Source: an uncultured virus (IMG/VR IMGVR_UViG_3300035698_004319)
Taxonomy: Duplodnaviria; Heunggongvirae; Uroviricota; Caudoviricetes
IMG/VR virus record: IMGVR_UViG_3300035698_004319
Length of the DNA stretch: 64,000 bases
Direction: 5' to 3' (one strand)
Positions 1 through 64,000 of the stretch are shown piece after piece. A program made the translations under genes and the position numbers. Below the pieces are notes generated by a model. That model was not told the origin of the DNA. It did not search any database and saw only the letters and a program-made list of their open reading frames with translations. Positions within the stretch are counted from its first letter, which is position 1; the number at the start of each line of letters is the position of its first letter.

Positions 1-124
1 ATAGTGATGACATTAGATATATTAATGATTACGGACAATCATATAACACAAGACAATTTTTTAAAACGGACTATAATCCAGAAATTTTAGAAACATATAA
101 ACAAAAATTAACAAAGGCTATATA

Positions 125-385
125 ATGAAATACGGCGAAGATAAAATAATTAAAGAAATATCAGATTACATACAAGCAACGTATGGTCAACATTACAGTA
201 CCACAAAAGATGGCTTTCAAGTACAAGATATGTTAAGACAATTAGATATTGATAAAGATTTCTGCCAAGCAAATGCTATTAAGTATTTATGTAGGTATGG
301 CAAAAAAGACGGTAAGAATAGAAAAGACTTGCTTAAAGCAATACATTATGTAATTTTATTAATGAGTAGTGAGGATAAAAAGTAA
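125..385 (+). CDS. DUF3310/SaV-like phage protein
   Basis: HY...FCQANAIKYLCRYGKKDG...DLLKAIHY motif typical of the family. Confidence 0.7.
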   Translation: MKYGEDKIIKEISDYIQATYGQHYSTTKDGFQVQDMLRQLDIDKDFCQANAIKYLCRYGKKDGKNRKDLLKAIHYVILLMSSEDKK

Positions 386-735
386 TGACAATTGATACAG
401 AAATTATGTTAATTAATGAAGATGTGGGTAAAAACCTTTATAGAAAAAAAACCTTTTACACTTTAGTTATTGAACAAGAAGTGCTAGCAGATAATAAAGA
501 CCAGGCTGATAAAAAATTTTTAGAATGTGGTGTCGACCATTCTCAAATTAACCACGAACTTACAGAAACAAAAGATGGTGTAGAAACTTATATGGTGGAT
601 GTAGCTTATAATGAGTCAGAACCAACCGAATATATGGGTAAAGTAACAATGGATGAGGAAGAGGATGATATAGACATTGATACCACTGCTGAAGAACAAC
701 TAAAAACGCCATACACAGCTGGCGAAGGAATTTAA
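385..735 (+). CDS. Acidic hypothetical protein
   Basis: TAATG coupling to upstream gene. Confidence 0.6.
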   Translation: MTIDTEIMLINEDVGKNLYRKKTFYTLVIEQEVLADNKDQADKKFLECGVDHSQINHELTETKDGVETYMVDVAYNESEPTEYMGKVTMDEEEDDIDIDTTAEEQLKTPYTAGEGI

Positions 736-755
736 CAACAACAAAGGAGTAAACT

Positions 756-947
756 ATGCTAAACAATACAATAGAACAAATAGAAAAACTGGACGAGGTC
801 ATTGACGCCATTGATAATAAAGATATCGACTCGGCAATTGACAAGTTAAAGGTTATGAAATCCACTTTACAAGAAGAACTTGATAAAGCAGATTCAGATA
901 TTGATACACAATTGACTTTAGAAAATGAAAGCCAATACGGTAAATAA
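756..947 (+). CDS. Small acidic coiled-coil hypothetical protein
   Basis: AAAGGAG RBS before ATG. Confidence 0.6.
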   Translation: MLNNTIEQIEKLDEVIDAIDNKDIDSAIDKLKVMKSTLQEELDKADSDIDTQLTLENESQYGK

Positions 948-1057
948 TGATTAGATATTTAATTGAAAAAATTTACCATTACTCTTGCAAGATGAATGTA
1001 TGGAGTTGGCAAAAATTATATGGAGATAGAACTAAAAGAGGAGGAAAAAACAAATGA
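947..1057 (+). CDS. Small hypothetical protein (MIRYLIEKIYHYSCKMNVWSWQKLYG...), not in ORF track
   Basis: TAATG and ATGA overlaps with both neighbours. Confidence 0.5.
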   Translation: MIRYLIEKIYHYSCKMNVWSWQKLYGDRTKRGGKNK

Positions 1058-1260
1058 TAAAAGACCAAAAACAAATTGATGGTTATTACTATGATGGTAA
1101 AACTTCAAAAACTATTTTTAAAGATTCAGATGGCAAAACAACTCACGTAAAAGACCCTTTGGTGCTAACCAAGGAGATGTTAACACCAGAATCTAAACAA
1201 AAATTACTAGATGATGTTCAACCTATAGTTGAAGATTTACGTAAAATAGGTGGTATATAG
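1054..1260 (+). CDS. Hypothetical protein
   Basis: GGAGG RBS; ORF. Confidence 0.55.
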   Translation: MIKDQKQIDGYYYDGKTSKTIFKDSDGKTTHVKDPLVLTKEMLTPESKQKLLDDVQPIVEDLRKIGGI

Positions 1261-1351
1261 ACCTTAGAAAGAACTCGATTCGCTAATCCTGGTGCGTCCT
1301 GGTACGTGATTTGAGTAGAAAAACAAGACATATCAACACTTTTTTAAAGTA

Positions 1352-1380
1352 TTGACATTTAAAGAATTTTAGTATATAAT
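1352..1380 (+). promoter_or_regulatory. sigma70-type early promoter
   Basis: TTGACA-17 bp-TATAAT, perfect consensus. Confidence 0.85.
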
Positions 1381-1690
1381 GAAAGAAATGAAAGCAAAGA
1401 GATTAGAATTAACAAAATTACGACACTACAAATGGTTGAAATCAGTAGGTCTAAAAGTGAATATGAAAACAGGTCATATCATTATTAAAAGAACTTCCCA
1501 AACATTACATATTCCCCGATACATTCCAAGAAATTCTATACCAACAAGTGATAGAATAGTAAACTTTTCAGGCAAACGAAGCTATGCAACCGCATTGCCC
1601 GAAGGTAAGACAATTTCAGTTGCATATAACAAAGGTCCGTATATGGTGGTTGACGCCAAGGATTTTAAAACAATGGGAAGAAAAATATAA
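1379..1690 (+). CDS. Basic hypothetical phage protein
   Basis: ORF; the true start is probably the second ATG (1388) because the first overlaps the -10 box. Confidence 0.6.
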   Translation: MKEMKAKRLELTKLRHYKWLKSVGLKVNMKTGHIIIKRTSQTLHIPRYIPRNSIPTSDRIVNFSGKRSYATALPEGKTISVAYNKGPYMVVDAKDFKTMGRKI

Positions 1691-2004
1691 TGAAAATATT
1701 AATGTTAATGACTATATTAGTTATAATGACAAGCACAATGGCTAAATCAGAAGAAAACAAATATCCAATGTGTAGTGATAAAACAGATTTTTTTGAAAAA
1801 ACCTGGTGTGAAACGGTTGAATTTCAAAAATCAAATTACGCTGAGGGTAAAGAACAGATAAAAAAATTACCTAGCGATATAGCTGCCGTTCCTGGTACTA
1901 TTAAAACAGATGTTACCAAATTATTTACATCAATAGGAAATGGCGTAACAACACTTGTTACATCAATTTCAAATGGAGTTACTAATGTTACACAAAGTAA
2001 GTGA
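1690..2004 (+). CDS. Exported hypothetical protein
   Basis: N-terminal signal-peptide-like stretch; TAATG coupling. Confidence 0.55.
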   Translation: MKILMLMTILVIMTSTMAKSEENKYPMCSDKTDFFEKTWCETVEFQKSNYAEGKEQIKKLPSDIAAVPGTIKTDVTKLFTSIGNGVTTLVTSISNGVTNVTQSK

Positions 2005-2170
2005 ACTTTGCGATAAAGTGGACGATCTTAAAATCCTTGCAGATAGATTAAGGGTAGCTAAGTATGGTACACCAAAAGATCCAATAGAAGTCATTGACGA
2101 AGCGATTGTACAGATACAAAGTCAAGCAAGATTAATTGGAAGTGACACGAATCAGTACGAAAAAAGATAA
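1955..2170 (+). CDS. Hypothetical protein (start uncertain)
   Basis: ORF fills the gap before the next promoter. Confidence 0.45.
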   Translation: MLHQFQMELLMLHKVSELCDKVDDLKILADRLRVAKYGTPKDPIEVIDEAIVQIQSQARLIGSDTNQYEKR

Positions 2171-2171
2171 T

Positions 2172-2186
2172 GTTCTTGCTTTGTTC
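2172..2186. promoter_or_regulatory. Alphaproteobacterial LexA (SOS) box candidate
   Basis: GTTC-TTGCTTT-GTTC = GTTC-N7-GTTC, intergenic, upstream of an early promoter. Confidence 0.6.
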
Positions 2187-2221
2187 TTTTAAAAACGTTG
2201 ATTTTATTGACTTTTTAGCGC

Positions 2222-2250
2222 TTGACTTTTACTAAGAACTATGTTAGGAT
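2222..2250 (+). promoter_or_regulatory. sigma70-type early promoter
   Basis: TTGACT-17-TAGGAT with extended -10 TG. Confidence 0.75.
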
Positions 2251-2283
2251 ATACAGATAAACAATAACAAAAGGAAATATACT

Positions 2284-2625
2284 ATGACAAATACTACATT
2301 CAAATACGATAAAGACAATCTTTTCAAAGAATTTGAAGACGCAAAACAAAAAGATATTAAATTATCTAAAAAAGAAACTTTAGACGATAAAGAAAACGAT
2401 TTCTTTACAAACAGAATACAGTTTTGCAAAGATCACGCAGAACTAAAAAAAACTAATTCATCTTACTATGAGTTTGTTAATATTAAATTCGATAATTTAT
2501 TGTCTGCTTATCAGACGACAAATCCTAGAGATACTTTTTACATGAAAGTTTTTAATAAGACATACGAAGCTAAGAAATCAGAAGAAGAAAACGAACTGTT
2601 TAATGAAAAACTTGCGACTATTTAG
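2284..2625 (+). CDS. Hypothetical early protein
   Basis: AAAGGA RBS; first gene after promoter. Confidence 0.65.
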   Translation: MTNTTFKYDKDNLFKEFEDAKQKDIKLSKKETLDDKENDFFTNRIQFCKDHAELKKTNSSYYEFVNIKFDNLLSAYQTTNPRDTFYMKVFNKTYEAKKSEEENELFNEKLATI

Positions 2626-3082
2626 TACATTACTATTATTTTTAGCTGTTGCTAACTGTACTACAAATACACGAAGCCAAGTTGGAGCTTCTTTAGGTGC
2701 AGTTACTACAACGGCTACCTGTCTTTCAGTAGGATTAGATAATCCATATGCAATAGCTGGTTGTGCTGTAGCTGGTGCATTTTTAGGTGCAGACCTAATG
2801 TATCAATCAGATTTTGATGTACACAATGCTGTATTTGTAGATCACTTGAATAGGGGAACTTCCTCATCATATACAAATTGGTACAATTCAAAAACAGGTA
2901 ATAGTGGCATTATTAAAGTGTATTCAAGTTATACACAAGGCCCCTTTAAATGTAAAGACTATGACGCAACAATTGATATAACAAACCAATGGCCCTTAAT
3001 TGGTATTGGTGGAGTAAATAGAAAAGTAGTTTTTGGTACTGCTTGTCAGTTACCAGACGGAAAATGGATAGAAAAGAGTTAA
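2603..3082 (+). CDS. Glycine-zipper lipoprotein, Rickettsia 17-kDa antigen / RT0821-like
   Basis: Lipobox VANC; glycine-zipper helices; C-terminal W.N..TG.SG...C..Y...GTACQLPDGKW. Confidence 0.75.
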   Translation: MKNLRLFSTLLLFLAVANCTTNTRSQVGASLGAVTTTATCLSVGLDNPYAIAGCAVAGAFLGADLMYQSDFDVHNAVFVDHLNRGTSSSYTNWYNSKTGNSGIIKVYSSYTQGPFKCKDYDATIDITNQWPLIGIGGVNRKVVFGTACQLPDGKWIEKS

Positions 3083-3222
3083 TATGGCAACACTAGAAGA
3101 TTTAAAAAGACAAATAGAAGAATTGGAACAAGAAAAAGAAATTACCAATTCACAACATAAACTTGACCATATAGATGGCCAAATTTATGAAATTAATGAT
3201 ACAATTAAAAAAGTAACTAGTT

Positions 3223-3588
3223 ATGAAAATTCAAAAAAATAGTCTTATTATTGGGATTATTTTTACCTTATTGTCCTTAGAAATCTCCAGAGCGGATGAA
3301 TCAGTGTTATACAGTAAAATAAAACCTATTGAAAATCAAGGACAGTATTGTTTTGTAAAAGTCATTATCAAACAAAAAGGTAATGAAATAGTAAAAGAAG
3401 AAATTTTGGAGTGTGCTGATGGTAAAAAAGGTATTGAAACCCCAGGTTATTGGGAGTTATTTGCTCAGTTTTATTATAGAGATATAGCAGCCCCAGAGTA
3501 TTGTCGAGTTTATAGTCGACCAAATCACGCTTTTAAGACGTTCGGAAAGACGTGTTTACAACAGGACGGTAAATGGGAGGTGAAATGA
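3223..3588 (+). CDS. Exported cysteine-containing protein
   Basis: Signal peptide; C-terminal CLQQDGKW resembles the preceding lipoprotein's end. Confidence 0.6.
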   Translation: MKIQKNSLIIGIIFTLLSLEISRADESVLYSKIKPIENQGQYCFVKVIIKQKGNEIVKEEILECADGKKGIETPGYWELFAQFYYRDIAAPEYCRVYSRPNHAFKTFGKTCLQQDGKWEVK

Positions 3589-3675
3589 TTAAAAATATAA
3601 TCATAATCTTATTATTAACAGTAATCTATCTTGGTATCAGCTGGAATGAGTTTCTGGCATATGGTTACCTGGGGC

Positions 3676-3704
3676 TTGACAAAGTACAACAAATAGTATA
3701 TACT
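3676..3704 (+). promoter_or_regulatory. sigma70-type promoter
   Basis: TTGACA-17-TATACT. Confidence 0.7.
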
Positions 3705-3725
3705 ATAAAGAATGAGGTTAAATAA

Positions 3726-4334
3726 ATGATGAAAATAAGTAAACTCGCAGGAGTTGTAATTGTAGGACTATTAGTAGCTAATTGCTCTAATACCTATTCA
3801 ATTAAATCTGAGTCAGGAAAAGTAGTTAATACTGTTCCTTCTTGGTATATGGCAGACTTTAAAGATAGTAAAGCTTGCGATAAAAAAATATTTGGTAAAG
3901 ATGATAAGATGTGTATCTACGGAGTAGGTACTTCTGTATCACCAGACTTGAATTTAGCAATTGAAAAAGCAAAGATGATTGCCAAAGCTGAATTAGCAGA
4001 TATTATAAAAGGTGAGATGAACAAACAATCTAAACAGTTTATTACTGAATTGGGTAAAACTACATTAAAAACTGTAGTAAGTGAGGTAGAATCAACACTA
4101 GTTAATGTGATTGAAAAAACACCAGTAAGGGGTTATGAAATATTTGCACAAGATGTGACTCTTACTAAACAGAATTACTATCGAGCTTGGGTTGGGTTAA
4201 GGCTTCCAATGGGAGAATATAACAAAATGTACAACTACACAATTGAGCAAGCTACAGACGCTTATTCTGTAAAAGAAAAAGCACAAGCAGCATATAAAGA
4301 GGTTCTAAAAAATGGCAGTGATACTGTACAGTAA
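3726..4334 (+). CDS. LPP20-like lipoprotein
   Basis: Lipobox LVANC; P.W...G.G.S.DL.LA.EKA...AKAELA pattern. Confidence 0.65.
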   Translation: MMKISKLAGVVIVGLLVANCSNTYSIKSESGKVVNTVPSWYMADFKDSKACDKKIFGKDDKMCIYGVGTSVSPDLNLAIEKAKMIAKAELADIIKGEMNKQSKQFITELGKTTLKTVVSEVESTLVNVIEKTPVRGYEIFAQDVTLTKQNYYRAWVGLRLPMGEYNKMYNYTIEQATDAYSVKEKAQAAYKEVLKNGSDTVQ

Positions 4335-4584
4335 AGAAAATTGTATTTATTGCAATAAGGCCAAGGCGCTATTAAAAAGCCTTGGCCTATCTTACGAAGA
4401 AAAAAAGTTAGAGTCTTATAAAAACACAGAAGAATTTTTTAAAGATATAGGAAAAAAAGTAAAATCAATGCCACAAATTAAAATTGAAGGCAAATTGATA
4501 GGTGGGTATAACCAACTTGTAGAATATTTTACAACTGAGGGTAAAGTAAATTTTAAAGGCAAAGTAATAACAAATGAAAGATGA
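4312..4584 (+). CDS. Glutaredoxin
   Basis: YSKENCIYC, SMPQI, IGGY motifs. Confidence 0.9.
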   Translation: MAVILYSKENCIYCNKAKALLKSLGLSYEEKKLESYKNTEEFFKDIGKKVKSMPQIKIEGKLIGGYNQLVEYFTTEGKVNFKGKVITNER

Positions 4585-5065
4585 GAAAATCATTTTATTT
4601 CCATTAGATAGAATTAAAAATAGAGAAAAAGTTGATAACCCTAATACAAAAGAAAATGAAAAACAAATTGCAAAAGTTAAAATGGAACAGACCAAAAGGT
4701 TTGTTGAAACCCACGTTGACGACATGGCTATGATGATGTTAAGAAAATTTGTAGAGATGGCGATACAAACGGATAAACCAAATTTTACAAAAGATTTGGC
4801 CTTATTGATTGATGTATTACGGGGTATGGTATATAGAGATTTTGATATCTATCATCCAGTGCAAGCTCTTGCAGATAAAATTATTTCTATTAAACAAGGT
4901 AGAAATGGGCCACAGGCTGAAATTAATTATACCACGGTTCTGCCAGAAAACAAAATACCAAAAGCTAAACCTTTAAGTAAAGATATACAAGAGGAGATTA
5001 AATTCCACAATGAAGGATGGGAAGACTTTATAGATGATTTTAATCCAGATGATGAAAAAAATTAA
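4574..5065 (+). CDS. Hypothetical protein
   Basis: ORF overlapping the end of the glutaredoxin gene. Confidence 0.6.
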   Translation: MKDEKIILFPLDRIKNREKVDNPNTKENEKQIAKVKMEQTKRFVETHVDDMAMMMLRKFVEMAIQTDKPNFTKDLALLIDVLRGMVYRDFDIYHPVQALADKIISIKQGRNGPQAEINYTTVLPENKIPKAKPLSKDIQEEIKFHNEGWEDFIDDFNPDDEKN

Positions 5066-5130
5066 AAAAAATTCCATAGGAATCGCCTTCACAGGTTGTA
5101 AAATAGTCAACTTGAAAGGAGCTAAACATT

Positions 5131-5418
5131 ATGTTTAACTTTTTATTTAATAACAAAGGAGAAGATATGAAAGTATCAAAAACACAAAAGGTATTAAACC
5201 TTTTACAATCAGGCAAAGATGTTGCTTGGAAAACGCTAAGACAAAAATTTGACCTTAGATCACCAACTTCAATGATTGGAAAATTAAGAAACCAAGGTAT
5301 TATGATTTACACAAATAAATCTAAATCTGGTATTTCTTTCAGATTAGGTTCGCCTTCGAAAGCTGTTATTGCAGCTGGACAAAGAGCACTATTCGGTAAT
5401 ACAGCTTACGGAGCGTAA
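5131..5418 (+). CDS. Small basic, possibly winged-helix DNA-binding protein (alternative start 5167)
   Basis: Two RBS-ATG pairs; basic, helix-turn-helix-like pattern. Confidence 0.55.
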   Translation: MFNFLFNNKGEDMKVSKTQKVLNLLQSGKDVAWKTLRQKFDLRSPTSMIGKLRNQGIMIYTNKSKSGISFRLGSPSKAVIAAGQRALFGNTAYGA

Positions 5419-5433
5419 GCATAAGTACCTATC

Positions 5434-5468
5434 GAGGGCGGTTAGTAACGAAAGTGAAGACCGCCTTC
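5434..5468 (+). ncRNA. Structured RNA hairpin with loop-E/sarcin-ricin-like motif
   Basis: 10-bp stem GAGGGCGGTT/GACCGCCTTC enclosing AGTA-AC-GAAA-GT-GAA. Confidence 0.5.
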
Positions 5469-5488
5469 AATTGTATATAGAAATTATT

Positions 5489-5656
5489 ATGACTAAAAAA
5501 GAACTGTCAACATCAATTGAAGTATTAACAAATACTATTAAATGGTTTAGAAAACAAGTTGAGCCAGAAGATTGTGGATGGATGTACACAACCATAGATG
5601 GACTAAAACATAGAATACAATCTTTAAGATCAGAATTAAGAAAAATGAATAAATAA
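5489..5656 (+). CDS. Small hypothetical protein (MTKKELSTS...)
   Basis: 3' part of the 5369 ORF; the upstream part overlaps the RNA hairpin. Confidence 0.55.
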   Translation: MTKKELSTSIEVLTNTIKWFRKQVEPEDCGWMYTTIDGLKHRIQSLRSELRKMNK

Positions 5657-5658
5657 AT

Positions 5659-6270
5659 ATGGATTATAAAATAATTGATGATATAATACCACCATCTTAT
5701 CAGAACCATATTAATAATTTAATAAATGCAAAAGAATTTCCTTGGTATTTTGGCCAATCCATTAACTATAATCCAAATAAATTAAAATACGAAGATCCAA
5801 ATATCACAGACGCACCAGGTTTTGGGCATTTAATTTTAGATCCTGAAACTGGCCAACAAAATTCTCCAATGTATCCGCATATTTTACCAGTTTTATTTTT
5901 TTTAGAACAGAATACTGGCATTGTTGTAGATCAGGTAAAAAGAATTAGAGTTAGAAGAACAATACCAGTAACAGGCCATACATTAGAAAAATACACACCA
6001 GCCCACGTAGATTTATCCCAATCAGAAGAATATAAATCTTTAGTATATTATGTTGAAGACTCTGATGGTGATACGGTATTATTTGATACAGAATATAATG
6101 AAGAAAACGGCGATACAGTTATATTTACTGATACTAAAAAACAAATTGTGCGAGTGCCTCCTAAAAAAGGTAGAGGTTTTTTCTTCAAAGGTAAAGTTTT
6201 TCATTCAGGTAATTGTCCTGTAAATTATAAACAAAGAACAATAATAAATTTTGATTTTACAATAAAATGA
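5659..6270 (+). CDS. 2OG-Fe(II) oxygenase
   Basis: HVD...SLVYYV..SDGDT...H...R..INF facial-triad pattern. Confidence 0.8.
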   Translation: MDYKIIDDIIPPSYQNHINNLINAKEFPWYFGQSINYNPNKLKYEDPNITDAPGFGHLILDPETGQQNSPMYPHILPVLFFLEQNTGIVVDQVKRIRVRRTIPVTGHTLEKYTPAHVDLSQSEEYKSLVYYVEDSDGDTVLFDTEYNEENGDTVIFTDTKKQIVRVPPKKGRGFFFKGKVFHSGNCPVNYKQRTIINFDFTIK

Positions 6271-7109
6271 TTTTAGTAGATTTAAACCAAGTATTAATAT
6301 CAAATCTAATGGCTCAGACTAGAGGCCAACCAATACCACCCGATAAAGAAATGGTAAGACATATGGTCATTAATTCTTTAAGAGGGTTTAGCTTAAAATT
6401 TAAACAAGAGTATGGCAACAATATTGTATTGTGTGCTGACGCTGGAGATCCTTGGCGTAGAGATGTTTATCCTAATTACAAACACGCTAGACGAAAAGGC
6501 AGAGTTGATAGTGATACTGATTGGAATAATATATTTACGATAATAACAGAAATTAAAAATGAGATTGCAGAAAACTTTCCATATGTAATGATGTACATTG
6601 AGAAGGCAGAAGCAGATGATATTATAGCAACATTAGTTAAACATACAGATGAACCAATAATGATTATCAGTGGGGATAAAGATTTTATACAGTTACAAAC
6701 TAAAACAAATGTTAAACAATATAGTCCAATTCAAAAGAAATTTGTAGGAACAGAAGAAGATCCTGTAAAATTTCTCCACGAACAGATAATAAGAGGCGAC
6801 AGATCAGATGGTGTGCCTAACATATTAAGTCCAGACGACATCTTTTTAACCGGTCAAAAACAAAAACCTATTAATAAAAAAAGATTGGAAGAGTGGACTA
6901 ATGCTGATAGTATTCCTTTAGGAAGTGAAACTAGAAAATACTATGAGAGAAACCAGAGGCTAATAGACCTTTCTCAAATTCCAAAAGAGTTAGAGGAAAC
7001 TATTATAAATAGATATAAGTTGTATGAAAAACCTAGCAGGTCCAAACTGTTACCGTATTTTATGCAATATAAACTTAAATCATTAATGGAACACATTGGT
7101 GATTTTTAA
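6267..7109 (+). CDS. rnh: T4-like RNase H (5'-3' exonuclease)
   Basis: MILVD, WRR..YP.YK..R, EADD, SGDKDF.QL, GD.SDGVPN. Confidence 0.92.
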   Translation: MILVDLNQVLISNLMAQTRGQPIPPDKEMVRHMVINSLRGFSLKFKQEYGNNIVLCADAGDPWRRDVYPNYKHARRKGRVDSDTDWNNIFTIITEIKNEIAENFPYVMMYIEKAEADDIIATLVKHTDEPIMIISGDKDFIQLQTKTNVKQYSPIQKKFVGTEEDPVKFLHEQIIRGDRSDGVPNILSPDDIFLTGQKQKPINKKRLEEWTNADSIPLGSETRKYYERNQRLIDLSQIPKELEETIINRYKLYEKPSRSKLLPYFMQYKLKSLMEHIGDF

Positions 7110-7130
7110 TATTCGAATATTGGAGTAATT

Positions 7131-7655
7131 ATGGAAGAACAAAAAAGAACAGACAATCCTAATCTTATGAGTAGGAAAATGATGGAGAGAGCTAATAGTA
7201 CAAGTGGTTCGGGAGCTCCCTTAGCTAGTGAAATCTTTACCAAGATTAATAACGCTAAAGATAAACCAAAAAAAATTGCTATCTTACGAGAGAATGATAG
7301 TCGAGGAATGAGAATGTTGCTAAAGGCAGCTTTTGATCCAAAGATTAAATTTGATATGCCAGAAGGACACCCACCTTATGTAGCTAATGAGGCTCCGGCA
7401 GGTACAGATCATACATCTTTGATACAGCAATCAAAAAAATTGTACTTGTTTATAAAGGGTGGTAGCACAATACCAAAACTAAAAAAAGAAACCCTTTTTA
7501 TTCAAATGTTAGAAGGCTTGCATAAAGATGACGCTGAAGCCCTATTAGTAATTAAAGATAAAACATTAAATCGTTCATATAAAGGCCTTACCGACTCAAT
7601 GGTAAAAGAAGCCTTTGATTGGAATGACGATTTCTTCAAAAACACAAAAAAATAG
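7131..7655 (+). CDS. Conserved T4-like phage hypothetical protein
   Basis: Pattern P.G.PPY...L....KKLY.F...K.E.LFIQMLEGLH..DAE, commonly found after rnh. Confidence 0.65.
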   Translation: MEEQKRTDNPNLMSRKMMERANSTSGSGAPLASEIFTKINNAKDKPKKIAILRENDSRGMRMLLKAAFDPKIKFDMPEGHPPYVANEAPAGTDHTSLIQQSKKLYLFIKGGSTIPKLKKETLFIQMLEGLHKDDAEALLVIKDKTLNRSYKGLTDSMVKEAFDWNDDFFKNTKK

Positions 7656-7662
7656 TCAGTTT

Positions 7663-7686
7663 GGGTGTTGTATTTTTGCAACACCC
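7663..7686. terminator. Inverted repeat (terminator or operator)
   Basis: GGGTGTTG-N8-CAACACCC between a gene end and a promoter. Confidence 0.5.
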
Positions 7687-7742
7687 TCACCTAAATTGTT
7701 GATTCCATTCACTTTTTTTTCTAAAAATAATAAATTATCTTG

Positions 7743-7771
7743 TTGACAAAGTAGCATTTTTATGTTATTAT
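7743..7771 (+). promoter_or_regulatory. sigma70-type promoter
   Basis: TTGACA-17-TATTAT with extended -10 TG. Confidence 0.75.
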
Positions 7772-7799
7772 ATACCTATAACTAAGGAGATATAAATAT

Positions 7800-8144
7800 A
7801 TGAAGAAATACTTAATAACATCAACCATTTTACTGAGTCTAATATGGTTCGGTTTAACTAGTTTAATGAACTCGGTTAAAGCTGATGAATACAATACAGC
7901 AGTTATAGGTCACGTTATTACCCAAACGATACAAGGTAATGATATGCAGAAACAAAAGTTAATGGAACAGGAACTACAAAGGGTAGGTCACTTGTATGCC
8001 ATACAAATGTTAGGCATTTTTCAGAAATACTTACCTAGTTTGATAGACAGCGCTATCGCTGATTTGAGATTAAAAGCAGATAAAGATTATAAGTGTGCCT
8101 TATTAAAAGGAACTACAATAGAAGACGATTGTAAAGCTAACTAA
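7800..8144 (+). CDS. Exported/membrane-anchored hypothetical protein
   Basis: AAGGAG RBS; signal peptide ending VKA. Confidence 0.6.
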   Translation: MKKYLITSTILLSLIWFGLTSLMNSVKADEYNTAVIGHVITQTIQGNDMQKQKLMEQELQRVGHLYAIQMLGIFQKYLPSLIDSAIADLRLKADKDYKCALLKGTTIEDDCKAN

Positions 8145-8156
8145 TATAAAGGATAT

Positions 8157-8573
8157 ATGCCGACATCTAAAAAATTTAAAGTAAAAAGAATCTTGAAAAG
8201 GGAACTGATGATTAGTAGAAAATACAAAACTACTTATAAAGACATTGTTAAATTTTTTGAGATGATTAATTCGGCAGTTTTCAATAAAAAACTCTCTCCA
8301 TTTAACGATATAAAAATTAAAAAAATCTATAGAGATGAATCTAAAAAATATTGTTATGGTCAAGTAGTAATATTGGAATCAAAAACAAAAGGCACAAGAG
8401 CCTATAGGTTGGAAATGCAACCCGAATATAGCACAATTAGAGATTTTGTGGACACACTAGGACACGAAATGGTACACCTATACCAAATGGCCAATTTAGG
8501 TGATACTGGTAATCATAACAAACTATTTTATAGTTTTGGCCCTAAACTAAAACAAATAGGTTTACGCCTATAA
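8157..8573 (+). CDS. SprT-like zinc metalloprotease
   Basis: TLGHEMVHLYQ...H...F motif. Confidence 0.75.
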   Translation: MPTSKKFKVKRILKRELMISRKYKTTYKDIVKFFEMINSAVFNKKLSPFNDIKIKKIYRDESKKYCYGQVVILESKTKGTRAYRLEMQPEYSTIRDFVDTLGHEMVHLYQMANLGDTGNHNKLFYSFGPKLKQIGLRL

Positions 8574-8588
8574 CGGAAAGTATATATT

Positions 8589-8927
8589 ATGCAAAAAGTG
8601 AAAGAAAAAAAGTTAAAGAAGTTTAAGGATCCCTTTCTTAAATCGGCTGTTATGAAATCGTTTTATAAGATTGAAGAACTATTGTGGTTAAAATCGAGTG
8701 GCGACAAGGCAATCTATTACGAGGGTAACTTCCAAGAAGATGTGCTAAACAATTTTTCTCAAAAACAATCAGAAAAGATATTCAAAAGAATGAAATTATT
8801 TCAAAGCAAAGAAAATCTGATGTTCTTTCAAAGAAAAACCAAAGCAGTTAATAACTATGATTTAATTGAAATAGATGTGAATATAGAACCAACTCACTTC
8901 TATGAATATATTGTAACTAAAAGATAG
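8589..8927 (+). CDS. Hypothetical protein
   Basis: ORF in operon. Confidence 0.55.
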   Translation: MQKVKEKKLKKFKDPFLKSAVMKSFYKIEELLWLKSSGDKAIYYEGNFQEDVLNNFSQKQSEKIFKRMKLFQSKENLMFFQRKTKAVNNYDLIEIDVNIEPTHFYEYIVTKR

Positions 8928-9595
8928 TGGTGAGAAAAAAATTAACAGAACACCTTATACAATTCAAAACTATAAGGTTCATAGTATTCATTATAGTATC
9001 ATATTTAATTATATTTGCTATTGGTTCTTTTTATCCAAATCCATATACCAAATTTAAATTAAGAGCTGAATCAGAAAAATTTTATACTACTTGGGCTAAT
9101 AATTTGGGGTTACAAGAACCTAGTTTTGAATATTCAAATGATGAACAGTTTGTGGCGGCTGTCCGTAAGTGTGTTGATTGGGTAAACTTTGAAACTCCTA
9201 GAGCCGAAAGAGTACCAATTGAAATGGTTGTTGCTATGGCAGCTTTAGAGTCAGGTTGGGGAACAAGCAGGTTTTCAGTAGAGGGTAATAATTTATTTGG
9301 CATAAGAACATACGATAAAAAAGTACCACATATGTTATTGGAAGGCCGTAAGATTTGGAAAGGGTGGGGAGTAAGAAAGTTTCCTAGTAAATGCCAAGGT
9401 GTTCAGTTTTACATAAAACTTTTAAATAACCATAACGCCTATGAACAATTTAGAGAAACTAGAAAAAAAATGATATTATGGAACAAACCATTGGATCCTA
9501 TTAAATTAGTTAAAACATTAAAAAATTATTCTACTACAGATGATTATGCTGATAGGGTAATTATTATCATAGAAAAACTTAGAAAAAAATCATAA
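8927..9595 (+). CDS. Membrane-anchored glucosaminidase (GH73, Bax-like)
   Basis: AMAALESGWGTSRF..GNNLFGI, LNNH.AY..FR, YST; N-terminal TM helix. Confidence 0.85.
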   Translation: MVRKKLTEHLIQFKTIRFIVFIIVSYLIIFAIGSFYPNPYTKFKLRAESEKFYTTWANNLGLQEPSFEYSNDEQFVAAVRKCVDWVNFETPRAERVPIEMVVAMAALESGWGTSRFSVEGNNLFGIRTYDKKVPHMLLEGRKIWKGWGVRKFPSKCQGVQFYIKLLNNHNAYEQFRETRKKMILWNKPLDPIKLVKTLKNYSTTDDYADRVIIIIEKLRKKS

Positions 9596-10227
9596 TGCCA
9601 ATTGAAGATAAAGAAAATCATTGGGAAGAAACATATAATAAAAAACTTTTATATATTTCTAAAGATACCGATAATAATTGGCCTTGGGACATATTAAAAC
9701 CCGATAAAAACTTAGAAGAAATATTATATTCGTATAACATCAAACAAGGAAAAGTTTTAGAAATAGGGTGCGGAACAGGAACAGATATTAAATTTTTGTG
9801 TTCAAAGGGATTTGATGTTACAGGAATGGACATATCACCGACCGCTATTGAAATTGCAAAAAGAAAAAATGAAGAATATAAAAATGTAAAATACATAGTA
9901 GGTGACATTAAAAAAGACTTGCCAATTTATGAAAAATATGATATCATCTATGATAGAGGATGTTTACATGGCAATCCTGAACTGTTAAAAGATATTTTTA
10001 GTAAATTTAAACAGATTTTGAATCAAAAAGGTATAATCATAATTATATCTAGTAATTCCAATTCAATTGGTAACAATTATGCAACACCACCAAAACTCAA
10101 TATAAAAGAATTAATAATAAATAGTGATAATTATTTTATAGTTAAATTGATAAAAGAAACGGTATTTGAACTATCCGATGGATATGAAAATGTTTTAGGT
10201 TATACAATAATTTTAGAAAAGAAATAG
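9595..10227 (+). CDS. Class I SAM-dependent methyltransferase
   Basis: VLEIGCGTG, GMDIS..AI, YDIIYDRGCLH. Confidence 0.85.
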   Translation: MPIEDKENHWEETYNKKLLYISKDTDNNWPWDILKPDKNLEEILYSYNIKQGKVLEIGCGTGTDIKFLCSKGFDVTGMDISPTAIEIAKRKNEEYKNVKYIVGDIKKDLPIYEKYDIIYDRGCLHGNPELLKDIFSKFKQILNQKGIIIIISSNSNSIGNNYATPPKLNIKELIINSDNYFIVKLIKETVFELSDGYENVLGYTIILEKK

Positions 10228-10511
10228 ATAAATAGATATATGGATGAAATAAGATTTTTTCTAATGATAGCAGGCGTAATCTGTATAAGTTATTCTTTAG
10301 GATTTAAAAAAGGCAGACAAATTGGGTTTTTAGATATATTAGCCTTTATGAATATATCTATAATAAAATTCTTACCAAAATTACCAAAGAAAAAAAAATA
10401 ATGTTATGATAGAACTAGCAACCGAGTTGATGTGGTACGATTATGTTATATTAGCCACAGCAGCCGGTCTTATGTTTTACTGGAAAACAAATTAACAAAG
10501 AAAAAGAATAA

Positions 10512-11465
10512 ATGTTTTTAACAATACTCACCTTTCTATCTGCCATTAGTATATCAAGTATAGCAGCTGGATATTCTATTATAGGATTGGCAACATTATT
10601 TGCCGGTGCCGTTGTACCTATTATTGCTATGGGTTCTGCTTTAGAAGTAGGTAAACTTGTAGCTGCCAGTTGGTTATATCACAACTGGAGATCAAATGTA
10701 TCAAAATTATTAAAAACATATCTATTCATATCTATTATTATTTTAATCTTTATCACCTCAATGGGTATCTTTGGTTTTTTATCAAAAGCCCACCTAGACC
10801 AAGTAAAACCTACCTCTGGTAATAATATAAAAATTACTGCTATTAACAATCAAATCACAAGACAACAAAATGTCATAGACAGGTCAGAAAAAACATTAAT
10901 TCAATTAGATAAATCTATAGAGGTATTTTTAAACAATGATTTTGCCACAAGAGGTTTAAAAGAACGAAAAAATCAGGAAGAAGAACGAAAAGGATTGAAT
11001 AAGGACATTAAAAATGCTAGTAATGAGATTGCCACACTATCAGACGAAAAGGCAGGCTTACAATTAGCACAAGATAAAATAGAGGCTGAAGTTGGACCTA
11101 TCAAGTATGTTGCTGAATTAATTTATGGTAAAAATGAAGCACAAAGTCACTTTGATGAAGCGGTAAGAATTGTAATATTGATATTGATATTTGTATTTGA
11201 TCCATTAGCTGTGTTACTTTTAATAGCTGCCAACATATCATTAAAACAGTGGAAAATGAAAAAGAACTTAACACAGATTAATAAAGAAGAACAATTGCAA
11301 AATAAATTAAATAGATTAAGTAAACAAAAATCCAAATTAAAAGCAAAAGACCGTGATTATAAAGATTTTGTTGCCAGATTAGGCGCAAAAGACCTAAAAG
11401 ACCTTAATCCAGATGAGATTAAGTTAAAATTAGATCAAATTTACGATTGGAATGAGAAGAAATAA
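10512..11465 (+). CDS. Membrane protein with coiled-coil (3 N-terminal TM + 1 C-terminal TM)
   Basis: Hydrophobic helices flanking a heptad region; VFDPLAV motif. Confidence 0.65.
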   Translation: MFLTILTFLSAISISSIAAGYSIIGLATLFAGAVVPIIAMGSALEVGKLVAASWLYHNWRSNVSKLLKTYLFISIIILIFITSMGIFGFLSKAHLDQVKPTSGNNIKITAINNQITRQQNVIDRSEKTLIQLDKSIEVFLNNDFATRGLKERKNQEEERKGLNKDIKNASNEIATLSDEKAGLQLAQDKIEAEVGPIKYVAELIYGKNEAQSHFDEAVRIVILILIFVFDPLAVLLLIAANISLKQWKMKKNLTQINKEEQLQNKLNRLSKQKSKLKAKDRDYKDFVARLGAKDLKDLNPDEIKLKLDQIYDWNEKK

Positions 11466-11469
11466 CGGC

Positions 11470-11498
11470 TTGACAAGTAGTACAATTAGTGTTATATT
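11470..11498 (+). promoter_or_regulatory. sigma70-type promoter
   Basis: TTGACA-17-TATATT with extended -10 TG. Confidence 0.75.
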
Positions 11499-11686
11499 GG
11501 ATATATTATGATTATAGAAAATGATTTAGAAAGAATTAAAGGTATAGAAGCAAAACGTTTACAAAATGTTAGGCTAACTTATAAAAATGCAGTTACCGAT
11601 TGGGCAAAAAACTATTGGTTTGGTGTTTTTAAAAAACTGTGTGTAATGTACGGTGTTGAGAAAACATATACGAAAGAATTGCATTA

Positions 11687-12250
11687 GTGAATATTTTTTA
11701 CTTAGATAAAAATCCTATTACAGCAGCTAAAATGTCCTGCGACAAACACGTTTGTAAAATGATTATTGAATCGGCACAGATGTTATCTACAGCACATAGA
11801 ATGCTAGACGGAGTTAAGTATAAAGGCAAGACTAAAAATGGTCGTAATATTCAAAGATGGAAAATGTCCAATTCAAATTTAGAAAATACTTTCTACAAAG
11901 CTTGTCACACAGGACACCCTAGTACAGTGTGGGTTATGAAAAATATATTTCACTATACTTGGTTGTATCAACATATGATGGCGTTAAATGAAGAATTTAA
12001 AATTAGATACAATCACACAAAAGACCATATGACTATTACAAAACTAGGTGAAATACTAAAACACCCACCTAAAAATATTGAAGTTAATATGGTAGTTACC
12101 GATCCAACACCTGCTATGCCAGATGAGTGCAAAGTTCCAGGTGACGTTGTTGCAAGTTATAGAAAATATTATATTGAAAAAAAACGAGATTTTGCTAGTT
12201 GGAAAAGTCCAGCAATAATGCCAACTTGGTATGCAGAGGCTATACAATGA
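11687..12250 (+). CDS. Pyrimidine-dimer DNA glycosylase / DenV-family-like protein
   Basis: MNIFYLD..P..AA...CDKHV.KMI.ESAQMLSTAH, HPS..W, YR.YY. Confidence 0.75.
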   Translation: MNIFYLDKNPITAAKMSCDKHVCKMIIESAQMLSTAHRMLDGVKYKGKTKNGRNIQRWKMSNSNLENTFYKACHTGHPSTVWVMKNIFHYTWLYQHMMALNEEFKIRYNHTKDHMTITKLGEILKHPPKNIEVNMVVTDPTPAMPDECKVPGDVVASYRKYYIEKKRDFASWKSPAIMPTWYAEAIQ

Positions 12251-12474
12251 AAACATACATACATATTAACCAACACATAATTAGAAGTAATAAGAAAAAC
12301 AATGAGAATGAACCTGTTATTACAATCAAACAAGGAAAAAAGAATACTTATTGTCACGAGGTTGAAGTATTGGGTCCTTCCACTATTATGTATGGTGGTA
12401 ATGATAAACCTATTTTGCCTTGTGGGGCTAGAGTTGTTGTACATACTGAATCAGATATTAAAATTATAAAATAA
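12247..12474 (+). CDS. Conserved phage hypothetical protein (MKTYIHINQHIIRSN...)
   Basis: ATGA overlap gives start 12247; LPCGARV motif. Confidence 0.65.
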   Translation: MKTYIHINQHIIRSNKKNNENEPVITIKQGKKNTYCHEVEVLGPSTIMYGGNDKPILPCGARVVVHTESDIKIIK

Positions 12475-12485
12475 AGGAGAAAAAA

Positions 12486-12722
12486 GTGGCTAAAAAAAGA
12501 GAGTTCAAGTTTTTCAAAGATGACGCTGAAGAAACACTTATTGAAGTTATAGAAGATAGAAGTTTTAAAAGAGCTTGTAAATCAATACAAACTAAAATTA
12601 AAGATAGAAAAGTTATTATTGAATATGCCACTAAAAAAGGTAAACAAGTAAGGGAGTATGTTATTCTACCAGTAGGAAGATTAAAAAAAATAGGTAAAGA
12701 AATGTATAATAGAACACAATGA
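12486..12722 (+). CDS. Basic hypothetical protein
   Basis: AAGGAG RBS before GTG. Confidence 0.6.
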   Translation: MAKKREFKFFKDDAEETLIEVIEDRSFKRACKSIQTKIKDRKVIIEYATKKGKQVREYVILPVGRLKKIGKEMYNRTQ

Positions 12723-13012
12723 AAAAACTAATAATATTATCTTTATTACTGACCACCTCGTGTGGCAGTCTACCGGGTTTGATATCCACCGGCACCTCAT
12801 CATATGAAACTTATAAAACCATCAGTTATGTTAAAGGTACTGTGGATATTGCATTATCAGCCGATGGTAAAAAAACCACAGACGATAGAATATTATCAAA
12901 GATAACCGGTTATGATTGTAAGGTTAAAAGAATTATTAATGAAGGTTTAGAGTCTATTTGTAAATCACTAGTGCCTGAATTTTTAGATGTAAATTATAAA
13001 GGAGAAAAATAA
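12719..13012 (+). CDS. Lipoprotein
   Basis: MKK-hydrophobic-TTSC lipobox. Confidence 0.65.
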   Translation: MKKLIILSLLLTTSCGSLPGLISTGTSSYETYKTISYVKGTVDIALSADGKKTTDDRILSKITGYDCKVKRIINEGLESICKSLVPEFLDVNYKGEK

Positions 13013-13178
13013 ATGAGTATAAAAAACACACACAAAAATGAAGTAACACCAAGTCCTATATTACTAAAAGAAATTATGACAGAAGAACAAAAAAAGATTT
13101 TAAGAGAAGGCCTTACAAATAGTGAAGTCGTTGAAGATATTGGCGATAGAATGGACCAAGAAATAGAGGAGGTGACAA

Positions 13179-13391
13179 ATGGCTGAATACAATAGAGATA
13201 ATATGATACAAGCAATAAGATCACACGCTGAAGGACATATTAAAAAGCATTCAATGAATGTTGAAATTTATATGAAGAATGCTGTTGGTGTTGGTGAACA
13301 TCCAGATGTTTTGGAAGCAATTGAAAAAGAATTAGAAATAATCGCTAAGTACCACGACCAGCTGGAAGTATTAGATAAATATATTAAATAA
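13179..13391 (+). CDS. Conserved phage hypothetical protein
   Basis: G.I.KH..NVE.Y....VGVGEHPD pattern; GGAGG RBS. Confidence 0.65.
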   Translation: MAEYNRDNMIQAIRSHAEGHIKKHSMNVEIYMKNAVGVGEHPDVLEAIEKELEIIAKYHDQLEVLDKYIK

Positions 13392-13711
13392 TGCCAACTT
13401 ATACATTTGAAAATAAAAAAACAGGTGAAGAACATACTGATATGATGTCATATGATGATATGGTTAAGTTTTTAATAAGAAATAAACACTTCCGTCAGGT
13501 TATAACAGCTATAAATATAGTAGGTGGTGTACAAGGTATATCATACAAACAAGACAGTGGATGGAAAGAGAATTTAAGTAGAATTGCCGAGGCTCACCCC
13601 ACATCACCACTTGGTCAACAATATGGTAAAAGAACAGCTAAAGATATTGCAACCAGCCAAGTCTTAACTAAACACCGTAAAATGCAAGCAGATAAAAAGA
13701 AAAGGAAATAA
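13391..13711 (+). CDS. FmdB-like small regulatory protein (lacks Cys)
   Basis: MPTYTF....TGE N-terminus. Confidence 0.5.
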   Translation: MPTYTFENKKTGEEHTDMMSYDDMVKFLIRNKHFRQVITAINIVGGVQGISYKQDSGWKENLSRIAEAHPTSPLGQQYGKRTAKDIATSQVLTKHRKMQADKKKRK

Positions 13712-13712
13712 T

Positions 13713-14099
13713 ATGGCAGACGACATACCAGATTATATGCGAGGGTTTGACCTTAATGAAGATTTTGGTTTTACTCCTGTAACTTCAAAACCAGAAACAA
13801 CAAGCATTGATCCTAGTTTATTAGAAACTTCAAATTTAGAAATCTCAAAAGTTAAGAGTGATGTTTCTTCTATTAAATCAATGATGAATGAAATAATGCA
13901 GATTGTTTCTGAAAAAGAAACAATTACAAAAGAAGTTGCCAGCACTGAAATAACAGAAAGATTTAAAAATATTGAAAAGGTAATATTACCATTTTTATAT
14001 AATTTAAGTAAATCAGATGAACCTTACATACATTGGCCGAATAGAGGTCCTATTATTAAGGCTCAAATTGAAAGAATACTAAAACTAACAAGAGTATAA
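13713..14099 (+). CDS. Conserved phage hypothetical protein
   Basis: DFGFT...ILPFL.NL.K...YI.WPNR. Confidence 0.65.
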   Translation: MADDIPDYMRGFDLNEDFGFTPVTSKPETTSIDPSLLETSNLEISKVKSDVSSIKSMMNEIMQIVSEKETITKEVASTEITERFKNIEKVILPFLYNLSKSDEPYIHWPNRGPIIKAQIERILKLTRV

Positions 14100-14674
14100 T
14101 GAAATCTATTTTATCAGTTGACTTGGATTGGATATTGGAACATAGACAAGCCATTTCTGTAGTAACTTTGTTAATAGAGAAATTTAAAAGTTGCGATAAA
14201 ATTATTTTTGTAAAAGAACACCATCAAGTTTTAAAACATTTGGATGGTACTGAGGATACAATATACAATGTAGACCATCACCACGATTTAGGTTATGATG
14301 ATTTTCAAAGGTATGATGACATTGAAAAAAATATTGAGTTTAGAGAAGGAGATTGGATACAATTTTTGTTAAAAAGTAAGTCATTGAAAAATTATGTGTG
14401 GATACATAATATAAGTTCACTTTTGGTAGATACAACATTAACTGGTATTAGAGAGTTAGAACAATATAATCACACTATAGATTTGAATGTGTGTGAAAAT
14501 GTTAATTTTTCTAAAGTTGTTATATGTGAAAGTTACGAATATAGTAATACATTATCACCATTTATGTACAATATACTATTAGAAATATGCAAGTCTATTC
14601 ATAAAGAAAAACTTGTAATTGATAATGCAAAAAATATAGCATCCTACGTTGATGCTCGGATTAAGAACTTTTAA
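14099..14674 (+). CDS. UPF0489/arginase-deacetylase-like metal-binding protein
   Basis: LSVDLDW, EHH, NVDHHHD motifs. Confidence 0.5.
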   Translation: MKSILSVDLDWILEHRQAISVVTLLIEKFKSCDKIIFVKEHHQVLKHLDGTEDTIYNVDHHHDLGYDDFQRYDDIEKNIEFREGDWIQFLLKSKSLKNYVWIHNISSLLVDTTLTGIRELEQYNHTIDLNVCENVNFSKVVICESYEYSNTLSPFMYNILLEICKSIHKEKLVIDNAKNIASYVDARIKNF

Positions 14675-14687
14675 AGAAAGGGATAAT

Positions 14688-14858
14688 ATGAATGTGAAAA
14701 AAAAACACAAAGAACTAAAAACCAAAGTTAATGAAATAGAAACGCTTAGAGGCGTGAATAGGTCTATTGATAGTTGGTATGATTTAAAAGAATTAAAAAA
14801 ACTAAAACTAAAAGCAAAGGATAAATTAAATGAATTTAAGCAAAAGCTTCACGCTTAA
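14688..14858 (+). CDS. Small coiled-coil protein (DUF465-like)
   Basis: H.EL...V.E.E...LKKLKLKAKDKL. Confidence 0.5.
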   Translation: MNVKKKHKELKTKVNEIETLRGVNRSIDSWYDLKELKKLKLKAKDKLNEFKQKLHA

Positions 14859-15363
14859 CGAACTCGTAAAGTCGCAAACGGCTGAACGAGAGGGGATTAA
14901 TAACAATCCTAGCCAGACGCAAATGGAATCGTTAACAAACTTATGTTATAATATATTACAGCCCGTAAGAGACCATTTTGGTAAACCTGTAACGGTCTCC
15001 AGTGGGTTTAGATCAGGTGAACTATGCCTAAAAATAGGTTCTAGTTTGAAATCACAACATACCGCTGGCCAGGCGGCCGACTTCGAAATCTTTGGTATTT
15101 CCAACCAAGACGTTGCTCACTGGATTGATAAAAATTTAGATTATGACCAGATGATCCTTGAGTTTTGGAATCCAGAAGATAAAAACAGCGGATGGGTACA
15201 TTGTTCTTACAAAAGTCCTGAAGAAAACCGTAAAGAGTTTTTACGAGCATATAGAGATGATAATGGTAAAGTGTGTTATGAAAAATACTCTTATATCAAA
15301 TATGGTGGTGAAAAAGCAACAAAAGACGAATTAACAGATATGTATGCTGATAAGGGTATATAA
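14830..15363 (+). CDS. Peptidase M15A (D-Ala-D-Ala type), candidate endolysin
   Basis: LS..FTL.EL, SGFRS, SQH..GQAAD, WVH.S. Confidence 0.85.
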   Translation: MNLSKSFTLNELVKSQTAEREGINNNPSQTQMESLTNLCYNILQPVRDHFGKPVTVSSGFRSGELCLKIGSSLKSQHTAGQAADFEIFGISNQDVAHWIDKNLDYDQMILEFWNPEDKNSGWVHCSYKSPEENRKEFLRAYRDDNGKVCYEKYSYIKYGGEKATKDELTDMYADKGI

Positions 15364-15379
15364 TAACAGACATAAAGGC

Positions 15380-15408
15380 TTGACATCTTGTCAAAACTAT
15401 GTTATATT
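15380..15408 (+). promoter_or_regulatory. sigma70-type promoter
   Basis: TTGACA-17-TATATT with extended -10 TG. Confidence 0.75.
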
Positions 15409-15417
15409 GGAGATATT

Positions 15418-16110
15418 ATGAAAAGAGAATTTAAATTTATTGAATTAGACAAGACTGTCTTGCCTGACACAAAAGGCAAAAACATAAACGGAACTAGGTT
15501 TTACGAAATAGATGGCCAAAATTATCCATCTATAACCTCCGTTTTATCTATAAGATCGAAAGAAGGCCTCCAAAAATGGAGAGATTCCATTGGTGAAGAT
15601 GTTGCTAAATGGGAAATGGGAAGAGCTGCTCGTAGAGGTAAATCAGCACACACATTAGTTGAAGAATATATTAAAGGTAAAACTCCAAGCGTAAGAGCTG
15701 TTTTACCATTAGGGTTATTTAAACTATTAAAACCATACGTAGATCAGATTAATAACATACATTGTTTAGAAACAATTATGTACAGTAAGAAATTAAAAAT
15801 TGCTGGTCAAACAGATTGTATCGGTGAATATAATGGAAAATTGTCTGTAATAGACTTTAAAACTGCTAATAAATTTAGAGAAGAGTCTTGGGTAGAGAAC
15901 TACTTTTTACAAACAGCTGCTTATGCTCAAATGTATGAGGATCTGTATGGTACTTCAATCGAACAGTTAGTTATATTGATTGCGAGTGAAGATGGTACTT
16001 CACAAGCATTTATTAAAGAAAAGAAAGAATACGACACAAAATTAGTAGAAGCTATAGATTCTTTTTATAAATATTACCAACAAGAAAACATAGATAAAGT
16101 CAAGCTCTAA
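15418..16110 (+). CDS. PD-(D/E)XK exonuclease
   Basis: YPSITSVL, RG...H...E, AG..DC, IDFKT, Q..AYA; the TTG start in the track overlaps the promoter, so ATG 15418 is preferred. Confidence 0.85.
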   Translation: MKREFKFIELDKTVLPDTKGKNINGTRFYEIDGQNYPSITSVLSIRSKEGLQKWRDSIGEDVAKWEMGRAARRGKSAHTLVEEYIKGKTPSVRAVLPLGLFKLLKPYVDQINNIHCLETIMYSKKLKIAGQTDCIGEYNGKLSVIDFKTANKFREESWVENYFLQTAAYAQMYEDLYGTSIEQLVILIASEDGTSQAFIKEKKEYDTKLVEAIDSFYKYYQQENIDKVKL

Positions 16111-16148
16111 AACTAATTAAATGGCCCACACTCTATCATAAAGGGTCT

Positions 16149-16517
16149 ATGACAAAAAAATTAGGAATATCATTTATAATCGTTACTTGGCTATTTGTAA
16201 TAGCCTGTACAATAAAGGTAATAGCTGAAGAAAAAGAATATGATGTTTATTCCGCACAAGTGCCAATTATGTGTGGAACACCAGATGTAATAGAATCATA
16301 TATAACTGATAATAAATTTGTACCAATAAATGTAAGTGCTGGAAGACAAGGTGCTAAATCAGATGGCAAAATTATGTTTCTAATAACTTATTATATTAAT
16401 GAAGAATCACAAACACTAGCTACTATTGACATATCATCAAATGTAGAGAGATGTATTATTTTTCACACATTTGATTTAATAATGAGTGAAAAATTATTAA
16501 ATGGAAAAGGAATTTAA
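16149..16517 (+). CDS. Exported hypothetical protein
   Basis: N-terminal hydrophobic helix; paired Cys. Confidence 0.55.
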   Translation: MTKKLGISFIIVTWLFVIACTIKVIAEEKEYDVYSAQVPIMCGTPDVIESYITDNKFVPINVSAGRQGAKSDGKIMFLITYYINEESQTLATIDISSNVERCIIFHTFDLIMSEKLLNGKGI

Positions 16518-16751
16518 CGTTGACGACTAGTCAATAACTGGAGAAGACGAGGGGTCAAACCCTCCACCTCCACCACTCTAAACATATTAAGGTATGCTTT
16601 GAGGGGGTGAGCGGATAGATTCACAGGTAAACCTAGTTTGAGTTAAATCGCTGATATCGTACTGTCAAAAACATAAATGCTAACGAAAGTTACGCTTTAG
16701 CGGCCTAAGCCGTTGGGGTTTGATAGTTTTCCTTGCAACAGAAAAACTATC
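16518..16751 (+). ncRNA. ssrA: Permuted (two-piece) tmRNA, alphaproteobacterial type; tag ANESYALAA
   Basis: T-arm GAGGG/CCCTC, then CACCTCC-A-CCA (16565-16575), precede GGGGGTG (16603-16609); the acceptor stem has G3.U70; tag GCT AAC GAA AGT TAC GCT TTA GCG GCC TAA at 16679-16708; 3' hairpin with CTTGCAACAGAA; outer ends approximate. Confidence 0.92.
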
Positions 16752-16805
16752 GTAAATTGCTTAATTATAAGTAATAACAACATAACAAAAAGTAAGAAAA
16801 TAAAT

Positions 16806-17006
16806 ATGAGTCTACAAGGAAAAGTAAAATGGTTCAATTCAACTAAAGGTTTTGGTTTTATTGAAAGAGAAGATAAAGAAAAAGATGTATTCGTTCACGT
16901 GTCAGCAGTAAGAAATTCTGGTATGGATGTTTTGAATGAAGGTCAAGCTTTGACTTTTGAAGTTGAAGATGGTCCAAAAGGTCCTTCAGCGGTAAACTTG
17001 AAATAA
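16806..17006 (+). CDS. cspA: Cold-shock protein
   Basis: GKVKWFN..KGFGFI (RNP1), DVFVH.SA (RNP2); true start ATG 16806. Confidence 0.95.
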
Positions 17007-17022
17007 GTAATAAACGCATATG

Positions 17023-17045
17023 AGGTATGTTCCAAAGGCATACCT
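17023..17045 (+). terminator. Hairpin after cspA
   Basis: AGGTATGT/GCATACCT stem. Confidence 0.5.
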
Positions 17046-17047
17046 TG

Positions 17048-17055
17048 TATAAATA
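17048..17055 (+). promoter_or_regulatory. T4-type late promoter
   Basis: TATAAATA immediately 5' of the riboswitch. Confidence 0.7.
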
Positions 17056-17060
17056 GGTTT

Positions 17061-17106
17061 ACGTTCATCTTATTAAAGACGGAAGTAGCGAAAGCGAAGG
17101 AACGCA
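17061..17106 (+). ncRNA. Glutamine riboswitch aptamer (glnA/Downstream-peptide family)
   Basis: CGTTCA-TCTT/AAGA-CGGAAGTA-GC GAAA GC-GAAGGAACGC: P1 CGTTC/GAACG, P2, and P3 with E-loop. Confidence 0.8.
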
Positions 17107-17130
17107 CCCAACAATTAAAAGGAGGGTGTT

Positions 17131-17328
17131 ATGGAAAATAGACATACTAAAGTATTAACTACGTTTAGTGAAGAACAAAACAAAAAGAAATTAGATAATG
17201 TTTTGTTTAAATCCAGAAAAGAAGTTGAGATCAATGGTAATGGCACTTCGGGGTTTGTTGTAAAACACGGTCCCCATAAGGGCAAGGTACTTGCTCACTT
17301 CACACAAAAATATAATAATAACTCGTAA
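17131..17328 (+). CDS. Small basic protein downstream of the glutamine riboswitch
   Basis: AAGGAGG RBS; 65 aa. Confidence 0.7.
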   Translation: MENRHTKVLTTFSEEQNKKKLDNVLFKSRKEVEINGNGTSGFVVKHGPHKGKVLAHFTQKYNNNS

Positions 17329-17333
17329 AAGGC

Positions 17334-17362
17334 TTGCCTTTTTGGCTATACTATGTTATATT
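17334..17362 (+). promoter_or_regulatory. sigma70-type promoter
   Basis: TTGCCT-17-TATATT with extended -10 TG. Confidence 0.65.
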
Positions 17363-17367
17363 AGTAT

Positions 17368-17604
17368 ATGTCAGAATTTAAAAACGGTATAAAAAAAACA
17401 CTACTATCCCTTATAGAGTATAGTTGGGGTAGAGCTGTAATTTATACCCTTGGTCACATAGTTATTGCTATGACTTGTAATAGGTTAATCACAGGTGCAG
17501 GTTGGGCTCTTGCAGGAGCAGACGCAATTATAGAACCTTGTATTAATGGGGTGTGGTATTACTTTTTAGATAAATTTTACTCAAATAGGATATATAAATC
17601 ATAA
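17368..17604 (+). CDS. DUF2061-like small membrane protein
   Basis: IYT.GH..IA...ITGA...A...EP.IN.VW.Y. Confidence 0.6.
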   Translation: MSEFKNGIKKTLLSLIEYSWGRAVIYTLGHIVIAMTCNRLITGAGWALAGADAIIEPCINGVWYYFLDKFYSNRIYKS

Positions 17605-17813
17605 TGAACTCAAAAGAATTTTACCAAACAATAGAAGGCGTAGTTAGAGAAAAAAAAATAAGTTATATGGATGCCGTAGTGTGGTATTGTAATGAGAATG
17701 ATATTGACACAGCTACCGTAGGACCTTTAGTATCAAAAAATTTAAAAGATAAAATCTCAATAGAGGCACAGACTTTAAACTGGTTGCCAAAAACAGGTAA
17801 ACTGCCTATATAA
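17604..17813 (+). CDS. gp33: Late transcription co-activator
   Basis: F...IE..V.E....YMDAV..YC.EN.ID...LK.KI..EA..LN; synteny with gp59 and gp32. Confidence 0.85.
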   Translation: MNSKEFYQTIEGVVREKKISYMDAVVWYCNENDIDTATVGPLVSKNLKDKISIEAQTLNWLPKTGKLPI

Positions 17814-17815
17814 TT

Positions 17816-18430
17816 ATGTATGGAGGGTTTGAAGTATATAAAACATATTTAGCAATTAAACTTCATTTTGTATCAAAGAGTTATGACTATCACAAATATG
17901 AAGGAAAAATTAATTATAAATTAGATACTTTTACAAAACGAAATGATAGATACTTTTTTCACAAACTTAGCAAAATATATAACGAACAAGAAATCGTGGG
18001 TTTCTTTGTTTCAAACTTCCTTAACGACAGTAAAAAGTGGGTGGGCAGTTTATTACAAAATGATGGTAAAGATGTATATTTGGATTACAAGAAACGCCAA
18101 GAGGCATTTAATTACCATTTTCGAGCTGATTGCTTACATATTCTGGATGATTTTAATGCTAAGCGCTTTTCTTTTAATGATGGTTTCAATGTTTTTGGTG
18201 GCCAGCATCCTAGATTTCTTTACTTGTTATTATCCAAAAAAATATCATTTGAAACTGCCATTGTTTTTGAAGAAACTATTGGATATAGTAAAAAATGGTC
18301 TAAACAAATTAAAGAACAAATTGTCTGGCCTGATATACTAAACAAATTACAGAAATATAAAGGTTTTATTAAATATAACAACACAGCTATTAGATTAATA
18401 CTGAAAGAGATATTTGTAAATGGTGGATAG
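17816..18430 (+). CDS. gp59: Helicase loader
   Basis: VYK.YLAIK.HF...YDY.KY.G...F.KR.DRYFF.KL. Confidence 0.85.
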   Translation: MYGGFEVYKTYLAIKLHFVSKSYDYHKYEGKINYKLDTFTKRNDRYFFHKLSKIYNEQEIVGFFVSNFLNDSKKWVGSLLQNDGKDVYLDYKKRQEAFNYHFRADCLHILDDFNAKRFSFNDGFNVFGGQHPRFLYLLLSKKISFETAIVFEETIGYSKKWSKQIKEQIVWPDILNKLQKYKGFIKYNNTAIRLILKEIFVNGG

Positions 18431-19256
18431 AGTATTTGTAATTGGTAATGGTGAAAGTAGAAAAGGTTTTGATTTAGAAAAATTGAGGCCTTACGGTAAA
18501 ATATATGGGTGTAATGCCTTATATAGAGATTTTGCACCAGATGTATTGGTCGCAGTTGATTCTGCTATAATGCACGAGATATACCATAGCGGATATGCTA
18601 CTAATAACGAATGTTGGTTTAGAGATTGGATAAAAAAAGCTGATAATAAATATAAAGATTGTTTTTATGGAGTTGATTTTGACAAAACCAAATTTAATGC
18701 AATTAGAAAACATTTTTTAAAAATAACAGAAAATGAAAAAGGCACTAGTATCAAATTTGTATGTCACGGTATTCCTATAAAACCTGTATTAAGACTTTTA
18801 GGTAAAATTAATAATGATGAATTTTTAAGAGTAGCAAAGAAACATAGTTTGAATGTCAGTTGGATAAAAAAAGATAAAGCTCATAGTTTGAATGAAATTA
18901 TGCCAAACAGTAGGGATATAGGCTGGTCTTCAGGTGCAACATCAGGATATGTATCTATACAGCAACACAACCCCAAAGAAATATATTTAATAGGACACGA
19001 CTTTGTAAGTAATACAAAAAAAACTAATAATTTATATAAAGATACAAACAATTATGCTAAAAGCACCCATACAGCAACACCAGGATTAAGTTGGAAAAAT
19101 CAATGGAAAAGTTTATTTAAAATGTATCCAAAGACAAAGTTTTTTAAAGTTAACTCCTCGAAAGAGTCTAATAATGTAAATGTAAAAATAAATGAATGGA
19201 GAGATGTTAAAAATATAACATACATAACATATGAAGACCTTATTTGTAATTGGTAA
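18420..19256 (+). CDS. Rossmann-like protein (GNGESR family; MptE/Maf/sialyltransferase-like), paralogue 1
   Basis: VIGNGESR, YGCNA.YR, LVAVD, WSSG, IYLIG.D. Confidence 0.6.
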   Translation: MVDRVFVIGNGESRKGFDLEKLRPYGKIYGCNALYRDFAPDVLVAVDSAIMHEIYHSGYATNNECWFRDWIKKADNKYKDCFYGVDFDKTKFNAIRKHFLKITENEKGTSIKFVCHGIPIKPVLRLLGKINNDEFLRVAKKHSLNVSWIKKDKAHSLNEIMPNSRDIGWSSGATSGYVSIQQHNPKEIYLIGHDFVSNTKKTNNLYKDTNNYAKSTHTATPGLSWKNQWKSLFKMYPKTKFFKVNSSKESNNVNVKINEWRDVKNITYITYEDLICNW

Positions 19257-20073
19257 CGGAGAAAGTAGAAAAGGTTTTGATTTAAAAAAATTAAGGCCTC
19301 ACGGCAAGATATATGGTTGTAATGCTGTATATAGAGATTTTGCACCAGATGTATTGGTTGCAGTTGATCAAGGTATATCCCACGAAATATATCAAAGTGG
19401 TTATGCTTATGATAATGAATGTTGGTTTAGAAATTGGGTAAAACATAATGAAGAACATTATGATAGATTGCTTTATCAAAAACTATCCGATGAAAAAATT
19501 ACAGAATTAAAAAAACATTTTACAAATCATATTGAGAATGAAAAAGGTGATAGTACCGAATTTGTTATGCACGGACACTCGTATTCGAGCAGATACGGCA
19601 CTTATGAAAGTTGTATTGAAAAAAAAGAATCTGATAGTGTAATTAGTAAAAAATTAAATCATTCAGGACTATATGTTAGTTGGATTAAAGAAGATAAAGC
19701 AAATTGTGTTGATAATATACAAGCTAAAGATAAAGGTTGGTCTACAGGTCCAACAACAGCTTGGATTGCCATTGAGCAATGTAAACCTAAAGAGGTATAT
19801 ATGATAGGGTTTGATTTTGATAGTAACACAGGCAACATAAACAATTTATATAAAGGCACCAATAATTATTATTCAGTAGAAGATATTAAAACTCCAGATG
19901 TTAATTGGAGAAATCAATGGGATAAAATTATTAGTGCAAATCCTGATATCGTTTTTACCAAAGTAAATGAAAGTGATGATATGTCATTGAGAACAAATGT
20001 TCCTTTATATAATTTTAAGAAATTTAATAATGTGAGGTATACAACATATGAAAAATGTTTTTTTAATAGGTAA
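19231..20073 (+). CDS. GNGESR-family protein, paralogue 2
   Basis: Same motifs as paralogue 1. Confidence 0.6.
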   Translation: MKTLFVIGNGESRKGFDLKKLRPHGKIYGCNAVYRDFAPDVLVAVDQGISHEIYQSGYAYDNECWFRNWVKHNEEHYDRLLYQKLSDEKITELKKHFTNHIENEKGDSTEFVMHGHSYSSRYGTYESCIEKKESDSVISKKLNHSGLYVSWIKEDKANCVDNIQAKDKGWSTGPTTAWIAIEQCKPKEVYMIGFDFDSNTGNINNLYKGTNNYYSVEDIKTPDVNWRNQWDKIISANPDIVFTKVNESDDMSLRTNVPLYNFKKFNNVRYTTYEKCFFNR

Positions 20074-20878
20074 TGGCGAAAGTCGTAAAGGTTTAGATTT
20101 AACTAAACTAAAATCAAAAGGTAGAGTTTATGGTTGTAATGCAATTTATAGAGAATTTACTCCAGATGTATTGATATCAGTAGACCACGGTATTATGCAC
20201 GAAATATACCATAGCGGATATGCTACTAATAACGAATGTTGGTTTAGAGATTGGACAACTGTACCCGAATATATGTATGAGAGTTTAGTATGGAGTGGTG
20301 TAAGTGCAGAAGATAGAAAAGAGATAACTGAATCAGACTTAAAATATATAAATGAAAAAGGTGATAGTACCGAATTTGTTATGCACGGTGCTAACCTATC
20401 AGGCCTAGCTACCATTTTAAGAAAAGATAAAACTAAATTCAAAAAAATGGTTGACCAAACAGTTACGAAAATAAGTTGGATAAAAAAAGATAAAGTAAAA
20501 AATCTTAATGAGATTATGCCAAACAATAGAGATATAGGTTGGGCTAGTGGTGCATTAACAGGTTACGTTGCTTGTAGTCTGGAGAAACCAGATGTGGCCT
20601 ATTTAATAGGACAAGATTTAGTTAGTAATACAGTCAATGTAAATAATATATACAAAGGTTCTTTACAGTATAGACTACCTGAGTCAAAACAACCGCCTCC
20701 ACAGAACTGGATAACGCAGTGGAGTATATTGTTTAAAGACAACCCTAATACTATTTTCTATAAGGTCAATACAGGCCTGGATGGTGACAAAACCAATGAA
20801 CCAGTGAATGAATGGAGAGAGTTTAAGAACGTTAAATATATCACTCTAAAAGAGCTTGACAACCGACTCAATATATGA
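20048..20878 (+). CDS. GNGESR-family protein, paralogue 3
   Basis: Same motifs as paralogue 1. Confidence 0.6.
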   Translation: MKNVFLIGNGESRKGLDLTKLKSKGRVYGCNAIYREFTPDVLISVDHGIMHEIYHSGYATNNECWFRDWTTVPEYMYESLVWSGVSAEDRKEITESDLKYINEKGDSTEFVMHGANLSGLATILRKDKTKFKKMVDQTVTKISWIKKDKVKNLNEIMPNNRDIGWASGALTGYVACSLEKPDVAYLIGQDLVSNTVNVNNIYKGSLQYRLPESKQPPPQNWITQWSILFKDNPNTIFYKVNTGLDGDKTNEPVNEWREFKNVKYITLKELDNRLNI

Positions 20879-20884
20879 TATATT
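20856..20884 (+). promoter_or_regulatory. sigma70-type promoter for the gp32 unit
   Basis: TTGACA-17-TATATT with extended -10 TG. Confidence 0.7.
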
Positions 20885-20893
20885 GGACACAAT

Positions 20894-21115
20894 ATGTTTG
20901 ATAATATGATTTATAAGATGTTAGATACTATCGTAAGATGGTGTGAATGTTATAGAGAGTACAAAATTTCTAAGACAGTCCCGAAGCCGACCAGAAAAGA
21001 ATTAAACAAATGGTTAAACAGCCGTGGAAGTCTTATAAATAATAATATGCCGATTAAACAGGCTAATACAAATACAACAATACGAAAAGGAAAAATATGG
21101 ACTTTAATACGTTAA
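20894..21115 (+). CDS. Small hypothetical protein
   Basis: ORF after promoter; 3' half overlaps the gp32 leader. Confidence 0.45.
   Translation: MFDNMIYKMLDTIVRWCECYREYKISKTVPKPTRKELNKWLNSRGSLINNNMPIKQANTNTTIRKGKIWTLIR
21034..21041 (+). promoter_or_regulatory. T4-type late promoter of gp32
   Basis: TATAAATA about 55 bp upstream of the ATG. Confidence 0.65.
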
Positions 21116-21981
21116 AAACAAGTCACTCTAACTTTGATAAACTTACCAAAGCTTTAGAGTCGAGCCTCCCCGAGGATTCAAACAAATCAAACAAAGACAA
21201 ATATACAGACGACAGACTTTGGAAACCTGAACTAGATAAAACTGGTAATGGTTATGCTGTTCTTAGGTTCTTACCGGCAACTGCTGATGAAGAAATGCCT
21301 TGGACTAGACTTTGGTCACACGCCTTCCAAGATAAAGGTGGTTGGTATATTGAAAACTCATTAACAACTCTTAATCAAAAAGATCCTGTTAGTGAAGAAA
21401 ATACAAGACTATGGAATACAGGTGTTGATAGCGACAAAGAAATTGCTCGTAAGAGAAAAAGAAAATTGTCATACTATTCTAACATCTTAATCGTTAGTGA
21501 TCCTAAACATCCTGAAAATGAAGGCAAAGTGTTCTTATTCAAATTTGGTAAAAAGATTTTTGATAAGATTACTGAAGCAATGCAACCGGCATTTGAAGAT
21601 GAAAAACCTATTAACCCATTTGATTTTTGGAAAGGTGCAAACTTTAAACTAAAAATTAGAAAAGTTGATGGTTATTGGAACTATGATAAGTCTGAATTTG
21701 AGGCGGCAAGTGAAATTGCTGATGGTGATGATAAGATTAAAGAAATCTGGTCAAAACAATATCCTCTAAAACCTTTCTTGGACCCTAGTAATTTTAAATC
21801 TTATGATGAACTCAAAGAGAAACTGAATAAGGTGATTACGGGAACTAGAAATACTGAAACCGTTGAGAGTGCTGAACTCCCTCCAGTAAAAACGGCAGAA
21901 GCGAAAAGTAATAACTCTACTCCAGCTAGTGATGATGACGATACGTTATCCTACTTTAGTAAATTGGCTGAGGACGAGTAA
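21097..21981 (+). CDS. gp32: Single-stranded DNA-binding protein
   Basis: DDRLWK...DK.GNGYAV.RFLP, WYIEN, GKKIFDK, GANFKLK; acidic tail. Confidence 0.95.
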   Translation: MDFNTLKTSHSNFDKLTKALESSLPEDSNKSNKDKYTDDRLWKPELDKTGNGYAVLRFLPATADEEMPWTRLWSHAFQDKGGWYIENSLTTLNQKDPVSEENTRLWNTGVDSDKEIARKRKRKLSYYSNILIVSDPKHPENEGKVFLFKFGKKIFDKITEAMQPAFEDEKPINPFDFWKGANFKLKIRKVDGYWNYDKSEFEAASEIADGDDKIKEIWSKQYPLKPFLDPSNFKSYDELKEKLNKVITGTRNTETVESAELPPVKTAEAKSNNSTPASDDDDTLSYFSKLAEDE

Positions 21982-22003
21982 TCTCTCTTTCTAATATTAC
22001 TTG

Positions 22004-22027
22004 ATGGTGGCCAGTAATGGCCGCCAT
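22004..22027. terminator. Bidirectional hairpin terminator
   Basis: ATGGTGGCCA-GTAA-TGGCCGCCAT between convergent genes. Confidence 0.7.
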
Positions 22028-23581
22028 TTAAACTAAAGCTCTATTTAAATTTAAGAATGTAGGATCAATATTATTAGTAACTAATCCCATTGATTGGTTG
22101 GTAGTGTTTGTATTGATAATATTATTAGAAGGTGCGATAACATTGTTTGTATTCGCTCCTTTAGTCTGAGCAGTTGCTAAGTCTGTACTCATTTTATTTA
22201 ACTCCCCTCTTGGAACTTGTCCTCTAGCACGCATTTGTGCTCGTTTTTCTTCGTAATAATCTGTTGTCATTGGCATAACATTATTATTAGGAATAATAGC
22301 ATTATCTGATTGTTCTGTAAATGGACTAGCCATTCTTCGGTAGCTGTTTTTTTGAATATTTTTAGATGTAGTTTTCTTTTCAGAAGCTTCATTATCTTCA
22401 AACGCACTACCAAAACCTTCATCAAGGGATTGATATTTACCTGTGCCATCTTTTTTATCTTGTTCTTCTTTTTTAGTATCGCCCTTACCTAAACCTAATA
22501 ACTTACCTAAAGCACTTTCTCTAAACCAATCTATAATTGCTTTTAAATTATATAATAACACTCCAATAGCAACACCAATTGCAATAAATGGAGCTGCAAG
22601 AACTAAAAATGAAAGTATTGCTGGTAACATAGCTAGAGTTAATAATTTGAAATTTTTTAATGCAGTGCCAATACCTTTAGTAAATCCACCTAATAAGTCA
22701 GGCAAATCTTTGAATGTGTCAGTAAGACTTTGGCCAATTTGTTTTAATTCAAGCCCAAAGTTTTTTAATTCTCCTCCAGCTGCACCAAATGTTGAAGATA
22801 AGAAACCTTGAGCACTATTGCCTGGTTGTATACCAGCTACTTCTTTTCTTTCTTCTAATTTCAATTGATCTTTTGTAAAGTTTCCTTGGTCTGCTATAAA
22901 TCTTTCTGCTCTGTCGGCATCCACTTCATCTGCCTTTTGAATTTGTTTTTTTTCAAACTGTAAATCTTTTTGTCTGCTTTTTAATTCTTTTTCCTGTATG
23001 ATGATTTCTTTTAATTCTTGTCTTTCTTGTTGTTTGGTTCTTAATTCAAGTTTTAATTCTTTTTCATTGATGATAGTATTGACACCACGTTCCCTTAATA
23101 TTTCTCTCTCGGTTTTTAACTGTTCAAGTTTTTCAGTGTGTATTCTTTTCAAATCAGCTTTATCTTCTTTACGCTGACTATTCATAGTATATAATTTTTC
23201 AACAGCCGTACCTATTTCTGAACTATATTTACCTAAATCAATACCTAATCTTGATTGTAATTTATCAATTAATTCAAATGCTCTTTCTTGGTCTTCTTCT
23301 TTACTAGACTTCATTAAGTCATTAACTTGTTGTATTGAAGATGTAATAGGTAAAAATTGTTTAGTAGTTTCTAATGACATTTGATTAACTCTATTGACAA
23401 TAGTATTTGATAATGATTTTAAAACCATAGCAATCTCTTTAGAACCAACAGGTTTACCTGCTGACTCACTCAATGCTTTAATTTGACCTATAGTTTCAAC
23501 TTTAGATTCACCATACTGTTGTTCTGGTGTTCTGCCTACAGCTAAACTTAAATCGTCATCTAAAAAATCGTTATCTGCCAT
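22028..23581 (-). CDS. Tape-measure-like / gp29-position protein
   Basis: Long helical coiled-coil, central TM segments, Asn/Thr-rich C-terminus; position after gp26-gp51. Confidence 0.5.
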   Translation of the reverse strand: MADNDFLDDDLSLAVGRTPEQQYGESKVETIGQIKALSESAGKPVGSKEIAMVLKSLSNTIVNRVNQMSLETTKQFLPITSSIQQVNDLMKSSKEEDQERAFELIDKLQSRLGIDLGKYSSEIGTAVEKLYTMNSQRKEDKADLKRIHTEKLEQLKTEREILRERGVNTIINEKELKLELRTKQQERQELKEIIIQEKELKSRQKDLQFEKKQIQKADEVDADRAERFIADQGNFTKDQLKLEERKEVAGIQPGNSAQGFLSSTFGAAGGELKNFGLELKQIGQSLTDTFKDLPDLLGGFTKGIGTALKNFKLLTLAMLPAILSFLVLAAPFIAIGVAIGVLLYNLKAIIDWFRESALGKLLGLGKGDTKKEEQDKKDGTGKYQSLDEGFGSAFEDNEASEKKTTSKNIQKNSYRRMASPFTEQSDNAIIPNNNVMPMTTDYYEEKRAQMRARGQVPRGELNKMSTDLATAQTKGANTNNVIAPSNNIINTNTTNQSMGLVTNNIDPTFLNLNRALV

Positions 23582-23584
23582 TTA

Positions 23585-23884
23585 TTAACCTATGTTATTT
23601 TCTGTTTTTTTTGGTGCTTTTTCTACTTTGCCACTATTAACATATAAGCCAAACCAGGCAGCACCAGCTCCAACAACAACTGACACAAACCCTGCTTGTG
23701 CGTTATTAGGATTTTCTAGTACCATAAACCAATTCATAGTTGAATAAAAAGCATAACAATATAGTCCCATCATCAATCTTGGAATCATTCTCCAATTTGA
23801 CATAACTCTTGGCATTTCATCTGAGAAAAACTCCCATAGTATCTTAATCGTATCTATTCCTGTTTTCTTTACGTTATTTAACAT
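23585..23884 (-). CDS. Two-TM membrane protein (holin-like)
   Basis: WR..PR....Y...WFM.L..P...QAGFVS.VVGA...WFGLY. Confidence 0.55.
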   Translation of the reverse strand: MLNNVKKTGIDTIKILWEFFSDEMPRVMSNWRMIPRLMMGLYCYAFYSTMNWFMVLENPNNAQAGFVSVVVGAGAAWFGLYVNSGKVEKAPKKTENNIG

Positions 23885-23895
23885 ATTATTTTACC

Positions 23896-24018
23896 TTACC
23901 CTCTATCTTTTTTTTCTTTTTCTTCTTTAATGTAATTGACTAATAATGATATATAAACGTCACGTTCCCAAGGCAACATTCTTTCAATTTCCGTTAACGA
24001 ATATTTATGATGTTGCAT
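23896..24018 (-). CDS. gp51: Baseplate hub assembly catalyst (MQHHKYSLTEIERMLPWERDVYISLL...), missing from ORF track
   Basis: Diagnostic QHHKYSL.E.E.M.PWER..Y..LL; the frame stays open upstream to the gp26 slippery site. Confidence 0.85.
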   Translation of the reverse strand: MQHHKYSLTEIERMLPWERDVYISLLVNYIKEEKEKKDRG

Positions 24019-24047
24019 TAATGCAAAATTAGTTTCGAAGTAGGCCT

Positions 24048-24788
24048 CTAACGTTGAGTGGGAGAGGCTAATCCGAAAAAATCAGATATTCCTTGTAACA
24101 TCACTTTACTAACCTTTTCAGTTTTAGGATTAGTAACTTCAATTTCATGTTTTAGTTTCGGCATAGTATCAAAGAATATTTTAATTTTACTAAAAGCTTC
24201 TTGCGGTAAACTTTCAACAAAATCTTTTATTTCGTCTTTTGAACTATCTTTCGCTGGGTATATCTTATCGCCTTCCCATATATGATCTATGCAATCAATT
24301 AATATTGAAAACACATTGTCCATTTCAGTAGTATCAACTATCTTTGAACTAACAAAATCATAATTTTTTAATGTAGGATATCTCAACACTATACCTAAAT
24401 TTCTTTTTTCGTCAATAACAACTTTATTCGTATGATTGTCTTCAACTTGAACCTCTACTTTAGTTAGATCAACTTCAGCTTCAGCATAAGTCTTACCATC
24501 ATCTGGACATATTGTTCTAAACTTGGCAATTTCAGCAACTGATTTTGCTCTTAGTTGTAAAAAAATATATTCAACATCAAATATAGGTAATTGGTCTACC
24601 TGTAATGTATCAAATGTACAAGCGTTAACAACATCTTTTAAAGCTTGTATCATTGCTTTATTGTCGCCAGTTTCTTGTGCGATATATAATATTTTTTCTT
24701 CTTTAACAAGAAATGGTCTAAACTTTATTTTCCTGTCTTCGGATGGTAGTGTCAACTCATATGTTGGGACTTCCACTTTCGGTAACAT
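24048..24788 (-). CDS. gp26: Baseplate hub assembly protein
   Basis: LPK...P.Y.L.LPS....KFRPFLVKEEK.L, FD.EYIFL.LRAKSV, FF.TMPKL, G..DFF. Confidence 0.9.
   Translation of the reverse strand: MLPKVEVPTYELTLPSEDRKIKFRPFLVKEEKILYIAQETGDNKAMIQALKDVVNACTFDTLQVDQLPIFDVEYIFLQLRAKSVAEIAKFRTICPDDGKTYAEAEVDLTKVEVQVEDNHTNKVVIDEKRNLGIVLRYPTLKNYDFVSSKIVDTTEMDNVFSILIDCIDHIWEGDKIYPAKDSSKDEIKDFVESLPQEAFSKIKIFFDTMPKLKHEIEVTNPKTEKVSKVMLQGISDFFGLASPTQR
24075..24081 (-). other. Candidate -1 programmed ribosomal frameshift heptamer T TTT TTC
   Basis: GAT TTT TTC in the gp26 frame; the -1 frame runs directly into gp51. Confidence 0.65.
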
Positions 24789-24810
24789 AATTATCTCCTT
24801 TGTATATTAA

Positions 24811-25842
24811 TTATAAGTTTAAAGGCGGTAAATTACCAAATGGAGGGAAAGCCCTACCACCTGTAATACCACCAATTGGTACTCGTCTTTTTAATCCTTC
24901 TAACACATCTCTACCAGCTCTTCTTAATTCAGGTGGTAATTTATTCATAATTCCACCTAATGCGCCGTATTGACTCTTAACAGTGACATCTCTAAAGTTA
25001 GGTGAACCTAAGTCTATATTGCCTGCTTTGTCTAAGAAGTAATTTACCCAATTTCTAAATGCAAATGTTACTGTAAATGTTTGTAAGTTATTGCTATCAT
25101 AACTATAATCAACATCACTAATTACTTTAGGATAACACTCAAATAGTTTAACAGCATAAGTGATATCATCTCTTTCGTTTCTGCTAGCAAATTGTCCTAG
25201 TTGAAATATGTTAATGTCAGATACATAGTTGTCATAGAAATTAAAATTGTGTGACTCATTACTGAACGCAGCTGATTGCCACAATTCAAAATATGTTCTC
25301 TCCCTTAAAAATTTATCAGCGTAGAATGTTGCTGTTACTTCACCTGTAGTATAGTTAAAAACAGGTTTGAAAACAGGACCGTGGTGTTGAATATCTTTAT
25401 GTTCTAGTGTTCTTGCTGGCATATTAATACCACTACAAAATGCTCTTACACGTCTACCATTTTGTGATTGTATGCCTTGCATTTGGCCATTATCTGGAAA
25501 TGTATTCAGTGCTTCTTGTTCAGATGTTGATAAATTAATGCCATCTATCGTAATATCATTGTCATAATTAGAACCTTTTAAAGTTTGAGGTGCAGTTTTA
25601 TTACTTGCTAAACTACCAGAACCTCTTGGTAAATAATACTCAACATAGAACCTTGCTTTACGAGCAAAGCCTTCAGCTTCATTGACGTATGATTGCATAC
25701 GACCAATAGTCGTTTCAGGATTACCACCAGCTTTCTGTCTTAATCTAGGATCGCTTTGTACGTTGTCTAATGAACGATCACGTGGGATACCCACACGAAT
25801 ATCAAAACCACCAATTCTTTTTCCGCCCCTAAGTATAGCCAT
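24811..25842 (-). CDS. gp54: Baseplate tail-tube initiator (gp54/gp19-like fold)
   Basis: C....MP.R, TFY.D...ER.YFE.WQ, YD.YV, L.ECYP.....Y, VTF.FR.W. Confidence 0.7.
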   Translation of the reverse strand: MAILRGGKRIGGFDIRVGIPRDRSLDNVQSDPRLRQKAGGNPETTIGRMQSYVNEAEGFARKARFYVEYYLPRGSGSLASNKTAPQTLKGSNYDNDITIDGINLSTSEQEALNTFPDNGQMQGIQSQNGRRVRAFCSGINMPARTLEHKDIQHHGPVFKPVFNYTTGEVTATFYADKFLRERTYFELWQSAAFSNESHNFNFYDNYVSDINIFQLGQFASRNERDDITYAVKLFECYPKVISDVDYSYDSNNLQTFTVTFAFRNWVNYFLDKAGNIDLGSPNFRDVTVKSQYGALGGIMNKLPPELRRAGRDVLEGLKRRVPIGGITGGRAFPPFGNLPPLNL

Positions 25843-26366
25843 TAATATGGTTTTCCTTTTTTAAATTGTGCAACTGGTAAGAATATTGCTACAGCAGCTT
25901 CTGTTAAATCTATTTTTAAAAAGTTTGATCTAACGTGACCATATAGATATTTTTTAACTGCTGGTTTAACCATTGATAAATTCTTAATTCTATTCCAACC
26001 AATATCTAATCTTGTTGTTTTATCCATTTTGTTATTTGTTGCGTATCTTTGTAGTGCCTCTAATAATCTGTATCTTGTGCCTGGTCTTAAATAATGAAAG
26101 TTTAGTCCTATAAATCCACCTGGGAATGCTTCGACAGGTAATACTAATGGGAACGTATCATAGTGAGGTAAAGTCTTTTTTGTTTTTGGATCATAAAAAA
26201 ACATATTTAATAATCCAACATTTGGTTTACCAGTTAATTTGCCACTTCTCATCAACCCGCCAGCAGTAACTCTTCCTGACATAGAATTAACAGCATTACG
26301 ATACCAACCTACTGATCGCAATGTTCCGCCTTGTCTATTAACGAGAGGATCTAAAATACTAGTCAT
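25842..26366 (-). CDS. gp2: DNA end protector
   Basis: FFYDPK.K..LP.YD.FPLV...GF.GLN.HYL.P..R, VKKYL..HVRS. Confidence 0.9.
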   Translation of the reverse strand: MTSILDPLVNRQGGTLRSVGWYRNAVNSMSGRVTAGGLMRSGKLTGKPNVGLLNMFFYDPKTKKTLPHYDTFPLVLPVEAFPGGFIGLNFHYLRPGTRYRLLEALQRYATNNKMDKTTRLDIGWNRIKNLSMVKPAVKKYLYGHVRSNFLKIDLTEAAVAIFLPVAQFKKGKPY

Positions 26367-26372
26367 TACTAA

Positions 26373-26380
26373 TATTTATA
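26373..26380 (-). promoter_or_regulatory. T4-type late promoter
   Basis: TATAAATA on the minus strand before gp2. Confidence 0.65.
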
Positions 26381-26809
26381 CTAATTATATACACCTATGT
26401 CCTTTTCTGTAAAGATTTTAAATTCTAATCCATTATGTTCACAATAGGCTCTGGCAGCTGACCATTTAGCTTGATTCTTTACATATTCTAACTGTTCACG
26501 CATAAATCTACCTGTTTTTCTTTTAGTTGCTTTTGGTGGAAAGCACTGTTTGTATGGTTTTACTTCAACCATAAACTTTCTGCCATCAACTAGTTTGAAA
26601 ATGAAATCTGGAAAGTAGTGGTGTATTTTATAATCAATAGGTGAACGATAAGGTATTTTTACTTCTTCGCTTGCCCATAGAGAAACTTGCTTGTTCTTAT
26701 CCAAGTAGACCATTACACGTCTTTCCCAATTAGAACGATATACTATTCTATCAGGATTCCCAGCATATTTCTTAGGATTGATTGGTTTGTAAATACCTTT
26801 ATAACTCAT
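26381..26809 (-). CDS. gp4: Head completion nuclease
   Basis: P.NP.KY.G...I.YRS.WER, W.SEE..IPY.SP.D, YFPDF, EVKP..Q, N.AKW.AA. Confidence 0.92.
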   Translation of the reverse strand: MSYKGIYKPINPKKYAGNPDRIVYRSNWERRVMVYLDKNKQVSLWASEEVKIPYRSPIDYKIHHYFPDFIFKLVDGRKFMVEVKPYKQCFPPKATKRKTGRFMREQLEYVKNQAKWSAARAYCEHNGLEFKIFTEKDIGVYN

Positions 26810-26820
26810 CTTATATCACT

Positions 26821-26828
26821 TATAAATA
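26821..26828 (+). promoter_or_regulatory. T4-type late promoter
   Basis: TATAAATA before gp48. Confidence 0.7.
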
Positions 26829-26850
26829 TTATTAAATAACATTACTATTT

Positions 26851-27993
26851 ATGGCAAAAATATCTAACATAATTCAACAGAATTTAAGCAACCTTGTAGG
26901 TAGTGTATCTGGTCAAGTCGGTGCCGCCCAAGGATTTGCTGCTAATTTGTTCAATAAGGCTAAAAATGCTACACAAACAAATGCAGCTGCAGCTAAAATA
27001 TTAAACAAATCTCCATTAGAGTTAAATGATACAAGTGCAACATCTCATATGAAACAAAATCCATATGAGTATGGTCAAGTGTATTATCCCGAAAATGTAA
27101 TGAATTTAGGTACAGGTCATTATATTATTATTGATGTTTTAGAAACATCTACAATAGGCAGTGACATAGGACAATATTTAAGAAAAGGTGCAAGTGCAGG
27201 CTTAAAAAAATTAGGTGCAGATGGTATAGCAACTAACCTACAAAAAGGTGTTAAGACAGGTAGAAATACTAAACTTGCAAATGGCGAAGATAGAATATCA
27301 GGCACTTCATCCGGTATCAACGCAGGTGTTTTAGGTTCGAGGCATAGTAGAGTTAGTGATACAATAGTTTTATATACACCACCAGGAATTAAAACAACTT
27401 ATATGGTAAACCATGAAGGTACGGAAACAGGAATGTTAGGCGATATCGCAGGCGTAAAAAGCTTTACCGATTTAGGTGCTAGAGCTGCTGAAATAATGTC
27501 CAAGATAGGTGCTGAAGCAGGCCAAATGATAACATCATTAATACCTGGCGCAGGAGATTTAAAGGGTGCATTGTCTAAAGTAACAGGCAGAGCATTTAAT
27601 AATAATGTAGAGATGGTATTCAAAGGCGTACCAATGAGAGAATTTACTTACAACTTTGAATTCGTGCCAAAGAATAGAGGTGAATTAGATAGTAGTAGAA
27701 AAATTATGCAACTATTAAGATTTCATATGCACCCCGAGTTGGGCGCTAGAAACGATTTTATTGTGCCATCGCAATTTCAATTAACATTTATGTATTTGGA
27801 TAAAAGAAATATGTACATACCTAGAATTAGCAAATGTGTATTAAAGAATATGGATTTATCACACGGAGATGATTCTAAGTTTACAACTTTTCCAGGTGAT
27901 GAACTAGGAGCTGCACCTGTATATACTAAAATGTCATTGATGTTTGCTGAAACAGAAATAATGACTAAGAAAACAATGGCTGAAGGATATTAA
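26851..27993 (+). CDS. gp48: Baseplate tail-tube cap
   Basis: I.LY.P, N...E..F.G...R.F.Y.F.F.P....E, P..F, CVL; synteny. Confidence 0.8.
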   Translation: MAKISNIIQQNLSNLVGSVSGQVGAAQGFAANLFNKAKNATQTNAAAAKILNKSPLELNDTSATSHMKQNPYEYGQVYYPENVMNLGTGHYIIIDVLETSTIGSDIGQYLRKGASAGLKKLGADGIATNLQKGVKTGRNTKLANGEDRISGTSSGINAGVLGSRHSRVSDTIVLYTPPGIKTTYMVNHEGTETGMLGDIAGVKSFTDLGARAAEIMSKIGAEAGQMITSLIPGAGDLKGALSKVTGRAFNNNVEMVFKGVPMREFTYNFEFVPKNRGELDSSRKIMQLLRFHMHPELGARNDFIVPSQFQLTFMYLDKRNMYIPRISKCVLKNMDLSHGDDSKFTTFPGDELGAAPVYTKMSLMFAETEIMTKKTMAEGY

Positions 27994-28529
27994 TGTATTT
28001 TTCATATTTTCCAAAAGGTACTTACGACATAGACAATAGTGGTAACGAAAAATTGGTTACTGATTTAATGCGTAGAGTAAAAGTCAAATCAAAAATTTTA
28101 AATGATATTAGTTTATATGACTACTATGATATACCTGAAAAAGAAACGCCTGAAATAACATCACAAAAGCATTTTGGCAGTCCTTATTATCATTGGGTTA
28201 TTCTAATGACAAATAATATTACCGACAGATATTACGGTTGGCCATTAAGCACATACGAATTTGAAACCTATCTACAAGAAAAATACCCTAATAATGACGG
28301 TGGCGCACATCATTATGAGATTACGCAATTGAGTGGTAAACAATCAGGTGAAGGCCCGAGTGATTACTCACATAGAATAGAAGTTAACAGTACAGTTGCA
28401 GGTGCTACGGCTGTTACGAATAGAGAATATGAAGAAAGATTACAAGATCAAAAAAGACAAATCAAATTATTAAATGCAGCTTACTTGCCTGTATTATTAG
28501 AAGAATTTGAAACCCTAATGGCGGATTAA
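27993..28529 (+). CDS. gp53: Baseplate wedge subunit
   Basis: YF..FP, Y.I...E.PE......G...YHW.IL..N.I.D....WP, HHYE. Confidence 0.88.
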   Translation: MYFSYFPKGTYDIDNSGNEKLVTDLMRRVKVKSKILNDISLYDYYDIPEKETPEITSQKHFGSPYYHWVILMTNNITDRYYGWPLSTYEFETYLQEKYPNNDGGAHHYEITQLSGKQSGEGPSDYSHRIEVNSTVAGATAVTNREYEERLQDQKRQIKLLNAAYLPVLLEEFETLMAD

Positions 28530-28533
28530 TAAT

Positions 28534-30024
28534 ATGAGTTTATATAATACTCTTGACTCGAGTGTTCTCACACGGCCAGGTCAATACTACCTTACAGATA
28601 TAAATCTTATCTCGTACCGTTCAGGTACAGATGATTCGGAACCAGACAAAATTGGTATTGATTCTCTAGTCGCAGAAGTTAATATTTACGAAAGTATATA
28701 CAATAAAACGCTCTCTGGCAACTTATTTGTTGTTGATACGCAGAATATCGTAGGTAAATTACCTTTAACCGGCAATGAACGATTAGGATTTAAACTCTAT
28801 ACACCATCAAGTCCATTTGGTTATGATTTTTCAGAAAAGTCAGGACATCCAATGTACATATACAAGATTACCAATCGTGTGGCAACCGGCCCAAGGTCGC
28901 AGGCATATATTATTCATTTTTGCAGTAAAGAGATGATTGATAACGAAACAGCCAGTGTTGCAAGTGCAATGAACACGTCTTATGACCTAATGGTCGCAGA
29001 CATTACCAAAAATCCATATTACCTCGGTTCTAATAAGAATTTCTATTACGAACCAGCTATTGGATTAAACAAATTTGTATTTGGTAGAAATAAACCTTTT
29101 GATTGCATAGACAAGTTATCCAAAAATACTATATCAAGCAAGTTTCATAATGCAGGCTATTACTTCTATGAAACAAGTAGAGGGTTTAATTACAAGTCTT
29201 TAGAAAGTATGTTAGCAGTAGAAAGTAATACGGCTAGGCCTGCTGTTGCAAGATTTAGACCTAAGCCTGCCAATATATCAGATGGCAGAGGTGAAAAAGA
29301 TATACGAAATGAAATGCAGATTGCCATTGATTACAAAGTATCCGATCAGTTTGACCAACTAAAGAATTTACGAAATGGTGTGTACGCAAACAAACTAATT
29401 ACCCACGACCAGTTTTACAAAACCATTACCGAACAAAATTTTAACTACGAAGATGAATATGGTAAAATGTTTCATACTGAAACCGATAGAACAGGAAGTA
29501 AAGAAACAGAAAAAGGTATATTGCCAAAGTATGTCCGAAATGGTAAGAGTTTATCCGAATATCCTGATGGCACCATCTATGTACATTCGAATACTCAAAA
29601 CATATATGGTTCCAATATAGAAACACCGGATCCTCATAACATACTTCAAAGAAGATTGAGTCAACGATCCGCCTTTGCGACCTTTAAATTAACCTTGACC
29701 GTGAACGGGTTTACAGGTATACAAGCAGGAGATATTATCACCTATGAACATCCATCTTATGAAAGTAAAGTTGCAGGTGAACAAAATGATAATGATATTT
29801 ACCTATCCGGCCGATACCTTGTGACTACCGTAAGACATCAAATTAATCAGGCTAACAAAAAACATCTAATGGTATTAGAATGCCATAAAGATAGTGTACG
29901 TAGACCGTATCCACAAGAAATCAACGATACCTTTATTGGTAGAGAAAAGATAGAAGAAGGAATTATAGATATATACGAATTTGATAAAATACTCTATGGA
30001 GGTCTAAGTACAAGCTTTAAATAA
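28534..30024 (+). CDS. Baseplate hub protein (gp27-like)
   Basis: IYESI, LP..G.E, YYFYE...GF.YKS.E, LSGRYLVT.VRH; lies between gp53 and gp5. Confidence 0.7.
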   Translation: MSLYNTLDSSVLTRPGQYYLTDINLISYRSGTDDSEPDKIGIDSLVAEVNIYESIYNKTLSGNLFVVDTQNIVGKLPLTGNERLGFKLYTPSSPFGYDFSEKSGHPMYIYKITNRVATGPRSQAYIIHFCSKEMIDNETASVASAMNTSYDLMVADITKNPYYLGSNKNFYYEPAIGLNKFVFGRNKPFDCIDKLSKNTISSKFHNAGYYFYETSRGFNYKSLESMLAVESNTARPAVARFRPKPANISDGRGEKDIRNEMQIAIDYKVSDQFDQLKNLRNGVYANKLITHDQFYKTITEQNFNYEDEYGKMFHTETDRTGSKETEKGILPKYVRNGKSLSEYPDGTIYVHSNTQNIYGSNIETPDPHNILQRRLSQRSAFATFKLTLTVNGFTGIQAGDIITYEHPSYESKVAGEQNDNDIYLSGRYLVTTVRHQINQANKKHLMVLECHKDSVRRPYPQEINDTFIGREKIEEGIIDIYEFDKILYGGLSTSFK

Positions 30025-30135
30025 GTCCGATATTTCCGACGCTTCCGAGAGCTGGCCAATCACCAGAGCTTATGAGAGAAAAGAATTTACAGACAACCTA
30101 TATAAACTATAAGACAACGTAAGGCAACACAAACA

Positions 30136-30252
30136 ATGAAAAAACTGATAAACATCATCAAGGAGGCCATAGCGAGAATGCTCCATCCATACTGTGGAAC
30201 GGACAAATGCTGTGGACACTGTGAGAAACCAAAGAAGGACACCAATGAATAG
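30136..30252 (+). CDS. Small Cys-rich peptide (...HPYCGTDKCCGHC...), not in ORF track
   Basis: 38-aa ORF with CGT..CCG.C. Confidence 0.45.
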   Translation: MKKLINIIKEAIARMLHPYCGTDKCCGHCEKPKKDTNE

Positions 30253-30502
30253 ATTGACAGATATGTTATATGAACTTCAATTAACGTATTTCTTTAAGGG
30301 TAGGAAAGAACTGATACGAGAGATTTGCTCTAGGATCAAGTCAGCCTTGCGACCTAATAAAGTTAAATAAGACAAGGGTTTATTATGGGGCTAACCAAGA
30401 GGAATAGGTGAGGAGGCCCTTTGCGTGAGTTTGCGGTAAATAGTAGGAAATAGCGTGTGCTGACGTGTTATTAAAGAACGAGCTAAAGAAAGAAAACAAA
30501 AG

Positions 30503-31579
30503 ATGAACGAAAACTTTTTAGGGAGAAACGGCTTTACCTGGTTTAACGGCGTTGTCGAGGATCGAAACGACCCTTTGAAAACAGGCCGAGTTAAAGTAAG
30601 GGTTGTCGGTGTACATACGGCCGATAAAACTATATTGCCTACAACGGACTTACCTTGGGCTCTCTGTGTATTGCCTATTACGGCCAGTGGAATATCTGGC
30701 ATTGGCCAGTCTTCTACGGGATTAGTGGAGGGAAGTTGGGTGTTTGGTTTCTTTAGAGATGGCGAACTTATGCAAGAGCCGGTGATAATGGGTAGTTTAC
30801 CTGGTTATGCCATAGAGTTGGCCAATCGTTCTAAAGGTTTTTTTGATCCTAGCGGCATTTATCCGAAATATATTAATGAGCCAGACGTGAATAGACTGGC
30901 CGTTAATTCAGAGGAAGCTCCGTCTTTGCCTCTGTTACTACGACAAGCAACAAGGATTACTGGCGTCCCAACGGCCGATACCAATGCCTTTACTTCCGCA
31001 GATGGAACTATAACGACCGCTTCAGATGGTACATTATGGAATCAGCCAGAGATTCCTTATGCGGCCGTCTATCCTTACAATCACGTATACGAAAGCGAAT
31101 CAGGCCATCTACGAGAGTTTGACGATACCCTTGGCCACGAAAGAATCTACGAGGCCCACCGAACAGGCACCTCTTATGAAATAAGCCCCGACGGAACTAA
31201 AACAGAAATCATTAAAGGCGGCCATTATACCTTAACCAGTGGAACAACTGGCCATTATATACAAGGAGATTCGGATGTAACCATATCTGGCCACTCTAAG
31301 GTATTCATTAACAAAAATGGTGAGGCCAATAACCATTACGATATTCAGATAGGGCCAAACGCCAATGTAAATATACAAGTGGACAACGGAGATATTAATC
31401 TAAACACCGTAACAGGTAAGATTAATATGAATGCTGGCGGTGATTACAATCTTAAAGTAGGAGGCAATTACACAGTAGCCGTTGCAGGTAGTATTATAGA
31501 AAACGTAGAGGGCGCCAAGACAAGTAACACAACAGGTGCAGTGATACACAGAGGTAGTACGATAGACCTAAACCCATAG
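30503..31579 (+). CDS. gp5: Baseplate central spike (OB-fold + beta-helix, no lysozyme domain)
   Basis: WF.GVVEDR.DPL..GRV.VR..G.H, LPWA, GFF.DG, YPYN.V.E.ESGH..E.DDT...ER, ends IDLNP. Confidence 0.92.
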   Translation: MNENFLGRNGFTWFNGVVEDRNDPLKTGRVKVRVVGVHTADKTILPTTDLPWALCVLPITASGISGIGQSSTGLVEGSWVFGFFRDGELMQEPVIMGSLPGYAIELANRSKGFFDPSGIYPKYINEPDVNRLAVNSEEAPSLPLLLRQATRITGVPTADTNAFTSADGTITTASDGTLWNQPEIPYAAVYPYNHVYESESGHLREFDDTLGHERIYEAHRTGTSYEISPDGTKTEIIKGGHYTLTSGTTGHYIQGDSDVTISGHSKVFINKNGEANNHYDIQIGPNANVNIQVDNGDINLNTVTGKINMNAGGDYNLKVGGNYTVAVAGSIIENVEGAKTSNTTGAVIHRGSTIDLNP

Positions 31580-31806
31580 AGGGTGGGCCGTTAAGCTGGA
31601 AGAAGCTGGGGCTAAACTATAATTACTCATTTACTATACGCTATAGATGGCCTTACTTGAAAAAATTTCCTTGGATCCTTCTTAGACAACTGGAAGTCGT
31701 TTCCTACTACCAGTGACCTTTTAAATTTCCTGGTATTTTTTGAGTAGGCCAAAGTCGTTTATCTTTCAGTATAACTTGGATACATAGTACGTATGGACAA
31801 ACACAG

Positions 31807-32007
31807 ATGAAGGACAGAGGACTTATACATAAGGGTGTAGCAACCTTCAGGAACCAGCTCCATGGTCCAGTGGTAGTACATAGGACTACTATTTCATGTG
31901 ATGGTGACGGTGAACACCCTTTGGTGTATTACACCTTAAAGGAAGGTTTAAATGGTGAGTGTTCGGCCCATTGTCATTATTGTGGAACGGAATTTATATA
32001 TAAATAG
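31807..32007 (+). CDS. zf-CHCC zinc-finger protein
   Basis: SCDG...HP.VY.......C.YCG..F. Confidence 0.75.
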   Translation: MKDRGLIHKGVATFRNQLHGPVVVHRTTISCDGDGEHPLVYYTLKEGLNGECSAHCHYCGTEFIYK

Positions 32008-32038
32008 ATAGAAACCAGATTTATTAAAGGAGTTTTAA

Positions 32039-32257
32039 ATGGGTCATTACGAAGCAACGGTAACATATACCATAGAGGTGATAGGCGAGGGCGGAGGAGA
32101 TTTCTCTTTTACAAGAAAAAGTAGAGATGTTGTAGCAGCGGATAGTTACGAGGATGCAAAGGAAAAATTTTCAGAACGCTATGCAAACCGGGATAATATA
32201 TCCAATGTATCTATTGGTAAGTGTACACCTGTTACCGGTCCTGTATCTATTGTTTAG
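32039..32257 (+). CDS. Hypothetical protein
   Basis: TATAAATA at 31999-32006 and AAGGAG RBS upstream. Confidence 0.6.
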   Translation: MGHYEATVTYTIEVIGEGGGDFSFTRKSRDVVAADSYEDAKEKFSERYANRDNISNVSIGKCTPVTGPVSIV

Positions 32258-33452
32258 AGAAGTAATTATATCCGAAGTTCTTATCAATCTTCATTAAACC
32301 AGGTGCAGTAAAGCACCATTGGCCAGCATTAACGGGAGTACCTATTTCGTGTTCTCTCCGGAAACCGGAAATCATTCTTTGTAAATTTTCGGAAGTTTCT
32401 AAACGCTTAGACGTTATTTCTTTTGTGTGTTTCCAAAAAGGTGTATCATAGATAGAACCTCCGTGGTAATAATAACAGATCAGTTCTTCTACTTGATTTG
32501 CAATGTTGAGAAACTGTGTATTGACATTAGGTATAGTCGGTTGCAAATCTGTATCCCCTAAGGTTTCCCCTGCCATATACGCAAACAATAAACGATTGAT
32601 GTTATCATATAACCATAAAGAGGTGGCACTAATCGGTTCAAAAAAGATAGCTGCATTTCCATTTTTCAAAATACGACCATCAAATATGTCTTTAGCATAA
32701 TACGATTTAAATTTATATTCTATATTGTCCAATAAAGATTCAGGTACCATTATTTCTTTAGAAAAATCTGCTTTTGCTTCTGCTATACTTGTGATGGTAT
32801 TATTGAATAGATAACCATAACTCTGTCTGGTCGTTAAAGGGATCTCAAACATCCAACCATTTTTAGTTGCTCTATGTCCTGTGTATTGCCAATCGCCAGG
32901 TTTTTTTATATTATGTACTAAACAATGATTGACCGGTAAATTACAGACCTGATACTGGCTATAATCTTTTGGAAAACCTGTACATTGAATTACGTAATTA
33001 AAGTTATGTACTGTATCTCCAATCGTACATTCAACGTGATCACCTACATTTTTTAAATCAGAAACATATCCTTGTATTTGTTTAAACTTGTTTGGAAAGT
33101 TTTCTTCAAATTTGTCTTTAACAAAATCAAATAACTTATGAGTATTGAAATGAATAGCATTACTGCCGCCTAATAGTGGATGATAGAAATCATCTTTTCT
33201 CCAATTTTTAAATACAGTTGCATACTTAATGGTACCTTCTAATTTTTCCAAATCTCTCAATACTTGAAAATTTACCGAGGTGTCTAATGAACTAACAAAA
33301 CTTGGATTGGTACTTTCGCCAATACCTACTCTTGGAGTATTAGGATCGTAGATGGAATATACTTCCCAATCTTTAGGTAGATATGTTAAAAAATGAGAAA
33401 GAGCTAATACGCCAGCACTTCCTGTTCCAATTACAGCAATTTTATGTTTCAT
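32247..33452 (-). CDS. Tryptophan-halogenase-like flavoprotein
   Basis: IAVIG.G.AG, G.GEST, K....F..W, CTGF, GW.F.IPL..R...GY, GNA..FFEP..AT. Confidence 0.85.
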   Translation of the reverse strand: MKHKIAVIGTGSAGVLALSHFLTYLPKDWEVYSIYDPNTPRVGIGESTNPSFVSSLDTSVNFQVLRDLEKLEGTIKYATVFKNWRKDDFYHPLLGGSNAIHFNTHKLFDFVKDKFEENFPNKFKQIQGYVSDLKNVGDHVECTIGDTVHNFNYVIQCTGFPKDYSQYQVCNLPVNHCLVHNIKKPGDWQYTGHRATKNGWMFEIPLTTRQSYGYLFNNTITSIAEAKADFSKEIMVPESLLDNIEYKFKSYYAKDIFDGRILKNGNAAIFFEPISATSLWLYDNINRLLFAYMAGETLGDTDLQPTIPNVNTQFLNIANQVEELICYYYHGGSIYDTPFWKHTKEITSKRLETSENLQRMISGFRREHEIGTPVNAGQWCFTAPGLMKIDKNFGYNYFSKQ

Positions 33453-33470
33453 ATAGTATATAGTATTTTT

Positions 33471-34040
33471 TTATGGGTTGGTGTTCGATATAGCAACATC
33501 AAAGATAAAGGCTATACGTTCTACCTGTCCTATGTTTTCTGCCATATGATTTTTTTTATTATTGAACCAAAAGAAGGTACCTGGTTCCACATCAATGATC
33601 TCTTTGGTACTGTCATCATCGCCATTATCCCAAACAGTATACCGATACCTGCCACTGATAGATAAATGATACCGATCTTTGGTTAGGTAATACTTACCTT
33701 TGTCTATATGTTTACCTGTAATCTCTCCTACAGGTGTTCGTAAAAAGGCACAACGACCAGGTCGTAAAGAATTTTCCATTAGCCATTGTTGAATTGCAAT
33801 ATGTCGAATCGTAGCTTCGGTAGGAACACAAATCTCGGTATCACCTATAAATTCATCTGGAGTAGAAACTCCACCCATAACTAATTGTAATACACCTGAT
33901 GTAACTAAACGAGTATGAGGGTCTTGTCTATCGATACCTTTCATACGGCCTACATTACCCCAATCTTCAGGATATTTTTCTATATCTTGGAGAATAGGTG
34001 CCACGTTAATGCCGGTTTTAATAATTCTTATATTCTTCAT
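33471..34040 (-). CDS. Aspartyl/asparaginyl beta-hydroxylase-like 2OG-Fe(II) oxygenase
   Basis: HID.G.YY...DRYH, WFNNK..H..N....RI..IFD. Confidence 0.75.
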   Translation of the reverse strand: MKNIRIIKTGINVAPILQDIEKYPEDWGNVGRMKGIDRQDPHTRLVTSGVLQLVMGGVSTPDEFIGDTEICVPTEATIRHIAIQQWLMENSLRPGRCAFLRTPVGEITGKHIDKGKYYLTKDRYHLSISGRYRYTVWDNGDDDSTKEIIDVEPGTFFWFNNKKNHMAENIGQVERIAFIFDVAISNTNP

Positions 34041-34058
34041 AACTAAAGTATAACATAA

Positions 34059-34304
34059 TTACTTCTTTTTGGCAACCAGTTCCTTACAATTCTCGTACCA
34101 GTAAATACCACTATCTCTTAGTAGGTCATTAGAGGTTCTTAATCTCTCCATACCCTTACAAAATTTAGTTAACTTTCCTACAGGCAACTTTCTAGCATCC
34201 TCAACCAGACTAATAAGATTATCAATGTTAGAACAAGTGCTAGGCGGAACTTTAGGAGCCTTTGCTTGTAAAGACTGTAACGTTACTTTCTTTGCAATAG
34301 CCAT
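34059..34304 (-). CDS. Hypothetical protein
   Basis: AP.VP..TC..ID...E.LR..N..LR; RBS. Confidence 0.6.
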   Translation of the reverse strand: MAIAKKVTLQSLQAKAPKVPPSTCSNIDNLISLVEDARKLPVGKLTKFCKGMERLRTSNDLLRDSGIYWYENCKELVAKKK

Positions 34305-34492
34305 TTCTTTCTCCTAGCTCTTTGTTGAGCTAACATTAACCTTTTTTGAGTTAATGTCATAGTAATGTGTTTTACTTTTTTTTCTATTTTATTTTGTTTT
34401 CTTTTTTCCTCAAAGTGAGTATATAAGAAGCTGCAAAGAACAACAACTAGGAATAAAAACAAAATTAAGATTGGTCTAGTTTCCATATACAC
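34283..34492 (-). CDS. Small membrane-anchored basic protein
   Basis: GAGG RBS; TM helix. Confidence 0.5.
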   Translation of the reverse strand: MYMETRPILILFLFLVVVLCSFLYTHFEEKRKQNKIEKKVKHITMTLTQKRLMLAQQRARRKKWLLQRK

Positions 34493-34514
34493 CTCTTAAT
34501 TTAATTAGTTTATA

Positions 34515-34522
34515 TATTTATA
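34515..34522 (-). promoter_or_regulatory. T4-type late promoter
   Basis: TATAAATA on the minus strand just after a terminator. Confidence 0.6.
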
Positions 34523-34544
34523 TCAAATTTTTGAAATCGGATAT

Positions 34545-34580
34545 AAAAAACCCACCGTAGCACTTAACTACCACGGTGGG
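34545..34580 (-). terminator. Rho-independent terminator
   Basis: CCCACCGTGGTA/TGCTACGGTGGG stem followed by a T run on the minus strand. Confidence 0.8.
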
Positions 34581-34606
34581 AAGAAACAACCCTCTAAGGG
34601 GTAACT

Positions 34607-34834
34607 CTAAATTATATAATAGGTATAAATTAATCCAAAAGCGTTGACGCTTAATAGAGTAGCGTTTGTTACGATCAACGACCACTCTTTCCACATAATG
34701 CTAACGATTAACCAAAATACTCCACCAACACCTGTTATTGCTGGCCCTAATGGGTATATGTTAAATGATGTAAAACCACAACCTATGATTAATAGAAAGG
34801 TGGCAAACCATTTTAAATAAGTGTCTATTTTCAT
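34607..34834 (-). CDS. Small 3-TM membrane protein
   Basis: LKW.AT...NIYP.G......GG..W......WK...L...N. Confidence 0.6.
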   Translation of the reverse strand: MKIDTYLKWFATFLLIIGCGFTSFNIYPLGPAITGVGGVFWLIVSIMWKEWSLIVTNATLLSVNAFGLIYTYYII

Positions 34835-35124
34835 CTGTAATAAATGGCAAAGTTATCAGCGTAAGCTTTGTGGGCAAAAGATGATGGCCTTGAATACTGT
34901 CCTTTTGAAGCACCTCTATATCTTATTCGTAAAGGTTTTACCTTCTTTGAAAATTGATAAAACAGAGGTAAGTATTTCATAGGAATACCTTTAGCAATAC
35001 CTTGTTCATTAGGATGAGCCAAGTATTTTTTAGCTACCTTGTTACCAACTCTTTTGAGTTTTTGGTAATATTCAGTGTTCAAAATTTTATCTGCAGAATG
35101 CTTCATATTATATTCCATACTCAT
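34831..35124 (-). CDS. Basic hypothetical protein
   Basis: KGIPM...RIRYRG.S...RP.S.......A..FA.Y. Confidence 0.6.
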   Translation of the reverse strand: MSMEYNMKHSADKILNTEYYQKLKRVGNKVAKKYLAHPNEQGIAKGIPMKYLPLFYQFSKKVKPLRIRYRGASKGQYSRPSSFAHKAYADNFAIYYR

Positions 35125-35374
35125 CTAATCTAAAATCTACCACCGGTGTAAAGTCGTAGGCATATTCATTCTCTAACAGGGGTCCTGACATCTTAACATT
35201 GGTGTCATTTGCTTTTCTAGTATCAAAGAAATTTTGCAAAGTATTTTTTAACTTGGTTGCCATTTCGTTTGATGTAAGTTTACAGAAAAGAGAACCACAT
35301 ACAATAGATGATTCTTCAGCACCTACCTTTTTTGTGATTTCTAATATTTCAGATCGTAATTGTTTGTTTGTCAT
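35108..35374 (-). CDS. Hypothetical protein
   Basis: AAGGAG RBS. Confidence 0.6.
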   Translation of the reverse strand: MTNKQLRSEILEITKKVGAEESSIVCGSLFCKLTSNEMATKLKNTLQNFFDTRKANDTNVKMSGPLLENEYAYDFTPVVDFRLDEYGI

Positions 35375-35386
35375 AGTGTTTTCTCC

Positions 35387-35563
35387 TTATTGTTTATAGT
35401 ATAGTTTAATTGGTTCATTTTTTTCTTGTAACATAATGGTCATTACAAAAGACGATACACCTAATAGAGTGAGTATAAACCCAATCATATAGTTGTCTGC
35501 TTCTACCGAACCAACGGCGAAGACCATTAAAAAAGTACCTAGTGTGGCTAATATTGTTATCAT
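35387..35563 (-). CDS. Small two-TM protein, not in ORF track
   Basis: AAAGGA RBS; 58 aa hydrophobic ORF. Confidence 0.55.
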   Translation of the reverse strand: MITILATLGTFLMVFAVGSVEADNYMIGFILTLLGVSSFVMTIMLQEKNEPIKLYYKQ

Positions 35564-35587
35564 AGTGTTTTTTCCTTTGTTCTGGTT

Positions 35588-35917
35588 TTAAGCTTTATTT
35601 TTTTTATCTTCTGTTGAATATTTACTGATATGTTTATCAACATCACTCGTTCTAAATGAATTTTGATATAATGAATAGATAGACGATATTTTTGCGTCTG
35701 TCGGAGCAAAAGATTGTTTAAAACCTTTATTTCTCGTAAAAGTTCTTATTGTATTTTTATATGTATAACTAGGTTTTTTATATTCATACACAGGCATTTG
35801 TATTTTTAAGTCACTATTATACTTTATTTCAGTTACTTTGTCGTAGTCTTTTTTTGCAACATATAATTTTTTTAATACTGTTAATAAAATGTTGTGTTTA
35901 TTTACTTCTTTTTTCAT
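35588..35917 (-). CDS. Basic early hypothetical protein
   Basis: AAAGGA...ACACTATG RBS supports start 35917. Confidence 0.6.
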   Translation of the reverse strand: MKKEVNKHNILLTVLKKLYVAKKDYDKVTEIKYNSDLKIQMPVYEYKKPSYTYKNTIRTFTRNKGFKQSFAPTDAKISSIYSLYQNSFRTSDVDKHISKYSTEDKKNKA

Positions 35918-35955
35918 AGTGTATTGTCCTTTTTTGTTTTTCATAATATACATAT

Positions 35956-35984
35956 AGAATACACTATAAATAGCTAAAAGTCAA
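35956..35984 (-). promoter_or_regulatory. sigma70-type early promoter (leftward)
   Basis: TTGACT-17-TATTCT; GCTTGACTTTT identical to the promoter at 2220. Confidence 0.7.
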
Positions 35985-36035
35985 GCAAATAATACATAAA
36001 AAAATGTTTAAAATCAGTGTTTTATTGGTATGTTT

Positions 36036-36050
36036 GTTCTCTCTTTGTTC
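36036..36050. promoter_or_regulatory. Alphaproteobacterial LexA box candidate
   Basis: GTTC-TCTCTTT-GTTC, with an extra GTTC at 36053. Confidence 0.6.
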
Positions 36051-36199
36051 TTGTTCTGTAAAAAATTGCGAAATTGCACCAAATTACAAGGAAATTGGCG
36101 AATCAGCGTTAAAAAATACTACAAATTTAACGGAAATTGAAGTAAGAAGTGGCCAAGTTACTTGTAAATATTGATAAATAGTTAAAAAGAGAGAATTTT

Positions 36200-36334
36200 A
36201 TGAAAAATTGTCAAAATTGCGGACATTCTTGTCATTGTGAAGAAATTTGTACTCAAAAAGTAATAAATGAGTTCAATGAATCATATGAAATTGAGTGTTG
36301 TAAAAATTGTCGTCATAATGAGGAAGAAAAATAA
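36200..36334 (+). CDS. Metallothionein-like Cys/His-rich peptide, not in ORF track
   Basis: MKNCQNCGHSCHCEEIC...ECCKNCRH; 44 aa, 8 Cys; TAATG-coupled. Confidence 0.6.
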   Translation: MKNCQNCGHSCHCEEICTQKVINEFNESYEIECCKNCRHNEEEK

Positions 36335-36462
36335 TGGCTAAAAAAAGTAATACAGTAAGTGCCTTCAAAAAAGAAGGTAGAAGAAAGAAAAGAACAGGTC
36401 GTCATTCAAAAGCCCACAAAGGACCTAAAAAATCTGAAAGAGGCCAAGGTACACCAAGATAA
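36334..36462 (+). CDS. Small highly basic peptide ending RGQG.., not in ORF track
   Basis: MAKKSNTVSAFKKEGRRKKRTGRHSK...RGQGTPR; coupled to PAAR gene. Confidence 0.65.
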   Translation: MAKKSNTVSAFKKEGRRKKRTGRHSKAHKGPKKSERGQGTPR

Positions 36463-36761
36463 TGCCGGCTATTTGTAGAGAAGGCGACAGTTTATCAACA
36501 GGACACGTTTGTACCAGTGTAACAACACTAGATGTTCCTGGCCAATCTACAGTAAAAGCTAATGGAATATTAATTGCGAGAGTTGGAGATCCAACAGTGT
36601 CACATACACATCCTCCAGCACCACCTTGCCCACCACACGTAGCATATGTAAATATTGGTTCGCCTACTGTTCGTATTGCTGGCGCTTTTGTAGCAAGAGT
36701 AGGAGATAGTGCAGATAGTGGGCAAATGATTTCAGGTTCTTCCAATATCCGTGTTGGTTAG
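36462..36761 (+). CDS. PAAR spike-tip protein (gp5.4-like)
   Basis: R.GD...TGH, V..NG...ARVGD...H, GS.TV.I.G..ARVGD. Confidence 0.9.
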   Translation: MPAICREGDSLSTGHVCTSVTTLDVPGQSTVKANGILIARVGDPTVSHTHPPAPPCPPHVAYVNIGSPTVRIAGAFVARVGDSADSGQMISGSSNIRVG

Positions 36762-36763
36762 TG

Positions 36764-36771
36764 TATAAATA
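36764..36771 (+). promoter_or_regulatory. T4-type late promoter; further intergenic TATAAATA at 41663, 44916, 46114, 54549, 60029, 61718, 62315
   Basis: TATAAATA recurs immediately upstream of structural genes. Confidence 0.75.
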
Positions 36772-36779
36772 TTAGTATT

Positions 36780-37205
36780 ATGCCAAATTACGATTCCGCT
36801 AGTTTAAATAAAAGTAAAAGAGCTACAGTTAAATATAAAGATATTGACTTGGACTTTGGTCGTAATATAGTAACTAATGATATTAATACTTTAACCAATA
36901 TTGAAGCGGTGAAAAGAAGTGTTAGAAATTTAATTAACACTTCTCATTATGATAGACCTTTTCATCCGGAAATTGGTTCAAGTATAAGAGCAATGTTATT
37001 TGAACCTATAACACCCTTAACTGCTTTGAATTTGCAAAGAAAATGTGAAGAAGTTTTGGTTAACTTTGAACCTAGAATTAGATTAACACAAATAACTGCT
37101 AATCCTGATATTGATAGAAACTCATATGGTGTCAGAATTTATTTTTATGTTGTCGGCACAACAGAATTAGTACAAGTAGAAACATTTTTAGAAAGATTAA
37201 GATAA
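36780..37205 (+). CDS. gp25: Baseplate wedge subunit
   Basis: Y.D.DL.F, AVKRSVRNLI.T...RPF.P..G..I..LFE, FEPR. Confidence 0.92.
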   Translation: MPNYDSASLNKSKRATVKYKDIDLDFGRNIVTNDINTLTNIEAVKRSVRNLINTSHYDRPFHPEIGSSIRAMLFEPITPLTALNLQRKCEEVLVNFEPRIRLTQITANPDIDRNSYGVRIYFYVVGTTELVQVETFLERLR

Positions 37206-37206
37206 T

Positions 37207-39069
37207 ATGGCAAGTAACAAATTAAACGTATCAGATTTTGACTTTGACGCAGTTAAAGCTAATTTAAAAACCTTTTTACAAAGTCAATCAGAATTTCAGG
37301 ATTACAATTTTGAAGGATCTGGCTTTGCCGTTCTTTTAGACACATTAGCATACAACACACACTACCTAGGTTTCAATGCTAATATGTTAGCAAACGAAAT
37401 GTATTTAGATAGTGCTGATATTAGAAAGAATATTGTTTCATTAGCAAAGATGTTAGGATATGTTCCAACTTCCGTGAGAACATCAACAACAAATGTTGAC
37501 ATAACTATAAATGACGCTACAGGTTCTTCTGTAACTATGGCAAAGGGAACTGTATTCAATACAACAGTTGATGGAGTATCTTATCAATTTGTAACAAATG
37601 AAACTAGTCTAACTTCTCCACTAGATGGAATTTATAAATTTTCAAATGTAACTCTTTATGAGGGAACTCCGGTTAGTTTTAGATATACAGCTGACGTAAA
37701 TGATCCTGATCAAAAATTTGTAATACCTTCCGAATTTGCTGACACATCTACTCTAGTTGTTAAAGTTCAAAATAGTTCAAGTGATAGCACAACATCAACT
37801 TATACATTAGCTACAAGTTTATCAGAAATTGCCTCAACAACAAAAGCATATTTCTTACAAGAAGGCGATGATGGAAAATTTCAAGTTTATTTTGGCGATG
37901 GAATTATAGGCCAAGAATTAGTAGATGGTAACATTGTTATAATAGAATATATTGTTTCAAATGTTGACGCAGCTAATGGTGCAAACACATTTACACCACA
38001 ATCAAATGTGGGAGGTTTTACAAATATTTCTGTAACAACCAATTCATCATCACAAGGTGGAACGCCTGCTCAAACAAAAGAGTCGGTAAGAATAAACGCA
38101 CCTTTAAGTTATTCAGCACAGAACAGAGCAGTTACGACATCCGATTATGAAACTCTAGTACAACAAATTTATCCTAATGCACAATCAGTCAGTGCTTGGG
38201 GAGGTGAAGATGATGAAACGCCAATTTATGGAGTTGTAAAAATTGCAATTAAAGCGTCTTCAGGTTCTACATTAACTACATCAACAAAGGCAAGTATTGT
38301 TGCTCAGTTAAAAAAATATAATGTAGCCTCTATAAGACCAGAAATTGTTGATCCGGAAACTACATCTATACTATTAACATCTACTATTAAGTTTGATGAA
38401 AAAGCAACAACCAAAACTTCGGCAACTTTAAAATCAAATGTTATTACAGCATTGACAGATTATAATACAAATACATTATCACGTTTTGATGGGGTGTTTA
38501 GATATTCTAAAGTTACAGGTTTAATTGATGATACGGATACAAGTATTATTTCCAACATAACTACATTAAGAATTAGAAAATCATTTTTACCTACATTAAA
38601 TTCTTCAACAAGATATGATATATATTTTAGAAATGGACTTTATAATCCACATACCGGCCACAAGTCAGCTTCTGGAGGTATTTTAGAAACTTCAGGTTTC
38701 AAAATTGATGGAGATGTAACAACTGTTTATTACCTTGATGATGACGGGGCAGGTAGTGTTAGAAGATATTACTTAACAGGTTCAGTTAGAAATTATGCCG
38801 ATTCTAGTCAAGGAACAATTGATTATAACACAGGCCAAATAACTATTAATTCTTTAAATGTTGCTTCGGTTGAAAACATTAGAGGGGCAGCTTCTACTGT
38901 TATTGAATTGACCGTACACCCAAACTCAAACGATATTATTCCTGTAAGAGATCAAGTTTTGGAAATTGATATTGAAAATTCGACCATCAATGTTCAAGCA
39001 GACACTTTTGTTGGAGGTTCTGCTGACGCAGGCGTAGGGTATTCATCAGCTTCAAGTTACAATACATAA
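37207..39069 (+). CDS. gp6: Baseplate wedge subunit
   Basis: DFD.IK.NLK.FL..Q.EF.DY.FEGS...LLD.LAYNTHY, LDSA..R, QNRAVT..DY. Confidence 0.95.
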   Translation: MASNKLNVSDFDFDAVKANLKTFLQSQSEFQDYNFEGSGFAVLLDTLAYNTHYLGFNANMLANEMYLDSADIRKNIVSLAKMLGYVPTSVRTSTTNVDITINDATGSSVTMAKGTVFNTTVDGVSYQFVTNETSLTSPLDGIYKFSNVTLYEGTPVSFRYTADVNDPDQKFVIPSEFADTSTLVVKVQNSSSDSTTSTYTLATSLSEIASTTKAYFLQEGDDGKFQVYFGDGIIGQELVDGNIVIIEYIVSNVDAANGANTFTPQSNVGGFTNISVTTNSSSQGGTPAQTKESVRINAPLSYSAQNRAVTTSDYETLVQQIYPNAQSVSAWGGEDDETPIYGVVKIAIKASSGSTLTTSTKASIVAQLKKYNVASIRPEIVDPETTSILLTSTIKFDEKATTKTSATLKSNVITALTDYNTNTLSRFDGVFRYSKVTGLIDDTDTSIISNITTLRIRKSFLPTLNSSTRYDIYFRNGLYNPHTGHKSASGGILETSGFKIDGDVTTVYYLDDDGAGSVRRYYLTGSVRNYADSSQGTIDYNTGQITINSLNVASVENIRGAASTVIELTVHPNSNDIIPVRDQVLEIDIENSTINVQADTFVGGSADAGVGYSSASSYNT

Positions 39070-39081
39070 GGATAATATCAG

Positions 39082-41655
39082 ATGGCAAAATTTACTGATA
39101 AAATATCCTCCCTCATTCAATCACAAGTTCCTGATTTTGTAGTTGATGACCATCCAAAATTTATACAATTCTTAAAAACATACTATACCTTTTTAGAAGC
39201 TTCAGAATTAGCTGTAACTTCGGTGGAAACAACTGACGGAATATTATTAGAAACCGAAACAAATCAAAACAATCAATTGTTATTGGACGGTTCTCGTATT
39301 GATGCAGGTAGAACACAATTAGATTCTGGGGATAAATTACTTTTAGAAAGTTCTGCCTTTGGTAAATTCACAAGAGGCGAAACAGTTACAGGACAAACTT
39401 CGGGTGCAACATCAACTGTATTAGCTGAAGACTTAGATAACGGCAGATTATTCATATCAGCACAAGATAAATTTATAATAGGAGAAACAATTTTAGGTTC
39501 TAGTTCTACAGCTAGTGCTATTGTAGATAATTATAAACCGAATCCGGTACAGACTATACAAGAATTATTAAATTTTAGAGATCCTGATAAAGTTATATCA
39601 AACTTCTTGTCCAATTTTAGAAATGAAATATTAAATACAATACCAAATACTCTAGTAAGTGGATTAAATAAAAGATCATTAATTAAAAATGTTAAATCAT
39701 TATATCGTACTAAAGGTACAAATCAAGGTCATCAAATATTTTTTAGATTATTGTTTGGCGAAGAATCTCAAACAACTTATCCTAGAGAAAATCTTTTAAG
39801 AGTATCCGATGGTAAATGGAATACATCAAAAATTTTAAGGGCTATTGCTACTACGGGAGAAACATCCGATTTAATTGGCAGAACAATTACAGGACTGTCT
39901 TCAAATGCAACAGCTATTATTGAAAACGTTTTTAAATTTCAAATCGGCGATAGTGAAGTATCAGAATTTATTTTAAACGAAGATACTCTTTTCGGAACTT
40001 TTACTATTGGAGAAGAAATTAGATCCACAGCCAGTGATACGGATGATGTTTTTATTAAAGCAATTATAACAGGTATTCCTAATACCCCTACTGTAACTAA
40101 TGATGGATCATTATATTCTATAGGCGATAATGTTAGTATAACTTCTGGAGGCCAAGGTGCATTAATTCAAGTTGGTGATGTTGGTCGTGGAGGTATTACA
40201 GAAATAATTATAGATGACGCTGGAACAAGTTATGAAATTGGAGATGCTATTATATTCACCAATACAAATACAGGCGGAGGTTCCGCTTCAGCAAAAGTTA
40301 GGATTGTTAATGGAGGGTTTTCTAATGAAGACGATTTAGGAAATAGAATTGTTTTAGAAGATGAAACTACAAGAGGAGATCCTTATACAGGAAATGTAAT
40401 TGTACAAGAATCTGCTACAGGTAACGGAGATATAACCGATATCAGAATAGTTAATAAAGGTTCAAATTACCTATCTTTACCTACAGTAACAGTTGATGAT
40501 TCAAATGGCTCAGGTGCTGTAGTTAAAGCATACGGCTCAGGAATAGGAAGAGTTTTATCATTAAAACTTATTGAGGCAGGAAAAGGTTATGAAGAATCTC
40601 CTTCTCCTCCAAGTTTATCTCTTCCAACAAGAGTGTTAGTCATAGATCAAAGTGGAAACTTTCAATCAGGAGAAACGGTAACAGGATTAAATTCAGACTC
40701 TACACAAATAACAGCAACATTTTCTTCTGTAGATAATACTACAAATATTCTAACACTTACAAACGCTTCAGGTATTTTTGCTGAAGACACTATTATTACA
40801 GGTTCGTCCTCTTCCAGTTATGCAACTATCAAAAAAGTTGACCAAGCAACAGCAACAACTAATGTTATACCCGTTTTAGATACTGCCGGGAATTACATTA
40901 ATCAGGATGGTCACGCTTCTGAAGCTACAATGAAAGTACAAGACAGTTTATTGTATCAGGATTTTTCTTACATTATTAAAGTTGGTCGTTCTATTAATGA
41001 TTGGAGAGATTCTTTCAAACAAACAATGCACAGTGCTGGTTTTTATTTTACTGGCCAAGTTAATATTCAGTCACAAGTTAATGCTCAACTTAGAAATATT
41101 ACAGGAATTAATTCTGGAGAAATTGACACACCAATTTCTAGTGTACTTAACACATTATTCTCTACTATCTTTGGTAGACGATTAGGTACGACAACAGATG
41201 GTACATCGCTAAATGCAACTCCTAAATTAGGAAGAGATCCTTTATTTGATGATAGTACGACAGATTTCTTCACTCCAAATACTAGAGATGTAACTTTAAA
41301 TCAACATATTACTTTACGAAACGCTGGTGGTATTATAAAAGAGTTAATTGACATAAGAGGTAATACAACAAAATATGGTAGAGCGGTTGCTGGTCCTACC
41401 CTCTTTAGTGTTAATAAATTGATATTAGGTGACGCATATGCACACCAAATACAAATACAAGATTTACAGAATTTGAGATTGGAAGGAACATTAAATAGCT
41501 CTATTGACGGGGAATTGAATAATCTATCAGATTTCAATTATAAAGTTAAAACAAGTTTTGCGATACCAACCGAGGTGTGGCAAATATCTAGTGATAGTTT
41601 TGATGAAACTCTGGATACATTTGATGAAACTGGAATTACTTTTGACGCCGCTTAA
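39082..41655 (+). CDS. Baseplate wedge initiator (gp7-like)
   Basis: Q.P.F....P.F..FLK.YY, LY..KGT.....FF..LF, QDS..YQDFSY; follows gp6. Confidence 0.7.
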   Translation: MAKFTDKISSLIQSQVPDFVVDDHPKFIQFLKTYYTFLEASELAVTSVETTDGILLETETNQNNQLLLDGSRIDAGRTQLDSGDKLLLESSAFGKFTRGETVTGQTSGATSTVLAEDLDNGRLFISAQDKFIIGETILGSSSTASAIVDNYKPNPVQTIQELLNFRDPDKVISNFLSNFRNEILNTIPNTLVSGLNKRSLIKNVKSLYRTKGTNQGHQIFFRLLFGEESQTTYPRENLLRVSDGKWNTSKILRAIATTGETSDLIGRTITGLSSNATAIIENVFKFQIGDSEVSEFILNEDTLFGTFTIGEEIRSTASDTDDVFIKAIITGIPNTPTVTNDGSLYSIGDNVSITSGGQGALIQVGDVGRGGITEIIIDDAGTSYEIGDAIIFTNTNTGGGSASAKVRIVNGGFSNEDDLGNRIVLEDETTRGDPYTGNVIVQESATGNGDITDIRIVNKGSNYLSLPTVTVDDSNGSGAVVKAYGSGIGRVLSLKLIEAGKGYEESPSPPSLSLPTRVLVIDQSGNFQSGETVTGLNSDSTQITATFSSVDNTTNILTLTNASGIFAEDTIITGSSSSSYATIKKVDQATATTNVIPVLDTAGNYINQDGHASEATMKVQDSLLYQDFSYIIKVGRSINDWRDSFKQTMHSAGFYFTGQVNIQSQVNAQLRNITGINSGEIDTPISSVLNTLFSTIFGRRLGTTTDGTSLNATPKLGRDPLFDDSTTDFFTPNTRDVTLNQHITLRNAGGIIKELIDIRGNTTKYGRAVAGPTLFSVNKLILGDAYAHQIQIQDLQNLRLEGTLNSSIDGELNNLSDFNYKVKTSFAIPTEVWQISSDSFDETLDTFDETGITFDAA

Positions 41656-41657
41656 AA

Positions 41658-41825
41658 ATGATTATAAATAGTACAGAAGATATTATAGTAACAGTAAACG
41701 ATAAAATATTGAAGGTTAAGGAAGACTATATTATTGAAGATAATTCTTTAATTTTTACGTGTCCTCCTGAATCTAATGATGTGATATCAATAAAAAAGAA
41801 AACAGATGACAAAACAGACTATTAA
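41658..41825 (+). CDS. Small beta-domain ORF (V.VN....DY.I....F..PP..D.I), not in ORF track
   Basis: 55 aa resembling the adaptor domains of 42935, 44940 and 54986. Confidence 0.4.
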   Translation: MIINSTEDIIVTVNDKILKVKEDYIIEDNSLIFTCPPESNDVISIKKKTDDKTDY

Positions 41826-42600
41826 TGTAGGCTCAACGGCAAATGACGGTACGGGTAGTACCATACGTGCTGGTGGTCAAATAGCAAATTCAAATTTTAC
41901 AGAAATTTATAATGCCATCGGTGATGGTACTACAATACAGTTTGATATTGCAGGTGCAACTAGTGGTCAAACACTGGTCTATAATGCTGGAACAAATAAA
42001 TTTGAACCTGGAACTGGCGGTGCTTTTACCGTTGCTGGTGATAGTGGTTCAAATCAATCAATTGCTCCAGGCAACATTTTTAGGGTACAAGGTGGTACAG
42101 GTATTGCTACGGCTGGAGTTAATACAGATATTGTATCAGTAGCGATAGATTCAACAGTAGCTACTTTGATAGGATCTCAAACTTTAACTAATAAGAATTT
42201 AACTAGTGCAACTAATACTTTTCCTACTATATCTTTTTTAGATGACAGTTCAACAGTAAAACAGATATCATTAGGTGGAACATTTCAAATTTCAGGTGGT
42301 TCAGGAATTACAGCAGTTTTAACTGGAAGTAATACATTGGAAATATCTACAGACGGTTCGATTGTAACAGAAACATCTACAGATACATTAACAAACAAAT
42401 CAATAGATTCAGATAATAATACTATTACTAATATAGTTAATGCTGATATTAAATCTAGTGCAGCTATTGACGCTAGTAAGATACACGATGGATCTATATC
42501 AAATACCGAATTTAGTTACTTAAATGGAGTAACTTCAAACATACAAGATCAGATAAATGCTGCTGGCTTAGCATTTGCTATCGCATTAGGAGGAGAATAA
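41806..42600 (+). CDS. Baseplate-attached fibre connector (gp9/gp10-like N-terminus)
   Basis: KQ.IN.G..ANDGTG...R......N.NF.E.Y; C-terminal AIALG. Confidence 0.7.
   Translation: MTKQTINVGSTANDGTGSTIRAGGQIANSNFTEIYNAIGDGTTIQFDIAGATSGQTLVYNAGTNKFEPGTGGAFTVAGDSGSNQSIAPGNIFRVQGGTGIATAGVNTDIVSVAIDSTVATLIGSQTLTNKNLTSATNTFPTISFLDDSSTVKQISLGGTFQISGGSGITAVLTGSNTLEISTDGSIVTETSTDTLTNKSIDSDNNTITNIVNADIKSSAAIDASKIHDGSISNTEFSYLNGVTSNIQDQINAAGLAFAIALGGE
42391..42473 (+). repeat. 83-bp exact direct repeat, copy 1 (copy 2 at 62081-62163)
   Basis: ACAAACAAATCAATAGATTC...GCAGCTATTGACGC identical in both places. Confidence 0.9.
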
Positions 42601-42604
42601 ATAA

Positions 42605-42925
42605 ATGGCTAATAACTTTAATGATGTTCAAGCTACTATATCAAATGGTGCTCTTACAGATGTTTATACAGCAACAAGCAAAACGCTGGTAGTTAGTGGT
42701 ACAATTGCCAATACTACAACAACATCTCTAACGATTACAATTAAAAAAATGGACGCTACAACATCAACTAGTTTTATCATCATTGAGGATGCTCCACTTA
42801 TACCTGGTTCAGCTTTCAAATTACCGAAAATTGTTTTACAAGCATCGGATAAAGTGCAAGTTCTATCAAGTGATTCAAGTGGAAATATTGATGTGAATTT
42901 ACAACTATTAGAATCAGTAGGATAA
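42605..42925 (+). CDS. Virion structural protein (MAN.F type)
   Basis: Similar to 54590; follows an AIALG-ending gene. Confidence 0.6.
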   Translation: MANNFNDVQATISNGALTDVYTATSKTLVVSGTIANTTTTSLTITIKKMDATTSTSFIIIEDAPLIPGSAFKLPKIVLQASDKVQVLSSDSSGNIDVNLQLLESVG

Positions 42926-42934
42926 ATAAAATAA

Positions 42935-43774
42935 ATGAGTTACCTAGGACAAATACCACAAAGCAACTTTGTTACCAAACAGAGTCAAACTTTTACACCT
43001 GATGGATCTACAACATCTTTCAGTTTAAATTTTAGTGTGAGTTCTGGTGTTGACATAATGTTGGTAATTAATAATGTGATACAAGAATCAGGTGCTGGAA
43101 AAGCTTTCACAGCTACGGGAACAACCCTTACTATGTCAGCTGCTCCTGCTAGTGTGGATTCTATGTACTGTATTTTCTTAGGTCTTGCTTTACAAACAAT
43201 AAACCCAGGGGCTAATTCTGTTGGCGTATCTCAAATCAGTGATGACGCTGTTACTACAGGTAAGATAATAGATGGTGCTGTAACAAGTGCTAAAATAAAT
43301 AGTTCGGTAGTTTTAGGAATTGCAGAAGCAGACCAATGGAGATTAACAACAAGTTTTACTGGCGATGCCAATCCAATAGCTTCAAATTGGGAAAGAACAG
43401 ATACCTCTGGTTGGGGTAATATTGGAACAGGAATGACAGAATCATCTGGAATATTTACTTTTCCATCAACAGGAGTTTATCTTGTTTCTTTTAATTTTTA
43501 TGGAAGTGCAACAGTAGCTCAATTATATGCTACTGCAAGTATAGAAGTAACCACTAATAATTCTAGCTATGCCCCAGCTAGTTATGCAGATACTCAATTT
43601 TATGGTGGAACTTCTTATAATTCATCTATGAGCCAATACTTTGTTGATGTTACAGATGTTGCTAATGTTAAAGTAAGATTTGTTATAGATGCTGTAGGTA
43701 CAAGTACAACAACAATAGGTAGTTCTACTAACACAGGAACTGGTGTAACATTTATAAGATTAGGAGCAACATAG
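42935..43774 (+). CDS. Tail fibre / receptor-binding module 1
   Basis: MSYLG..P...DGSTT.F.L adaptor; VT..KI repeats; C1q-like head (SSGIFTFPSTG.Y). Confidence 0.65.
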   Translation: MSYLGQIPQSNFVTKQSQTFTPDGSTTSFSLNFSVSSGVDIMLVINNVIQESGAGKAFTATGTTLTMSAAPASVDSMYCIFLGLALQTINPGANSVGVSQISDDAVTTGKIIDGAVTSAKINSSVVLGIAEADQWRLTTSFTGDANPIASNWERTDTSGWGNIGTGMTESSGIFTFPSTGVYLVSFNFYGSATVAQLYATASIEVTTNNSSYAPASYADTQFYGGTSYNSSMSQYFVDVTDVANVKVRFVIDAVGTSTTTIGSSTNTGTGVTFIRLGAT

Positions 43775-43775
43775 A

Positions 43776-44054
43776 ATGAGACCAACACATATAGAAGATT
43801 ATTTAGTTAGCTTACATTCTGGACAATGGTTTGGTTGGAGTGATTCTAAAAATAAAATTTATAGCAATTTAATTATATTAGATGATACTAAAGATAAACC
43901 TAGTGAAAGCGATTGCACAACTGGTTTAGCAACTTTGCAATCTGATTATGATACAGCAGAAACAAATGCGACAACTAAAAAAGCCTCTGGCAAACAAAAG
44001 TTACTAGACTTAGGATTATCCGAAGAAGAAGTTAAAGCACTAATAGGAATATAA
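43776..44054 (+). CDS. Small fibre-associated/chaperone protein
   Basis: Ends KASGKQKLLDLGLSEEEVKAL, shared with 45764. Confidence 0.6.
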   Translation: MRPTHIEDYLVSLHSGQWFGWSDSKNKIYSNLIILDDTKDKPSESDCTTGLATLQSDYDTAETNATTKKASGKQKLLDLGLSEEEVKALIGI

Positions 44055-44063
44055 AAATATGGC
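43986..44063 (+). repeat. 78-bp exact direct repeat, copy 1 (copy 2 at 45971-46048)
   Basis: Spans the end of a chaperone gene, its stop, the spacer and the next ATGGC. Confidence 0.9.
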
Positions 44064-44556
44064 AATAACAAAAGTACAATCAGAGGGCATTAACCTAGCA
44101 GACGACTTTACTTTCACAGGTACAGTTGCTGGTACAGTAACTAATACTCCAGCTTTTCAAGCATATAAATCTTCAAGTCAATCTATTGGTGATTCCGCAG
44201 AAACTAAAGTTACATTTGATACAGAAACTTTAGATACAGATAGTGCTTTTGCTTCTTCAACTTTTACAGTTCCATCAGGAAAAAATGGTAAATATTTTAT
44301 ATATGCTCAATTACAACTAGATACTGGTTCAGGTGCTACTTTTTTTGTAAGCATTTTCAAAAATGGTGCTGAGGTTTTTGCTAAACGAATGACCAGTGAT
44401 GGTGCTAATAGAAAAAGTCCAGCTGTTTCAGCAGTAATTAGTTTAGTAGCAACTGATACAGTTGACATTTATACTTATCAAAATAGTGGCACATCAAAGG
44501 ATGTTGATGGTGCAAATAAAAGAACACATTTTGGTGGATACAAACTAGTAGGATAA
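44059..44556 (+). CDS. C1q-like fibre head protein
   Basis: PAF.A......Q......KV.FD.E..DTD.AF....FTVP....GKY. Confidence 0.7.
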   Translation: MAITKVQSEGINLADDFTFTGTVAGTVTNTPAFQAYKSSSQSIGDSAETKVTFDTETLDTDSAFASSTFTVPSGKNGKYFIYAQLQLDTGSGATFFVSIFKNGAEVFAKRMTSDGANRKSPAVSAVISLVATDTVDIYTYQNSGTSKDVDGANKRTHFGGYKLVG

Positions 44557-44582
44557 CAAATTAACAACAACGGAGTAAAACT

Positions 44583-44915
44583 ATGGCACAATTAAGTACA
44601 AAAATAAAACTCTACGCAGCCGCAAACAGCGTTGCTTCCGTAGATTTTCAAAGTGATGTACTATTGCAAGATGACAGTAATGGTTCAGGACCTTATATCA
44701 AAGAATGGAATTTAGGTATTACAGAACCAACTGCTACACAAATAGCAAGTTATGAAACTGCTGGTAACACAGTAGAAGCTAATCTTACAGTAGATAGCAC
44801 GAGAAAAGCAGCTTATGGTTCTTGGGAAACTCAACTAGAAGAAATCTATGATGATGGAATCGACAGTTGGAAAACAAGAATTGCAGGAATTAAAACAGCT
44901 AACCCAAAGAGTTAG
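44583..44915 (+). CDS. XkdW-like fibre-associated protein
   Basis: DF..DV.LQDD..G.GPYIK.WN....PT; R...Y.S...QL..IY. Confidence 0.6.
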   Translation: MAQLSTKIKLYAAANSVASVDFQSDVLLQDDSNGSGPYIKEWNLGITEPTATQIASYETAGNTVEANLTVDSTRKAAYGSWETQLEEIYDDGIDSWKTRIAGIKTANPKS

Positions 44916-44939
44916 TATAAATAATTAAAGAAAAAAATA

Positions 44940-45764
44940 ATGAGCTATTTAGGAAATCAACCAGCAATAGGAAAATTCACTTTATGTGATGACCTTACCC
45001 CTGATGGATCCACAACAACTTTCAGTTTAACTTCTTCTAGTAATGCTGTAGTTCCAGGATCGGTTAATGCTATGTTGGTTAGTATTAATGGTGTTATTCA
45101 GGCGCCAGCAACATATTCAATTAATGGTTCACAAATTATTTTTTCTACCGCTCCAGGCAGTGGAGATGTTATAGATCAAATTAGAGTTTTTGGAAGTGTA
45201 TTAAACGTAGGTACTGTTTCTGATGGTACTATTGGTCTTGCTAAACTAACAGCTACTGGTACAAAAGACGCAACTACATTTTTAAGAGGAGATAATAGTT
45301 TTGTTGTGCCAAGTGATAATGGCAAGGTTTTGCAAGTTGTTACCGCCCAAACATCAACTGAAGTTACAAATACAGGAACTTCTTATGCAACAACTGGATT
45401 GTCGGCATCGATAACACCATCTTCAAGTTCAAATAAAGTTTTAGTTTTAACAGCACAAGCATTTTCAACATTTGGAGACGGTTCATCTTCATCAGGTAGA
45501 AGGGGATTGTGTGCTTTATTTAGAGGAACAGTAGCAGGAACAAATTTACAAGCTCAATTTATTGGAATGAATATGGTTACTTCAACTACAAGTACAAATG
45601 ATAATAGTTTCAATTGTGTTTCTTTTTCTTATTTAGATAGTCCAAGCACAACTTCTTCACAAACTTACACAGTTGGAATGGCTGCATCCGGTGCTTGTGA
45701 TGTTCAAGCACAACAAGGTGGCACAGATAAAAGTACAATAACTTTATTGGAGATAGCCGGATAA
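44940..45764 (+). CDS. Tail fibre / receptor-binding module
   Basis: MSYLG adaptor; TTFLRGD; GKVLQVV...TGLSA.ITPSS.S.K.LV...DSP.TTS..TY head. Confidence 0.65.
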   Translation: MSYLGNQPAIGKFTLCDDLTPDGSTTTFSLTSSSNAVVPGSVNAMLVSINGVIQAPATYSINGSQIIFSTAPGSGDVIDQIRVFGSVLNVGTVSDGTIGLAKLTATGTKDATTFLRGDNSFVVPSDNGKVLQVVTAQTSTEVTNTGTSYATTGLSASITPSSSSNKVLVLTAQAFSTFGDGSSSSGRRGLCALFRGTVAGTNLQAQFIGMNMVTSTTSTNDNSFNCVSFSYLDSPSTTSSQTYTVGMAASGACDVQAQQGGTDKSTITLLEIAG

Positions 45765-46039
45765 TGACTAATATAGAAAAAATTTTAAAAGCAATAAGAA
45801 AAATAAATACAAATGCTGTAATGACTATTGTTGGAAGTGATATTGACACTTGCGAAATCACTTGGCTTGAAGGCACGTCAGAAATTTCTAAAGCTGATAT
45901 TAAAACACAGATACCAATTGTTGAACAAGAAGAATCTGATGGAGCAACAGCAACAGCTAATAAAAAAGCATCTGGCAAACAAAAGTTACTAGACTTAGGA
46001 TTATCCGAAGAAGAAGTTAAAGCACTAATAGGAATATAA
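45764..46039 (+). CDS. Small fibre-associated/chaperone protein
   Basis: C-terminus shared with 43776. Confidence 0.6.
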   Translation: MTNIEKILKAIRKINTNAVMTIVGSDIDTCEITWLEGTSEISKADIKTQIPIVEQEESDGATATANKKASGKQKLLDLGLSEEEVKALIGI

Positions 46040-46048
46040 AAATATGGC
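45971..46048 (+). repeat. 78-bp exact direct repeat, copy 2
   Basis: Identical to 43986-44063. Confidence 0.9.
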
Positions 46049-46148
46049 TAGAAGAAAGACAACCACTTGTAGGAAACTATTAGGAACATAATAAAAAACC
46101 ATACTAAAACTTGTATAAATAGTATTAAGGAATGAGGAAAGAAAATAA

Positions 46149-47615
46149 ATGCCAGCAATAATAACAAACAAATTCAGAATTCACAACGCAGAGCAATTTG
46201 TGGAATCATTTTCAGAAGCAACACCAAATGTTTATTATTTGAGTATTGGAAGACCTCAAGCTTATACAACATCAACTAGAGGTGACGCTAGAACAGAAAA
46301 TGAAGGTTCAGATACATCACCAATAACTCCTGTTGATTCGATTAAAGATGAATTTTATACATTTGACGATCTTTTAGCAGCTAAAAAAATAGCTTCTTCT
46401 GATGTTTCTTATGTTATTCCAAGAAGAAATTGGACAACAGGTACAGTTTATGATTATTACAGACACGATTACGGAAACAGAATTACCGGAACAACTAGCG
46501 TACAAACCGCTAATAGTGGTGCAGTGTCAATTTGGGACGCAACTTTTTATGTTGTAACCGGCGACTATAATGTATATAAGTGTTTAGATAATAATAGTAA
46601 CGCTAATTCTACAGTTGAACCTACCGGAACATCAACATCTATTCTTTCTACAGCAGATGGTTATAAGTGGAAATATATGTACACCTTATCTGCTTCTCAA
46701 CAAGTAAATTTTCTTTCAACAGATTTTATGGCTGTTGCAACAAACGGTACAGTATCTTCAGCTGCTGTTAATGGTGCAATTAGTATTGTAAAAATTAAAG
46801 CTGCAGGCTCGGGCGGCGCAAACGGAACACATACAGGCGTAGCAATCAAAGGAGATGGTTCTTCGGGTGTAGCTACAGTAACAGTATCGGGTGGAGTAGT
46901 GACAGCTGTAACAGTAACCAACGTAGGTTTAGGTTATACTTTTGCTTACATTAGAAACCAAGATATAGTATCTGCTGGTGCAACATCTTTAACAGGTGCG
47001 GAATTAGATTGTATTATCGAACCAAAAGGCGGACACGGATTTAACGCAGTTGGTGAATTAGGTGGATATTATGTAATGTTAAACACAAACTTTGAAGGAA
47101 CAGAAAATTCAAACAGTGGTGATTTTACAGTTGTAAACGATTTTAGAAAACTTACTTTAATGCGAGATCCTTTATCTGGAGGTTCAGCCGCTACAGCAAA
47201 TACATTAAGAGGAACAAAAGCAGTTAGATTTGCGGCTTCACCAGCTCCAGGAACATTTAGTGCTGACGAAGAAATTAATCAAGCCACTACAGGTGCTGTA
47301 GGTAAAGTTGTAGAATGGGATGCAACCAATAGAATTTTATACTACATACAAACAAGATTTAATGATGAAGGTATTGATGTTAACGGAAATCAAACAGCCT
47401 TTTCCGGAACAAATGTTATCACTGGACAAACTTCAGGTGCAACAGGAACTCCTACAGGAACAAGTGAAACAGTTAATAATGTTGTATTGACTTCAGGTTA
47501 TTCAAGTCCAGAAGTTGACGCTGATACTGGAGATGTTATTTACGTTGAACAAAGAGCTCCAATATCAAGAGCTTCAGATCAAACTGAAAATATTAAGCTA
47601 ATAGTTGAATTTTAA
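46149..47615 (+). CDS. gp8: Baseplate wedge subunit
   Basis: MPAIIT.KFR..NA, Y..IGR, PRRNW..G..Y, VYKCL.N, DGY.WKY.Y, R...Q.E.IK...EF. Confidence 0.85.
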   Translation: MPAIITNKFRIHNAEQFVESFSEATPNVYYLSIGRPQAYTTSTRGDARTENEGSDTSPITPVDSIKDEFYTFDDLLAAKKIASSDVSYVIPRRNWTTGTVYDYYRHDYGNRITGTTSVQTANSGAVSIWDATFYVVTGDYNVYKCLDNNSNANSTVEPTGTSTSILSTADGYKWKYMYTLSASQQVNFLSTDFMAVATNGTVSSAAVNGAISIVKIKAAGSGGANGTHTGVAIKGDGSSGVATVTVSGGVVTAVTVTNVGLGYTFAYIRNQDIVSAGATSLTGAELDCIIEPKGGHGFNAVGELGGYYVMLNTNFEGTENSNSGDFTVVNDFRKLTLMRDPLSGGSAATANTLRGTKAVRFAASPAPGTFSADEEINQATTGAVGKVVEWDATNRILYYIQTRFNDEGIDVNGNQTAFSGTNVITGQTSGATGTPTGTSETVNNVVLTSGYSSPEVDADTGDVIYVEQRAPISRASDQTENIKLIVEF

Positions 47616-47625
47616 AGGAAGATAA

Positions 47626-50600
47626 ATGCCAAGTCCAACAGACTTTAATCTTTCGCCTTACTATGATGACTATGCTGATTCAAAAAAGTTCCATCGAGTT
47701 CTTTACAGACCAGCATTTGCAGTACAGGCTAGAGAATTAACACAATCACAAACAATCTTACAAAATCAGATTGAAAGAATATCGGATCATCTTTTTGAAA
47801 AAGGTGCAATGATTATTCCAGGTGAAATTGGATTTGATTTAAATTACTATGCTGTAAAGTTAACATCTAAATCGGCTTCGAGTGTAACTAACTATGTTGG
47901 CACGATACTTACTGGCGGATCATCCGGAGTAACAGCAACTTGTATTAATGCAGTTGCTACAAACGGTACAGATCCGGATACCCTTTACGTTAAATATACA
48001 AATTCAGGAACAAACAATATATCTACATCATTCACTGATGGAGAAACAATCACATCAAGCGGTGTTGGAAGTCCAACAGCAGTTGTAAATACAACAGCAA
48101 TAGGTTCAGCAGCCAACATTGAATCTGGTGTATATTACATAAACGGATTTCACGTACAAGTATCTCAACAAACATTAATACTTGACAAATATTCAAACAC
48201 TCCTTCTTATAGAGTTGGTGTTACTGTTACAGAATCATTTGTAACTCCTAGTGATGACACTTCTTTAAATGATAATGCAGCTGGTTCTTCAAATACAAAT
48301 GCCCCAGGTGCTCACAGATTTAAAATTGATTTAACATTAAGTAAACAAACATTAACATCTACAGAAGACGCAAATTTCATTGAATTATTAAGATTATCAA
48401 ATGGTATTAGACAAAATCAGGTCCGTTCTACAGAATATGCGGTACTAGAAGATACTTTTGCTCGTAGAACATTTGACGAGTCTGGCGATTATACTGTTAG
48501 AGATTTTGATTTAGATATGAGAGAACATTTAATTTCAGGCAATAATAGAGGTGTCTATACTTCAGGTAATGGCGGTCTTGAATCAAAATTGTCTGCTGGA
48601 TTATCTCCAGGAAAAGCATATGTTAAAGGTTTTGAAATTGAAACATTAGGTACTTCTTATGTTGATATTGATAAAGCTAGAGATGTTGAAACACAAAATA
48701 ATTTAAATACAAGATTTGATTTAGAAAACTATGTGAATGTAAATAATATTTTTGGATCACCAGATATTGGATTTGTTACAGGTGATGTTGAAGCATTTAA
48801 GATTGTAAATCTATTTGATAGTTTTACATCTAGTAGAGGTACTCAACTATCTACATCAGGGGCTACAGTGCCTCAAATTGGTCAGGCTAAATCAAAAGGG
48901 TTTGAGTTAAATTCTGGAACAGCAAGCTCATTTAGATTTTCAAGTGGATCATTAACTAGTGCAGTTTACAAACATTTCTTGTTTGACATTAATATGTTCA
49001 CTCACTTGAACACTATAACAGATCAAAGTTTTTCAACTGGAGAAAAAATAACAGGCTCAACTTCAGGGGCTACAGGATATGTACAATCTATTTCAGTAGT
49101 TAAATCAGCAGCGGTTACAAATATTACTAATGCTGATAATCCAGGTATTACTCCTTCTGTTATCACGTCATCAACTCACGGTTTTAAAGAAGGTATGCAA
49201 ATTACTTTTGAAAATGCAGGATTCAATGTAGATTCAACAGCTATTACAAACGCAACTTTATTTACAGTTAAAAATCCTGATACTAATACTTTTGAATTAT
49301 ATGATTCAACTGGAGAAAATGCAGTAAATGTAACAGCTTATAGTTCTGGCGGAATAGCAAGACACGGTGTTGTAGTATTATCGAATGTAAGTGGCGTGTT
49401 TTCAGCTGGAGAAACTATTACAGGTGGAACTTCAAGCAATACTTCTTCAATACAATCAGACATTTTAGGATTTAAAGGTGTACGATCATTTGACTTTCCT
49501 TCTGTTAAACAACTTGGTATGGCAGGAAGTCCTACATACACTTCAGATGTTACAGTTGATTCTACTTATGGCGAAACATATCCAGTATTTGGTACATTAT
49601 CGATTGAAAACAGTTCAGCAGTTATAACTGGATACGGAACATTATTCACTAGTGAATTAAAAATTGGCGATCAAATTACATTTACAACTGACGCTGGAAC
49701 ACTTTTAACTAAAACTGTAAAATCTATTTCATCAAATACAAGTTTAGAATTAACAGTAGCTGTAGGCGTATCAGATGTATCTACTAAAACAGTTGCAACA
49801 AGACATAGATCAAAATTACAAGGTTCAAATAAAAATATTTCACTATTTCAATTACCTTACGAAAGAGTTAAAACATTAAAAACAACTTCAAATTCAGGAT
49901 TAAGTGATACAAACTTTAAAGTAAGAAGACATTTTACAGCAACACTATCTTCCGGTAGTGCAACTATCACAGCTGGTACAAACGAAACATTTGTATCACT
50001 CACTGAAAAAGATTATTCAGTTTCAATAATGACATCAAGTGGTTCAGCTGTTGCTGGAGATGTAATGAGTTTAACAGGAAATAATGGAGATAGCACTGCA
50101 ATATTTACACTAGGTGGTTCTCCAACAGGAAAAACTTTAACTATAAATTTTGGTTCAGCATTATCTAGTGCTAAAGTTAAAATATTAGCAACAGTTAGTA
50201 GATCAGTTGCAAACTCAAAAACAAAAACATTAAATTCTGGTTCAACAGTAGCTATTTCTTTACAAAGTATAATTGAAAGTGGAACAATTGGATTATCTAA
50301 AGCTGATGTTTATAAAATAAACAATGTTTATATGGCTGCAGATTTTAGTACAGTTGCTACAGCAAGTGATACTAACGTTACTAGTAGATTTGAATTAGAT
50401 ACAGGACAAAGAGATAACTTCTATGACATTGGAAGATTAAAATTAAAAACAGGAGAAATTACTCCAACAGGTAGACTATTAGTTAACTTTGATTATTTCT
50501 CACACGGAGCTGGAGATTATTTTGATGTTGATTCATATTCAGGAGTTATTGATTACTCATTAATTCCATCATATTCTTCTGATACAAATGGTGTAAAATT

Positions 50601-53600
50601 CGAATTAAGAGATTGTTTAGATTTCAGACCAAGAGTTGCAGATAATTCTACAATTAATTCTGGTAGCCAAGATAGAAATTATAGTGGCACAGGAACTTCT
50701 ACAATCGATATAGTGGAATTTAATTCAGATGTTTCAACAGATTTTGAATATTACTTACCTAGAGTTGATAAAATATTTTTAGATAAAGATGGCAATTTTA
50801 AAGTTGTTAAAGGAGCTAGTTCATTAAGACCTGAATTTCCAAGAGGTTTAGATAATGCAATGCACCTATACACAATATTGTTAAACGCATATACTTTAAA
50901 TGAAAAGGATATGAGATTTGAAAGACAAGACAATAAACGATATACAATGAGAGATATCGGTAAATTGGAAAAAAGAATTGACAATGTGGAATACTACACT
51001 CAACTATCTTTATTAGAATCAAATGCTCAATCATTACAAATACAAGACGCTGAAGGTTTTGACAGATTTAAAAACGGATTTATTGTAGATAACTTTACAG
51101 GTCACGGAATTGGTGATGTTGGAAATTTAGATTACAAAGTATCAATGGATATGGCCAATGGTTTAATGAGACCAATGTTTAATGAAGAATCAATACAACT
51201 AATTGAATCGGATGATGATGGAACATCAATTGTAGCCGCTGATAGAACAGCAGCTAACTATGCGAAAACAGGCGATCTTATAACTTTACCATATACAGAA
51301 TTTACAATGATAGATCAACCTTATGCTAGCAGATACACAAATGTAAATCCTTTTAACATATTTACTTGGTCTGGTTCTGTAGCTCTTAATCCACCAGGAG
51401 ATGAATGGAAAGAAACAAATAGAGTTCCAGATTTGATAATTAACCAACAAGGTTCTTTTGATACTTTAGTTGCTAGTTTAGGAAATCCGAATTTACAAAG
51501 TGTTGAAATAGGCACTGTATGGAATGAATGGCAAGATTTTTGGATGGGTACTCCTGTTGAAACAACAACAACAAGTGGTACTTACACTGGATCAAATAAT
51601 GTAGCTGCTAGAGGTAGAGGTGCAGGTGGCTGGAGAGTAACAGCAAGAGATGTTGTGACTACTAGTACAGCACAAGTTAACCAAACAAGAACAGGTATTA
51701 GGTCATCTATTGTTCCTAACGTTGTTAGAACATCACTAGGTGACAAAATTGTAAATGTGGCATTTGTTCCATTTATTAGAAGCAGAACAGTTAATTTTAC
51801 CGGCACAAGATTAAAACCTAACACAAGAGTTTATGCTTATTTTGATAATATTGCAGTAAGCAGTTATATAACTCCTACTGGAGGTTCATTAGGAGGAAAT
51901 TTAGTTACAGACGCCAACGGAGCTATTTCAGGAACTTTTGCAATTCCTGATTCTACTGTTGATACAAATCCTAGATGGAGAACAGGAACTAGAGTATTCA
52001 GATTAACAAGTGCAGTATCAAATGCTATGACCGAGGTTGAAACTGCTGGAGAAGCAGATTACATAGCTAAAGGTACTTTAGAGAGTGTACAAAATACAAT
52101 AGTTTCAACAAGAGAAGCTATTACAAGCAGACAAACAGTTACAGATACAAGATCAATCACTAGATCAAATACTAGAACATCACAAGAAGTTATAGAATGG
52201 ATTGATCCTATTGCACAAACATTTTTAGTAGATGACACTGGCGGAGTTTTTGTTACATCAATAGATTGTTATTTCCAATCAAAAGATGATAATATTCCTA
52301 TCAGTTTACAAATTAGAGAAGTTGTAAATGGTTATCCTTCTCGTACAATTGCTCCTTTTGGTGAAGTTGTATTAAATCCAAGTTCGGTTAATGTAAGTGA
52401 AGACGCAACAACAGCTACAACATTTACTTTTCCTAGTCCTGTTTATTTGCAAGAAAAAACAGAATATTGTTTCTGTCTATTAGCTAATTCAAATAACTAT
52501 AATGCTTGGGTGGCTGGAATTGGAGAAACACAAGTTGGTTCTGATAGAACAATATCTACAAATCCATATGCTGGAGTATTCTTTAAATCACAAAATGGTT
52601 CAACTTGGACTGCTGATCAAACAACTGATATTAAATTTAAAATTAAAAGAGCTGAGTTTGAAAATGTTACAGGTACAGTAACTTTATGTAATGAAGCTTT
52701 AGGCACATATACATTACCAGCAAATTCTTTAAGAACAACAAATGGTTCAAAACTAATTAGAGTGTTCCATAAAAATCACGGAATGCACGGCACCTCAAAT
52801 AATGTTACTATCGCAGGTGTACTTTCAGGAACATATAATGGTATTGCTCATAGTGATATTAACGGAACATACACATCTATTTCAAACATAACTTTAGATA
52901 GTTATAACATAACCTCTCCTAGTTCTGGCAATGCAACCGCAACAGGAAACATTGGCGGAGAAGGTGTTACAGCAACCTATAACAGATTATTTGATGTAGC
53001 AAATTTAAATATATCTAGTATGACTGTTCCAGGAGCAACAGCAAATTATAATATAAGAACAACAACTGGTAAATCAATTCACGGATCAGAAGCTGAATTT
53101 AGTTTATTAGGTTCTAGTAGTTCTATTAGTGTAACGCCTGGAGGAAATATTTACTTTACTGCTCCTCAAATGGTATCTAGTGGTATCAATGAAACAAATG
53201 AAATGTCAGGAAGCAAATCTTTATTCTTAAATATATCTTTAAGTACAACAAATACAAAAGTTTCTCCAGTTATTGATGTTCAAAGATTGAGTATGGTAGC
53301 TATTCAAAATAAATTAAATAATCCAACGGTCGGAAATACTCCTGATTTTGTTGAGGATACAGAGAATACAGGAACATCATCAGCTGCTGTTTATCTAACA
53401 AGACCTGTTACACTTGAAAACGAATCAACAGCATTAGATGTAAGATTAACTCAAAATATTCGTTCAACCTCTACTGTTAGAGTTTACTATAGAGTAACTG
53501 GTGCTGAAGAAGTTAGAGATATAAAAGATTTAGCTTGGATTCCATTTAATACTAATGGTGAAGAAAATTCAGCTGTAATTCCTGCTGAAGATGACGCAAC

Positions 53601-53736
53601 ATTTAGTGAATACAAATATTCAGCTGAATCGATTAACACATTCACAGCTTTTCAAATTAAAATTGTAATGAAAGGTACCAATTCAGCGTACCCTCCGATT
53701 ATTAGAGATTTACGAGGAATTGCATTGGCACTATAA
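47626..53736 (+). CDS. Large virion structural protein (DUF4815/VrlC-like)
   Basis: PYYDD....K.F..VL.RP...VQARELTQ.Q, ARRT.DESG.Y, RYTMRDIG.LE.RI, DRFKNGF.VD.F, DP.AQ.F. Confidence 0.85.
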   Translation: MPSPTDFNLSPYYDDYADSKKFHRVLYRPAFAVQARELTQSQTILQNQIERISDHLFEKGAMIIPGEIGFDLNYYAVKLTSKSASSVTNYVGTILTGGSSGVTATCINAVATNGTDPDTLYVKYTNSGTNNISTSFTDGETITSSGVGSPTAVVNTTAIGSAANIESGVYYINGFHVQVSQQTLILDKYSNTPSYRVGVTVTESFVTPSDDTSLNDNAAGSSNTNAPGAHRFKIDLTLSKQTLTSTEDANFIELLRLSNGIRQNQVRSTEYAVLEDTFARRTFDESGDYTVRDFDLDMREHLISGNNRGVYTSGNGGLESKLSAGLSPGKAYVKGFEIETLGTSYVDIDKARDVETQNNLNTRFDLENYVNVNNIFGSPDIGFVTGDVEAFKIVNLFDSFTSSRGTQLSTSGATVPQIGQAKSKGFELNSGTASSFRFSSGSLTSAVYKHFLFDINMFTHLNTITDQSFSTGEKITGSTSGATGYVQSISVVKSAAVTNITNADNPGITPSVITSSTHGFKEGMQITFENAGFNVDSTAITNATLFTVKNPDTNTFELYDSTGENAVNVTAYSSGGIARHGVVVLSNVSGVFSAGETITGGTSSNTSSIQSDILGFKGVRSFDFPSVKQLGMAGSPTYTSDVTVDSTYGETYPVFGTLSIENSSAVITGYGTLFTSELKIGDQITFTTDAGTLLTKTVKSISSNTSLELTVAVGVSDVSTKTVATRHRSKLQGSNKNISLFQLPYERVKTLKTTSNSGLSDTNFKVRRHFTATLSSGSATITAGTNETFVSLTEKDYSVSIMTSSGSAVAGDVMSLTGNNGDSTAIFTLGGSPTGKTLTINFGSALSSAKVKILATVSRSVANSKTKTLNSGSTVAISLQSIIESGTIGLSKADVYKINNVYMAADFSTVATASDTNVTSRFELDTGQRDNFYDIGRLKLKTGEITPTGRLLVNFDYFSHGAGDYFDVDSYSGVIDYSLIPSYSSDTNGVKFELRDCLDFRPRVADNSTINSGSQDRNYSGTGTSTIDIVEFNSDVSTDFEYYLPRVDKIFLDKDGNFKVVKGASSLRPEFPRGLDNAMHLYTILLNAYTLNEKDMRFERQDNKRYTMRDIGKLEKRIDNVEYYTQLSLLESNAQSLQIQDAEGFDRFKNGFIVDNFTGHGIGDVGNLDYKVSMDMANGLMRPMFNEESIQLIESDDDGTSIVAADRTAANYAKTGDLITLPYTEFTMIDQPYASRYTNVNPFNIFTWSGSVALNPPGDEWKETNRVPDLIINQQGSFDTLVASLGNPNLQSVEIGTVWNEWQDFWMGTPVETTTTSGTYTGSNNVAARGRGAGGWRVTARDVVTTSTAQVNQTRTGIRSSIVPNVVRTSLGDKIVNVAFVPFIRSRTVNFTGTRLKPNTRVYAYFDNIAVSSYITPTGGSLGGNLVTDANGAISGTFAIPDSTVDTNPRWRTGTRVFRLTSAVSNAMTEVETAGEADYIAKGTLESVQNTIVSTREAITSRQTVTDTRSITRSNTRTSQEVIEWIDPIAQTFLVDDTGGVFVTSIDCYFQSKDDNIPISLQIREVVNGYPSRTIAPFGEVVLNPSSVNVSEDATTATTFTFPSPVYLQEKTEYCFCLLANSNNYNAWVAGIGETQVGSDRTISTNPYAGVFFKSQNGSTWTADQTTDIKFKIKRAEFENVTGTVTLCNEALGTYTLPANSLRTTNGSKLIRVFHKNHGMHGTSNNVTIAGVLSGTYNGIAHSDINGTYTSISNITLDSYNITSPSSGNATATGNIGGEGVTATYNRLFDVANLNISSMTVPGATANYNIRTTTGKSIHGSEAEFSLLGSSSSISVTPGGNIYFTAPQMVSSGINETNEMSGSKSLFLNISLSTTNTKVSPVIDVQRLSMVAIQNKLNNPTVGNTPDFVEDTENTGTSSAAVYLTRPVTLENESTALDVRLTQNIRSTSTVRVYYRVTGAEEVRDIKDLAWIPFNTNGEENSAVIPAEDDATFSEYKYSAESINTFTAFQIKIVMKGTNSAYPPIIRDLRGIALAL

Positions 53737-53740
53737 AATT

Positions 53741-53974
53741 ATGGCAATAGATAGATTAAAAGTTGAAGGTTTTGCATTTTTAGAAAGAGATAAAGAATCT
53801 AAGGCTATTGTGAACACTAATTCTACAGAATATTCTTTTTATATGAATAGAGTTAGAAGTAGAGAACAACAAGGTGATCAAATTAGAAATACGATTAAAG
53901 AGATAAATAATTTAAAATCTGAATTAAGAGAAATAAAAAATTTACTAAAAAAGGTAGTTAACAATGGCAATTAG
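53741..53974 (+). CDS. Small coiled-coil virion-associated protein
   Basis: KVEG...L.RD..S.AIVN...EI..LK.E..EIK.LL; typical after DUF4815. Confidence 0.65.
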   Translation: MAIDRLKVEGFAFLERDKESKAIVNTNSTEYSFYMNRVRSREQQGDQIRNTIKEINNLKSELREIKNLLKKVVNNGN

Positions 53975-54479
53975 ATCAGTAACAACCACAGATACTTTAG
54001 GAACGTTTAGAACAACGTTTAATACTCTATCAACTGATTTAGGAGACCTACAAGATTTAAATACAAGTAATAAATCTAGTGTTGTTGCTTCTATTAATGA
54101 AGCTATAACACAAACAAGTTCTTTCTTTTTAAGAGATTCAAGTTCTTCTATACAAGAGGTATCTTCTGGAGATACTGTAAATATAGTAGGTGATAGTAAC
54201 ATCACAACAACAATCAGTGCAACTGATACTATAGAAGTTGCGTTATCATCAACGGTGACTGGATTGACAAGCATTTCAGCAACAACAGTTACAGATGGTA
54301 CAGCGAGTTTAAATTCTGGCTCACTAAGCAGTATAGTAAATATAGGAGGAACTGGTAATATTACAGGTTTTTCTCAAATTTCAGGAACAACTATAAATGG
54401 AACAACGGATGTTCAAGTAAATAGTGTGTCTGTAGCAACAAAACCTTTTGCCATAGCTCAGGCTATAGCCCTAGGATAA
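53964..54479 (+). CDS. Fibre/fibritin-like structural protein
   Basis: V..TDT...FR...N N-terminus; C-terminal FAIAQAIALG. Confidence 0.6.
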   Translation: MAIRSVTTTDTLGTFRTTFNTLSTDLGDLQDLNTSNKSSVVASINEAITQTSSFFLRDSSSSIQEVSSGDTVNIVGDSNITTTISATDTIEVALSSTVTGLTSISATTVTDGTASLNSGSLSSIVNIGGTGNITGFSQISGTTINGTTDVQVNSVSVATKPFAIAQAIALG

Positions 54480-54589
54480 GACGAGTAATTTTTATTATAA
54501 GTAAACTAATATATACTATTATTTTATATATTGTGAGATAAATACTCTTATAAATATAAGTAATATTATTAATTTTAAGGAATTAAAAA

Positions 54590-54958
54590 ATGGCAAACGA
54601 TTTTAAAAGATACGCAAAAGCTGACATTGGAACAGGTACAGGTGCTAGCGGAACAACTTTATATACTGTTCCTGCAGGAGCAGGATCTACTGCATTAGAG
54701 AGTATTATCATAGGAATTTCAATTTGTAATAAAACAAATGCTGTAAAAACAGTGGGTATTTTTTTAGACAATTATGATGGTTCAAATGACGCATACATTA
54801 TAAACACAATTTCAATACCTGCTTATTCACAAGTTGAAGTAATGACAGGAAACAAATTAGTTCTTCAAAATGACGGATCAACAGGCGATATACTTAAAGC
54901 GGAAGCTTCAAATGTTTCATCTATAGATGTTGTTGTTTCAGTATTAGAAGATGTGTAA
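54590..54958 (+). CDS. Virion structural protein (MAN.F type)
   Basis: Paralogous to 42605. Confidence 0.6.
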   Translation: MANDFKRYAKADIGTGTGASGTTLYTVPAGAGSTALESIIIGISICNKTNAVKTVGIFLDNYDGSNDAYIINTISIPAYSQVEVMTGNKLVLQNDGSTGDILKAEASNVSSIDVVVSVLEDV

Positions 54959-54985
54959 CATAGTAATTAGAATAAGGAATTAATA

Positions 54986-55240
54986 ATGGTTAGATATTTA
55001 ACGGATAGTAAAAAGCCAACGAGTGTTAATGTTAGGAGTTATTCTGGAGATGGTTCTACTTTGAATTTTGTTATCACTCAAACACAAACGGCAAATAAGG
55101 TTATTGTTACTCTAAACGGACTTGATCAATTGCCGGGCACAGATTATAGTGTACAAGTTGCTGGAGATACTACAACTGTATTATTTGCAACGGCTCCCAC
55201 ACCATCAGATTTAATTAAAATTATAGAATTAGCGGAGTAA
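54986..55240 (+). CDS. Stand-alone adaptor-domain structural protein
   Basis: GDGST..F...V.LNG..Q.P..DY......F..AP. Confidence 0.55.
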   Translation: MVRYLTDSKKPTSVNVRSYSGDGSTLNFVITQTQTANKVIVTLNGLDQLPGTDYSVQVAGDTTTVLFATAPTPSDLIKIIELAE

Positions 55241-55258
55241 TTAGGAGAATAAAATAAA

Positions 55259-56764
55259 ATGACAACTAAAATTACAACAGGAAATGCAAATTTTGGAGCA
55301 AGTACAGATGGTCTTGTCCTTCCTAAAGGCACAAATGCTCAAAGAGTAAACACGGCAGGAGCAGTAAGACTAAACACTACGGATGACAACTTTGAATATT
55401 TTGATGGATCTGCTTGGGTTGCATTAGAAGGTGTTCCTATAATTACCGGCATTACTCCTACTAACGTAAGAGAAATTGATAGTGCTTCTATAACAACTTT
55501 TATTATTACTGGTACAGGATTTAAAACAGGTGCAACTCTAGTATTGATAGGTTCTGATGCTGCTTCTATTTCTTTTGATTCTACTACAAGAAATTCATCG
55601 ATTCAGTATACAGCTGTGATGACAAACAATAAACTTACAACTCTTAATAAAGAACCTTATAGTGTTAAAATTACAAATCCTTCAGGAAATACTCACACAC
55701 TAGCCGATCAAGTTAATGTTAACAATTCACCTTATTTTACTCTAGCTTCAGGAGCAATAGGTAGCACTCAAAGATTTGGTCCTTTTTCAGAATATGTTAC
55801 TGCTATTGATCCAGAAAGTGCAGGAGTTAAATATTATATAGATTCGGGAGCTTTACCTTCCGGGTTTTCATTAAATGCTGATACAGGAGAAATTGCTAGT
55901 GCTTCGTGGACTCCTGAAAGTGAAACTACAGTTTACACTTTTGTGGTTAGAGCTGAAGATACGTCTAGCAACTATTCACTTAGAGGATATAATATTCCTT
56001 TATCGGGCCCGGTATCTCAATCATTTACTTCAAGTGGCACATTTAACGTACCAACAGGTGTAACGGCTGTTGAGGCTGTTGTTGTTGCTTCAGGCGGCGG
56101 CGGAGGTTCAGGTGGTGGTGGCGGAGGTGGAGCAGGTGGTTTAGTTTATCACGCTACATATCCAGTTACTCCAGGCGGAACTGTTTCAGTTACCGTGGGA
56201 GGTGCTGGAGGACAAAATGCTCAAGGAATTGCGTCAGCTTTTGGTAGTATATCTACAGTAGGTGGCGGTAGCGGCGGAACTGCTGGTCCAGAAGGCGGAC
56301 AAGGTACTGTTCGTACCGGAGGATCAGGCGGCGCTGGCGGCGGAGGTCAAGGCGGAGCTGCAGGAACACAAGGTCCTTCCGGTGGCGGAACAGGTTATGG
56401 AAATGCAGGAGCATCAGGTCCAGGACAAAGAGGTGGCGGAGGCGGTGGTGCCAGTGGAGCTGGAGCAAACCAAGTTGGCGGCCAAGGTTTGTCTTATACA
56501 ACTGCTGATGGATCAACTCCAGTTTATTATGCTGGCGGCGGTGGCGGCGGTGGCGGTTATAGTGGTGGCCAACCAGGCGGCCCAGGCGGTAGTGGCGGCG
56601 GTGGCAGCGGAACAGGCCCGTACTACGATTCAGCCTCTTCAGGCAACAACGGTTCAGCAAATCGTGGTGGCGGTGGTGGCGGAGGTGTTCGTGGAACATC
56701 AATGCAAGGTATGAATATACCTCCATCACAAGGTGGATCTGGTATTGTTATCGTAAGATACTAG
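55259..56764 (+). CDS. Glycine-rich fibre protein with Ig-like domains
   Basis: LP.G..AQR....G..R.NT....E; ITGTGF; GALPSG..LN..TG.I; poly-Gly region ending GGSGIVIVRY. Confidence 0.75.
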   Translation: MTTKITTGNANFGASTDGLVLPKGTNAQRVNTAGAVRLNTTDDNFEYFDGSAWVALEGVPIITGITPTNVREIDSASITTFIITGTGFKTGATLVLIGSDAASISFDSTTRNSSIQYTAVMTNNKLTTLNKEPYSVKITNPSGNTHTLADQVNVNNSPYFTLASGAIGSTQRFGPFSEYVTAIDPESAGVKYYIDSGALPSGFSLNADTGEIASASWTPESETTVYTFVVRAEDTSSNYSLRGYNIPLSGPVSQSFTSSGTFNVPTGVTAVEAVVVASGGGGGSGGGGGGGAGGLVYHATYPVTPGGTVSVTVGGAGGQNAQGIASAFGSISTVGGGSGGTAGPEGGQGTVRTGGSGGAGGGGQGGAAGTQGPSGGGTGYGNAGASGPGQRGGGGGGASGAGANQVGGQGLSYTTADGSTPVYYAGGGGGGGGYSGGQPGGPGGSGGGGSGTGPYYDSASSGNNGSANRGGGGGGGVRGTSMQGMNIPPSQGGSGIVIVRY

Positions 56765-56816
56765 TTTAAAACTTTTATATATACTATATCATTAATATAA
56801 ACAAAGTGAGGCAAAA

Positions 56817-57206
56817 GTGAGCGAAGAACAGAACAATTCCGAACCTAAATTGGAAAATTTATATAGTTATCATCCTGAGGATGTTACATATAGAGATAAA
56901 CTTGTAGTTAAAGAAGTAATCAAATTTTTAACAGAAAATCAAAACAAATCTTTTGATGATAATGAACAATCATTATTAGATATGTTTCATATTGAAAAAA
57001 CTCCCGAAAAAAGCGTTGAAGATTCTTTGTGGTATAAACTTACAAAGCACCAACCTTTAGGTATGTCCCCACAAGGACATAGAGTATATACCGAAAACGG
57101 TAAAAAGATTAGGGTACCTTACTTAGGATTTTCTGCTGATATTAATGTTTTAGATAAAATGTTACTGGAACTGTTAGAACAGTTAAAAGACAAAGCTTCT
57201 AAATAA
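56817..57206 (+). CDS. Hypothetical protein
   Basis: GAGG RBS before GTG. Confidence 0.55.
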   Translation: MSEEQNNSEPKLENLYSYHPEDVTYRDKLVVKEVIKFLTENQNKSFDDNEQSLLDMFHIEKTPEKSVEDSLWYKLTKHQPLGMSPQGHRVYTENGKKIRVPYLGFSADINVLDKMLLELLEQLKDKASK

Positions 57207-57208
57207 GA

Positions 57209-57237
57209 TTGCCTTTTAACCTAAAAAATGTTATAAT
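57209..57237 (+). promoter_or_regulatory. sigma70-type promoter inside the late region
   Basis: TTGCCT-17-TATAAT with extended -10 TG. Confidence 0.7.
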
Positions 57238-57245
57238 GTATAGTT

Positions 57246-58010
57246 ATGCAATTACACAATTGGTATTATTATTTTAAATCTGCTCTTACTCCCGAACAAT
57301 GTAAAAAAATCATTGATACGGGCCTACAACTAATTACAGAAGATAAAGCAAACGGGGTTGATACCTCTGCTGTTACTTTTGGAAATAATCATAAACAATC
57401 TTTAATAAAACAAAATCCTAATGTTAATTCTATAGGAGATAAAACTATAGAAGAAACTTCAAAGGAAACAGGAAAATCTCCTGAAGAACTTTCTAAAAAT
57501 TTTGTAATTCGAGATAGTGAAGTGACTTGGATGGGATATGATTGGTTATATAATTTAATAAACCCATATATAACAGAAGCGAATATTGAAGCTGGTTGGA
57601 ATTTTGAAGTTGATTGTTCGGAGTGTTTTCAATTTACAGTATATAAACCTGAAGGATTTTATGGGTGGCATTTTGATGGTTCTTCAGATTCAAAAGCTGC
57701 GTATAAGAGAGAAATTGCTGGAATAACTCCAGATACCCGTCAATATACTAAAAATAATTCTCACATAGGAAAAGTAAGAAAAATTAGTCTAACAATTAAT
57801 TTAAATTCTCCAGGAGAATATGAAGGCGGTAATTTAAAGTTTGATTTTGGTCCACATAGTCCAAGAAATAGATTTTATGAATGTGAAGAAATAAGACCTC
57901 AAGGTTCAATTATTGCTTTTCCATCATTCTTATACCACCAAGTAACCCCAATAACACAAGGCACAAGATACTCTCTTGTATTGTGGGTATTAGGGAAACC
58001 ATTTAAGTAG
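57246..58010 (+). CDS. 2OG-Fe(II) oxygenase (prolyl-4-hydroxylase-like)
   Basis: QFT.Y...FYGWH.D, RKIS....L.....YEGG, FPS..H.V.P.T.G.R.SLV.W..G. Confidence 0.9.
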   Translation: MQLHNWYYYFKSALTPEQCKKIIDTGLQLITEDKANGVDTSAVTFGNNHKQSLIKQNPNVNSIGDKTIEETSKETGKSPEELSKNFVIRDSEVTWMGYDWLYNLINPYITEANIEAGWNFEVDCSECFQFTVYKPEGFYGWHFDGSSDSKAAYKREIAGITPDTRQYTKNNSHIGKVRKISLTINLNSPGEYEGGNLKFDFGPHSPRNRFYECEEIRPQGSIIAFPSFLYHQVTPITQGTRYSLVLWVLGKPFK

Positions 58011-58016
58011 GAAAAT

Positions 58017-58829
58017 ATGACAGAAAATAATATGATAGAATGGGAAGAATTTACCCAAGCACAGAAAAATGAATTTCAAAAATTATTAAAAAAAGGAGCA
58101 GCAAATAATCCAAACATAATGCACCCAGCTGCTAAGTTTTTTAAGGAAAATGGTTGGGTTAAAATAGAAAAATTTATTGATAAGAATATGGCTAATTATT
58201 TTTATCATTATATAACTTTAGAAGCTCAGAGAGCTTTGTTCATAGAAGAAGTTGAAGGAAAAGAATACAATAAAGAGATATACGGAACATTTTCAGATTC
58301 TCAAGCGCCGGGAGATTTTAGTAAATATGGCGATCTTGCATTTGATTCATTATTAAGCTTAGGGTTAGATCAAGTAGAAATGTTTACAAACAAGGAATTG
58401 GTTCCCACCTATTCTTATCACAGACTTTATACAAAAGGAACAGAATTAAAAAAACATAAAGATCGGGATAGTTGTGAAATTTCAACAACATTGTGTCTAG
58501 GTTATGATGTTAGTAATGTTGATTCTAAAAAATATCCAGATTGGAGTTGGCCTATGTTTATTGAAAAAGAAGGAGATACTCCTATTCCTGTTCATATGTC
58601 CCCTGGAGATATGATAATTTATAGAGGGTGTGAATTGCACCACTGGAGAGAACCTTATAAAGGCAATAATCACGCTCAAGTATTTTTGCATTATAATGAA
58701 AAGAATAAGGAAGTTAATAATATATTTGATGATAGGCCGGTATTAGGATTAAGTGCAAAGTATAAAACACAAAAAAATACATTAGAAGATGGTGATGTTA
58801 TACATCCAGATGTTAACATTGTAGATTAA
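58017..58829 (+). CDS. 2OG-Fe(II) oxygenase
   Basis: PTYSY.R.Y..G..L..H.DR.SCEIS.T, GD..IY.G....HWR, QVFLHY. Confidence 0.85.
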   Translation: MTENNMIEWEEFTQAQKNEFQKLLKKGAANNPNIMHPAAKFFKENGWVKIEKFIDKNMANYFYHYITLEAQRALFIEEVEGKEYNKEIYGTFSDSQAPGDFSKYGDLAFDSLLSLGLDQVEMFTNKELVPTYSYHRLYTKGTELKKHKDRDSCEISTTLCLGYDVSNVDSKKYPDWSWPMFIEKEGDTPIPVHMSPGDMIIYRGCELHHWREPYKGNNHAQVFLHYNEKNKEVNNIFDDRPVLGLSAKYKTQKNTLEDGDVIHPDVNIVD

Positions 58830-58835
58830 TTAAAT

Positions 58836-59525
58836 ATGGACAATTGGAAAATTAATTTAAATACTAAAGATCCTAGATTTCCTTTTATTGTAATAGATAA
58901 TTGGTATAATGAAAGAGAAGAAAAGGTTATATGGAAAGAATTAGAGTTATATACCGCTTTACCTAATGATTTAAAAGATAGAGCTGAAAAAGATGGACCA
59001 GTTGCGATGGCGGCCGATGGAACTTCTAAAAGTAAAGCTTTCAGATTTTATGTGGATCAAGTATATGCTAGTGGAGGCAAAAAATATTCTCCAATTTTAA
59101 ACTGTGCTTCAAAGATATTGAATCCTTCTTTAGCTCCTTATATATCTCAATGTCTTCCATATTCTCGTCACTTTTTTTCTGCTAGTAAAATATTTACACT
59201 TTGTTCTTATTATGAAGAAAATGATCATTATCACAACCATTTTGATTGTGGCCAATGGACGCTTTTAATTTGGTTTGTAAAAGATAAAGAATTATTTACA
59301 GGAGGAGATTTTAGTTTACCTGAATCCAATAATTTAATAAAATTAAAACACAATAGAGCTGTTCTTTTCCCTGGATGTTGTTTACACGCAGTAACTCCTG
59401 TTAAATTTAAATCGCCACCTGAAAAAGAAGGATTGGGTAGATATACAATAACCCATTTTATTAATTCTGAGGAAGATAGTGGATCTAACCATATATCAGT
59501 TAAAGATTTAAAGGAACAAAAATGA
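58836..59525 (+). CDS. 2OG-Fe(II) oxygenase
   Basis: YY...D.Y..H.D, F.GG, N...FP....H.V, GRY.I. Confidence 0.8.
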   Translation: MDNWKINLNTKDPRFPFIVIDNWYNEREEKVIWKELELYTALPNDLKDRAEKDGPVAMAADGTSKSKAFRFYVDQVYASGGKKYSPILNCASKILNPSLAPYISQCLPYSRHFFSASKIFTLCSYYEENDHYHNHFDCGQWTLLIWFVKDKELFTGGDFSLPESNNLIKLKHNRAVLFPGCCLHAVTPVKFKSPPEKEGLGRYTITHFINSEEDSGSNHISVKDLKEQK

Positions 59526-60016
59526 TTCAAATATTTGATAATTTTATGGATAATGATATTAAAAATGTATTAGAAAATCATTTTTTAAGTGTTCCACATT
59601 ACTATGGCCATTTTTCTACAGAAACTTCAAATAGATTTTATGCTACAGATATGGATATGAAAAATCCTTTAATTATGTGTGTTGCTGAAAAACTAAAAAA
59701 AATAAAATTAATTACTGAAAATAAGGTTAATTTTTTAAGAACATATATAAACGTGCAACATAATCATATGGACGGATCATTTCACGGAGATGATGGAGAT
59801 ATTACATTTCTTTTAATGTCTTCAAAAACTCTTAAAGAAGGATCAGGACAGTTTCAAATAAAAATTAATAACGACAATACCAATATAAAGTCTATAGATT
59901 TTGTTCAAAATAGATTAATTATGTTTAAAGCTTCTTGGGAACACCGTGGAATGGCGCCTTTAGAACCAAATATACCTAGAATTACATTAGCTTTTAAAAG
60001 CGAATTTATACGATAA
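59522..60016 (+). CDS. 2OG-Fe(II) oxygenase
   Basis: R.Y.N.......G.FH.D, NRL..F.....H.G..P.....R..LA. Confidence 0.8.
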   Translation: MIQIFDNFMDNDIKNVLENHFLSVPHYYGHFSTETSNRFYATDMDMKNPLIMCVAEKLKKIKLITENKVNFLRTYINVQHNHMDGSFHGDDGDITFLLMSSKTLKEGSGQFQIKINNDNTNIKSIDFVQNRLIMFKASWEHRGMAPLEPNIPRITLAFKSEFIR

Positions 60017-60066
60017 CAATTATTGATGTATAAATATAGTTATAATACATATCGGTGTAGGTAACT

Positions 60067-60414
60067 ATGACAATTATTAATCAAATCAAAAACATTAAGA
60101 TAAAACAAGGCTCTTCATTTAACGATACTTTTATTGTTAAAGACAATAGTGGAGATGTACAAGATTTAACAAGTTATACTGTTGAAGCCAAATTAGCAAG
60201 AGGCTATGCTTCAACACATACTAGAACCGATTTCACATCTGTCATTACTTCGGCTGCAGCTGGCACAATCACCTTATCTTTATCAGACCAAGTAACGGAT
60301 AATTTAGATCCACATACTAGATATGTTTATGATATAGTAATCACCTATACCGACAGCACAGTCACAAGAGTTTTTGAGGGTATTGCTACTGTTGATCCGG
60401 GAGTTACAATTTAA
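60067..60414 (+). CDS. BppU-like virion structural protein
   Basis: I.QG..F......DLT.Y........G.I.LSL....T..L...RYVYD......RV.EG...V.P. Confidence 0.65.
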   Translation: MTIINQIKNIKIKQGSSFNDTFIVKDNSGDVQDLTSYTVEAKLARGYASTHTRTDFTSVITSAAAGTITLSLSDQVTDNLDPHTRYVYDIVITYTDSTVTRVFEGIATVDPGVTI

Positions 60415-61706
60415 TGTCCGATAATGTATTTGAAAATTTATTTAACATAGCTGAAAGTGTTAAAACTATACAAAAAGAAGAAGACAAAAAATTAGAAGTA
60501 TTAGAAGAAATATTTTCTCTATCAAAATTAGAAGAATTAAAAAATAATAACTTACAAGAAAACGAAGTAAATCTGGTTGACAGTTTATTAAGTTTAGCAA
60601 GTTCATTAAAAGAGTATCAGCCCACAGAAAAAAATATACAAGAATCAATTGTCGTTGAACAAACTGTTCCTGATAAAACGGTTGAGGATGTTTTCGGTCA
60701 ACTAACAGAATTTTTATCTAACACTAGAAACGAATTAACACTTAAAGAAAATGATTTGATTAGAAATGCACAATCAGCTTTAAGTAATAAACTTGTTTCT
60801 ACTCATTTAAAACCTGTTGATCATTATGAAATAGATAGAAATACCATTATTGATAGAATTACAAAATCGGCCAATACTTTTAAAGAACAGATTACTACAG
60901 GTGATATAACACTTGAAAATTTGCAGAAAGAGTTTAATAAATTTAAACAACTAACAACACTTCAATTACATTCACTAGGTGGCGGTGGTTCTACCAAAAT
61001 TAATGAAATGGATGATATTGATTATAGTACAAAACAAAATGGTTATGCTTTAAAGTGGAATTCAACATCAAACAAATATGATTTTGGAGAAGTTGCCGTA
61101 TCATTTGCAGCTGTAGATGAGGATATAATTCCTGACGTTAATAATACGAGAAATTTAGGTTCTGCTAGCAAAACTTGGTCAAATGGATACTTTCAAAATC
61201 TTTATGTATCTGGCTCAACATTAGAAGTTTCAAACGACGCTGTATTGAAAGGTGATATTCAATTAGGTCTCAATTCAGGAGATTCTACCGAAGATACTAT
61301 TACAGTTAACGGAAGATTTGTTTCAAATTTAGAACCATTAACTAACATAACTTATGATTTAGGTTCTCCTAATAGAAGATGGAGAGATATTTATTTATCA
61401 GGAAATACTATTGACCTTGCAGGTGCAACTATATCAGGAGATGGTACAGGTGCAATTAATATTTCGGCTACCGGTGCAACTTTACCAGCAGGATCAAAAG
61501 TTGGCACTCAAACCATTGCACAATCGGATGCTGTTACAGGAATTGTGACAAAATCTGTACCATTATATACACAAAATAGTGGATTAGGAACACCAGCTGC
61601 AACATTTACTATGTCTGCTGGAGGAGGTTTAGGTGGTTCAATTTTTCAATCTTTTACGAAGGCAAATGGAACAACACAAGGAAAATTTGAATTATTTAGT
61701 TTTTAG
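60414..61706 (+). CDS. Fibre-like structural protein (acidic coiled-coil + DLGS...W...Y repeats)
   Basis: GGGG linker; two IP....NLGS..K.W / LEP....YDLGS..RRW units. Confidence 0.6.
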   Translation: MSDNVFENLFNIAESVKTIQKEEDKKLEVLEEIFSLSKLEELKNNNLQENEVNLVDSLLSLASSLKEYQPTEKNIQESIVVEQTVPDKTVEDVFGQLTEFLSNTRNELTLKENDLIRNAQSALSNKLVSTHLKPVDHYEIDRNTIIDRITKSANTFKEQITTGDITLENLQKEFNKFKQLTTLQLHSLGGGGSTKINEMDDIDYSTKQNGYALKWNSTSNKYDFGEVAVSFAAVDEDIIPDVNNTRNLGSASKTWSNGYFQNLYVSGSTLEVSNDAVLKGDIQLGLNSGDSTEDTITVNGRFVSNLEPLTNITYDLGSPNRRWRDIYLSGNTIDLAGATISGDGTGAINISATGATLPAGSKVGTQTIAQSDAVTGIVTKSVPLYTQNSGLGTPAATFTMSAGGGLGGSIFQSFTKANGTTQGKFELFSF

Positions 61707-61744
61707 TAAAAATTTTATATAAATATAGTTTAGGAGAATAAAAA

Positions 61745-62299
61745 ATGGCAACAAAAGTACCAATAAGAACAGTTTTTGACGGTGATGGTAATGCAACAGG
61801 ACTGGCTGAATTTCAGACAGGCGAGTTTATTGGTTATCTATACGGAGGTACTGGAGTATCGAGCATTGGAACGGCAGGTCAAGTTTTAAAAGTAAATTCA
61901 GGCGGAACCTCTTTAGAATATGGAAGTGTTGAAGCTGTAATTAATATTGATACAGCAACCGATTTAACAGATCAAACATTAACAGTAACCGACCTATTAA
62001 TTGCTTCAGATGGCGGAACAGAAGGTAGAATTACTTTATCCCAACTTGATACATTGTTTAAAGGTACAACTCAAATCCTTACAAACAAATCAATAGATTC
62101 AGATAATAATACTATTACTAATATAGTTAATGCTGATATTAAATCTAGTGCAGCTATTGACGCAACTAAAATTGCAAATGGATCAGTATCAAGTACGGAA
62201 TTTCAATATATTAGTACATTAGCTAGCAATGCACAGGATCAATTAAACGCAAAAGCAGAAAAGTCTTTTGCAATAGCACAAGCCATTGCTCTCGGATAA
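61745..62299 (+). CDS. Fibre-like structural protein ending FAIAQAIALG
   Basis: GGTG...G..GQVL.VN repeat; shares 83 bp with 41806. Confidence 0.6.
   Translation: MATKVPIRTVFDGDGNATGLAEFQTGEFIGYLYGGTGVSSIGTAGQVLKVNSGGTSLEYGSVEAVINIDTATDLTDQTLTVTDLLIASDGGTEGRITLSQLDTLFKGTTQILTNKSIDSDNNTITNIVNADIKSSAAIDATKIANGSVSSTEFQYISTLASNAQDQLNAKAEKSFAIAQAIALG
62081..62163 (+). repeat. 83-bp exact direct repeat, copy 2
   Basis: Identical to 42391-42473. Confidence 0.9.
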
Positions 62300-62346
62300 A
62301 CACTATTATTTACTTATAAATAGTAGAGTAAACACAAGGATATTAA

Positions 62347-63159
62347 ATGGCAACACCAGCTACAAGGGATAGTTTAAAAGAATACGCTTTAAGAACGTTA
62401 GGAAAACCTGTAATTGAAATCAACGCTGATAACGATCAATTAGAGGATAGACTAGACGAGGCTCTTCAATTTTATGCTCAGTACCACTATGATGGTATTA
62501 GACGTACCTATCTTAAATATAAACTAACAGCTGATGACAAAATTAGACTGTCAGCAACAAATCCTTTTACAGAAACAATAACTAAAAATTCTGTTACCAC
62601 TACTTGGAGTGAAGCTAATAACTTTTTAGTAGTTCCTGAATCAGTAATAGCTGTTACAAATATTTTTCCATTTTCATCCAAAGCAAGTATGAATTTATTT
62701 GATGTAAGATATCAATTACGTCTAAATGATTTGTATGATTTTACTTCAACCTCTATTATTAACTACGATATGGCAATGAGGCATTTGGATTTTTTAGATC
62801 AAATTTTAGTGGGTATGAAACCTATAAGATTTCAACAAAATGATAATAGATTATATATTGATATGGATTGGGCCAATGATCTACAAGAGGATGAATATTT
62901 AGTTATAGATTGTTATAGAAAATTAGATCCAACGGTATACACAGACGTTTTTAATGACATATGGCTAAAGAGATATGTAACAGCATTGTTTAAAAAACAA
63001 TGGGGAGCTAATTTGTCAAAATTTGATGGAGTAACAATGATTGGTGGAGTTACATTAAACGGATCAAAGATTTTTTCTGAAGCAACAGAAGATATTGCCA
63101 AACTTGAAAAAGAAATAAGAGATAACTTTGAAATAGCTCCAAGCTTTATGATAGGATAG
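62347..63159 (+). CDS. gp13: Neck protein
   Basis: P..R..L..Y.LR.LG.PVIEIN...Q..D..DEA.Q.....HYDG, W.K.Y..AL.K.QWG.NL.KF. Confidence 0.92.
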   Translation: MATPATRDSLKEYALRTLGKPVIEINADNDQLEDRLDEALQFYAQYHYDGIRRTYLKYKLTADDKIRLSATNPFTETITKNSVTTTWSEANNFLVVPESVIAVTNIFPFSSKASMNLFDVRYQLRLNDLYDFTSTSIINYDMAMRHLDFLDQILVGMKPIRFQQNDNRLYIDMDWANDLQEDEYLVIDCYRKLDPTVYTDVFNDIWLKRYVTALFKKQWGANLSKFDGVTMIGGVTLNGSKIFSEATEDIAKLEKEIRDNFEIAPSFMIG

Positions 63160-63163
63160 TGAT

Positions 63164-63955
63164 ATGCCTACAAATCAATATTTTCAAAGTGGAAACGGTA
63201 TAGGAAATGCAGCTGAACAAAGATTACACGAAGATTTAATTATAGAATCTTTAAGACAATTTGGTCACGACATATATTATATGCCTCGTACCTTGGTCAA
63301 TAAGGATATAATTTTAGGCGAAGATGTTGCAAGTAGATTTGATAGTGCTTTTCCAATAGAAGCATATTTTGAAACAACACAAGGATTTGCCGGTCAACAA
63401 GAATTAATTAGTAAGTTCGGTTTAGAGATTCGAGAAGATACAACCTTTATGATCTCTAAAAGGAGATTTAACGACCTAGTTGATTCTAAAGTTTCATTAA
63501 TAAAAGAAGGAAGACCGAACGAAGGTGATATAATCTATCTGCCTTTGATGAAAAGTTTTTTTGAAATTTTATTTGTTGAAGATCAAGAGCCATTCTTTCA
63601 ATTAGGCAATTTGCCAGTTTACAAATTAAGAGTAACTCGTTGGGAATACAGTTCCGAAGAAATCAATACAGGTGTGGCAGAGCTTGATGTTGCCGAAGAT
63701 ACTTATTCATTAAATCAATTAAATTATCAATTTACATTAGAGAATGAAGTTGGCTCAATTGTATTAGAAAATAATAATGTTGATAATGAAATACAATATC
63801 TATTATTAGAAACATATAGTCTTCAAACACAATCATCATATGCTGGTAATAATGATTTTGAATCTGAAGCTGGTTTTGATACAGCCGATACCACAGACGA
63901 TATACTAGACTTTAGCGAAGCTAACCCATTTGGAGATCCAGGAGATTTTAATTAA
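63164..63955 (+). CDS. gp14: Neck protein
   Basis: EQ.L..DL..ES....G...YY.PR, SKFGL, RP.EGD.IY.P, PF.QLG, DF.E.NPFG. Confidence 0.92.
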   Translation: MPTNQYFQSGNGIGNAAEQRLHEDLIIESLRQFGHDIYYMPRTLVNKDIILGEDVASRFDSAFPIEAYFETTQGFAGQQELISKFGLEIREDTTFMISKRRFNDLVDSKVSLIKEGRPNEGDIIYLPLMKSFFEILFVEDQEPFFQLGNLPVYKLRVTRWEYSSEEINTGVAELDVAEDTYSLNQLNYQFTLENEVGSIVLENNNVDNEIQYLLLETYSLQTQSSYAGNNDFESEAGFDTADTTDDILDFSEANPFGDPGDFN

Positions 63956-64000
63956 TGTTTAATAGATTTTTTTACAATGAAGGAATGAGAAAATTAACAG
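63955..64000 (+). CDS. gp15: Tail sheath stabiliser, N-terminal fragment (MFNRFFYNEGMRKLT)
   Basis: TAATG coupling after gp14; F..FY....RK start; truncated by the window end. Confidence 0.65.
   Translation, partial: MFNRFFYNEGMRKLT

Follow-up and report, generated by a model that had tools for sequence, protein, structure and literature searches.

The locus

The window, that is, the whole stretch of 64,000 nucleotides analysed here, is a segment of a T4-like myovirus. It codes for gp33-like and gp59-like proteins, RNase H, gp32, baseplate proteins resembling gp5, gp6, gp8, gp25, and gp53, and a neck protein. Among cultured phages, Pelagibacter phage Mosig is the closest (gp59 52% and gp33 57% identical); its gene order is nuclease, hypothetical gene, tmRNA, and gp33. 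As shown in Table 1, the window has an insert between the tmRNA and gp33 genes, which consists of a csp gene, a riboswitch, a gene for a small protein of 65 aa, and a DUF2061 gene. All elements of the original prediction, including the ORF, the ribosome-binding site (RBS), and the two pairing strands, were found at the positions given in Table 1.

Table 1. Features around the riboswitch, in window coordinates
Feature	Position	Strand	Evidence
Two-piece (permuted) alpha-type tmRNA gene	16471..16753	+	RF01849 65.8 bits, RF04321 73.5 bits
Cold-shock-domain protein (csp) gene, 66 aa	16806..17006	+	PF00313 CSD, E 3.5e-26
7-bp hairpin, conserved, adjoining the promoter motif	17023..17045	+	read from sequence
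Putative T4-type late-promoter motif TATAAATA	17048-17055	+	sequence; placement relative to aptamer and ORFs
Glutamine-I riboswitch aptamer	17060..17108	+	cmscan RF01739, full model 1-53 of 53
Anti-Shine-Dalgarno strand CACCC	17105..17109	+	covariation in viral leaders
Shine-Dalgarno AAGGAGG (17119-17125), overlapping the 3′ strand GGGTG (17124-17128)	17119..17128	+	sequence, fold, covariation
65-aa small basic protein gene	17131..17328	+	ORF; phrog_32989; free-standing SpeD-C-terminal-like domain
Weak terminator-like hairpin over the stop codon of the 65-aa gene	17327..17342	+	read from sequence
DUF2061 small membrane protein gene	17368..17604	+	PF09834
gp33-like late-transcription co-activator gene	17604..17813	+	PF16805, E 4.2e-20

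The tmRNA gene is the upstream neighbour and lies outside the switch; this synteny is common to Mosig and the OM43 phage Melnitz. The csp gene sits between the tmRNA gene and the riboswitch. A hairpin like that ahead of the promoter motif precedes TATAAATA with compensatory changes in four related loci (L084, L097, L114, and L120). A terminator scan of positions 16400-17900 called none, including the hairpin over the stop codon of the 65-aa gene. The DUF2061 slot is variable: in one RNA-library contig of a close relative, a different sequence of 645 letters takes its place. RNA-library contigs from three studies span the csp gene, the aptamer, and the ORF, covering positions 16800-17363 at about 96.5% identity; since neither strand nor transcript ends are visible in these contigs and DNA may have been present in the libraries, they do not prove expression.

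A glutamine-I aptamer behind a late-promoter motif

The cmscan search revealed a full-length match to RF01739 (57.3 bits, with a gathering threshold of 35; E = 5.5e-10), which bears out the claim that a glnA-type glutamine aptamer lies here. This was the sole riboswitch match within the 64 kb at E≤1. The original prediction had named the Rfam glnA model together with the Downstream-peptide model; the first matched, but the second (RF01704, glutamine-II) was not reported in the window at E≤1. The glutamine-II riboswitch of Prochlorococcus and Synechococcus also senses glutamine and is associated with very small proteins (DUF4278) in marine streamlined genomes, but it has another fold, a pseudoknot.

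The letters of the aptamer lie at 17062-17104. P1 is formed by 17062-17066 and 17100-17104, P2 has 4 bp, P3 is a short stem with a GAAA cap, and C17105 lies directly 3′ of P1. The three-way junction is present, and every capital letter of the Rfam consensus is kept in the cmscan alignment. The element is a riboswitch of a known class, and glutamine riboswitches have already been published for this phage group. As judged from its sequence, the phage RNA would bind glutamine.

The aptamer was said to stand behind a T4 late promoter. The copy number of TATAAATA is not enriched in the window (19 versus 15.3 expected), and the evidence comes from placement. Of 17 plus-strand copies, 13 are followed by a plus-strand ORF start within 80 nt, where random placement gave a mean of 1.7 and a maximum of 6 in 2000 draws, and 10 are followed by one within 35 nt. 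The well-placed copies include those before the gp25- and gp8-like genes. Among the matches listed are 129 viral aptamer loci, of which 34 have TATAAATA within 100 nt upstream of the aptamer, versus 1.7% of background 100-nt windows; in 19 of the 129, the motif stops 6-9 nt short of P1. Several other loci of the 65-aa family have CTAAATA in its place. A gp33 homologue is encoded in the 64-kb window, and gp55 was not seen there. By its placement before genes, the TATAAATA at 17048 is probably a T4-type late-promoter motif, which sustains the promoter claim.

A covarying helix sequesters the RBS

GCACCC at 17104-17109 can pair with GGGTGT at 17124-17129, immediately before the ATG at 17131. The minimum-free-energy fold contains the RBS-sequestering hairpin with a 5-bp stem (-6.6 kcal/mol), and the unpaired probability of G17124-G17128 is about 0. 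Is this helix common behind viral aptamers? An exact-pattern scan of viral contigs gave more than 120 aptamer loci at least. The 131 aptamer instances listed from viral contigs include those of the window and Melnitz; in 95 of them, a helix runs from the first base after P1 to the Shine-Dalgarno region. The remaining instances are 24 without the helix, many of which are upstream members of tandem pairs, and 12 with a helix in another register.

I aligned 71 distinct viral leaders, which had been chosen by a composition regex from the listed exact-pattern matches. The first core pair is CG in all 71 leaders, and the second is AU in 69 and GU in 2. The third pair is CG in 49, UA in 12, UG in 8, and AU in 2; the fourth is CG in 44, UA in 25, and UG in 2; the fifth is UG in 40, UA in 21, CG in 9, and other in 1. 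Double-sided changes occur at two pairs, in 14 and 25 sequences. Because the regex restricts the letters, chance pairing is raised, with a shuffled mean of 74.5% over the seven tested pairs (five core and two outer). The covariation score is 0.357 versus 0.220 for shuffles; none of 500 shuffles scored as high, and slid controls gave 0.08-0.22. Thus, the RBS-sequestering helix proposed by the original prediction is real, and an expression platform couples the aptamer to the downstream gene. The accompanying claim of an overlap with P1 holds for the linchpin C described below, but not as a strand exchange with P1: the sixth pair, G17104-U17129, is not conserved, its 3′ column varying to A, C, and G.

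In the numbering of the solved aptamer, C1:G59 closes P1 and contacts glutamine, and G23-C60 is a ligand-dependent linchpin pair (PMC6698751, PMC11477058). C17105, with which the helix starts and which is the same in 71 of 71 leaders, is the counterpart of this linchpin C60. A nearest-neighbour model allows the aptamer and the sequestering hairpin side by side (-10.2 kcal/mol together). Since the two are thermodynamically compatible, switching would depend on the tertiary linchpin alone.

This arrangement resembles the type-1 riboswitch of gifB, encoding IF17, in Synechocystis, which also belongs to RF01739 and is followed by a small regulatory protein. Klahn et al. 2018 proposed that glutamine binding frees the gifB RBS, which is otherwise blocked by the linchpin C and the bases after it, and showed that the riboswitch is an ON switch (PMC6212724). 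The cyanobacterial leaders examined have a like layout (CGCCTC...GGAGGCG). The differences are that gifB is under an NtcA-controlled promoter (PMC6212724), whereas the window element is phage-borne and stands behind a putative T4-type late promoter, and that the helix letters are CACCC/GGGTG in the window versus CGCCTC/GAGGCG in the gifB type. Because the RBS helix covaries and starts at the counterpart of linchpin C60, and because the gifB model comes with an ON result, the phage element is likely, by analogy, to be a glutamine-ON translational switch.

The 65-aa protein is related to a domain of SpeD-like enzymes

The 65-aa ORF of the original prediction was confirmed, and family conservation indicates that it encodes a real protein. 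At E≤1, no Pfam or NCBIfam family was found for the protein, nor a match to PF14105 (DUF4278) or YRG repeats. It was said to belong to no recognised family, which no longer holds: it matches phrog_32989 (E = 2.8e-13), has homologues in SAR11-type bacteria, and resembles the C-terminal domain of SpeD fusions. In an AlphaFold model of modest confidence (pLDDT 71, pTM 0.40), residues 2-28 form a long helix, which is accompanied by a beta hairpin. A Foldseek search of the PDB with the model gave no match at E≤0.001, and the best match in the ESM Atlas was to an unnamed cluster (0.77).

Among the matches listed, the riboswitch-linked 65-aa family has 17 members, namely 16 viral-contig loci and the window. 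An alignment of these members with host and database homologues (A2) contains sequences 31-94% identical to the window protein, with N35, G38, T39, G41, K45, G47, and H56 invariant. Weak tblastn matches were found in 26 Pelagibacter phage records. An Rfam scan of six loci of cultured pelagiphage homologues gave no match, and no riboswitch precedes the homologue there.

A profile search with A2 among longer proteins gave 534 matches at E≤1e-3, and nearly all of the best 120 of these 534 have PF02675 (AdoMet_dc), with profile E-values of about 1e-20. SpeD-like pyruvoyl decarboxylases are relatives of AdoMetDC. The fused proteins are 187-218 aa in length and consist of a SpeD core followed by a C-terminal part of about 65 aa, which aligns with the whole of the small protein. 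The invariant columns of the N-G-x-G-T-S-G-Y...K-x-G...H core are common to A2 and the alignment of fused proteins. SpeD-like enzymes are encoded on 598 of 600 matched viral stretches. A separate 65-aa gene follows a 131-aa SpeD core after 26 nt in one locus (L408) and lies one gene further from the core in another (L412). A motif regex sorted 29 of 80 viral loci into 21 fused and 8 adjacent cases; the other 51 are undecided by the regex rather than domain-free. Only three cultured pelagiphage records have both an unfused SpeD and a match to the small protein.

As judged by these alignments, the 65-aa protein is a free-standing form of a domain that is fused to, or encoded after, SpeD-like decarboxylases. 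From the fusion and the adjacency, a SpeD-like enzyme, of the phage or of the host, is the most likely partner of the small protein, and this partnership is the best functional lead for the protein. PF02675 was not found among the 92 window ORFs scanned or in Mosig, HTVC008M, or Melnitz. It was found in three host genomes (G001, G222, and G003). A regex search detected no glutamine aptamer within 1.5 kb in any of the 80 viral loci with a fused SpeD. Together with the small number of cultured records that have both genes, these results speak against a partner that the phage itself must encode. AlphaFold modelled the core of a fused SpeD protein with confidence but gave its C-terminal domain a pLDDT of 42-53, so the model gives no view of the domain packing.

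The SpeD-like enzyme of pelagiphage HTVC201P has been characterised as a pyruvoyl arginine decarboxylase (PMC9992855). The phage SpeD-like decarboxylases of Li et al. 2023 (PMC9992855, PMC10407285) are related to the window protein through the homologous C-terminal 65 aa or so, and differ from it in having a catalytic core, which the small protein lacks. The HTVC201P enzyme itself (122 aa) is without this C-terminal domain. SpeD-SpeD fusions are described in these reports, but the C-terminal domain of about 65 aa is not among the fusions in the parts of them that were considered.

The original prediction had drawn an analogy with cyanobacterial factors that inactivate glutamine synthetase (GS). 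Accordingly phrased, the 65-aa protein would be a functional analogue of IF7 and IF17, made at high glutamine and inhibiting the GS of the host. Its size and regulatory logic fit gifB and gifA, and in cyanobacterial loci, IF7-like peptides of 44-56 aa are likewise encoded downstream of a riboswitch of this type. A small-protein regulator would also fill a gap in SAR11, which has been described as being without PII, GlnD, and NtrBC (PMC3870248), and one class-I GS is encoded by the Pelagibacteraceae genome G001 described below. On the other hand, a comparison of A2 with an alignment of cyanobacterial IF7-like peptides (A3) by hhalign gave a probability of 0.27%, and the three invariant arginines of the latter (R24, R37, and R44) have no counterpart in A2; unlike several products behind such riboswitches, the window protein is also without a DUF4278 match. 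The analogy thus finds no sequence support, and the fusion and adjacency point to SpeD-like enzymes rather than to GS. I consider a GS inhibitor unlikely.

Viral aptamers precede small ORFs of several families

Glutamine riboswitches were published by Buchholz et al. 2022 for Melnitz, where the element is 3′ of the tmRNA gene, for Mosig, and for 10 pelagimyophage MAVGs; their role was taken to be control of tmRNA (PMC9004378). Does the element of the window act on its neighbours, either on the upstream tmRNA gene or, via read-through or polarity, on the downstream DUF2061 and gp33 genes? The cassette lies between tmRNA and gp33 both in the window and in Melnitz, and the RNA-library contigs run from csp through the aptamer into the ORF. 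The aptamer is, however, 3′ of the tmRNA gene, the csp gene and a separate promoter motif intervene in the window, and the gene downstream of the 65-aa ORF is variable.

The layouts of Melnitz and Mosig also speak against control of the neighbours. The Melnitz aptamer (RF01739, 52.8 bits; RF01704 reaches 20.4 bits, under the cut-off of 33) is followed by a like covarying RBS helix and an unannotated ORF of 32 codons. Its product falls in the largest peptide cluster, found behind 42 aptamer entries (40 loci) among the matches listed. The riboswitch of Mosig (50 bits) is about 19 kb away from the tmRNA gene, and RF01739 was not found in the 12.6 kb around the latter. It lies directly before the 51-aa gene Mosig_00116, has a late-promoter-like ATAAATA upstream, and carries a compensatory change in P1. 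Thus, it is argued from both layouts that the riboswitches control small ORFs and not tmRNA, and an action on the neighbours is quite improbable.

The window and the Melnitz-like myophages are alike in being T4-like and in having an alpha-type two-piece tmRNA, an aptamer of the same family, and the position between tmRNA and gp33 (PMC9004378). They differ in that the window has the csp gene inserted and another peptide family (65 aa versus 32 aa). In the part of the Melnitz report considered here, control is assigned to tmRNA and no downstream ORF is annotated (PMC9004378), whereas the present analysis points to a small ORF whose RBS helix covaries.

Among the matches listed, the ORFs downstream of viral aptamers fall into at least five families. 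Apart from the 65-aa family, these are the basic peptides of about 30 aa to which the Melnitz ORF belongs (cluster 0), DUF4278-like YRG peptides recognised by a Pfam match (cluster 2; 17 entries), peptides of 46-54 aa (16 entries), and peptides of about 50 aa (8 entries). Profile comparison of the 65-aa family with cluster 0 gave a probability of 1.3%, and that of cluster 0 with IF7-like peptides 0.18%. The family of about 50 aa gave 0.07% with IF7-like peptides and 0.14% with the 65-aa family. At the level of these profiles, the compared families appear to have no detectable kinship to each other or to the cyanobacterial IF7-like peptides.

Host homologues and a tandem-pseudoknot leader

The aptamer pattern was also found in cellular genomes; among the matches listed, it occurs in cyanobacteria, SAR86, and other Gammaproteobacteria. 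In SAR86 and other Gammaproteobacteria, the listed aptamers precede a GS-II-like gene, porin-like genes, and Amt. The matches listed also include many alphaproteobacterial SAGs with tandem aptamers and two Pelagibacteraceae-labelled MAGs. In one of these MAGs, G001, the aptamer and the same RBS helix occur with a 70-aa homologue (65% identical), and the surroundings are purely cellular, with a tRNA gene alongside.

Of 301 genomes from the same order as G001, 82 match the window protein at E≤1e-3; one of them, G113, is flagged as unpublished. RF01739 itself was found in only one of 151 genomes of this order under strict filters. When 20 host loci were scanned, RF01739 was present only at the two closest homologues, and the leaders of the other host homologues gave no Rfam match at E≤0.1. 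These share a different, conserved leader, in which two compact H-type pseudoknots in tandem precede the RBS. In 27 distinct sequences, 96.3% of cells pair versus 81.2% after shuffling, with none of 500 shuffles as high; slid controls gave 19-38%, and double-sided changes occur at six pairs.

A covariance model of the pseudoknot leader matched 21 of 151 genomes at E≤0.01. Twelve of the 21 matches are before the 65-aa family and four before a 48-aa ORF, which makes 16 good matches. Five further matches at 30 bits, upstream of RibB-like ORFs, look false. The host 48-aa ORF is homologous to the phage family of about 50 aa to which Mosig_00116 belongs (BLASTP E = 2e-14, 50% identity). Thus, in hosts the pseudoknot leader stands before two unrelated families that follow the glutamine riboswitch in phages. 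The exact pattern of the pseudoknot leader gave no match in viral contigs, and the covariance model gave none in the window. In a non-exhaustive literature check, the leader was absent from Rfam 15 and from the motifs in the part of Meyer et al. 2009 considered here.

It is conceivable, albeit doubtful, that the two leaders are interchangeable. In that case, the pseudoknot would represent a new riboswitch class that senses glutamine or nitrogen status in a PII-less clade, and its micro-protein regulon, copied by the phages, would include a regulator of SpeD-like polyamine enzymes.

Discussion

The overall explanation that I slightly favour is a late-promoter glutamine-ON switch controlling a 65-aa protein tied to SpeD-like polyamine enzymes. 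Late in infection, the promoter TATAAATA at 17048 would start a transcript a few bases before the type-I aptamer. Without glutamine, 17105-17109 would pair with 17124-17128 and bury the 3′ half of the RBS, and the 65-codon gene would be poorly translated. When glutamine is bound, the ligand pocket would be closed by the long-range linchpin pair, which takes up C17105 as the equivalent of C60. With its first base thus engaged, the helix over the RBS would lose its foundation, the RBS would open, and the protein would be made, as in cyanobacterial gifB. Together with a SpeD-like enzyme of the phage or the host, the 65-aa protein may tie polyamine production for late infection to nitrogen status.

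The element might instead bind glutamine but switch OFF, or, in phages that infect heterotrophs, might have come to bind a different ligand, given that the direction is taken from analogy, that the aptamer and the hairpin are compatible, and that the rarity of RF01739 in the presumed host order makes host physiology no guide; this is hardly probable, since all conserved positions of the Rfam consensus are kept and the invariant linchpin C is the first helix base, a geometry that fits ligand-induced opening.

On the favoured explanation of a late glutamine-ON switch, the added value of the analysis lies in the true target of the sensor, the link to polyamine enzymes, and the leader swap on the host side. 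SAR11 and their phages dominate the surface ocean, where SAR11 has to sense nitrogen without PII. Here, a phage appears to bring its own glutamine sensor, of a class found in only one of the 151 genomes of the presumed host order. The target of the sensor would be a small ORF, which corrects the published assignment to tmRNA, and the micro-protein under its control is linked to polyamine enzymes by fusion and gene adjacency. The 65-aa family is also found on the chromosomes of SAR11-type bacteria, the most abundant in the ocean. Mosig on HTCC1062 is a cultured system for a phage glutamine riboswitch with its peptide, and the pseudoknot leader is a candidate for a new SAR11 riboswitch class over the same peptide families.

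A tandem pseudoknot leader in the host chromosomes

It was found that SAR11-type chromosomes carry an undescribed leader made of tandem H-type pseudoknots with strong covariation, and a search of Rfam gave no match for this leader of the host loci. It precedes host homologues of the 65-aa protein that the window encodes, as well as a 48-aa ORF whose phage homologues are peptides under riboswitch control. A third conserved leader, distinct and with a TTGAC-type promoter-like box, lies upstream of more distant 64-aa host homologues (L302, L305-L308). Directly 3′ of the host small-protein gene, loci L267-L271 (about 1647-1730) have short, sub-threshold alpha_tmRNA matches (25-37 bits), which may be what is left of a tRNA-like or att-like element, or may have arisen by chance.

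Two viral contigs (L408:1501-2120 and L412:1501-2293) encode a SpeD-like core and a 65-aa protein of the window's family in two distinct genes, the core gene first. These arrangements are natural split forms of the SpeD fusion.

RF01739-pattern aptamers were also seen in marine heterotroph genomes, where they stand ahead of a GS-II-like or porin-like gene or of ammonium transporters. Tandem copies are frequent, and their platforms are terminator-like or of other kinds.

Features at the viral, phage, and host loci
Feature	Location	Remark
Two-piece alpha-type tmRNA	window 16471-16753	phage-borne
Cold-shock-domain gene (csp)	window 16806-17006	downstream of tmRNA
Tandem pseudoknot leader	L261:1412-1494; 26 other host loci (L260-L296, L311); also L331-L334	
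Melnitz 32-codon ORF	L128:2555-2653 (MZ577097)	unannotated; directly 3′ of glutamine riboswitch
Mosig glutamine riboswitch and Mosig_00116	L342:1526-1790 = MT647606 92025-92250	minus strand
Heterotroph RF01739-pattern loci	L137, L184, L186, L190, L199	SAR86 and other Gammaproteobacteria
Further heterotroph RF01739-pattern loci	L130, L133, L221, L231, L247; L194, L211	

The riboswitch locus in the window and in cultured phages

In the window, a 7-bp hairpin (17023-17045) abuts the TATAAATA late-promoter motif, and related viral loci keep it before the motif with compensatory changes. In the window, csp follows the tmRNA; Mosig and Melnitz have no csp at that place. In one RNA-library contig of a close relative, 645 other letters replace the DUF2061 gene (window 17364-17600), and the sequence rejoins at the start of gp33.

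In place of the Melnitz 32-codon ORF, the database record shows a 33-aa ORF read from the other strand. Mosig also has a manA RNA (RF01745, 64 bits; L007:7788-7995) with a rubrerythrin-like gene downstream. The P1 stem of the Mosig glutamine riboswitch is a compensatory variant, and Mosig_00116 (51 aa) lies downstream. This riboswitch and Mosig_00116 constitute a cultured SAR11 phage system open to testing.
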